From Ginglymostoma cirratum (Eukaryota), in assembly GCA_024137785.1 (NCBI GenBank), contig JAHRHZ010000085.1, forward strand, positions 1,709,651 to 1,773,650: 64,000 bases of DNA, in the 5' to 3' direction. The notes beneath the pieces are model-generated. The model ran no database searches, had not been told where the DNA came from, and saw only the letters and a program-made list of their open reading frames with translations. The translations under genes were made by a program, and so were the position numbers. This document shows positions 1 to 64,000 of this stretch, one piece after another. The first letter of the stretch is position 1. Every line of letters begins with the position of its first letter.

Positions 1-1350
1 TGATGATGAGTTTATGGTATCCTTTGATGTCACAGCACTATTCACATCCATTGAAATACCACTAGCCAAAGAAACACTGGCCACACCACTGGATGCAGCA
101 GGAACGCCAACTGCAAACAACTACATCAGAAAGAACAACATACTCAGACTACTAGACTTATGCCTGACCACATACTTCATCTTTAACGGCCAAATATACA
201 AACAAATCAATGTCACAACTGTGGAGTCATCCATCTCAGGACTTATTGCAGAGGCAGTCATGCAAAGCCTGGAACGCATTAACCTCCCCCTCATACAGCT
301 GAAACTGTGGATCCGATACATAGACAACTCGTTTGTCATCATTAAATGCATGAAGTTAGAAGAGACACGCCATCTCATCAGCAATGTTTTCACCCAGATC
401 AAATTTATTAGAGAAGAGGAAAACAACAATCAATTCCTGTTCCTGGAGGTCAGGGTGGAACGAATCACAAATGGAGTTCCAAACCACAGTACATAGGAAG
501 GCAACCCACCATGACTAAATCCTCAATTTCCACAGCAATCATCCAATGTCCACAAACAAAGCTGTGTAAGACACTATTCAAATGGGCCTCAACTTACTAC
601 AACACATCAGAACCATGCAAGAGGAGGAAGAGCACCTATACAATGTCTTCGCTAACAACAGAAACCCCAACATCTTCATCCGCAGATGCCTACAAGATAG
701 ACAATGCCACAAGGACACAGTGCACCCCAATAAATTGGCCACACTACCCTATACCAAGAACATATCAGAACAGACAATGATACTCCTACGACCACTAGGA
801 ATCAAGGTAGCACACAAACGCACAGCCACACTACAACAAACACTCACAAGGACCAAAGACCCGAGGATCATGACATACATCACCAATGTAGTTTACAAAA
901 TACCTTGCAATGACTACAACAAACATTACACCAGTCAGACTGGAAGGAAACTAGCCATCAGGATACATGAACACCAGCTAGCAGAAAAACAACACGACAA
1001 ACTTTCCTCCATCCCAGTGCACTCAGACAATGAAGGTTATCAATTTAACTGGGACAACGTGACCATCTTAGCTCAAGCCAAACACAGACATGCACAGGAA
1101 ATCCTAGAGGCCTGGTTTTCAACCCATAATGCAATCAACAAACATGTGGAATTAGAGCCCACATACAAGCCCATGCAGAACAGAACTGGAAATGACACAA
1201 CCCAACTTAAAAGACTGGATCATATAAATACCAAGCGGAATAGATCAACATTGTTTCATCAAAGGCCGCACTGATGATGTTATCAGGCATTGTGACATCT
1301 GTATGATAACCAGCCAACAACCTCATCCACAACTCAAGCTACACATCTTC
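1..1350 (+). mobile_element. Penelope-like retroelement (Poseidon type), 3' part: RT C-terminus + GIY-YIG endonuclease + 3' repeat, frameshifted
   Basis: ORF 14-496 has PLE RT motifs (VSFDVTALFTSI, RYIDNSF for YVDD). ORF 582-1274 has the GIY-YIG region (NVVYKIPCNDYNKHYTSQTGRKLAIRIHEHQ). A decayed CTGATGA hammerhead remnant follows the stop at about 1271. Confidence 0.9.
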
Positions 1351-1499
1351 ACAAGAACCTTAAATTCCCTGTCACTTCTCTGCTCCAGTCTCTACCCAAA
1401 ACATGCCATATCATCTTGCATCCTCCCCACTATCTGTAGCTCCCCAAATCTTTGTATCATCCACAAAATTACTGATCAGAACACATATATTCTCCTCCT

Positions 1500-3924
1500 T
1501 ACACTGATTAACATCTTACCAGCTTACAGAAACCATGTGAATTCACCTTTTATATCAGCCTTCCATGAGAAATTTGACAATGGTCTTGCTAAAGCCTATA
1601 CAGACAATATCTACCATGTTGCCCTCAGCAATTGTATTTGTCACTTCCTCAAACAACTCAATCAAATTTGTGAGATACAGTCTCCCCCACTGAAAGCAAT
1701 ACTGTCTATCACTAGTAAGTCCATATTTTTCCAACAGTAAATCCAGTCCTTAAGAATCTTCTCTAATGATTTCTATACCACTGACATAAGCCTCATGAGC
1801 ACTAAATTTCGTAGATTATCCTTGGTGCACTTTGTAAACAAAGAAACAACGTTAACTACTCTCCAGTCCTATAGACCTCTCCTGTGACTAAATAAGATAT
1901 GAAGATTTCATATAAAGAGCCAACAATTTCCTTCCTCACTTCCCTCAGTGTTCTTGGATTGATCACGGATGATTTCCAAATAAGTGAATATACATATCTG
2001 CCCTGGACTTTCAATAACATAAATGCAACTGATAACCCATAATCATGACTTTGAGGGTTTTAATCGATGAGTAGTTTCACTGGTCCAGCCACATAAGGGA
2101 CAAAGTCTAGTAATACTGTGATGGGCAACACATGTCCTGACTTTGCACCACAGAGAAATCAAGAAGCCAGATGTATGATGAAAAATACACACTTCTCTGA
2201 AAGATAAAAACAGAAAATACTGAAAACATTCTTCCAGTCAGACATCATCTGTACAGAGAAACAGTGAATATTTCATGTAATGATCCTTTATCAGGTTAGC
2301 CTTAACTAATCAGAAGAAAGAACCTTCAATTTCACATTTCAACAACACTTGCAGTTAACTGTTAGTGTCATGAACTCATGTATTTTCTGTGCAATGCCCC
2401 CATCAATCCAACACTTGAATGTTGTCAAAAGAGCAGTCCCCTCTCATGCAGTATAAATTGCCTTTTTGCTTTGCATTTCAAGTTCTTGCGAATTGCCTTG
2501 ATATGTGCAAAATGAAAAGCAACCAGAAAATGAGTCTTTTTTCAGCAATGTTTAAGTCTAGTATTGCCAAATGATTATTTTTGTGTGAACAATTTACTTC
2601 CATTTGCCTGGATGAGTGAAGCTTCAACTCCACTCAAAATTCTTCATACCATCCAGGACAAACCAATTGTCTTGATCCGTTACCACCCCATCGGACATCT
2701 ACTTCTTTCAGCCATGCAACAACTCACAAAGGTTTCTTTGACAACCCCTTCGCAAATTATTTCCAAATTTGATAAGGAATTCATTTAAACTTTATTCTCT
2801 TTACCCAATGATAAAATGTTCGAAGTGACTAAATTTTATTCAATATAAATAAGAATTATGGCATGCTAATTTCTGAATGGCACAATGAAGTGCAACAATT
2901 CTTTCTTTTATACTTTGGGTGTACACGTGATTTCCACAGATCATTCATGTTCTTTCTAATTAATGCTGCACCTACAAATGTGTCCCATGTCTCAGCCCCA
3001 TTTCTTTGTGATGGTCAGTCTGTAGAATCATCTATAATCTCTGGCTGGCTCTTCCTCTCTCCCTTTCCAGGGGTTTCCTTATTATATTTCCTTTCACAGG
3101 AAAGTTCATGGAGACTGATTTAACTCAGCAGCAAATTACTGCAAATGTTGGAAAATCTGAGCCAAAAACAGAAGGTGCTGAAGAAACTCGGGAGCTTTGT
3201 AGTGAAACAGAGTTAATATTTTGAATTTCTTCAGTACTAAAGAGAGAGATGGAAGATGGGCTTTATATAGGGGAAAAAGTGGGGAGAAGCAAGCGAGACA
3301 GAAAAGAAGTCCAAAGGAAAGTTGCAGAATGAGGGAAAGTAGGGCTCCTGGTTGTCAAAGAACAAAGGGGGATGTGATGGTTGTAGGGATGAGAGATAAA
3401 TCCTGGCTAGGTGTTAATGAAGGAATCCCTACAGTGTGAAAACAGGCCTTTCAGCCCAACAAGTCCAGACTGAACCTCAGAGCATCCCACCCAGACCCAT
3501 CCCCCTAATCTACACCTCTGTGAACACTACAGGCAAGTTAGCATGGGCAATCCACCTAACCTGCACATCTTTGGTCTGTGGGAGGAAACCTGGAGCACCC
3601 ACAGGAAACCCATGCAGATGCAGGGAGAAGGTGCAAACTCCACACAGACAGTCACCCGGGGCTGGAATCAAACCTGGGTCCCTGGTGCTGTGAGGCAGCA
3701 GTACTAACCACTGTGCCACCGTGCCACCCAAAGGAAGAACCAAGAATACAAGATACTGAGGTAGGGTGGGTGGCAGGTAATCAAAATAGAGCAAAGGTTC
3801 ACGTTTTGAAGCTTTTGAACTCAATGTTGAATCCCGAAGGTTGTAAACGTATATGAGCAGCTGTTCTTCCAGCCTGTTTTGGGCTTCACTCGGAGACTGC
3901 AGCTGGCCTAGGACAGAAATGTGA
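1500..3924 (+). repeat. Copy A of an inverted segmental duplication (partner 23201-25560, minus)
   Basis: Colinear homology through non-repeat sequence, e.g. 3086 atttcctttcacaggaaagttcatggagactga vs revcomp of 23688-23718 atttcctttcacaggaaagtttatggagactga. Shared CR1/unique-sequence junctions. Confidence 0.85.
3423..3729 (-). mobile_element. HE1-type tRNA-derived V-SINE
   Basis: Revcomp begins GGTGGCACGGTGGCACAGTGGTTAGTACTGCTGCCTCACAGCACCAGGGACCCAGG (A/B boxes), followed by the V-domain TGTGTGGAGTTTGCAC and a CR1-like tail. Absent from duplication copy B. Confidence 0.9.
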
Positions 3925-4071
3925 GCATGAGAACAGAATACTGATTTGAATTAACAAGTTAACTGTTGTAATTGAGGGCTGAATGGGCATATTCCACATA
4001 GCAGTCTTCAAGCCTGCTATGTTTCTGAATTCACATTGTCAGCAATGAATACAGTAAACGAGATGGAAACA

Positions 4072-4223
4072 AAAACAGTAGTTGCTGGAAAAGCTCAACT
4101 GGCCTAGCAGCATCTATGAAGAAAAGTCTGATTTTTCTTCAAAGATGCTGCCAGACCTGCTGAGATTTTGCAACAGCTTCTGTTTTTGTTCCTGGTTTAC
4201 ACCACCTGCAGTTCTTTCAGTTC
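4072..4223. mobile_element. Short hairpin insertion built from inverted Penelope terminal repeats
   Basis: Arms gttgctggaaaagctca...cagcatct / agatgctg...tgagattttgcaac. Flanked by a 17-bp imperfect TSD: taaacgagatggaaaca (4055-4071) / taaacaagattgaaaca (4224-4240). Confidence 0.75.
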
Positions 4224-4439
4224 TAAACAAGATTGAAACATGTACAAGGAAATTGACTTCGTCACCTGATAGGATTTTAGACAGTGAGGCCAGAAGAAGT
4301 GAAAGGTCATGTGTTATACCTCTTGTAATTGTACGGAAATTAACTAGGAAGGGGCCGAGGTGTGAAATGCTTAGATCCTCTAGTTGGAGATATACATTGA
4401 CTAATACTGATGTCACATTGATGTTACTTGTCAGTTATC

Positions 4440-5380
4440 AATCCAAGTCTGGAATTTATCCATGAATTATATGAATGTGGACTGCTTCAATGTCTAGGAA
4501 GTTACTAAATGACGTTGAACACAGAACAATTATCAACAGAGATCCCTATTTCAAAACTTATGGTAGTGGGAATGTTGTTGATGAAGCTGATTGGTTCTAG
4601 GTCACTACCCTGAGAAACTCCTGCAGAGATGACCTGGAGCTGAGATGACTGACCGCCAACAACCACAACCTACTTGATTTGTGCTGGCTATAACTTGAAG
4701 CAGTGTAGAACGCTACCCATGATTATTAGTTTAGCCATAAATGCTTGATCGTGCCCTCGTCAAATGATACAATTTTGTTAAGGACATTCGCTCCCACCTT
4801 ATCTCAGGAGTTTTTGGACCAAGGCTGTTGGGTGGGCAGAAGCTGAGTGGCCCCTGTGGAACCAAAGACAAAACATCAGAGAACAGGTTATTACTGAATA
4901 ATTGTTCATTCATAGCGCTGTTGATGCTGCCTTCCATCACTTTGGTGATTATCAATCAAATGTCTGATCGAGCAATAATTCCATGATTGAATTCATTCTG
5001 CTTTTTGTGGACAGGACAAAAACTTGGAAATTTTCCACATTTGCTGATAAGTGCCAGTTTTGTACCTGTACTGGGATAGCTTCTCTGGATATATTACTTG
5101 TTTTGAAACCAAATTTTCAGTATTATCACTGGATTCTTATCACTGCCCATAGACTTTGCAGCATCCAGTGCAATTAGCTGTTCTTTGGTATCATGTGGAG
5201 TATCTCATATTGAACGAAGACTCACAATCAACACATTTGGCTGATGATGGATGGAAATCTTCAATGTTATCTTTTGCACTGATGGTCTGGGCTTTCCATT
5301 TTTGAGGATGGGGATTTTTGTGGAGCCTCCTCCTCCAGTGAGTTGTTTAATTGTCCACTACCATTCACAACTGGAGAACT
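4440..5380 (-). mobile_element. Decayed APE-RT non-LTR LINE fragment (CR1/L2 superclade)
   Basis: Minus ORF 4731-4955 (IITKVMEGSINSAMNEQLFSNNL) is homologous to the plus-strand LINE RT at 14727. Confidence 0.75.
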
Positions 5381-6059
5381 TTTGATGACTTTTGGTGTGC
5401 CAGTTTTGGAAACATGTCTTTAGAGAAAGATAGCAGGTGTCCAGGAATTAAATTCTGAAGAGGCATTTTGCAAACTGGGATGCATTCTCCAGCATTTAGA
5501 AGGTTTGTAAATTCATTGTTTCATACAGCTCAGAAAAGACCCTTCAGCCCATTGAGTCTGCACCGATATAACTACCACTAAAAGTAAGGTCATCCCAATT
5601 GCCCACACTTGAATGTTATGATATTTGAAGTATTCCAAACATTTATTCAAGGTTTCCAGGCAGTGCATTCCAGATTCCCACCACCCATTGAGTGAATACG
5701 ATTTTTGCCAAATCCCCTCTGAAACTTCAGCCCCTTACCAGAAGAGTATGGCCTCTTGTAACTGACCCTTCAACCAAGATGACCAGTTGCTGTCTATTCA
5801 CCCTGTCCATATCCCTCATAATCGTTTGCACCTCAATCATGTCCCTGCTCAGTTTGCTCTATAGAAACAATCCGCCCTTTCTAGTCTCCAGTTTAGATAG
5901 GAATCAAACAAATATCTCAAGCTGATATGGTAGAACAGGAAGAGTTGGCTTATGTCTTAACCTGGAGAGTCACAAGTTAAACAAACAAAAACAGAGCCTG
6001 TCTGTAATAAAGTGAAATTGGGAAACTTGCAAAGTGGTGTGAAAGTTTCAAACTCTTTT

Positions 6060-6530
6060 ACCAGATTTATCAGGATGTTGCCTGGTCTGGAGCGAAGGTC
6101 TTATGAGGAAAGGCTGAGGGACTTGGGTCTGTTCTCATTGGAGAGAAGAAGGCTAAGAGGGGATTTAATAGAGACATACATGATGATCAAAGGATTAGAT
6201 AGGGTGGACAGTGAGAGTCTTTTTCATAGGATTATGACATCGACTTGTACGAGGGGGCATAGCTGCAAATTGAGGGGTGATAGATTTAAGACAGATGTCA
6301 GAGGCAGGTTCTTTACTCAGAGAGTGGTAAGGGCGTGGAATGCCCTGCCTGCCAATGTAGTTAACTCAGCCACATTAGGGACATTTAAACAGTCCTTGGA
6401 TAAGCATATGGATGATGATGGGATAGTGTAGGGGGATGGGCTTAGATTAGTTCACAGGTCGGTGCAACATCGAGGGCCGAAGGGCCTGTTCTGCGGTGTA
6501 TTGTTCTATGTTCTATGTTCTATGTTCTAT
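6060..6530 (+). mobile_element. CR1 (HER1-like) LINE, 5'-truncated 3' end
   Basis: ORF 6012-6431 has the CR1 C-terminus (SYEERLRDLGLFSLERRRLRGDLIETY...FFTQRVVRAWNALP). Ends in a (TTCTATG)n tail. Confidence 0.92.
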
Positions 6531-7399
6531 TCTGCAAACAGTAATCACTGGTAACTATCTTTATTTTCATTTTCACATTGATGTACTATTATCCAAAATT
6601 ATTTAGTCATATGAGACATTGTTCATAAACGGACATGGTCAGAGGTCAGCCACGATCTCATTGAATTGTTGAAGATGACTAATATCATATTGAATTGTGA
6701 GAAATTGGAATGTCAGGGGTAAATAGGAAGAAATGTAAAAACAGATATTAAAAGTTGGCTGCATTGGCCTGCTGTGTACATCCAGCTCTATACCTTGTTA
6801 TCTCAGATTCTCCAGCATCGGCAGTTCCTGCTATCTCTATTAAAAGTATCTACAGGTTTATACAAGTGAAAATGGCAGCTAAAGAGAACATTAGTCCTCA
6901 GATGATGAGACTGTGAAATTAATAATATCTCCACAATGGAGGGTATAAACAGTATCCCAAGAATAGTAGAAAAGAAGGGTGTAAAATGGAGGTGAAACTC
7001 AAATTGATCGTAATCAATTAAGCAAACAAACTCTCATCAAATTAAATACTGACATTTCCCCTAGACTTGATGGGCTGCATAGCACAGTCTGAAATGAAAT
7101 GGCTTCAGAGACATCTGATGCATTTCTTGCAATAATTAAGAATATCTAGATGTTTGAAAAGTCTGAAAGAATTGGAAAACTACAAACCTAACAATTCTAC
7201 TCAAGACAGGCGGGAGACATAAAGTAGGGATGAACAGGCTAGTTAGTCTAACATCAGAAAATACTTGAATCTATTGTTCAAGATGCAGTAACAGGACATT
7301 AATAAAAGTCATAATACAATCTGTTTTTAAAATAGCAGGATATACTAGGAGGTACCAGTAAATGTAGAATATCTAGATTTCAAAAAAGACACTCTTTTT

Positions 7400-7890
7400 T
7401 TAATTCAGTTGTAGGATATGGACATCTCTGGCCAGCCAGCATTTATTGCCTGTCCCTAGCTGCCCTAAAGAGATAGTGGTGAGGAGTCTTCTTGAAACAT
7501 TGCCATCCACATGCAATGGGTAGATGCATAACGCTCTTATGGAGGGAATTCCAGAATTTTTACCCAGCAACAGCAAAGGAACAGTGATATATCTCCAAGT
7601 CAGGACGCTGATTGGCTTAGTGGGGAGCCTGCAGATTGTGGAGTTCCCATGTATCTGCCATTCTTGTGCTTCAAGATGGAAGTGGTTGTGGGATTCTGTC
7701 TCATGTTAGTTGGTGAATTTCTGTAGTGCACGTTGTTGATAGTACATGCTGCAGCAGCTGAGCATTTGTGGTGGAGGGAATTGATGCCAGTCATGCTTCT
7801 TGTTTTGTCCTGGATGGTTTCAAGGTCCTTGTGTGTTGTTGGAGCTGCACTCATCCAGGTGAGTGGGTAGTATTCCATTACACTCCTTAC
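7400..7890 (-). mobile_element. 3' end of the APE-RT LINE family also seen at 13310-16015 and 40283-41218
   Basis: Minus ORF MEYYPLTWMSAAPTTHKDLETIQDK. Family tail GGCAATAAATGCTGGC on the minus strand at about 7435-7450. Confidence 0.75.
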
Positions 7891-7894
7891 AGAT

Positions 7895-10800
7895 TCATAG
7901 AATCATACCGTGCAGAAAAGGCCCTTCGGCCCATTGAGTCTGCACCGACATACTTACCACCAAAGGTACACTAATCCCAATTTCCTGCACTTGTCCCATA
8001 TCCTTGATTGTTAAGATATTTGAGGTACTCACCCAAATATCTCTTAACGATTTCCAGCCTCCACTGTATTCTTGGGTAGTGCCTTCCAGATTTCCACCAC
8101 ACACTGAGTGAAAAAGTTATTTTTCCCAAATTCCCTCTGAATCTCCCACCTCTTATCCTAAAACAGTGCCCTGTCATGACTGGCACCTCAATCAAGCTGA
8201 ACAGCTTCTCTATATTCATCCTCTCCATATACAACTCAATCATGTTTCCACTCAGGTATCTGTGCTCTAAAGAAAACAATCCAAGTCTCTCCTTATAGCT
8301 CAATTTCACCATCTCAGGCAACATCCTGGTGAAACCCCTTTGTATCACCTCTAGTGTTATCACATACTTCCTATAGTGAGGTGACCAGAACTGCGCACAG
8401 TACTCCAGTTGCGGGCTGACCAACATTCTGCGCAACTCCAACATTGCCTCCTTTCTCTTATACTATATGCCACAACTGGTGAAAGGAAGCATCCCATATG
8501 CCTTCTTAACAGTCCTATTCATGTGCTCTGCTGACTGCAAGGATCTGTGAACAATTACTCCAAAATCCCTCCCTTCCTCTAAGCTACCAAGTGTCCTGCC
8601 TATCATTAAACACTAACTCATCTTGTTTCTTATTCCAAACCTTGCACTTATCAGGGTTAATACCATCTGCTACTGGTCTGCCCATCTGACCAAGCCATCT
8701 GTATCTTCCTGTAATCCACAACAACATTTTTCAGTATTAACCATTCTACTAATTTTGGTGTCATCTTCATAGCTGCTTCACATTCCTCCTACATTTTCAT
8801 CTGTATCATTTACGTATATAACAAACAATAAGTTGATCAGTATTAATCCTTTTGGTACACCACTGACACCAGTGTGTGGTCACTCAAACAGCCTTTGACT
8901 GCTACCCTTTGTGTGCCATAACTAAGCCATTTCTGATTCATCTCACCAAGTTTCCTTCGATTCCATGTGCTTTAACCTTGTCAACAGTGTCCCATGTGGA
9001 ACTTTTGTCAAAGGCTTTGCTAAAATCCATATAATTTACATTATCAGAATGTTCCCTATCTACGAACTTGATCACATTTTCAAAAAAATACTGTCACAAA
9101 TTTATTCGGTATGTCCTCCCACTGACAAAATCATGCTACCGCTCCCTAATTAACCCATGCCTTTCCAAGTGGGAATTAATTCACTCCTTCAGAATTTTCT
9201 CCAATAGTTTCCTTACCCTGACGTGAGACTCACCAGTCTGTAATTTCCTGGTTCATCTCCAGCAACCCTCTTAAAAGGTTGAATCCCATTATCGGTCCGC
9301 GAGTACTCTGGCACTTCCCCTGTGGCCAGAGAGGAATTAAAAATGTGTGTCAGAGCCCCTAAAATTTCCTACCTCATCTCCCACAATTGTCTGGGATGTA
9401 TTTCATCCAAGCCACAGGATTTTGTCGGTTTTTAAGAATGACCGAGCCTCCAATACCTCTCCATTTCCTCTTTCAAACTGTGCAAGTTCCTCATAGTTCC
9501 TTTTCCTGAATTCCATACTTACATTCTGCTTTTCGAGAGTGAATTTGCAGAGAAGTAGTCATTCAACACCCTTCCAATATCCAGCAGTTTCACACACAGG
9601 TTGCCCTGTTGGTCCCTCATGGGTCCTACTCTTTCTCAGGTTAACCTCTTCCCTTTAAAGTATTTATAAAATATCTTAGGATTCTCCCAAATCCTGTTCA
9701 CAGGTCTTTTTTTGTTTCAAATTGTTTTTGCACTTCTAATTGCTTTCTTAAGTTCCCTCCTGCACTTTCTGTATTCCTCTAGAGCCACAGCTGAATTGCT
9801 CCCTTTGAACTTGCTGAAAGTCCTACTCTTCCTCTTTTTCTAGTCATGAATTGTCCTAGACATCCAGGGTTTTCTGAACATATTGCTCCTACTTGTCCCT
9901 CTAAAGGAAACGTGTTGGACCTGTACTCTCCCTAGTTACTTTATGAATGCCTTCAATTGTTCTGCTGCAGACATACACACAAGGAACTTTTTCCAGTCTA
10001 CTGTGGTCAGATCCTGCTTTATATTAAGAAAATCTGCCTTCTCCAAATCAAAAATGTCCTCTGCAGGCTATACTTTTTCTTGTCCAGAACAAATTTGAAC
10101 TGTACCGTGCTGTGGTTGCTTTCACCGAAATCATCCCCCACTGCCACATTGAACACTTGTTTCCCCAGTATCAGATCCTGCACCACACCATGCTTGTTGG
10201 GCCTTCTATATATTGATACAAAATATCTCCCCTGGATTCTTTTCAAGAAATCCATTCTCTCTAAACTTTTTACACAATGACTATGCCAATTTATTATGTG
10301 AATTTTGAAATTCCCTGGTATAATTATCAAATTATTACACTTACACACCTCTGTGAACTGTCTACATATTTGATCCTTTATTTCCCACTGACTATTTGGG
10401 GGCCTGTTATACACTTCCAGTAAAATAGCTGCCTCTTTAACATCCCTAAAGTCAGCCCACAAAATCTTGTATGAAGACCCTTCTAAGATATCATCTCTCA
10501 TTGCAGTAATCGACTTCTTATTAATACCACAACACCACCACCCTTTTTACATTCTCTTCTGTCTTGTCTCATGATCCAATACATCAGACTGTTCAGCTGC
10601 CAGCCCAACTCTTCCCTCAACCATATTTCTGTGATGGCAGCAATATCATACCTCCATGTGTCAATCCACACTGTTAGCTCAGCAGTCTTACCTATTACAC
10701 TCTTAACATTAAAGACAATCCAGCCTTGCCTTTCTCTCTTGACAGTCAACATAACTGAACTTTCTGTGACTTACTTTCTTTGCTGTAACATGATGTGTCT

Positions 10801-11740
10801 CTGTTTCATCAATATTCTGTGTGTCCTCTCCCTGCCAGATGAGTTTAAACTTATTCCAACAGCACTTGCAAACCTACTTGCAAGGATGTTGGAACAGTTC
10901 GTACATATCGAACTTTCCCCAAAAATGGTCTCAGTCATCCAGGAATCTAAAAGCCTCCCTCTTGCACCAGTTCTTCAGCCATGCATTATCTGATCTTTTT
11001 CTAAACTCCCTAGCACATGATCACAGCTGTAATTCAGAGATTACAATAATCTTTACTGATTTGCTCCTGGAATTCCCAATGCAAGATCTCATTCCGCACT
11101 TTGCTCATATCATTGGTACCAACCTGTGCAAAGACTTCTAACTCATCACCCTCCACTTTCAGGATAGTCTGCAGCCATTCAGTGACATCCCTGACCCTGG
11201 CTCTAAGGAGGTAAAACACCATCTGGTGTCACGTCTTCAGCTGCAGAATCACCTGTCTGCTCACCTGACTAAAGATTCCTCTTCCTATTGCTCTTCCTAT
11301 CTTCATCCTCCCGCTCTGTACAGTCAAGCTGCTTGTGTTGCCAGAAGTATATCTCTGAATGCATTCCTCCGAGATACCAGCAACCATATCAGCTTCCAAA
11401 ACGGAATGCCAGTTAGTGACTGGGTCCCAAGGGACTCTTGCACTACCTGCCTGTTCTTTCTGCACTATCTGATGGTCACCTAATCACTTCTTCCCTCTAG
11501 GCCCTTGAACTGCAATGTAACTACATCTGTAAACATGCCATCCACGAAACTCTCAGCTTCACACATGCACTGCAATGTCGTCAACCATTTATCAAGCTTC
11601 AAGATCTAAAGCTCCAGCTTCTGCAGCACAGAACATTTACTGCACATGCGGTCATCTAGGATACTGGCAATGTCCAGGACTCCTGACGTATGACAAGCTG
11701 CACATTCCACTTGGCTGGCCTCTCCTGACATCTCTTATTT
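7895..11740 (-). mobile_element. Near full-length decayed CR1 LINE (ORF1 SGNH-esterase type; ORF2 endonuclease + RT)
   Basis: Minus ORF fragments in CR1 order: ORF1 esterase (ARVRDVTEWLQTIL...VGTNDM, 11034-11222), endonuclease (RYDIAAITEIWL, KKGGGVVVLI, VYNRPPNS, 10019-10752) and RT C-terminus (LEYCAQFWSPHYRK, 7971-8444). Confidence 0.85.
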
Positions 11741-12235
11741 TGTTAGACTTTGTACTCTACCGCAAAGGCTATGAAAAGGTCTCCTTCACAATCTAAATAA
11801 GGGTGTCATATTGATAGATTTCATATCGTCTGGGACTTTCCATGAATCTAAGCATTTTTGGAAGATTATTGCCAATATATACATTATCTTTGCAGTTACT
11901 TCTCCTGGTATCCCAGGATACAGTATTCAGTTCTACACTAGGCATTGGTTAAAGGACTTTTTGAGGTTTGTGCTAGGGATATACTGCTTATACTAGGGAT
12001 GAAGAATTTTAGTTAAGTGGTGGGAGTCCAGAAATAGGGCCTGTTCTTCACAGAGTCAGTCAAAAGGAATCGTACAGAAGTACCAAAGACCATGATATAA
12101 TCAATGAAAAGAAAATGTTCATACACACATAATTCTAGTAGCCAGAAAACCTGAGTGGAAAGTAATTGAAAGGTGAAGGTGATGCTCAGCTCAGATTTAT
12201 GGGATGGAATTGGATTCTATTGTTTGCTATTACAT

Positions 12236-13128
12236 TTACAGTAGCGTGAATCTGAGAATTAGAGTAAAAGGGAGCTTCAAAACTGTTTTCAACTGCTCAC
12301 GGAATTGGCTCTGAGTCACAGTGTATATACAAGTGTTTGTGCAAGTACTGAGGAGCTGAAGTAGGTATCCAATGGTACCTGCAGTTGCAGAAAGTGGAGA
12401 GTAATCATGCATTAAAGCAATTCGTCGATATAGGAAGCATGCCACATAAGGGGTCCATAGAATAATGAAGCTGCCTGAAATAGCAAAGAGTAAAATGATG
12501 GATTTTCTGCGTTTGTCCATCTCTGGATCATTGGGCCTCTCCACGTCACTGTCCTTCTGGAGTCGCCTGCGGGCTTTGCTTGCGACTAAAATATGTCTGA
12601 CAGTCAGTGTGTTCAAAAGAAGAATTATAACAAATGGCAGTAAAGGGGATAGAAGGCGATGGAATATATAATATATTGTCCAGAAGACTGATGTGTAATA
12701 CTCTGGTTTTGTGATGCAAAACCATGACATGTTGTTGAAAATGTATTTGGCTTTGAATTTGAAAAACCAGGGAATGCTTTCCAAACAGCTCATCACGCTC
12801 ACTGTTCCAATAATCATGGATGCAGTTTTCTCAGTGCAGTATCTGGTTTTAAGTTTCTGGCAGCAAATAGCCACAAATCGATCAAAGGTGAAGGCAACAG
12901 TCAACCACACCGAACTCATTGTGGTTGCAGGAATGATGACTGTAACCAAACTGCATACATAAGTAATATCCAGGAAAGACACTGGAAAATACACAATAAG
13001 CCACCTCAGCATTACATCAGATATGACAACGAGGAAGTCAGCTGCCGCCATTGCTATCAGGTAGTGTGTAATACATCTTGAGAGACTGCAGCTCATCCGA
13101 GAAAGGATCATAATCGCCAACAAGTTAA
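12236..13128 (-). CDS. Orphan class A GPCR (GPR139/GPR142-like family), paralogue 1, coding exon 2 (TM1 end to C-terminus)
   Basis: 7TM pattern: AAADFLV (TM2), AFTFDRFVAIC (DRY variant), SPLLPF (TM5), FIILWTP (TM6), STCTNTCIY (NPxxY variant). Acceptor ttgcag|TTAAC, phase 1. Spliced with exon 1 it gives 978 nt = 325 aa + stop. Confidence 0.93.
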
Positions 13129-13309
13129 CTGCAATAAATACATAAAACCAGGTGGATAGTGTTAAAACATGAGTATGACAATATCTTCTTTTGAATTTGC
13201 TGCATCAAATATTAAATGATTATGTCTGATTTGATAGGGTTAAAAATTGTAAAGCTCTTCTTTTTCTACACAATAGTAATCAACTGAAGTAACACCAGTC
13301 ATAAAAACA

Positions 13310-25989: not shown

Positions 25990-26920
25990 TCCCTGAAATG
26001 GGCAACAGAAGTGAATAAGGTAGTCAAGATGGCATATAGCATGCTTGCCTCCATTGACCAGGGCATAGAGTTTAAAACTTGCTAAGTCATGCTGAGTTAT
26101 AGAAAATGGAAGCAGACCCTTCATCAAACTCACCCATGCTGACCAAGTTTCCCAAACTAAACGTGTCCCACTTGCCTGCATTTAAACCATATCCCTCTAA
26201 ACCGTTCCTATTCATGTGCATTTCCAACTGTATTTTAAATTTTATAATTGTACCTGCATCTATCACTTCCTCTGGCAGTTCATTCCAAATATGAACTGTC
26301 TTCTCTGTTGAAAGGTTGCCACTCAGGCCTCTTTTAAATCTTTCTCCTCCCACCTTAAAACATGTCCTCTAGTTTGGAATTCCCTTAACTTTGGTTTTCA
26401 CCTTATCTACACCTCTCATGATTTTGAATATAACCTCTACAAGGCCACCCCTCAACCTCCTACCCTTCCATGAAACAAGTTCCAGACTGTCTTTGGACAG
26501 GAGTAAGGAAACTTTTACCAGGATGTTGCTTGGCTTGAAGGGTATTAGCTAAGAGGAGACATTAGGCTAATTTGATGTGTTTTTACTTGGATGTCAGAGG
26601 CTGAGAGGTGACCTGATGAAAGTTTACAAAATTATGAGAGGTATATCTATCACTAGGTGTCATAGATTTCAGGTAAAAGGGGGAAAGTTTAAAGGAGATG
26701 TGAGTGATAAACATTTACACAGAATGTTGTAAGTGCCTGGAAGGCACTGCCAGAGGAAGTGGTGAAGACAGATACAACAGAAATGCTTAAGAGGCACCTT
26801 GACAGCTATATGAATAATCAAGGAAGAGAGGGATACAGACAGTACAGAGGCAAAAGTGCTTTAATTTAGAAAGCGCAGGCTCGGTGGGCCAAAGGGCCTG
26901 TTTGTCTGCTGTACATTTTA
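25990..26920. mobile_element. CR1 3' fragments (plus-strand copy interrupted by a minus-strand copy at about 26100-26490)
   Basis: Minus ORF 26087-26353 (VHIWNELPEEVIDAGTI). Plus-strand remnants of the RLRGDL and WKALPEEV motifs. Confidence 0.7.
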
Positions 26921-27673
26921 CTTGTGACTATTCAGTCCAAGCCTGAATGTCAACCAGATCTTGCTGCATGTTGGCACTAATTGTATTTCTGACAATATGG
27001 TACAAAAAGGGTACAAAAATTGGGAGGTCTTGCTACAAATGTACAGAGCATTGGTGAAACAGCAACTACCGTATGAACAGAGTTTTAACGTCCTAATTTA
27101 AAGTGAGATGCGCTTGTGTGACAAGCAGTTTATAAAATGATCAGTCAGCTGATTCTTGCAGTTTATCCATTGCCTCATGAGGGAAAAAGATTAAAAGCTC
27201 TTCCATGAGATGGTGGCATCACTCTCGTGGCCAGTATTTACTGCCTTGCCTAATTGCTGTAGAGAGGTCGGTGGTGGTCTTGCTTTGTTAATCACAACAT
27301 GGACCATGGAAATGTCAATCAGTCAGTTCCAGGGTTTGATGGAGTGGCATTAAAGAAGCAGTGACATAGTCCCATATCAGGGTGGGTGTTCCCATGTATC
27401 TGCTGCCCTTAGAACTCATAGAGATTGCATGGTTTGAAGGTGCAGTTGAAGAAGCCACCGTGAGTTGCAACAGTGCATCTTGTTCATAGTACACACTGCA
27501 GCTAATGTGTTTCTCTGCAAGAGTGAATGAATATGAAAAAGGTTGTGTATATACCCACTGGAGTTCAGAAAAAAAAAGAAGAAACAAGAGTTAACTTGTT
27601 GAAACTTAGGCTTTTTATTTAATGCATTCACTTGTGAGATGTGAGCATCATTATCTGGGCCAGTAATTATTGC

Positions 27674-27908
27674 CTGTTAAAACTCGAAATTGCCAGAAAA
27701 CCTCAGCAGGTCTGGCAGCATCTGTGGAAAGAAATCAAAGTTAACTTTTTGGGTCAAGTGATCCTTCCTGAGAACTGTTCTAGGGAAGTCACTCGGACCA
27801 AAATGTTAACTCTGATTTCTCTCCACAGATGCTACCAGACCTGCTGAGCTTTTCCAGCAATTTCTATTTTTGTCTCTGATTTACAGCATCCACAGTTCTT
27901 TCAATTTT
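27674..27908. mobile_element. Hairpin Penelope-terminus insertion
   Basis: Inverted arms ctcagcaggtctggcagcatctgtgga / tccacagatgctaccagacctgctgag. 10-bp TSD taattattgc at 27664-27673 and 27909-27918. Confidence 0.8.
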
Positions 27909-29124
27909 TAATTATTGCTTAACCCTAGTTGCCCTTGAGAATGTGGTGGTGAGTTGCCTCTTTAAACCACTGTCGTCCATATTCTGCAGGTAGATCTACA
28001 ATGGTAATGGGGACTATGACAATAACAGTAATTTTCCAATTAGAAAGATTAGTGGCTTCGAAGGGAATTTGCAGCTCATGATGCTCGCATGTACCTGCTT
28101 CCATTGTCCTTCGAGATGGAAGTTATTGTGGGTTAAATGTTCCTGTCTAAAGATCTTTGGTGAATTCCTGCAGTTCTTCTTGTAGCTATTCAACACTGCT
28201 GCTACTGAACATCAGTGATAGAGGGAGTGAATGTTGATGGATGTAGTGCCAATCAAATGAGCTACTTTGTCCTAGATGGTGTCAAGCTTTTTGCGTGTTG
28301 TTGAAGCTTTACACACCCAGACAAATGGGGTGTATTCTATCACAATTCTGACTCGTGCATTGTAGATGTTGGCCAGACTCTGGGGCATCAGAAGGTGAAT
28401 TACTCACTACAATATTCATAGCCCCTGACCTGTTCTTGTAGCCCCTGTATTTATATGACTAGGCCAGTTCAGTTTCTGGTCCATTTTAAACCCCAGGATA
28501 TTGATTGCAGAGGGTTTAGTGATGATAATGTCATTGAATATCAAGTGCCAGTGATTAGATTTTCTCTTTTTGGAGATGATCATTGCTCATAATTTGTGTA
28601 TTATGAATGTTATTTGTCACTTTTTCAGGTGAAGTCTGGATAATAACCAAGCTTAATTTATTTCTTTGTGGGCTATAACAAGACAGTAACTAATGTCTAT
28701 GTACCACCTGAAAATAAATGGCTTAAACAGTAGGCTAAACTCTTGCAGTGGACTCCACCTATGTGGTGACAATGGTTAAGGAGCTAGTCTCAGTGTAACA
28801 GCACTGAAATCTGTGATTTGAAGAATTAGGTATACTGTCACATTTGGATCAATGGCAGACATAAGCTTGCATTCTGTGGCCTTAGAATACAGCCCAAATG
28901 TAGTGTAAACATTTTAAAGGACTGTAACAATGTAACACTGTTGGATAAATGGAATAGGTGTAGAGACCAATTGTATCAGTGTAACACCATCAGAGAGTGT
29001 TCTGTAAACAACTAAATTGTCTCAGGTTCATTGTTGCTAATTAATGGTTTAAACAGCAGGGTGGACTGTCTCGGTGGAGGGATGTCGGAAGATCTGAATG
29101 GGATGAAGCTGTTTCATAACACCC

Positions 29125-29615
29125 CTTCAGTTGATTAGAAAGCATCCTAACCGGATGCATCACATCTTGATATGGCAATTATTCTGCCCAAGACCATGGG
29201 AAATTTCAGAAAGTTGTAAATGTAGCCCAGTGCATCACCAAAACCAATCTTCCTTCCAGTGACTCTGTCTACAATTCCCGCTGCCTCAGGGAAGCAGCCA
29301 ACATAATCATAGATCCTCCCACCCCTTTTATACTTTCTTCCACCCTCTTCCATTGGGCAGAAGATGCAACAGTTTGAAAACACGTTGAAACAGATTTAAG
29401 AACAGCTTCTTCCCTGCTGTTATCAGACTTATGAATGGGCCTCTCATATATTACAGTCGATCTTTCTCTCCTTCTCTGTTGCTGTAATGCTATATGCCGC
29501 ACTCTGTTCCATTAGCCTGATGTACCTATATAAGGTCTGATTTGTCTGGATAGCATGCAATGCAATATTTTTAACTGCATCTTAGTACATGTGACAATAA
29601 TAAATCAAATCAGAT
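29125..29615 (+). mobile_element. Rex1/Babar-type LINE 3' end
   Basis: Encodes ESILTGCITS*YG..., ...RFKNSFFPAVIRLMN. Ends aataataaatcaaatcagatc. Confidence 0.7.
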
Positions 29616-30066
29616 CATGGCTGGTCATTGCCATTATTGCCCAAAACCTGTTTTATTGATGTATCCCTTGATGCCATTAGAAGAACAAGACTATATCACT
29701 AAAATAGTACCACATTTAAAGGCATGCAAACTGCAAAGATATACAGAAATGGATAAGAGAATTGAGTATTCACATAAAAGATACTTAGTGGTGCAGGACG
29801 CATGAAGCAAGTTGTTACAAAATGAAATTAAGTACCATTAGATGTATAAATCAAAGCACATTTAACTGAGAGTTATATGTTTTTTCTTGTCTCCTTCCCT
29901 TTCTAAACAAAGGTGTTACATTGGTATTTTTCCACTCTTCTGGGACTTATCGTGAATCTAAGGGTTCATGAACAATTACCACAATACATCCACTATCCCT
30001 GCAGTTATTTCTCTTAGTGTTCCAGGCTGCAGTATTCAGTTCTATGCAAGGCATAAGTTTAAGGAG

Positions 30067-30312
30067 AAAAAAAAAGAACAAAAACAAAGTTGCTGCAAAA
30101 GCTCAGCAGGTCTGGCAGCATCTGTGAAGGAGAAAACAGAGTTAACGTTTCGGGTCTGGTGACCCTTCCTCAGAACTTGTGTTCTCAGAACTCACCGGAC
30201 CTGAAATGATAACTCTGTTTTCTCCTTCACAGATGCTGCAAGACCTGCTGAGCTTTTCCGGCAACTTTGTTTTTGTTCTTGATTTACAGCATCTGCAGTT
30301 ATTTTGGTTTTT
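30067..30312. mobile_element. Hairpin Penelope-terminus insertion (non-coding) with an intact hammerhead
   Basis: About 110-nt inverted arms. Perfect 14-bp TSD ataagtttaaggag (30053-30066 / 30313-30326). The site is empty in duplication copy 1 (about 11945). Confidence 0.88.
30140..30177 (-). ncRNA. Minimal type I hammerhead ribozyme motif (Penelope-associated)
   Basis: Minus strand reads AGUU-CUGAGGA-A-GGGUC(ACCA)GACCC-GAAA-CG-UU/AACU: CUGANGA and GAAA boxes, 5-bp helix II, 4-bp helix I, palindromic ACGU mini-helix III. Confidence 0.75.
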
Positions 30313-30776
30313 ATAAGTTTAAGGAGTCTGTGAGGTTGTCGAGGGGATTTTCTCCTTACATTATGGATGAGGAATTTCGTTTAAGTTGTAAGACTGCAGA
30401 AATAGGGCTTGTTTTTCACTGTCATTCAAGACCAATTGAACAGAAGTGGTCAAGACCATGATATAATCAATGAAAATGAAATGTTCATCTTCACATAATT
30501 ATAGAAACCAGAAAACCCAAGTGAAAAGTAAATGAAAAGTGAAGTAGAGAGGAGCTGGAAATCAAACTATTTAAGCATTGAGTTGTTATGGTGTGGAATA
30601 GCCTGCCGACAGGATAGTGGAGCCTGGTACAAGAGTAACATCCAGAGACGAAATGGATAAACCCTTCAAAAGAAGAATCAATAAAGACTTTCTCTGATCT
30701 CTGCTGTGAGTTTAGAGATTCTCTGCTCAGACATAAAATTATTAATCTGATGGAATTGAATTCCAATGCATGCAAA

Positions 30777-31678
30777 CTATTGCACTTGCTGTTTGATGGA
30801 TCTGAGAATCAGCGTGAAAGGGAGCTTCATAACTGTTTTCAGCTGCTCACGGAATTGGCTTTGGGTCACTGTGTATATGCAAGTGTTTGTACAAGTACTG
30901 AGGAGCTGAAGCAGGTATCCAATGGTACCTGCAATTGGGGAGAGTGGAGAATAATCATGCAATAATGCAATTCGTTGATAAAGGAAACATAGCACATAAG
31001 GGGTCCATAAAATAATGAAGCTGCCTGAAATAGAAAAGAGTAAAATGATGGATTTTCTGCGTTTGTCCATCTCTGAGTCACTGGGCCTCTCCCTGTCACT
31101 GACCTTCTGGAGTCTCCTGCGGGCTTTGCTTGCTACTAAAACATGTCTGACGGTCAGTGTGTTCAAAAGAAGAATAATAACAAATGGCAGTAAAGGGGAT
31201 AGAAGGCGATGGAATATTTCATATATTGTCCAGAAGATTGAAGTGTAATACTCTGGGCTTGTGATGCAAAACCATTGCAACTTATTTAAGACATACTTAG
31301 ATTTGAATTTGAAAAACCAGGGAATGCTTTCCAAATAGCTCAGTACACTTACTGTTCCAGTAATCACTGTTGCAGTTCTCTCAGTGCAGTATTTGGTTTT
31401 AAGCTTCTGGCAGCAAATAGCCACAAATCGATCAAAGGTGAAAGCAACCGTCAGCCACACCGAATTCATTGTGGTTGCAGGAATGAGCACCATAACCAAA
31501 CTACAAACATGAGTAATATCCAGGAAAGATACTGGAAAATAAATAATTAGCCACCTCAGCATCACATCACAGATGACAACGAGGAAATCAGCTGCTGCCA
31601 TTGCAATCAGATACCGGGTAATACAGTTGGAGAGGCTGCAGTTCCTTCGGGTAAGGATCACAATCGCCAACAAGTTAA
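30777..31678 (-). CDS. Orphan class A GPCR (GPR139/GPR142-like family), paralogue 2, coding exon 2
   Basis: Same 7TM motifs as paralogue 1, about 85% aa identity by my count. Acceptor ggcag|TTAAC, phase 1. With exon 1 it gives 987 nt = 328 aa + stop. Confidence 0.93.
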
Positions 31679-31879
31679 CTGCCATGAATAAACATAATCA
31701 GGTCAATAGGTTTAATACATGAGTTTTACCAGATCTTATGTTGAATTTGCTGCATCAAAAATTTGATAATTTCATCTGATTCTACATGTGTTTCTTTTCA
31801 CAAACAATACTTTGAAAAGAAACAAAACATTTATTTTTACCCAGTAGCAAGGATTTGAAGTAATACCAATCTGAAAAAA

Positions 31880-34800
31880 ACATGCATGAACACTCCCCAA
31901 GATCCATTGCAGTAAATGTTCTAGGCACCACCATCACTATCACTGGATATGCTGTGTCCCATCAGCAGAACAGACCAAGCAGAGGCTGCAACACGGTAGT
32001 ATACAGGCAGGAGAGAGCTTTATTGGAAGTCTGCAACATTGATTCTAGACTTCATGAAGTCTCATGGCATCAGACTAAACATGGGCAAGGAAACCTCCAA
32101 TTGTTTATCATGTACTGTTCTCACTCAGCTAATGAATTAGTATTCCTCCATGTTGAATAACACTTGGAGAAAGCACTGAAGGTGACAAGTGTGCAAAATG
32201 TACTCAGGCTGGGAAGATTTCATATTCAACTCCAAGAGTGGCTCAGCACTACTGATAAAGCTGTTCAAGTCAGAAAGGACATTGCTGCTAGATTGCATCT
32301 GTGGCAGGTGGTGAACACCATGGAAAAACATACTTGACCTCATCTTTACAAATATGCCAGCTGCAAGTGCATCTGTCCACGATAGTACTTGTAAGAGTGA
32401 CCACTGCACTGTCTTTTTGGAAACAAAGTCCCAGCTTCACACTGAGAATACCCTCCATAGTGTAATGGTGCTAAGTGGGACAGACTTTGAACGGATCTAG
32501 AAACTCAAGTCTGGGCATCAATGAGGCAATGAGGGCCATCAGCAGCAGAATAATCATAATCTAACACAATCTGCAACATCATGGGCCAGCATATTCCTCA
32601 CTCTGCCATTACCATCAAGCCAGTGGGCTCAACCCTAGTTCAATGGAGATTGCAGGAGGGCACGCCAGGATCAGCACAAGGCATACCTAAAAATGAGATG
32701 TCAACACGGCAAAGCTAACAAAAAGGGCACTTGTGTGCCAAAACAGCATAAACTGCAAGTGTTAGAAAGAGCCAAGCAATTCTGCAACCATGAACTGAAG
32801 TCTAGGCTCTGCAGCCCTATCCTATCCAGTACTGCATTGTGATGGACAATTAAAAACTTACTGCAGGAGTAGAAGACTACACCAATATCCACATCCTCAG
32901 TGATGGAAGATACAAGCTCGTCAAGGTAAAAGATAACTCTGGAGAAATGCCAAGTAGATAATCCATTTTAGCCTGCTCTAGTGGTCCCCATCATCACAGA
33001 TGCCAGTCTTTAGCTAATTTGACTCACTCCACATGATATCAGGAAGCCTTTAGAGGAACCAATTGATATAAAAGATATGGATCATGATAACATTCCAGCA
33101 GTAGTATTAAAGGTTTGTGCATCAAAGCCTAATGCCAGCCAAGCAGTTGCAGTTCAGTTACAGCATTGGCATCTACTGGACAGTGTGAAAAATTGCCCAG
33201 TGTGAAAAATCACTCAAGAGTGATGAATGCACAATGTTCAGCACCATTCACGATGCCTCAGATAGTAAAGTGTTTTATGTTCAAATGCAACAAGACTTGG
33301 ACTGTATTTAGGTTTGGGCTGACAAACAGAACTTAAATTTTGCACTACACAATTACCAGCTCCAATTTGAGATAATTTAACCACCACCTTTGACATTCAA
33401 TAGCGTTACCATTACTGAACTCCCTATAATCGACATCCTTAGAGTTACCATTGACAAAAAAAAGCTCAACTGGACTCTGTGTAAAATACAACATAAAAAC
33501 CAAAAGAACTGCAGATGCTATAAATCAGGAACAAAATCAAAGTTGCTGGAAAATCTCAGCAGGTCTGGCAACATCTGTGAAGGAGAAAACAGAGTTAACG
33601 TTTTGGGTCCGGTGACCCTTCCTCAGAACTGATGATGGCTGGGAAAATGAGAGTTTATATGCAGAAAATAGGGGGATGGTTGGGGTAGGGAGTAAACGAC
33701 AGGATAGAGCCTGAAGAGAGAGAAAGACAGTTGGACAGACAAAGGAGTTGCTAATGATCAGGCTGGCAGGGTGAATAGTTGTTAATGGGGACTGTTAGTG
33801 ACTAACAATAGGAGGTGTGTAATGGCAGGCTATGTGGTTACAAAGCCTGGTGTGTGGTGTGGGGGGCTGGGACATGGGAGAGGTTAGGCCCTAAAATTAT
33901 TGAACTCAATATTCAGTCCGGAGGGCTGTAGGGTCCCCAAGTGGAAAATGGGGTGTTGTTCCTCCAGCTTGTGTTGGGCTTCACTGGAACACTGTAGCAA
34001 GCCAGAGACAGAGATGTTGGTCAGAGAGCAGGGTGGTGTGTTGAAATGGCAGACAATGGGTAGTTCAGGGTCTTTTTTGCGAGTAGAACGTAGATGTTCT
34101 GTGAAGCGGTCGCCAAGTCTATGCTTCGTTTCCCCAATGTAGAGGAGACCACATTGTGAGAAACGAATGCAGTAGACTAGATTCTGGGAAGGGCAGATGA
34201 AGTGTTGCTTCACCTGGACGGTATGTTTGGGCCTTTGGATACTGGGGAGGGAGGAGGTAAATGGGCAGGTGTTGCACTTTTGCCAGTTACAGGGGAAGGT
34301 GCCGTAGGGCTGTGGGGTAGTGTTGAGGGTGAAAGAAGTGTGGACCAGCCGTTGTAAAATACAATGGCTACAAGAGTAAATAAGAAGCTAGTAATATTGC
34401 AGTGAGTGACTTACTTCCTGACTCCCAAATCCTGTCCACCATCTGCAATGTACAATTCAGGAGTATGATGGACTACTCTCCACTTGCCTTGAAGCTTCAA
34501 CAGCACTCAAGAAGATTGACACAATCCAGGACAAAGCAGTCTCTTTGTTTGGCACCACATCCACAAGCATTTACTCTATCCATCACCGACACCTAGTAGC
34601 TGCAGTGTGTACTGTCTACAAGATGCACTGCACAAATTTGTTAAGATCCTCAGACAGCACCTTCCAAACTCATAATCACTTCCATCCAGAACCATCAGGG
34701 TGGCAGGTACATGCAAATGCCAGCAGCTGCTGATCCTCCACCATGCCGCTCACCAACATGGCCTAGAAATAGATCACTGCTCTTTCCATGTTGTTGGTCA

Positions 34801-34950
34801 AAATCCTTCAATTTCCAATTGTGAGTCTACCTACAGCACATGGACTGCAGTGGTTCAAGACGGCAGATGACCACCTCCTTCTCAAGGGCAACTAGGGATG
34901 GTCAATAAATGCTGGCCAGCTAGCAACGACCATGTTCCATGAGAGAACAA
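31880..34950 (+). mobile_element. Decayed APE-RT LINE in the paralogue 2 intron (duplicate of 13310-16015)
   Basis: Colinear with the copy 1 intronic LINE, with an internal deletion and a Penelope insertion. Confidence 0.8.
33492..34352 (-). mobile_element. Penelope element, 5'-truncated (GIY-YIG end + terminal repeat)
   Basis: ORF 33884-34213 (NLVYCIRFSQCGLLYIGETKHRLGDRFTEH). 12-bp TSD tgtaaaatacaa (33480-33491 / 34353-34364). Same family as 48126-51655. Confidence 0.9.
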
Positions 34951-35674
34951 GGAAACATTAAATACTTTGTTAAAACTAACGTACACTGGAGCATGAGTTG
35001 TCTATTCAGCACTTAAGTCAGGAGACTTTGGATAAGATCATGGCTAAGTAGGTTGTTGTGTTAACTTCACTCATCTGTTTTTGACCAAAGGCAGGAATTT
35101 CCAATCAGTGGAAGTGGCTTTTCAGCATAACATATCCCCAAACAATGGAATAGTTGTCAAATGATCACTGAATTATGAACTCAAATCATGTTTATCATTC
35201 AAGTCTCCCAAGATTTTGTCTTCATTCAGTAAAGTATCATGCTAAATGTTGGCTCTGTTCACAACATTGCACTTTTTCTATTACTGACCCATTGTTATCC
35301 AGTGTTTCCATTATTTGAACATATCATTAACTATCTAAAATAAGACTACACATTGAAAGCACAATAGATATTTTGACATCAGCAGGTTCAGTGTTATTAT
35401 GTTAATCAAACGGCATAAGACTATCACTTTTAAAGATATGAAGGAATATTATTAAAGTATATTTTGGTTGAGAACCATTACATTTTGACAAGGGTACCAA
35501 ATGGTTCAGAGCTGATTTTGAAAAGATGGTAAAATATTGTTGAATAAACGGTTTTGGAAAAGAAACACTTCTCATAAGTGACATTATTTTGAGGTCCATT
35601 CTTGCTCAGATAATGGATCATTTTCAAACAGGAACTGTTGACCAACTACTCAAACGTGGACAGATAATACTTAC

Positions 35675-35759
35675 TGGACACTCCAACAGCGATGAGCACA
35701 GGGCAGTAAATGACCTCAACATCAGCAACTGTTGGTATCACATTGAAAGGATACTTCAT
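35675..35759 (-). CDS. GPR139-like GPCR paralogue 2, coding exon 1
   Basis: MKYPFNVIPTVADVEVIYCPVLIAVGVS A|gtaagt. 85 nt, phase 1. Confidence 0.88.
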
Positions 35760-37247
35760 TTTCTGTGTCAGACATTCAAACCCTTACTTGAAACTCTCAC
35801 TACCTCGAGGAATCTATAAACACAACAAACAAATCCTCCAAGGACATAATTAGTTTGCTATTACCAACAGTCCATTGAACAAACAGACCTGAAACTCGAA
35901 AAGAAATGGTATTGGAGTAGAGTGCAGAAATACCTAATGTAGACTGGGATCATAGAAACACGAAGCACTGAGAAAAATGGCTCTGCAAAGCATATGTTTG
36001 AATATCTGGCGAATGTTACAGAAGGATGCAGGGCTCATTTCACAAGTAGTTCCAATTTATTCATTTCATTCTTTCCCAAGATGTGAAAAAATTGGAAAAG
36101 CCAGGATTTGCTGTCCACGTATAAGTGTCATTGAGAAGTTAGTGGTGAGTGGTCTTTTTGTACCACCACTATCCATCTGGTGCAGGTTCACACGCATCCA
36201 GGTGCACACTTCATCAAGATGGAAAGTGCGAAAGCTGATTCTGAGATGAGGGCCCTGAATTTTATGAAGGGAAACTTGGATGGTACGAGGCACAAGTTAG
36301 CTACAACAGATTAGGAAAGGTTACTGAAAGGAATGACATTTGAGAGGCAATGACAAACATTCAGAGAGCAAATGGGTGAACCACAAAACTTGTTTGTTCT
36401 TGTTGGTATAAGAATACAAAGAGAACAGTGGCCAAACCATGGCATGTGAGGGAAGTAATTGTGCATTAGATGCCAAGGGAAGACATACAGATTGGCTAGA
36501 ATAAACAGTAGACCCAAGGATTGGGAATAGTTTCAACATCAGCAAAAGAGGATTAAGGACTTGCTTGAGAAGGCAAAAATAAAGCTTGAGGGTAAGCTTT
36601 TTGAGAGCGTAAGAACTGACTATAAAGGTTTCCGTGAGAATATAAAGAGAAAAAAATTGATGAAAACTAATGCAAGTCCCTTACAGTCAAAAGCAGTTGA
36701 GTTTATGATGTGGAATGAAGAAATGACTGGTGAATTAAATTTATACTTTGCTTCTATCTTCACAAAAGAGGACATGAATAACACACCAGAAATTAGAAGG
36801 AACATGGGTTTAGTGAGAGGGAGGAAATAAAACAAATATGCATTTGTAGAGAAATTGTGTTAGTGAAATTGATGGGATTGAAGCCTGAGTAAAGGCCAAG
36901 GTCTGCTAATCTACATCCAGGAGTACTTTAAGAAGTGACCTAGAAATAATAGATGTATTGGTGGTCATTTTCAAAGGTATTTTATACACTGGAACAGATT
37001 CTGCAGATTAGAGGATAGCTAATGTAACCCCACTGTATAAAAAGTGAGCTAGACAGAAAACAATGAATCATAGACCAATGAAGCTGGCATAAGTACAAGG
37101 AAAATCCTCAAGAATATTGTAGCAGGGCACTCAGAAAACAGTGTAAAATCTGAGACAACATGGATTTGCTAAAGGGAAACCGTGTTTGACAAATCTACTG
37201 AAATTCACCTGAGATGTAACTTCCAGAGTTGAACAGGGCAGCCAATA

Positions 37248-39025
37248 AGAACAAAGAACAAAGAACAAAGAAAATTACAGCACAAGAACAGGCCCTTCGG
37301 CCCTCCAAGCCTGCGCCAATCCATATCCTCTGTCTAAGCCTGTCATCTATTTTCTAAGGGTCTCTCCTTGTCCATCCATGTACCTGTCCAGATACATCTT
37401 AAAAGACACTAACATATCTGCGTCTACCACCTCCGCTGGCAACGTGTTCCAGGCACCCACCACCCTCTGCATAAAGAACTTTCCACGCATATCTCCCATA
37501 AATGTTCCTCCTCTCACTTTGAACTCATGACCCTTAGTAATTGAGTCCCCCACTCTGGGAAAAAGCTTCCTGTTATCCACCTTGTCTATACCCCTCATGA
37601 TTTTGCAGATCTTAATCAGGTCCCCCCTCAATCTCCTTCTTTCTAATGAAAATAATCCTAGTCTACTCAACCTTTCTTCATAGCTAGCACCCTCCATACC
37701 AGGCAACATCCTGGTGAACCTCCTCAGCACCCTCTCCAAAGCATCCACATCCTTTTGGTAATGTGGTGACCAGAACTGTACACAGTACTCTAAATGTGGC
37801 CGAACCAAAGTCTTATACAACTGTAACATGACATGCCAACTCTTGTACTCAATACCCCGTCCGATGAAGGAAAGCATGTTGTATGCCTTCTTGACTACTC
37901 TATCGACCTGCGTTGCCACCTTCAGGGAACAATGGACCTGAACACGCAGATCTCTCTGTACACCAATTTTCCCCAGGACTTTTCCATTTACTGTATAGTT
38001 TGCTCTTGAATTAGATCTTCCAAAATGCATCACCTCGCATTTGCCTGGATTGCACTCTATCTGCCATTTCTCCACCCAACTCTCCAATCTTTGTGTCATC
38101 TGCAAACTTGTTAATCGGACCACCTATACCTTCCTCCAAATCATTTATGTATATCACAAACAACAGTGGTTCCAACACAGACCCCTGTGGAACACTACTG
38201 GTAACAGGTCTCCAATTTGAGAAACCCCCTTCCACTACTACTCTCTGTCTCCCGTTGCCTAGCCAGTTTTTTATCCATCTAGCTAGCACACCCTGGACCC
38301 CATGCGACTTCACTTTCTCCATCAGCCTGCCATGGGGAACCTTATCAAATGCCTTACTGAAGTCCATGTATATGACATCTACAGCCTTTCCCTCATCAAT
38401 CAATTTTGTCATGTCTGCAAAGAATTCTATTAAATTGGTAAGACATGACCTTCCCTGCACAAAACCATGTTGTCTATCACTGATAAGCCCATTTTCTTCC
38501 AAATGAGAATAGATCCTATCCCTCAGTATCTTCTCCAGCAGCTTCCCCACCACTGACATCAGGCTCAGCGGTCGATAATTACCTGGATTATCCCTGCCAC
38601 CCCTTTTAAACAAGAGGACAACATTAGCAATTCTCCAGTCCTCTGGGACCTCACCCGTGTTTAAGGATGCTGCAAAGATATCTGTTAACGCCCCAGCTAT
38701 TTCCTCTCTCGCTTCTCACAATAACCTGGGATAGATCCCATCCGGACCTGGGGACATGTCCAACTTAATGCTTTTTAGGATACCCAGTACTTCCTCCCTC
38801 CTTATGCCGACTTGACCTAGAGTAATCAAACATCTATCCCTAACCTCAACATCCATCATGCCCCTCTCCTTGGTGAATACCGATGTAAAGTACTCGTTAA
38901 GAATGTCACCCATTTTCTCTGACTCAATGCATAACTTTCCTTCTTTGTCCTTAAGTGGGCCAATCCTTTCTCTAGTTACCCTCTTGCTCTTTATATATGA
39001 ATAAAAGGCTTTGGGATTTTCCTTA
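37248..39025 (-). mobile_element. Young CR1 (HER1-like) LINE, 5'-truncated
   Basis: Long ORFs 38011-38613 and 37347-38123 ([50 protein letters not shown]). Tail (TTCTTTG)n at 37248-37272. Confidence 0.95.
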
Positions 39026-39327
39026 ATGTATCTGGTTTATTTGGACTTCCATTATGCTTTAGAAAAAGTCTAACATAAAACATTAATGTATATAATTAAA
39101 GTGCACGGAATTGGATTATAGAAATTGGATAGAAAATTGATTAGCAGATAGGAAACAAAGTGTTGGAATAAATGGATCTTTTTCTGAACGTCAGGTAGTG
39201 ATTATTTGGTTACTGCAGAGATCAGTATAAGTTAATGATTTAGATGAGGGAGCTAAATGCAATATCTCAAATTTTGCAGGTCATAGAAACCTAGGTGGAA
39301 GGGTGAGCTGTGAGGAGGATGCAGAGT

Positions 39328-40155
39328 CATAGGGTCATAGACTAATACGGCATGGAAATGGGACTTTGGCCCAACTGATCCATGTTGACCAAGGTGCCCA
39401 TTCAACTAGTTCCAATGGTCGCATTTGGTTCATATGCCTCCAGAGCTTTTTCATCCATGTACCTATCCAAATGTTTCTTTTTTAATGTTGCTATTGAACC
39501 TGCCTCAAACACTTTCTCTGGCAGTCCATTCCATAAATGTTCCACTCTCCACATGTAGAAGTTGTGCCCCAGGTCCTTCATAAATCTATCCCTCTCACCT
39601 TATGCTTATGCCCTCAGTTTTCAATTTCCCATCCCTGGGGGAAAGACTATGTGCATTCATCCTATCTAAGCTCCTCATAAATTTATACATCTCAATAAGG
39701 TCTCCTCTCATTCTCCTACATTCAAAGTAATAAAGTCCTCTCCTGACCAACCTCTGCCTATATCTCAGGCCTACTACTCCTGGCAACATCTTCGTAAATC
39801 TTCTTTGCATACTTTCAAGTTTAACCATATCTTTCCTGTAACAGGGTGACCAAAACTGTACAAAATGCTCCCAGACTGGCCTCACCAACAACTTCCACAA
39901 TGATAACATAACATCCCAATTCCTATACTCAATGCCTCGACTGATGAAGACCGCATGTTAACTGCTTTATTTACAAACCTGTCCACCTTTGACACCACTT
40001 TCAATGAGCTATGTATTTGTACTCCTTGGTCTTTCTGTTCCACAACACTCCTCAGTGTTTACCATTTACCATGAAGTCCTACCTTGGTTTGACTTTCCAA
40101 AATGCAACACTTCACACTTATCTATATTGCATTGCATTTGCCAGTCCTCATATCC
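39328..40155 (-). mobile_element. CR1 3' fragment nested in the older CR1
   Basis: ORF 39595-39909 (VQFWSPCYRKD...RRMRGDLIEMYK). Short cagag duplication at the junctions. Confidence 0.85.
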
Positions 40156-40282
40156 AGAGATGTTGCAGTGTGATTTGGACAGGCCAAGTGAGGTGAGCCA
40201 ATGCATGGCAGAAAAAGTATAATGTGGAAAATGTGAGGTTATCCATTTTACTAGCAAAAATATGCAGGCAGATTATTATTTG

Positions 40283-41218
40283 GCCCAATCATCTTCAGCT
40301 GCTTTATCAATGACCTTCCCTCCATCATAAGGTCAGAAGTGGGGATGTTTGCCAATGATACCATAATGTTCAGCACCATTCGTGACTCCTCACATACTGA
40401 AGCAGTCCGTGTTCGAATCAACAAGATCTGGACAATATCCAGGCTTGGGCTGACAAGTGGCAAGTGACATTCGATCTACACAATTGCCAGGCTATGACCA
40501 TCACCATAAGAGACCAACACCGCTTGGCATTCAATGGTGTTACCATCACTGAATCCCCCACTATCAACATCCTGAGGGTTACCATTGACCAGAAATTCAA
40601 CTGGACTAGTCACATAAACACAATGGCAACAAAAGCAGGTCAGGAGGTAAGAATACTGCGGCGAGTAACTCACCTCCTGGCTCTTCAAAGCCTGCACACC
40701 ATCTCCAAGGCACAAATCAGGAGCGTGATGGAATACTGCCCACTTGCATGGATGAGGGCAGCCCTAATAACATTCAAGAAGCTTGACATCATCAAGGACA
40801 AAGCATTGATTGATTGGCATTTCTCTCCACAAGCATCCACTCCTCCACCACCGATGCTCAGTTGCAGCAGTGTATACTATCTACAAGATGCATTGCAGAA
40901 ATCCACCAAAGATCCTCAGACAGCACCTTCCAACCCCAAGACCACTTCCTGGAAGGACAAGGGCAGCAGACATATGGGAACACCACCACCCTCATGTTCC
41001 CCTCCAAGCCATTCACCATCCTGAATTGGAAATATAACGTCATTCCTTCACTGTCACTGAGTCAACATTCTGATGGCATTGTGGGTCAACCTATAGCGGG
41101 TGGACTACAGCAATTCAAGAAGGCAGCTCACTGCCACCTTCTCAAAGGCAACTCAGGATGGGCAGGAAGTGCGGGTCAACTAGTGATATCCACATCCCAC
41201 AAATGAACAGAAAAAGAA
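40283..41218 (+). mobile_element. APE-RT LINE 3' half nested in CR1
   Basis: FSCFINDLP..MFANDT RT core. ORF 40464-41024 (KAQIRSVMEYCPLAW). Tail atcccacaaatgaacagaaaaagaaa. Confidence 0.85.
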
Positions 41219-42842
41219 ATTGAATGGCTGCAAATTGAGAGAAAGGAATACCTGGAGCAATGAGACCTGGAATGGTAGAGTTGATGTATGAGGACAGATG
41301 GAAATGGTTACAATAGTATTCGCTGGAGTTTAGAAGAATTAGGATGATCTCATTGAAGCCTCTAAAATTCTAACAGGTTAGATAAAGGACAGATGTTCCA
41401 GTTTGTGGGAGTACAGTACCAGGGAGTTTATGGATAAGTGTTAAACCTTTTCAGACTGAAACGAGGAGAAATTTCTACACCCAGAGAGTGTAGAGCCTGT
41501 GGAACTCAAGACCAAAGAATGTGGTTGAGGCCAAAACTTAATGTGTTTTCAAGAAGAAAGTTGTTATAGCTGTTGTTGCTAACGGGTTCAAGCAATGTCG
41601 GGAGTGGGAGGGATTGTTGCCTCGAGCTTGATGATCAGCTGTGATTGTAATGATTGGAAGAGTTAACTTGACCGGTTGAATGGCCTCCTCCTGTTCCTAT
41701 TTTCTATGTTTCCGTCATGTCATAAGAAGGGGCTTTCCGGGATTTTCATCAAGTGACAGGAAGGAAATAAAGGAACAGTTATATTGCTCAAAATTAGAAT
41801 TTTGCATGGTTAGAAGGTAACTTGTAGGTGGTAGTGTTTCCATACAGCTGCTGTTATTATATATGGGGTGGTAGATATCACTGGAATTGGAATGTTTTAT
41901 TAAAGGAGACTTAACATGAGGCTTTGTTGAGAGATAAAAGGTACTGCAGATGCTGGAGAATCCGAGATAACAAGCATGGGGCTGGATGAACACAGCAGGT
42001 CAAGCAGCATCATAGGAGCAGGAAAACTTGACGTTTCAGGCCTAAACTCTTCAGACTCTTTTACATTGTCTACACCATTGCTACTGTGTGTTGGTGGTGC
42101 AAGAAATGACTGTTTAAGGTGGTGTACAGTGTGTCAATCAAACAGACCATTTGGCCACGATAGTGCTGAGTTTATTGACTGTTGCTGGAGCTGCACTCAT
42201 CCAGGCAAGTGGGGAGTATTCCATTAGGCTTCTCACTTGTGCCTTGAAGATGGTGAACAAGTTTTGGACAGAACATAGATGAGTTAGTTGTTGCAGAATT
42301 TACACCCACACAGCGGCTACAGTATTTTTAAAGCAGATACAATTCTTATCTTGTACTTCAAATAAAATCTGTCAAATCAAAATGTAAATTTGACGTTAAA
42401 CTAGCCCATATATGGAAAAAATTTTTGAGATTGGTAGTTTTGCCCATAGTGTCCAGGGATGTGCAGGCTAGGTAGATTAGTCATGGGAAATGTAAGGTTA
42501 TAGGGATAATGTAGATAAGGGTGGATCTGGGTGGGATGCTCTTTGGAGCATTGGTGCAGACTTAATGGGCTGAATGGTCTGCAACCACATTGTATGGATT
42601 CTCTGAACTGATAGCCAAAGCAACTGTCCTATAAACAGGCCTAGAATTTACAAATTGTGCTTCCAAGTGAAAATGGGAATGTCAACGACATTCCTCGTCC
42701 CAGAGTTGAAATGGGTGGATAGTTATTTTATATCTTAAATTTAATAGAATGGTTTTTTTTTTAGATATTGAATATATTGGTAGTTGTAATACATTGTTGT
42801 ACAAAAGAGTACCTCGCCTTTGTCCCAGTACTTCTTCTGTTG

Positions 42843-43648
42843 TGTGACAGTTAAAAGAGTCAACTCAGATTTTAATTAAACAAACCCCTCTTTATTTAAA
42901 GATGGTAAGAACTGCAGATGCTGGAGTCAGAGATAACTCAGTATGGAGCTGGAGGAACACAGCAGGCCAGGCAGCATCAGAGGAGCAGGCAAGTTGATGT
43001 TTCGGTTCGGGACCCTTCTTCAGAAAACTGAATTTCTGATGCTGCTTGGCCTGCTGTGGTCTTCTTTATTTAAGCCTTTTAGGTACTAAAACTCAATCTA
43101 AAACCAATATTCATTGCAACAATTATTTCTTACTTCATCAAACTTAACTTCAACTTTAACTCACTTCATTTAACTTCATTATCACTTTAACTTATTCACA
43201 TTTAACCCTAAATCTAACTTTAATTCTATAATTTTGGCTCGAACAAATACTACCTCAATTCAACTGAAGTGGTCAAGTTTTGCTCTCAGTGCAGATTTTG
43301 CTTCATAGTTGTTTGCCTTCTCTCAAGATAACTTCAGGACGCTTACTTTGTCAATGCTCGTCTCAAGAGCTCCTTCTGCAAAATTTTCTAATTCTGCTAA
43401 CTTTATTTCAAAGTATGCCCCTCCTGCAAAATCTCCTGTGGTACTCAGCCAATGAATTAACCAAACCCTGATCACACCGTTCAGACCCAGACAACAGAGT
43501 TTTACTGGAAAACAACTCCTAATTGTTAAACTGCCACATTCCATGCTCCATATAAGGTAATATTGAGTCAGTCTGTGCGGCTAACTGCAAAGGTATTTGC
43601 CTTATCTAGTCAACACAGGAAACTGCAGGTCACAGCTTACAGGTCACA
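42843..43648. mobile_element. Probable solo LTR
   Basis: Termini TGTGAC...GTCACA, a minus-strand AATAAA about 50 nt from one end, a CCAAT box and an internal (AACTT)-like repeat. No TSD recognisable. Confidence 0.4.
42900..43062 (-). mobile_element. Penelope terminal-repeat fragment with a short inverted arm
   Basis: 11-bp TSD tctttatttaa (42889-42899 / 43063-43073). Minus-strand CTGAAGA...GAAA-CA-TC hammerhead variant. Confidence 0.75.
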
Positions 43649-43657
43649 AATCAGCAA

Positions 43658-44759
43658 GAGATAGTAGGAACTGCCGATGCTGGAGTCTGAGATAACAAGG
43701 TGTAGAGCTGAATGAGCACAGCAGGCCGGGCAACATCAGAGGAGCAGGCCAACTGACGTTTTGGTTTTGGGCCCTTCTTCAGAAATGGGGGAGGGGAAGG
43801 GGCCTCTGAAATAAAGAGAGAGAGGGGGAGGCGATGATAGAAGTTGGATAGAGGAGCAGATAGGTGGAGAGAAGATGGACAGGTCAAGGACGTTGGGATG
43901 AAGCCAGTAAAGGTGAGTGTAGGTAGGGAGTTGGGATGGGGTTTGCTCAGTGAACAGGGAGGGGCGGGTAGATGGGAGGGAAGACGGACAGGTCAAGGAG
44001 GCGGGGACGAGAGGGCTGGTCTTGGGATGAGGGCGGGGGTAGGGAGATTTTGAAGCTTGTAAAGTCCACATCGAGAACATTGGGCTGCAGGGTTCCCAGG
44101 CAGAACATGAGGTGCAGTCCCTCCAGCATTCAGGTGGCATCGTTATGGCACTGGAAGAGGCCCAGGATGGACATGTCACCTAAGGAGTGGGGGTGATTCA
44201 TGACTGGGAGGTGTTGTCATTTGTCACCAACCCAGCGTAGGTGTTCCACAAAGCAGTCTCTAAGCCTCCACTTGGTTTCTCTGATGTAGAGGAGGCCACA
44301 TTGGGAACAGCAGATACAATATGCCATATTAGCCGATGTGAAAGTGTATATCTGTTTAATGTGGAATGTTTTCTTGGGGCCTGGGATGGAGGTGAGGGGG
44401 AGGTGTAGGGGCATGTGTAGCACCTCCTGCGGTTGCAGGGAAAAGTGCTGGGGGTGGTGGGGCTTGTGGGGAGTTTGGAGCAGGCAAGGGAGTCACCCAG
44501 AGAGAGGTCCCTCAAGAAGGCAGATAAGGGTGGGGAGGGAAATATATCCTTGGTGGTGGGGTCAGATTGCAGGTGGCGGAAGTGGCGGAGAATGATGCGT
44601 TGAATCCGGAGATTGATGGGGTGATATGTGAGGGCAAGGGGAATTCTGTCTTTGTTGTCATTGCGGGGAGGGGGTGCGACGGCTGAGGTGCAGGAAATGC
44701 AAGAGATGCGGTCGAGGGCATTTTCGACCACTGTTGACCATTGTGGTCCTTGAAAACTG
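43658..44759 (-). mobile_element. Penelope element 3' part (RT end, GIY-YIG, terminal repeat)
   Basis: ORFs 44198-44767 (RIPLALTYHP..CNRRRCYTCP) and 44217-44423 (YCICCSQCGLLYIRETK). atcagcaa duplicated at 43650 and 44760. Confidence 0.88.
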
Positions 44760-45002
44760 ATCAGCAATGAGTTGTAAGAATTTCATTGGCAGTATGATGA
44801 CAGGTATTTAGGCCGTAAACCCCAAATACTATTTGTTTGGTTTTTTCTCTACAAGCAAGGTATTGACCACGCACAACCAGCCAACATTTGCAAAACGTTC
44901 AGCACAGTGGTGAAAGCTAGACGTGATGCTCCAGTTGGACAATATGTGCTGGATAATCCTGAATATACAATAATTGTTACAAAAATAACTTTGTGGTGGA
45001 TT

Positions 45003-45625
45003 TGCAACAAACAACTGCATCTCTCAGTTGCGAACCATTTCAACTCCCCCTCCCATTCCTCAGACGACATGTCCATCCTGGGCCTCCTGCAATGTCACAG
45101 TGATGCCACCCGAAGGCTGCAGGAACCGCAACTCAAATTCAGCCTGGGAACCCTGCAGCCCAATGGTATCAATGTGGATTTCACAAGCTTCAAAATCTCC
45201 CCTCCCCCAACCGCATCCCAAAACCAGCACAGCTCATCCCCGCCTCCCTAACCTCTTCTTCCTCTCACCTATCCCCTCCTCCCACCTCAAGCCCCACCCC
45301 ACCCCCATCTCCTATCTACGAACCTCATCCCGCCCCCTTGATCTGTCCGTCCTTCCTGGACTGACCTATCTCCTCCCTACACCCCCACCTACACTCACCT
45401 TTACTGGCTCCATCCCCGCATCTTCGACTTGTCTGCCTCCTCTCCACCTATCCTCTCCTCTATCCAACTTCTATCCGCCTCCCCCTCTCTCCCTATTTAT
45501 TTCAGAACCCTCTTCCCCTCCCCCATTTCTGATGAAGGGTCTAGGCCCGAAACGTCAAGCTTTCCTACTCCTATGATGCTGCTTGGCCTGCTGTGTTCAT
45601 CCAGCTCCACACCTTGTTATCACTG
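45003..45625 (+). mobile_element. Penelope element 3' end
   Basis: VANHFNSPSHSSDDMSILGLLQC...LGTLQPNGINVDF, followed by a C-rich terminal repeat containing a hammerhead. Confidence 0.88.
45526..45559 (+). ncRNA. Minimal type I hammerhead ribozyme motif (Penelope-associated)
   Basis: UUU-CUGAUGA-A-GGGU(CUAG)GCCC-GAAA-CG-UC/AAG. Intact core with a GUC cleavage triplet. Confidence 0.75.
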
Positions 45626-48125
45626 CTTTTAACCAGTTCTTTTTCACTCGTGTCGTTCCCCTACTTTTTCCTGCTAACCCTGCACATTGCTCCTTTTCAA
45701 ATAGCAGTTCGAAAACGCCGTTTACAATGCTTTGGTTATTTGGTTAATTGCCATCAGTGGAAACCCTAACCCTAACCTTCACCTTGACCCCAATAAAAAC
45801 CATTACCTCTGCGAATAACAATTTTATCATATCGATTTTGCTTCTTTCGTCAATTATTTTAAGTCGGTGCTTTCTTATTCAGGATTCTGTCAGGAGTGGG
45901 AACAATTACCCCTCATCTACTCCATCCAGACCCCGCATGATTTGAATATTTCAATTCGATCTCCTCTTGGCTATCTCTTCTCCAAGGATTAATGTCTGCC
46001 TTCATTTGCGGCGGCACGGTGGCTCAGTGGTTGGCACTGCTGCCTCACAGCACCGGGAACCCGAGTTCGTTGCGATTCATTTTCTTTCTGCGTCCAATAC
46101 CTGTATAACTCCCATTCCGAATTTCACGCTGAGTGGCATCCTCATTTCATGAAATAGCTATGAGAAAACCATGTTTATCGAACTTGGTTGCATTTGTGGG
46201 CCGGGTTATAAATACATTTGATGAAGATAATTTTGTTCGTGTCAAAAGGCAGAATTCGGGCAATTGGACGATGGAGGCCATGCAGGCACTGTGTAGTGCA
46301 CTCCACTCAGTGTCTTTGGCCATTTTAACCATGCCACACTGCAAAATGTTTGTCTTCAAGTGACTATCCCATTTCCCTATGAAATCACTGAATTCTGCTT
46401 CCATCAGGCTCAGAGGGAGCAAATCCTAAATCGTTAAGTTTTATTTCCCTTCACTATTCTTGCGTGTAGTGTGGCATCATTGGCAAGGACAGCATTGCTT
46501 GTCTATACCTAATTACCTGTGAATTGACTGACTTACTGGGTAATTTCAAAGGACAGTGAAGACATTGCTGCGGATCTGGACACACGTGTAGGCCAGATCA
46601 GGTTGGGATCGTAGATTTCTTTCCCGAAGGAACATTCGTGAACAGGATCGGTGATTTTAACTAGAAACAATAACAAGTTCATGACCAAGCTTTCAGTTCC
46701 AGATATTATTAATTCAAAGTCCACTTACTACCGTGGGGAGAGTGTAGCCTATCGTCCCAGTGCATTAACCCTGGCCTCTGTGTTACAGTGGCTGTACTCG
46801 TTCCTCAGAACCTTCCACTTGCTTCTCAGACCGGATGTGAGTAGATAGTTGAGTACAATGGGATCGGCACCGATTTTTTTTTTGATACACATTATCAACT
46901 TGGAACTGGATATGCAGACATAAATGATTGCTTATATGGCGCACATTTCAAAACTGTGCGTTAGAATGTTGGCAATCTGCAATAATAAATTAACTGCAAA
47001 TTAGGATTGAAAAACGCAGAATGGAAACAAGTTGTCAACATTATAGATAAGATGTGGTAACAGAAAGAACACGCTTCCAAACAGGAAGTGTACATGTAAC
47101 AAGGTTACATTGTAAGTGAATTATCCGTAGAAGCAAGCACATTCTTCAAATATAATGTTGTTAAATCGACGTAAAATATGTTTGATAGGTTGAACAAAGG
47201 TTATTTAGCCAACCTGGCTCATGGAACGTTTAGGCTAATTTGGAATCAATCAATTAGCGCCAAATGAAACTGTGAGATCCCTTTCAAGGGGGCTGTAGCA
47301 ATGGCAAATCATAAAATGTCCTTGCTTAATATAAACAGAAATTTGGTTTTGCCATCTTCACCCGAAGGAACACATTCTGAGATAGGTTTCTGGAACAAGA
47401 TGGAATTGGACAAATATTCGAAGGAAATGAAGGAGAAGGAGTTGTGCAGTGTAGCTAATTGGTGCAGGTTTCGAGTGCTAAATGCTCCTGTGTGTGCGGT
47501 ACTAGTTTATAGTGCCTTGATTCTCGAATTAATTCAATGACGGGAACATTAAGTATTTCTATCCAAGAACAAGACATTGACAGTAATGTTAACGTGAGGA
47601 CTCCAAAACATGACTTTGCTAACTTCCTTTCTTTTTAATGTAGACGTTTGCTGTTTCCCCAGCTATTGTGTGACAGCAGCTCGTCATGAAAGTAATTTTA
47701 AACAGATGGCAAATAGAATTATAACCTGTAGAAGGATCAGGATTTGAAAGAGACAACGAGTTTGTTTCATTTAATGGAATTCTGCATTAAAGTTTTAATG
47801 TGTATATAACAGTGAGATAATTTTGATTTTTCTTACTGGTTCCCTATCGAATTTGAGCCTCAAAGCGTTGTTATGTACGATCCTGTTGAACATTTCACTC
47901 AATATTATCATAATTGCCCATTTTGTTCTGCTGAATGGCCCATGAAAATTCCTAATTCATTCTCTTTTCCCCAGGTTATGTTTCTTCTTTTCTTCATTTA
48001 CGTCTTGTGGTGCATTCTCAAGCATCCTTCCCGCAGTCTGTAAAATTGAAGTGTTTCAAAGTTAATTCATAACATTTGTTGGCCAATGAAAGGGTGAAGC
48101 AACGATGGAAAGCAATGTAATATTA

Positions 48126-51100
48126 AAAACCAAAAGAACTGCAGATGCTGTAAAGCAGGAACAAAAGCAAAGCTGCTGGAAAAGCTCAGCAGGTCTGGCA
48201 GCATCTGTGGAGGAAAAAAAGAGTTAACATTTCGGGTCCTCAGAACTGATGGTGGCTGGGAAAATGTCAGTTTATATGCTGAAAATAGGGAGGTGGGTGG
48301 GATAGGGAGTAAACGATAGGATAGAGGCCAAAGAGAGAGAAAGACAGTTGGACAGACAAAGGAGTTGCTAACAGTCAGGATGGGAGGGTGAGTTCTTGTT
48401 AATGGGGACTGTTAGTGACCAACAACAGGGGGTGTGCAGTGACAGGCTATGTGGTAACAAGGCCTGGTTTGTGGCGGGTGAGAGTTTAGGCCCTAAAATT
48501 ATTGAACTCAATATTGAGTCCGGAGGGCTGTAGGGTCCCCAAGTGGAAAATGAGGTGTTGTTCCTCCAGCTTGCATTGGGCTTCACTGGAACACTGTAGC
48601 AAGCCAGAGACAGAGATATTGGTCAGGGAGCGGGGTGGTGCATTGAAGTGGCAGGCAAAAGGTAGTTCAGGGTCTTTTTTGCGAGTAGAACGTAGATGTT
48701 CTGCGAAGCGGTCGCCAAGTCTATGCTTCATTCCCCCAATGTAGAGGAGACCACATTGTGAGCAGCAAATGCAGTAGACTAGATTCTTGGAAGTGCAGGT
48801 GAAGTGTTGCTTCACCTGGAAGGTATGTTTGGGCCCTTGGATACTGGGGCGGGAGGAGGTAAATGGGCAGGTGTTGCACCTTTGCCAGTTACAGGGGAAG
48901 GTGCCATAGGGCTGTGGGGAGGTGTTGGCCGTGAAGGAAGTGTGGACTGGGGTGTCCCGGGGGGAATGGCTCCTGCGGAAGGCGGACAAGGGAGGGGAGG
49001 GGAATATATGCCTGGTGGTGGCATTTTGCTGAAGGTGGTGGAACTGGCATATGATGATCTTCTGGATGTGGATGCTGGTGGGATGGTAGGTGAGGATAAA
49101 GGGAACCCTATCGCTGTTGCAGGAGGGAAGAGAAGGGGTGAGGCAGAGTTATGGGAGATGGGTTGGAACTAATTGAGGGCCCTGTTGACAACGGAGCTGG
49201 GGAATCCTCAGTTGAGGAAGAATGTGGATATTTCGGAGGCTCCCTTGTCAAAGTTGGCCTCATCTGAACATATGCGTGGGAGACGGAGGAACTGAGAGAA
49301 TGGGATAGAGTCTTTACAAGAAGTGGGGTGTGAGGATGTATAGTTAAGGTAGCTGTGGGAGTTGGTGGATTTGAAATGGATATTAATGGCCAGTCTATCC
49401 CCAGAAATAGAAACAGAAATGTCGAGAAAGGGAAGGGAGGAGTCAGAGATAGACCAGGTGATGGTGAGGGTAGTGTAGAAATTGGAGGCAAAATTGATGA
49501 AGTTTTCCAATTCTAGACAAGAGAGGGAAGCAGCACCGATGATATCATCGATGTTTTGGAGAAGGAGTTTTGGGTGGGGGCTGGAATAGGACTGGAATAA
49601 GGAATGTTCCATGTACCCCACGAAGAGACAGGCATAACTAGGGCCCATGCGGGTACCCATGGCAACCCCTCTTACCTGAAGAAAATGAGAGGAGTTGAAA
49701 GAGAAGTTGTTGAGGGTGAGGACAAGCTCAGCCAAGTGGAGGAGGGTGATGGTGGGTGGGGATGGTTCAGGTCTTTGCTTCAGCAAGAAGCGGGGATCCC
49801 TAACACCCTCCTGGTGGGGAATGGATGTGTAAAGGGATTGCACATCCATGGTAAAGAGGAGGTGGCTGGAACCAGTAAACTGGAAGCTTTGAAACAGGCA
49901 TAAGGCGTCAGATGATGTATGTGGGTAGGGATTGGACCAGGAGGGAGAGGACTGAGTCAAGGTAGGAAGAGATGAGCTCTGTGGAGTATGAGCTGGCTGA
50001 AACAATGGGTCTACCTGGACAGTCCTGTTTGTGGAATTTTGGCAGGAGGTAGAAATGAGCTATGCGGGGCTGGGGGACAATTAGCTTGGAAGCGGGTTGG
50101 GGGAGATCACCGGATGAAATGATATCTGTAACCGTAGTGGATACAATGGCCTGATCTGCCACGGTGGGGTCATGGTTCAGGGGAAGGTCGGAGGAGGTAT
50201 CTGAGGGCTGGCGCTCAGCCTCTGCAAGGTAGAGATCAGTATGCCAGACCACAGCAGCACCACCCTAATCGGCAGGCTTGATGACAAAGTCAGGGTTAGA
50301 TCTGAGTGCACAGAGTGCAGTCAGTTCGGAGGGACATAGGTTAGATTTGTTGAGAGGGGCAGCGAAATTGAGGCGACTAATATCATGTCAACAGTTCTCA
50401 ATGAAAAGATCGAGTGCAGGTAAAAGGCTGGAGGGAGGGGTCCAGGTGGAGGGAGAGTGTTGGAGTTGGGAGAAGGGGTCTGTGGGACGGGGAGAGGACT
50501 CTTGTCCAAAGAAGTGAGCGCGGGGGTGAAGATGGCAGGAGAACAGTTCAGCGTCATGTTATGCGCAAAATACGTTAAAGTGGGGACTCAGAAGGACAAA
50601 GCTGAGGCCTTTTCTGAGTACAGAGCATTCAGCATCGGAGAACAGAAGGTTAGGAGGGATGGTGAATATCCAACAGGAGGTGGGAGGGTTGGGGGAGGGG
50701 ATAGAGTCAGAGGGAAGAGGAGAAGAGGTAGGTTCCAGAGGGCCGTGGGTATTTTTGAGTTGTTGCATTTTGTGGGCTTTGATGCCTGAAAAGAAAAGAA
50801 AAAGTTTCTTGTTAGCACGAACCAGAGGATGAAGTGGAACTGCGGAGAGGTGCAGCCCTGAGCCAGTGTGTTGCGACGCTGTTGGAGAGAAAGGTTGAGA
50901 GTGCGCATGTGGTGCCGCATGGCACTGAGTGTGGATCTCAGGATGCGGCGAGAGCAGCTGTCCGTGGAACGTTGAACATCACGGAGATACCTGTGATCCT
51001 TGGAAGATTCAAAGCATGAGGGATGAAACTTCAGCTGGAATCCACGTGGGGTGAGTCTGAGCCAGAGGCAGTCACTGAGGAATGTGATATGGCTGTGGAA

Positions 51101-51655
51101 ATGAGTTTTAGCAAATACCCAGTCAAACACCAGGATTGACAGTGAAATTAAAGTCAGCGGGCAAGAAGACAGATTGGAATGGATATCCTGTCGGAGAGAG
51201 GAGCAGAACTTCTTCAAGGTGGGCATGCCTGGAAGAGATGTGGCAGTGGGTTAAATACTAAATAAAAATCAAAAGAACTGCGGATGCTGTAAATCAGGAA
51301 CAAAAACAAAGTTGCCGGAAAAGCTCAGCAGGTCTGGCAGCATCTGTGAAGGAGAAAACAGAGTTAATGTTTCGGGTCCGGTGACCCTTCCTCAGAACTG
51401 ATGGTGGCTGGGAAAATGTCAGTTTGTATGCCGAAAATAAGGAGGTAGGTGGGATAGGGAGTAAACGATAGGATAGAGCCCAAAGAAAGAGAAAGACAGC
51501 TGGACAGACAAAGGAGTTGCTAACGATCAGGCTGGGAGGGTGAGTACTTGTTAACGGGGACTGTTAGTGACTGGGGATGTGTAATGGCAGGCTATGCGGT
51601 AACAAGGCCTGGTATGTGGGGTGGGGGTGTGGGGGTGCTGGGACATGGGAGAGTT
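48126..51655 (-). mobile_element. Near full-length Penelope retroelement with direct terminal repeats (48126-48485 and about 51263-51655)
   Basis: One disrupted ORF from 51226 to 48486: N-terminal domain, RT (FTMDVQSLYTSIP, GVAMGTRMGPSYA, IDDIIG) and GIY-YIG (NLVYCICCSQCGLLYIG). 14-bp TSD gcaatgtaatatta (48112-48125 / 51685-51698). Confidence 0.95.
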
Positions 51656-53064
51656 TACAGCAAAGTAAACAGCAATGTATTACCGCAATGTAATATTATT
51701 TTAAATTGGTTGACAGTGCATTTCCCGTACAAAGACCAGAATTGTCCCGTTTGATTGGGCCCCACAGCTTTTTCATGTAACCTTCCGCTATTTTAATATT
51801 ACCTCCGTCTTGAAACGCCTTCTCAGTTAGCTTCAACCTCAGCAGCGGTCCCCTCTAACAGTCGGGCAACCCACCTGTTTATCCTGCTCATCCTCACATT
51901 ATACCATCCACATTGCTGTTTCGCCCGTTGCCAATGCTTAGCAAATGTGGAGGCGACCTGCAAATTGGCCTCTTCCCAGAAGATGCCTCCTGTTGGACAG
52001 TCGAGCAGGGAATGATTTGTGTAGCTTAGGAGGACATCAACCAATGTTTGCCTCAGACACAGTTTCAATGACACTGTACTCTATATGACATGAGTAATTA
52101 TATGACATGTTAAGTCTCACAATCTACCTTCTGTCTACATCAGACCACCAGAACTCGTTTCCCGTCTCTTAACTCGCACTAAGTCTCACTTCGCCGTCCC
52201 CTCTATGACTGCTTGCACCTACTCAAAGTTAAACAATACCGTGATTCCCCTAATTTGCAAATCCCTTCAATAACTCATCCTCAATTCTCCTTGTAAATCA
52301 CTCCATACCTGTGCAGGTCTGATATCCATGCCCCTTCATTCTGTCCACCTGGTCTTACCAAAACTTATTCCATCACAATCGACAGTTCAGCCTTCAGCTC
52401 CCGAGCCTCTGAGCTCTGGGTTTCTTCCTAAAATCTAAGGCAATGCGTACTTTCCCGCTTCCAGACACTCATTTAACCATATCACTTTAATCAAATTCCT
52501 TTGACACCATTTCCAAATATGTGTGCCTGTGGTATATCTTTATTTGATACAACGCCTGTGAGGGGCTTTGGGATGTTTAACCACGTTAACAATCATATTT
52601 CCCAACAAATTGTTCCCGTTTAGTGTGTTCTGAGTTTTTATTTCATCTTTATCTAACTTATCATTTTCTGATTTTCAGGACTAATGTGCATTTTTGTTAG
52701 AAAAAAAGCCATCTCAGAAAATATTGTGATTCTTTGAAGTGACTTTGTGGAGAAAACATCATGGCCTATTGGGGCACTTTTCATAATAGAGGGCTTGGCT
52801 ATTGCACTAAAATACTAGGAGTTGACTCTGCACTTGCGTGACACCTATTAATGGACTAGCATCAAGGAAAGTTCATTTTGCATCCAGCTAGTATTACTAT
52901 TCCTTGAAGGAAGCTTTAAGAATGATTGTATTTTGGGAGCTTCTCTCTGTATCTTGGTTATCGTTTAACAAATCCTGGAAATATTTTATCAGTTTAAAAT
53001 TGAAATTTAGCAAGCCCATAGGGTCCCTGCTCTGGCAATGTTTGATCGGATGATGCCAGGGGAT

Positions 53065-53390
53065 TGCGCTCGGTCACAGCGCCAGGGGCCCAGGTTCAGT
53101 TCCAGCCTTGGGGGACTGGTTGTGTGGAGTTTGCACATTCTACCCGTGTCAGCGTGGGTTTTCTCAGGATGTTCTGATTTCCTCCAATAATCCAAAAATT
53201 CACAGATTGGGTGTTTTTCCCATGCTAATTTGCCCCTTATTATCCAGGGATGTGCAATTTAGGTGGATTCGCTATGGTGAAGATGTCGATATTGTGGGGT
53301 CTCGGTCTTGGTGGGAACTCATCCGAGCGTCGGTGTTGACTAGATGGGCCGAATGACTTCTTTCCTTGTTGTGGGGGTTCCATGATTCTG
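53065..53390 (+). mobile_element. HE1-type V-SINE, 5'-damaged
   Basis: tcacagcgccaggggcccaggttc...tgtgtggagtttgcacattc V-domain. Confidence 0.8.
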
Positions 53391-53424
53391 TGACATTATC
53401 CAATATGGAATATCTAGAAATATT

Positions 53425-53900
53425 TAAAGTCGAGTTTGTAAACATGCTTCCCGAGCTGGTAGGTTTGGTTGCAAATGTTTGGTCACCCTGCTGGTAACAT
53501 CGTCAGTGCACCTCCAGTGAAACGTTGGTGTTTTGTCGCACTTGTTACTTATATGCCTCGGTTTGCTGGGGTGGTTGGTATTACTGCCTGTCCTGTTTTT
53601 CTGTGGTCTGTACACAGGCTCTAACTCAATGTGTTTGTTGATGGAGTTCCAGTTGGAAGACCAGGCCTCCAGGGATTCCCTGGCTTATCTCTGTTTGGCT
53701 TGTGAGATTATGGATGTGTTGTCAGAGTCTAATTCGTGTCCCTAGTTGTCTCTGTGCAGTGAGACAAGTGAGAATTAGTCGTGTCTCTTGGTGGCTAGTT
53801 GGTGTTCATGTATCCGTATTGTCAATTTTCTTCCGGTTTGGCCTATGTAATGTTTCGGGCAGTCCTTGCATGGTATTTTGTTCATTATCCCAGATTTTCT
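53425..53900 (-). mobile_element. Penelope (Poseidon type) 3' fragment, same family as 1-1350
   Basis: Minus frame reads IPCKDCPKHYIGQTGRKLTIRIHEHQLATKRHD. Decayed hammerhead at 53470-53510 (ugca-CUGACGA-u-guuacc..ggugac-CAAA-CA-UU-ugca). Confidence 0.85.
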
Positions 53901-54050
53901 AGTTTTAGGTATGGGATCTTTTACTACTGATGAGTAATAAAGCCTGTGTGAACGTAATATTGTTGAGATAACACGGTGGTGGGAATGTGCGCTCTACTGA
54001 CTCCCCCCTTTACATGCTATGCATGTATTAAAATGGAATTTTTAGCTGAC

Positions 54051-54165
54051 CCCCTTGCCTTTTCAGATACAGAGATGGCAACAATGCAGGTGGTGAAGGC
54101 TAGAGATATTAATACTGTTCCTGCATGTCCAGATATTTGTCGGTAAATGGGTATTTGCCTCTTCC
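54051..54165 (-). CDS. Probable connecting-peptide/transmembrane exon of the Ig-superfamily receptor gene
   Basis: ttttacag|GG, phase 1 in, matching the C1 exon. Reads GKRQIPIYRQISGHAGTVLISLAFTTCIVAISVSEKARG with a hydrophobic stretch. Donor gtcagc. Confidence 0.55.
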
Positions 54166-54562
54166 CTGTAAAAATCAGATGATGGTGGAACTAGTAATCA
54201 TAATATTACTATTGTGAACAAGATCAGTAATCAATACTCCTCTTTTCATGGGATCCTCACACATCTGAGCCAAGTACTTAGATTTGGCATAATGCAGTTT
54301 TTTTTAATTGAATCTTACTTTACATTCAGAATCTTACTTTACATTGCTTTCAGAGCTATTCTGTATTGCACTAGTAAAATAAACAGTATTTTCCTTTGAA
54401 TGGTGGACATGAACTTTGCAGTGAAGAAAATTATGGCGCAATTTCTCATCGAGTTACTCAGTCCTGGGTGATATTTCACCAACAATAAGAGGGTTAACGG
54501 GGTAATTGTTTGCAACTGACTACTTAAGAAAAGGGAAACACTTTCATTAAACGAGTTATTCA

Positions 54563-54596
54563 TTTCTGATGAAGGGTCTAGGCCCGAAACGTCAAG
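54563..54596 (+). ncRNA. Minimal hammerhead motif in an isolated 100-bp Penelope terminal fragment (54560-54660) within the Ig-gene intron
   Basis: Identical to 45526-45559: tttctgatgaagggtctaggcccgaaacgtcaag. Confidence 0.72.
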
Positions 54597-54937
54597 CTTT
54601 CCTGCTCCTATGATGCTGCTTGGCCTGCTGTGTTCATCCAGCTCCACACCTTGTCATCTAGAAAAAAACATTCAATACATTAACAAATTCTTTGTTGAAT
54701 AAAGAATAATTGCATCTGTTGGAAGTAGGTCTTATGGATTGTATTTACTGATAGGTTAAGCTCTGTTCCTGAGGTACGAAACATTTTTGTTCTATTTGTC
54801 TCTTTCTATAAGTTAATCAATAATCTTTAAATTTACTTTTCGTGAAATCTATTGTATATCCGAAACAAACAAAAACTTTGAAAGATATCAAAGGCTCCAT
54901 GCTAATAAGAAGCCGATAGTGACGGGTTGAAGGTTAC

Positions 54938-55237
54938 CTGAATAAGGACTGGAGGCAGCGTAGACAGAGATAGCTGGACTCTGCAGTGTGGGGTGAGACA
55001 CCACGCAGGTATACACGGCCCCGCTCTCAGCTGGCTGCAGAGTCACCAAACTGCTGGCCGCTGCATACATCCCGTCCGGAGTCAGCTGCTGAGCTCTGCT
55101 GATCCCAGTCACATCGTTTTTACACCAAGTGAAGGCGAGAGATCCCGGATAGAACTTTGCCGATTCACATACCAGTGTTACAATAGAGACGTTTATTGCG
55201 GACACTTTAGTGATCAGTCTCAAGGGTTCTGGGGAAG
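54938..55237 (-). CDS. Immunoglobulin C1-set domain exon (SIRP/tapasin/B7-H6-like receptor; gene probably pseudogenised upstream)
   Basis: ttcacag|CT...TCA G|gtaacc, 300 nt, phase 1-1, open. C1 motifs TLVCESAKFYP, FTW, DGMYAAASSL, YTCVVSHPTL. Confidence 0.85.
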
Positions 55238-56647
55238 CTGTGAACCAGGACAAAGCGAACACTGGTGCTTTAAATTGTGGCCTCGTTTGACATCCAGTAT
55301 TGTAGAATATAAAAAAGGTACTTTAGTGGTCGGGGCAAAAAACAATTGCCGTGTTCTCTGCCTCTTGTTCTTTCTTTTTAAAATGTCACGATGAATCTAA
55401 TGCACATGTCAGTTGCATAATAATTTGTAATAAGATTCCTCTGTCATTTTCTCGATTAATCTATGGAATGTTGATGCAGCAGGAACTGAATCAGCGCAAG
55501 TCGTGTTGTTTGTCACAGCAAAGGGATACGTTGTCAGGCCTGACCATGGATATTCTATATTTTATTGTAATTACAGAGGCAATATGTAATGAAACTAATC
55601 ACGTTAATATATGCAAATCTGCAGCAAAGCGGGAAATTCTGTTCTACAGAGAAACGACACTGCTTCTGCGACACTTAGTGTGGAAAAGGAATACAATGGG
55701 CAACATTTGAAAAGGGACAGGTAGCAAACTAATGCAAATTTAATTCGAAGAAATTGGCAGGAAGTGAAGATCAACCGTGAAGTGGAACGAGGAAAGTGGC
55801 AAATAGCCTACACTTCGAGTCACTTGACCCAAACGCTTACTTCTGATTTCTCTCCACAGATGCTGCCAAACCTGCTGAGCTTTACCAGCAAGGTCTTTTT
55901 TTTTGTTTCTGATTTACAGCATCCGCAGTTTTTTCGTTTTTTATTGGCTAATAACCTATCCCAGTGCATTTGTTTTTTCATGTCGAAGACTAACAGAATT
56001 ATTTTTGACCCCTGTTGCTGGGGGAAACGGCAATTTCCACAGGTGGATTTGTCAGTCCGGAAATAAAATTGCAGACTATCACAAGCAGTTTCCTAAGACG
56101 ATCAAAAGGGCTTATTGGTCAGAATTGTAAGCTCGCCCAGAATGTATTCAAATTTCATGCTCTTGTGAACCTTTAACTGTATATAAGCTTTTCAAGGATG
56201 AGAGGAGTTGCAGTATTTAGTTGTACTATTTTTAACGTTATTACTCAGCCTTCTAATGAATTCCAATGGATAGGATACGGGAGGAGTCTCGCGGGCATCA
56301 ATTTGTGTAAAAGTTACCACAATGTGGTAGAATTTCAAGCGTATGGTACTTACCGTATACAAAACAGAATTTTAAAGTGCAGGTACTTGTAAAAGCACAT
56401 TTATTCTCTGTACAAGAAGCTAGGCAAAGTCTTTCTCACTACCTCATAAAGCTCCTTTTGCCGTATCGGCCCTCTGTGTGGCATGCTAGAGCACTGTGCA
56501 ATATAGGTGAGTGGAGAATAATTATTATAATTGTGATATGGTTTTCGGGCTGAATTTAATCAATATTCTCCAGTCCTCTTCTATAACTAAACATTGGGAA
56601 TCAATTCACTAAATGACAGAGGCCTCCACCCCTCAGAGGCGACATAT

Positions 56648-56958
56648 CATGCACGACAAGCTGCGATCCGTATCCATTTAGAATCGTGCTCCCTGAGAAT
56701 CGCACTCCACAATAATAGGATCCAGAATTGGTGATGCGGACGCTCCGGATCTGGAAGGAAGCTACTCTGTCTTCAAAGCGAAAGAATCATTTACGGCCGC
56801 TAGAATCGGTTGTAATAACGTGTCGTCGCCAAATTTCCACCAATAAACATCCAACGCCGCATGAATCGGGACAGAGCTCACTGTACAATTGAAGCGAATG
56901 TCTGCACCCGCCATCAGAATTGTTCTTTCAGGAGATTGCAAGACCGGAACGGAAGCAA
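56648..56958 (-). pseudogene. Germline-joined VJ-type Ig exon, disrupted
   Basis: VASVPVLQSPE..RFNCTV..DVYWWK..(-1 frameshift, TGA)..ASFQIRSVRITNSGSYYCGV..LNGYGSQLVVH. 311 nt (one short of 312). Donor reads G|atatgt instead of G|gtatgt. Confidence 0.88.
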
Positions 56959-57137
56959 CTATAAAATAACTGAGTGATAGCATTAAAATGAAATATACTT
57001 AGACATAGATAGATAGATAGATACAAAGCAGATCGACAGAGTGAAAGGCAGAGGGACGGGAATGTGACAAGGTCTTTTTAGAAAATTGATTGGAGAAAAA
57101 AGGTGTAAAAGAGGGTTGCCGAATATTTCGGTAATAC

Positions 57138-57183
57138 CTTTGTAAATCACCCCCAGAACACATAGGCCCTGCCACGGAACCAT
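57138..57183 (-). CDS. Leader (signal peptide) exon of Ig-superfamily unit 2
   Basis: MVPWQGLCVLGVIYK G|gtatta. 46 nt, phase 1, 179-nt intron to the V exon. Confidence 0.65.
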
Positions 57184-58419
57184 TGTTGAATCGTTACTGA
57201 TCTGCTAACCGTCTGTTGGTTTTGAAATATTTTGTCGTTAATGCGGTCTGTTTTACGAGGCGCTCACCTATTGCATCCGGTTTCTACAGCTGCTTCCTGC
57301 AGAGTTACTGTAGGTTGAAGTTTACCGAACCGCCGTTGGCCCTCTGTGCCTTTCTCATCCCGATGGCATAACAATGAAGAAGTAAGCATTGATGGAACAC
57401 ATCAATATTCTACAGAAACGACAGGCAGGAAAACGTGGAAATGGATGATGGGGTGCGGGAATCAGGTGGCAATAACTTGAAGTCAAAAAACTTGAGCAAT
57501 AAAATATTTAGAGTGGAATCTTATTCCCATGAAATTGTCTCTAAGGAGTCAATGTTTCCTCTCAGTGTGTATTGCACTAGTTCACAGAAAGGATACCAGG
57601 AAACTGTAGGGGATTAAGTAAAGGGGATTAGCAGAAGATACACATCAGCGTTGCGTCGGATATCTTCACAGCAAGATTTGAAGTCCTCCCTCCAAAACTC
57701 CCTAATCAGGCACCATTTGTGTTTCGTTTCGTGCTTCACCTGATATGCTCAGATCTCCCACGATAAAGCATTGGATCTATCACTGAGTCATATTAGCCGA
57801 ACAACTTCTAACTTCAAACCATTCATTTCCATCAAATGCAAAACGTTACTAGGCCAACCTCTTCATGGGATTAGTGCGAAAAGTATTGATTTTGGTTACA
57901 CATTTTGGTTACACATTTTACACATTCGGACAATTCACCTTTATTGGACACTTTTGCGGTTGTAACAGTGCTAAATATTGTCCGAGTTTCAACTCAAGAA
58001 TATCGTCAAATTGCTTTTAATTTCCTTCTCTCGATCGCCTGCACCTGATTTTTCACCTACTTCTCCCTCCATACCCTCCACCCTTCTCCAACGTAACTTT
58101 CCCATCTCCAACAAAGGCAAAATCGTGCGGATGGAGGAAATCTGAAACAAACATAGAGAATGTTGGAGAAGCTCAGCAGGACGGGCAGAGAAAGAGAAAA
58201 AGACGTGAACCTTCGAGTTCGGTTTGACTCTTCTTCAGAGCTGAGTGAATCGTCCTTCACTCCTTATTTTCTGGAAGGACTGCCCCCAACCTCCCAAAGT
58301 CTACATCTCTGCTGCTGTGACTCTGAACTTTCAACGCCAGTATTTTATAAGATGACTTCGTCTATCGTAGGCAAAGTTCAACCTTCTCTCATTGCATATG
58401 ACGACATGCATACTCATAA

Positions 58420-60360
58420 CACCGTAAGACGGAGAAGCAGAAGTAGGCCATTCAGCCCATCAAGTTTGTACCGCAATTCAATGAAATCATGACTGATCTG
58501 ATAATCATTAACTCCACTCCCCATAACCCTTGATTCCCTGACTGATTAAAAACCTATCTCAACCGTGAAATTCCAAATGACCTGACTCTACAGCTCTCTC
58601 TGATAAAGAATTCCAAAGATTTACTGCCCTCTTAGACATCATCTCTGTTCTATTTCGGCGACTTCTTTGAGATTGTGTTCTCTGATCCTAGACTGTCCTA
58701 CAAAGAAAGACAATCTCGTTGTATCTACCCTGTCAAGCCCCCTAAGCATGTTTCAATATGGTCGCCTTTCACTCTTCCAAACTATAACGAGTAGAAGTCT
58801 AAACTATTCAACCTCACGTCACAACGCAATCCCTCCATACTCTGGATGATTCCAGTAAACCTTGTTCAGGTTGTTTTGCTTGTTAATATATCTTTCCTTA
58901 GATAAAAGAACCAACACTGTTCCCAGTCTTCCTGGCACAGTCCAACTGGTACGTTGCATAGTTTAGGCAACATTTCCCTACATTTATACTCCATTATTTT
59001 TGAAATAAAAGGCGACTTTCCATTTACCTTCCCCGTTACCCAATAGAAATTGGATTCTAGCATCATGTGATAGATGCACAGATCTCATAAACTCTCTGTG
59101 CTGCAGTTTTCTGCAGTCAAACATGACTTCCTTCATCCAAGTCATTAATATATATTATAAATAATTATTGCTGCAGGACTGATCCATTTTGCGCTCCACT
59201 TTTTACAGGTTGCCATCCTGGAAATGGTTCCCTCCCTTTCTCCCAACAATGTATCTTTGAATCATTAGCCTACCCTTGGCCCATGGTAAGATATTGATCC
59301 CACCACAATGAGTACATATTAAGTATGCGAACGGTTGTCTTTTCGAATATCTTCGGGAAATCCAACTACACTATATCCCCTGATTCCTCTTTCTCGATAT
59401 ATGTCGTTCTTGTTACCTCTACAAATAATTCTGATAAACTTAACACAATAAATCCCTCGTCCATGACGTCATATTGACTCTGATCTCTTTGAGTCTGGAA
59501 ATGCTCTGCTATTACATCCTTCACAATAGATTAATTTTCCCAATAACAAATATTAAGCTATCTGGCCTTTGTTAATTTTCCTCTTCCACTTTTTGAATAA
59601 AAGCATTACATTGATGGATTTCCAATACTTTGGCACTTTTCCACAATTGAAAAATTCTTAGGAGCTGAACCTAGTTATAGCAACTCTCTGTAGTTACTTT
59701 CTTTTTTCTCCTAGGATGCATCCCATCAACTCCAGGGAACCTATTGGCCTTTAGCTAAGTTAGTTTCTCTAGAACATTTTCTCTAGTGATAATTACTGTA
59801 TTTATTTCCTCCAACGACCCATCTTTCTTTTGCTTCTTGGTATTTTGATATTTCTGGAAAGCTAAATGAGACTTCTACCATGGTGACTGAGTTGTCCAAC
59901 ACATCTGCCATTTCTTTTTCCCCATTGTTATTTCCCCAGACTTGCTTTCTAAGGCGCCTATTTTAACTTTGGGAGCTCCCTTGCTTTTTATATATTTAAA
60001 GAAGCTTTTGCTGTTTCTCTTAATATTGCTTCAAGTTTCCCCTCATATGCTATTTTCTCCCTTTTGTTTTATTCGATCAGCTCTTGATGACATTTAAAAT
60101 TTGCTGAATACTTTGGTTACCACTAATCTTTGCCACATATTTTTATTTCAATTGTATGCAATCTTTCATTTCTTTGGTTGACTTACTCCTTCCTAGCATC
60201 CTTCTTTTCACTGGAATGTATATCTGTATGAGACATGAACAATGTTCATTCTGCCATTATTCTTCAACTATCTTTGCGACTAAACTCTTTTCCCATTCCA
60301 CTTAGTCAAATCTGCCCACATTCATTTCTAATTAACCTTATTTAACTTTAGTGCCTAATA
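58420..60360 (-). mobile_element. Decayed CR1 LINE
   Basis: CR1 3' end (agaagtaggccattcagcccatc) and RT remnants (MEYKCREMLPKL..., QCWFFYLRKDILT). Confidence 0.7.
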
Positions 60361-60709
60361 GCACCGTGATATGGAATAAGATCTGATTATTAATTATGAA
60401 AACTCCCTTTTTGCACCTAGCACCTCTTTCAGGAACACTGCAATTTTAACTCCAGTGGCAGGTTGCATACTGTGGGTTTTGGAACAAAAACTACTAAAAG
60501 TTAACTCCCGGCTTCATCAATATTTGTGAAATGTTGCCAATCATATCAGTAGTAATGTAGGGAATTCGGAAGTGTGATTTCAATTGATAAATATTACACG
60601 TTGGCATTCCACTCCAAAATATGAATCCTTTAAACCATGAACAAGAAATATTTCAAAATGAGAAACATTCTAGTCAAGGACATCTCATTCGTCTTTTCCG
60701 TATACTTAC

Positions 60710-61030
60710 CTCAAACTGCTAGATTGGAACCCGTTCCGTTTCCAACGATTTTGCTTTGATAGGTGACAATGCAATGATGCATTCCTGCGTCTTCTGGCCT
60801 CACATTGATTATCCGAAGAAAGCCAACGAGTTTCGTTCTGAAACCAGTGATTTTTCTGTCATCTTGATCCGTGCTCAAATATTGATCATCTCCCTGTTTC
60901 CATCTGTGGACATCAGCACGTGGGCCAGTTTGAAAGAAAGGCAGCGAACGGTGAAAGGAAACGTTTGTTCCTGTCTTTGTAGTCACGCTGTCAGGGAGCT
61001 GAGTGGCTTTGAATAAGGATTCACTGGAAC
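60710..61030 (-). pseudogene. Germline-joined VJ-type Ig exon (NKp30/SIRP-like) lacking the B-strand Cys, with a stop just before the donor
   Basis: ccaatag|GT, 321 nt, phase 1-1: SSESLFKATQLPDSVTTKTGTNVSFH(R)SLP..DVHRWKQ..LRIINVRPEDAGMHHCIV..VGNGTGSNLAV* G|gtaagt. Confidence 0.82.
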
Positions 61031-61191
61031 CTATTGGAAAAGATAATGATATCCAGTATCACTGCAGGGAAAAGCGCCAGGTTGAGATTGTCAAGCAATA
61101 AGTACAATGGACAATGAAGCATGATGTATCAAATTAAAGTTAAACAGTTAGGTGGTTCAATGACAAACCACTGTATGGTAGGACGAGGTAC

Positions 61192-61246
61192 CTGTGTAAA
61201 TGATTCGTAGAAGAAAGAGACACCGGATTACAAGATTCGTCAACAT
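61192..61246 (-). CDS. Leader exon of Ig-superfamily unit 1
   Basis: MLTNLVIRCLFLLRIIYT G|gtacct. 55 nt, phase 1, 161-nt intron. Ends like the other leader (IYTG vs IYKG). Confidence 0.65.
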
Positions 61247-61426
61247 TTTGAACCAATTAATCAGTCGGAGAGACCGGACACGAACTGAGAGATTACTGGT
61301 GAGAATACGGTGGTCCCCGAGAATAGAAAATATCATAATGATGGTGTAACATCCTGTCTTTGAGTCCAAGCCAATGCCTGTCGTCCCTTTGTTGAGATCA
61401 GCTGATATAGTTGGCTGGATGGCCAT

Positions 61427-61703
61427 GGGCGGCACGGTGGCTCAGTGGTTAGCACTGCTGCCTCACAGCACCAGGGACCCGGGTTCGATTGCAGCCTCGG
61501 GCGTCTGTCTGTATGGAGTTTGCGCATTATCCCCGTATCTGCGTGGGTTTCCTCCCACTGTCTAAAGATGCGCAGATTAGGTGGATTGGCCATGCTAGAT
61601 TGCCCGTAGTGTTCAGGGAGGTGTTGGGTGGGATGCTCTGAGGTTCGGTGTGCACTTGTTGGGACGAAGGGCCTGTTCCCACACTGTAGGGATTCTAATT
61701 CTA
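61427..61703 (+). mobile_element. HE1-type V-SINE
   Basis: gggcggcacggtggctcagtggttagcactgctgcctcacagcaccagggacccgggttcgatt head; tail acactgtagggattctaattcta. Confidence 0.92.
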
Positions 61704-62904
61704 ATGGTTACAAACCGCAGCTTCTACATGCGAATACCCGACAGGAAGCACCTAGATTCCTCCGATGGAAGATCAACAGCTTTATCGGAAGGCGTGGTAA
61801 ACCGGTAATTTCAGCAGAAACTGACACATTGTTATACCTCACTTTTGCTAATACAGCTGTGAACAATTACATACTAGGTAGAATGAAACCAAGCTCTCAT
61901 TCAGTCCTGTTCCTTGTCAAACAAGCTTTCATTTCATTGTGATAACCCATCATCCTGATTTTGTAGCTTGGTAATTGAAATAGTTCTTTGTCTCCTCTTC
62001 AGCCAATCTTTTACATGGCAATGCTCTCCAAGATGTTGGCCCCCATTGTATCTTTGCTTCTTATCCTGGCTGCAGCCCATTCCTGCCCATTATCTCATCC
62101 CGTGCAGACTCCGTCCCTAACGTATACTCAAAGATAAGTCCAATATCAAGAGTTTTTTTTTAGTGCGAAGTCCCCAAAAGGGGCTGTCTCTTCAAAGCTG
62201 ATGATAAACTAGGTCTTGTAACTCCTGACGTCAAGAAAGGGAAAAGTCAAACAAGAAGGCTGTGCTTTCGGGAGAAAGCGAGAGGTGAGGCGATACCTGG
62301 TCACAACATCTACAGCTTGCATGTTAGAACAGACTGTGGGCTGAAGATGAAGTAGCTTGTCATAAAGAGAATCTTGTATGAGTTACGATAATCTTCCAAT
62401 GCTTTACTTTCACTGGAGTCCGCAGCTTCAACAAGAACTGTTCTGATAGAGATCAGTGTTGCCTGCTCCACAAGCTTTAGAATATCATTCTCTCTCAAGT
62501 TAGTTTCTTTTCCCTTTGGTTCACCTTCTCATTTAACACATAATGAGTCAGTAAATGTATTTCAATATGCTTAGGCGATATAATTGGTCATATCTTAACA
62601 GTTCTGTGTGTAAACTGTGCAATGTGTGTTTGTGTTTTTCAATAATCTTAAATGTGTGAGGTCCTGGTTGATGGATACGTCTGGTATGTGAGCAATGTGG
62701 GAATGCTAACAGTTGTGAAATTTAATTTTGCAGCTGGTAGGATTTGAATTCTGACATTGGATATGCTGACATTAACAACTTGTCCAAAGATACTAAACTT
62801 CTTGCTGCACTGAGGATGCAGGAATCTCCACTTCTCACCTTCTGTTCCAAGAAATCCAGTGCACGATTAGAAGTTATGAGTGCCCACTCTGTTTTTTGTT
62901 AAGA

Positions 62905-63200
62905 ATGCCTACAGTGTGGAAACTGGTCCTTTGAACCAATGGCCAAACAAGTCCACACTGACCCTCAGAGCATCTCACCCAGACCCATCCCCCTAATCTA
63001 CACTATGGGCAATTTAGCATGGCCAATCCACCTAGCCTGCACATATTTGGGCTGTGGGAGGAAACTGGAGCACCCAGAGGAAACCCATGAAGGCACAGGG
63101 AGAACATGCAAACTCCACACAGATGGTCACCTGAGGGTGGAATTGAACCTTGGTCCCTGGTGCTGCTGGGCAGCTGGGCTAACCACTGAATCACGATGCT
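62905..63200 (-). mobile_element. HE1-type V-SINE
   Basis: Revcomp matches the HE1 head and V-domain. Highly similar to 3423-3729. Confidence 0.88.
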
Positions 63201-63789
63201 GCTGCTTCACTTTTAGCCATTCTTCAAGGTCAGAGTCAACTACCACAGTATTCCCTGAACCTGCATTAGAATCATTAAATCTTTCCTTAGAATCACAAGT
63301 GGATTTTGCCACTTTCACCCATCCTGCTAACACCTGCACTCATGAAACAACATGGTGATCATTTAGAAATTTTATAAATCAGCGTGCATGTGAATTGGTA
63401 AACTGCCTGAATTAGTTCGAGTGAGTGTAGGTTAATTGTACACCACAATTCCATATCTTTACTCATGACAATCAATCCAAACTCTACAGAGTCTAAGGCA
63501 GGGAGTACAAATTAGAATTTCTCATTCAATGTAAAATTAGTTTGGAAAGTAAGATAAAAGTAAATATGGGGTATAAGACTGAAAGAAGATAACAACAGAA
63601 AACATGTGTTTACTCCCTTCAATAATAACATTCTGGACCACTGGTGTCTGCAACTGTGTGATCAATCTCCCAGCTATGAGCATGTAGACCATGGACTTTT
63701 GCATACCATGGCAGAGATGAAGGCAAAGAGGAGAGAGCCTTAAAATACTCAGTGGAACTTAAAATACATAAATGATTCCAAAATATGCC

Positions 63790-64000
63790 ATCTTACTGGT
63801 GCTCAGACATTTGTTATTTGTTATTTACGTAAATGATCTGAATGTGTAAGGCATGATTAGTAAGTTTGTAGATCAAACAAAATTAGGATGCATCATTGAT
63901 AGTGAAGAACATTATCAAAAATTACAGAGAGATCTTGATCAGAGGGGGAAGTGGGCTGAGGATTGGCAAATGCAATTCAATACAGATAAGTGTAAGGTGT
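63790..64000 (+). mobile_element. CR1 RT fragment running off the window
   Basis: LFVIYVNDL..ISKFVD..KLQRDLDQ..WAEDWQMQFNTDKCKV. Confidence 0.8.

What the first reader, a model, noticed from the sequence alone, without database searches (positions are those of the whole stretch)
54051..61246. Non-rearranging antigen-receptor-like locus: leader, germline-joined VJ, C1-set, TM
Seen: phase-compatible minus-strand exons L (57183-57138), V with an in-exon J-like G strand (NGYGSQLVV), C1-set (55237-54938) and TM (54165-54051), plus a second L + V unit (GNGTGSNLAV). No RSS splits V from J. Established: C1-set domains are largely confined to Ig, TCR, MHC, tapasin, SIRP and B7 relatives. A VJ-C1-TM membrane gene is the architecture proposed for the pre-RAG ancestor of antigen receptors, and single VJ exons define NKp30/CD28-like genes. 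Inference: this belongs to a poorly characterised cartilaginous-fish innate or NK receptor family undergoing birth and death.
Basis: partly seen in the sequence, partly recalled or inferred. Interest (0 to 1): 0.78.

Follow-up and report, generated by a model that had tools for sequence, protein, structure and literature searches.

The report
Two dead shark immune-receptor genes
This stretch holds two broken genes at the edge of a cluster of more than 60 antibody-like but non-rearranging cell-surface receptor genes, seen here only in sharks, rays and chimaeras, whose intact members likely act as brakes and accelerators of immune cells.

Summary
The exons are real, but both units are pseudogenes. 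Gene 2 (leader, single-exon VJ, C1, TM) has a frameshift, a stop and a lost donor in V, and likely a frameshift in the TM exon. Gene 1 (leader, VJ) has lost the B-strand Cys, ends in TGA, and has no C1. No RSS lies near either V. Each has intact orthologous gene models in other elasmobranchs, with neighbouring accessions in horn shark. They sit at the edge of a family with at least 64 V and 49 C1 matches on two contigs. The family occurs in 20 chondrichthyan species including a chimaera, and forms its own clade in V and C1 trees, apart from Ig, TCR, UrIg, NKp30, B7-H6, TAPBPL and lungfish SIRP. Intact members carry ITIM/ITSM-like tails or a TM arginine, as paired receptors do. The cluster is not on the MHC or antigen-receptor contigs, so the 'pre-RAG relic' reading is unsupported. 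This scan found the family before on nearby DNA (e1-9299208, e1-9885891). My searches found no paper on it, but five key papers were not read. No ligand or spliced transcript was shown.

The parts
61192..61246 (-). Gene 1 leader exon (55 nt, phase-1 donor)
   Evidence: resembles the leader of horn-shark P0002
60710..61030 (-). Gene 1 single-exon VJ domain, dead: Cys>Arg 60950, Trp>Arg 60905, TGA 60713; no C1 or TM follows
   Evidence: 59% to P0002; sister to P0002, SH-aLRT 100
57184..60709 (.). Interval where gene 1's C1 and TM would lie; none found; repeat-derived DNA at about 58.0-60.3 kb
   Evidence: no tblastn or HMM hit; repeat depth
57138..57183 (-). Gene 2 leader exon (46 nt, phase-1 donor), intact
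56651..56958 (-). Gene 2 single-exon VJ domain, dead: 1-nt loss near 56806, TGA 56789, donor reads AT
   Evidence: (clade with P0022/P0048, SH-aLRT 97); first two lesions also in run X3
54938..55237 (-). Gene 2 C1-set exon, open frame, 3 residues shorter than orthologues
   Evidence: 57-63% to P0021/P0022; end branch 0.52 against 0.09-0.24 in orthologues
54059..54165 (-). Gene 2 transmembrane exon, likely frameshifted near 54083, TGA 54065, GC donor

Best explanation
The finding is two adjacent pseudogenes of a large cartilaginous-fish family of non-rearranging leader-VJ-C1-TM receptors, whose intact members likely work as paired inhibitory and activating immune receptors. Shown: exon structure, lesions, orthology, family size, taxonomic range among the hits named, and tail motifs. 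Inferred from SIRP, LILR and NKp30 biology (recalled): the germline VJ domain binds a fixed ligand on a C1 stalk; ITIM/ITSM tails recruit SHP-1/2; short-tailed members with a TM arginine signal through an ITAM adaptor such as FcR-gamma or CD3-zeta. Gene 2's orthologues have short tails with no ITIM and no shared charged TM residue, so it was likely a decoy or partner chain. Gene 1's orthologue has an arginine at the start of the TM, so it was likely an activating type. Both lineages appear to be lost in this shark.
For: Lesions. Orthologues: (horn shark XP_067906082/084/085/087/088). No better copy of either gene among scored candidates: next-best C1 match 44% identity, next-best match to P0072 43% against 58%. 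Family size: 64 of 67 V matches and 49 of 54 C1 matches lie on C84/C85; 14 of 64 and 7 of 49 contain stops. No RSS at 29 of 29 paralogous V exons; 21 of 29 show a GT donor right after the G strand. Of 61 family-level proteins, 17 have two or more ITIM/ITSM-like motifs, 5 have one, 5 have an Arg at the TM start, 2 have a CxxC tail, 16 are other and 16 have no TM in the model. Both signalling types occur in this genome. Family clade SH-aLRT 95-99. An AlphaFold model of P0022 gives V, C1 and a TM helix (pLDDT 84).
Against: No ligand, cell type or signalling was tested. ITIM-like hexamers come from a loose pattern. Trees are quick, about 105 columns, SH-aLRT only, with unresolved sister groups, and hold one SIRP and no PRARP sequence. 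Orthologue proteins are automatic RefSeq models. The TM frameshift is favoured by only 3 of 6 orthologues. The GxG motif is absent from one expanded subfamily.
Confidence: 0.75

Rival explanations
1. The family is the chondrichthyan SIRP family in a shorter V-C1 form.
For: VJ plus true C1-set, paired tails, and four-tyrosine tails in some members (P0056, P0059). SIRP-alpha is among the top PDB hits of the family profile (108 bits). RefSeq often names members SHPS-1-like.
Against: One C1, where SIRP-alpha has two (PMC2785349). Lungfish SIRP (P0202, best PDB hit SIRP-alpha at 151 bits) does not join the family in V or C1 trees. Its best matches in this genome are two C1 exons on C61 (43 and 39 bits) ahead of the family (32 or less). 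The SEP-domain gene that resembles the SIRP neighbour NSFL1C (label and linkage recalled) is on C87.
Confidence: 0.12
2. The family is the shark expansion of PRARP/VJ-C1 genes, a proto-MHC relic close to the gene invaded by RAG.
For: Same leader-VJ-C1-TM plan and phase-1 split leader. UrIg2 is the second PDB hit of the profile (122 bits over four domains). It is present in a holocephalan, so it is old.
Against: No MHC, Ig or TCR C1 exon was seen on C84/C85 among 150 scored matches; MHC-type and NKp30-like exons are on C2. The sawfish chromosome that carries the family (53.95 Mb) cannot be chr3 or chr12, and the catshark one (198.8 Mb) cannot be chr16 or chr21. V does not group with IgL or UrIg. 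Other VJ-C1 genes on C61 and C46 are alternative candidates for PRARP.
Confidence: 0.1
3. It is a decayed germline-joined Ig light-chain cluster.
For: Sharks have germline-joined IgL (PMC12227049; loci L105-L107). RefSeq names many members Ig lambda-like. Foldseek's top hits are Fab light chains.
Against: It has a TM exon, a WWKxG C strand and NGTG instead of FGxG. IgL V and C form separate clades. The Foldseek matches have rmsd 9-13 A.
Confidence: 0.01
4. The proteins are B7/butyrophilin-like ligands or adhesion molecules rather than leukocyte receptors.
For: Best whole-model structural matches are B7-H6 and PD-L2 (Z 15.2 and 15.0, tied with NCAM2 and others). CD276 tops the phmmer list for P0046 by two repeats. 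The V tree weakly joins the family with B7-type V (SH-aLRT 89).
Against: J-like G strand, ITIM/ITSM and Arg-TM pairing, and rapid birth and death. Shark B7-H6-like genes lie on C62 and outside the clade.
Confidence: 0.07

Closest known systems
SIRP family (SIRP-alpha/beta/gamma)
   Same: Germline V plus true C1-set domain, type I TM, inhibitory and charged-TM members, tandem cluster
   Different: One C1 rather than two; Arg rather than Lys in the TM (SIRP-beta Lys is recalled); not joined to lungfish SIRP in either tree; far larger family
PRARP and tetrapod VJ-C1 genes (Fu 2019, Ohta 2019; seen only as cited in PMC10751288, details recalled)
   Same: Non-rearranging VJ-C1-TM architecture with tyrosine motifs
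   Different: Recalled as a gene pair or a few genes tied to MHC paralogons; this family has more than 60 members, and no MHC linkage was found
UrIg and UrIg2 (PMC12227049)
   Same: Shark single-exon VJ, split leader, C1 domains
   Different: UrIg has 3 C1 and is secreted, UrIg2 has 9 C1; they are MHC- or AgRC-linked; separate clades here
NKp30 (NCR3) and CD28H-like receptors
   Same: Single VJ exon; Arg in the TM (NKp30, recalled)
   Different: These have no C1 domain; shark NKp30-like exons lie on the MHC contig C2 and outside the clade
B7-H6 and TAPBPL
   Same: V plus C1 ectodomain; similar elongated fold
   Different: No J-like GxG strand in the sampled V domains; separate clades and contigs

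Membership tests
C1-set IgSF domain | FYP-type BC loop, 13 residues from Cys to Trp, xVxH after the F-strand Cys (PMC2785349) | tested here: met
   window C1 shows all three; Pfam C1-set above cut-off; Cys-13-Trp in 38 of 40 family C1 exons
Rearranging Ig/TCR | V and J split and flanked by RSS | tested here: not met
Germline-joined IgL | No TM exon; FGxG J motif; groups with IgL | tested here: not met
UrIg/UrIg2 | VJ plus three or more C1; groups with UrIg; MHC or AgRC linkage | tested here: not met
   single C1 in the window; separate clades; UrIg-like loci on C5 and C94 (labels from domain layout)
NKp30/NCR3 | Single V with no C1, in the MHC | tested here: not met
   C1 present; NKp30-like exons on C2
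SIRP | V-C1-C1 ectodomain | tested here: not met
   V plus one C1 in nearly all family-level hits; one model (P0083) has V-C1-C1
SIRP | Clade with bona fide SIRP domains | tested here: inconclusive
   not joined, but one SIRP only, with unresolved deep nodes
SIRP | Synteny with NSFL1C (recalled marker) | tested here: inconclusive
   SEP-domain genes on C87 and C52, not C84/C85; contigs are not chromosomes
SIRP | CD47 binding | not testable with these tools
   needs a binding assay
PRARP / tetrapod VJ-C1 | Non-rearranging VJ-C1-TM architecture | tested here: met
PRARP / tetrapod VJ-C1 | Orthology by tree and synteny | not tested
   no PRARP sequence was recognised among the hits that I named; the defining papers were not read
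Paired immune receptor family | Related ectodomains with ITIM-bearing and charged-TM members in one cluster | tested here: met
   (motif level only)
Paired immune receptor family | Leukocyte expression and opposing signalling | not testable with these tools
   no RNA run on record as such

The most novel reading that the evidence does not exclude
The cluster is an undescribed leukocyte receptor complex of cartilaginous fish, older than the shark-chimaera split: more than 60 germline VJ-C1 receptors, independent of SIRP and PRARP, that supply sharks with their inhibitory and activating self-recognition receptors (possibly for MHC class I), with conserved neighbours such as these two genes acting as partner chains that were lost together.
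Probability: 0.3. Interest if true: 0.8.

Novelty: new variant of a known kind. Interest (0 to 1): 0.5.

Why it matters
The two genes themselves are dead and ordinary. The family matters for two reasons. Which receptors give cartilaginous-fish NK and myeloid cells their inhibitory signals is an open question (own knowledge), and a large, old, paired VJ-C1 family that annotation pipelines scatter under IgL-like, B7-H6-like, SHPS-1-like, CD276 and MHC II names is a testable candidate. It also shows that the VJ-C1-TM plan expanded outside the MHC and antigen-receptor regions, which weakens architecture alone as evidence for a pre-RAG ancestor.

Tried and rejected
Expression: no listed holder is on record as RNA. 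Contigs of 4 runs cover parts of C1, V2 and V1 at depth 2-7, but also introns, and no exon-exon joint is listed (15 joints shown, 112 not). This is no evidence either way. A spliced transcript of an intact paralogue stays untested. A heterodimer prediction for the horn-shark orthologues was not available, so partnership is only an idea. Synteny markers: homeodomain (0 of 150 matches on C84/C85), BTB (0 of 136) and opioid precursor (1 match, C228) gave no marker, so the chromosome's identity is unknown. C. milii family gene ids and catshark/sawfish accession prefixes were not in the supplement of PMC10751288. No cytoplasmic exon remnant of gene 2 was found. Fold searches do not tell V-C1 families apart, and ESM Atlas hits are generic V/C1 clusters. 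Literature searches that found no description of the family. Not held: Ohta 2019, Dornburg and Yoder 2022 (24), Flajnik 2023 (25), Flajnik 2012 (81). Fu 2019 was not requested by id. These papers and their supplements could already mention the family. Rows left out of the trees: partial, duplicate and near-identical sequences, and three long branches.
Full report
Observation. The window is G000:C85:1709651-1773650 of a 4.36-Gb genome. One paralogue is 90-96% identical to a whale-shark model, so the genome is from a carpet-shark-like elasmobranch (inference). The C1 exon passes Pfam C1-set and has the hallmarks given in PMC2785349 (parts 2-3 of 4 read). Both V exons include the G strand, and no RSS lies near them.

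Both units are broken. Gene 2's V exon is 308 nt, with a 1-nt loss near 56806, TGA at 56789 and AT in place of the donor. Its TM exon likely has a short deletion, TGA at 54065 and a GC donor; this reading fits 3 of 6 orthologues better and 3 worse. Its C1 is open but on a long branch (0.52 against 0.09-0.24). Gene 1's V has Arg for the B-strand Cys and for the first Trp of the WWK motif, ends in TGA, and has no C1 downstream. Contigs from run X3 are identical to the window over the V2 frameshift and stop and the V1 Cys codon.

Orthologues. Gene 2 matches intact models in catshark (P0022), smooth-hound (P0048), horn shark (P0021, P0046), sevengill shark (P0045) and sawfish (P0050): C1 identity 57-63% for the two tested, and one clade in V and C1 trees. 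Gene 1 matches horn-shark P0002/P0072 (59%, SH-aLRT 100). The horn-shark accessions run 082, 084/085, 087/088 on one chromosome, which suggests a conserved neighbourhood (inference). No closer copy of either was found in this genome among scored candidates.

The family. One V query gave 67 matches, 64 on C84/C85, 14 of these with stops. The C1 query gave 54, 49 on C84/C85, 7 with stops. These are lower bounds. V and C1 mostly pair one to one, in both orientations, at C85 1.76-3.77 Mb, 9.6-9.86 Mb and 14.4 Mb, and at C84 0-0.09 Mb and 6.79-7.48 Mb. None of 29 V exons examined has an RSS. Relatives were named in 20 chondrichthyan species. In the best 150 hits over 1.84 billion proteins I counted 61 as family-level, with V and C1 both scoring high. 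Among printed rows, long multi-domain proteins reach at most 46 bits for V and 56 for C1. I named 10 of the lower-scoring family-level hits: 10 of 10 are chondrichthyan, 3 from the chimaera. The other family-level hits were not named, and weaker bony-vertebrate relatives may lie below rank 150.

Relationships. The family forms one clade for C1 (SH-aLRT 96 and 99) and V (95 and 97). The clade excludes this genome's germline-joined IgL, IgH, TCR-like, MHC, TAPBPL-like, UrIg-like, NKp30-like and CD28H-like exons (labels from motifs and layout, partly recalled; the E-I-P motif of CD28H is from passages of PMC11599192). It also excludes lungfish SIRP and lizard B7-H6 (identified). The sister group is unresolved. 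These are quick trees on about 105 columns. The fold model confirms V, C1 and a helix and matches B7-H6, PD-L2, NCAM2, IgNAR V and MHC II equally.

Location. MHC-type C1 exons and NKp30-like V exons lie on C2, and Ig and TCR C1 exons on other contigs; none was seen on C84/C85. Using supplementary tables of PMC10751288 (parts 1, 95, 96) and chromosome lengths: the sawfish carrier (53.95 Mb) is too short to be chr3 (MHCpara-1) or chr12 (MHCpara-14), and the catshark carrier (198.8 Mb) is not chr16 or chr21. Catshark chr13, 17 and 25 are excluded only if numbering follows size. White-shark chr8 is not excluded. No positive synteny marker was found.

How it likely works. Shown at motif level: long tails with LxYxxL and TEYxxL/I pairs, and short tails behind a TM arginine, both in this genome and across species. 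A third type has a Cys-rich membrane end and a CxRC tail. Inferred from established paired-receptor biology (recalled): inhibition through SHP-1/2, and activation through an ITAM adaptor, after a fixed ligand binds the germline V. Gene 2's lineage has neither motif and may have been a decoy or partner chain. Gene 1's lineage has the arginine. Ligand, cell type and dimer state are unknown.

What is known. PMC12227049 (parts 1-4 of 8 read) describes UrIg and UrIg2 as the shark non-rearranging candidates for RAG invasion and does not describe this family in those parts. PMC10751288 (passages) mentions NKp30, PRARP and tetrapod VJ-C1 genes. Eight searches found no description, but the library lacks most subscription papers and five key papers were not read. 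Two earlier notes of this scan report the same family 0.34 and 1.69 Mb away; they are AI notes, not independent support.

Verdict. The feature is real. Locally it is two pseudogenes. The family works like SIRP, LILR or KIR paired receptors (inferred), but was not shown to be a member of SIRP, PRARP, UrIg, NKp30 or Ig/TCR. Novelty: new variant of a known kind. Interest 0.5.

Noticed in passing
window 13204-12239 (-), 31697-30780 (-), about 23007-22422 (-): Two long open 7TM GPCR frames and one broken copy, nearest to GPR139 in PDB. The family gave 1403 first-look candidates, 124 scored, with copies on MHC contig C2 and on Ig/TCR-bearing contigs (C107, C115, C130, C150, C282, C146, C197). One paper search found nothing relevant by title.
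   Followed up: partly
L098, L097 (G000:C61:1.855 Mb - and 2.027 Mb +): Two divergently oriented C1 exons, one with an upstream single-exon VJ bearing a CD28H-like EIPPP loop. They are outside the family and are the best matches of lungfish SIRP in this genome: candidates for PRARP or SIRP.
   Followed up: partly
L095 (G000:C46:15.99-16.0 Mb) and L092 (G000:C42:23.34 Mb): Further single-copy non-rearranging genes: VJ-C1-TM on C46, and VJ-C1 plus a third Ig domain on C42.
   Followed up: no
L048, L049, L115 (G000:C84:6.776-6.796 Mb): A subfamily conserved from sharks to rays, with a related model in the chimaera, has a Cys-rich membrane end and a cytoplasmic CxRC motif in place of tyrosine motifs; possibly a metal- or kinase-binding tail (speculative).
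   Followed up: no
L059-L068, L090 (G000:C85:2.2-3.5 Mb; C84:0-0.04 Mb): [quoted passage not shown]
   Followed up: partly
L071:6975-7360 (G000:C85:9860475-9860860): The orthologue of a widely conserved ITIM member shows a stop in the aligned frame of a tail exon; either a shortened tail or an exon boundary.
   Followed up: no
P0197, P0214, P0152 (turtle proteins): Tandem VJ-type domains with GxG strands; the best V scores outside the family (41-46 bits). One has an ITIM-like tail and one an Arg in the TM.
   Followed up: partly
window 53427-53993, 37350-39036, 48489-50264: Decayed retroelement-like frames (reverse-transcriptase and nuclease-like by eye) and abundant SINE-like repeats.
   Followed up: no
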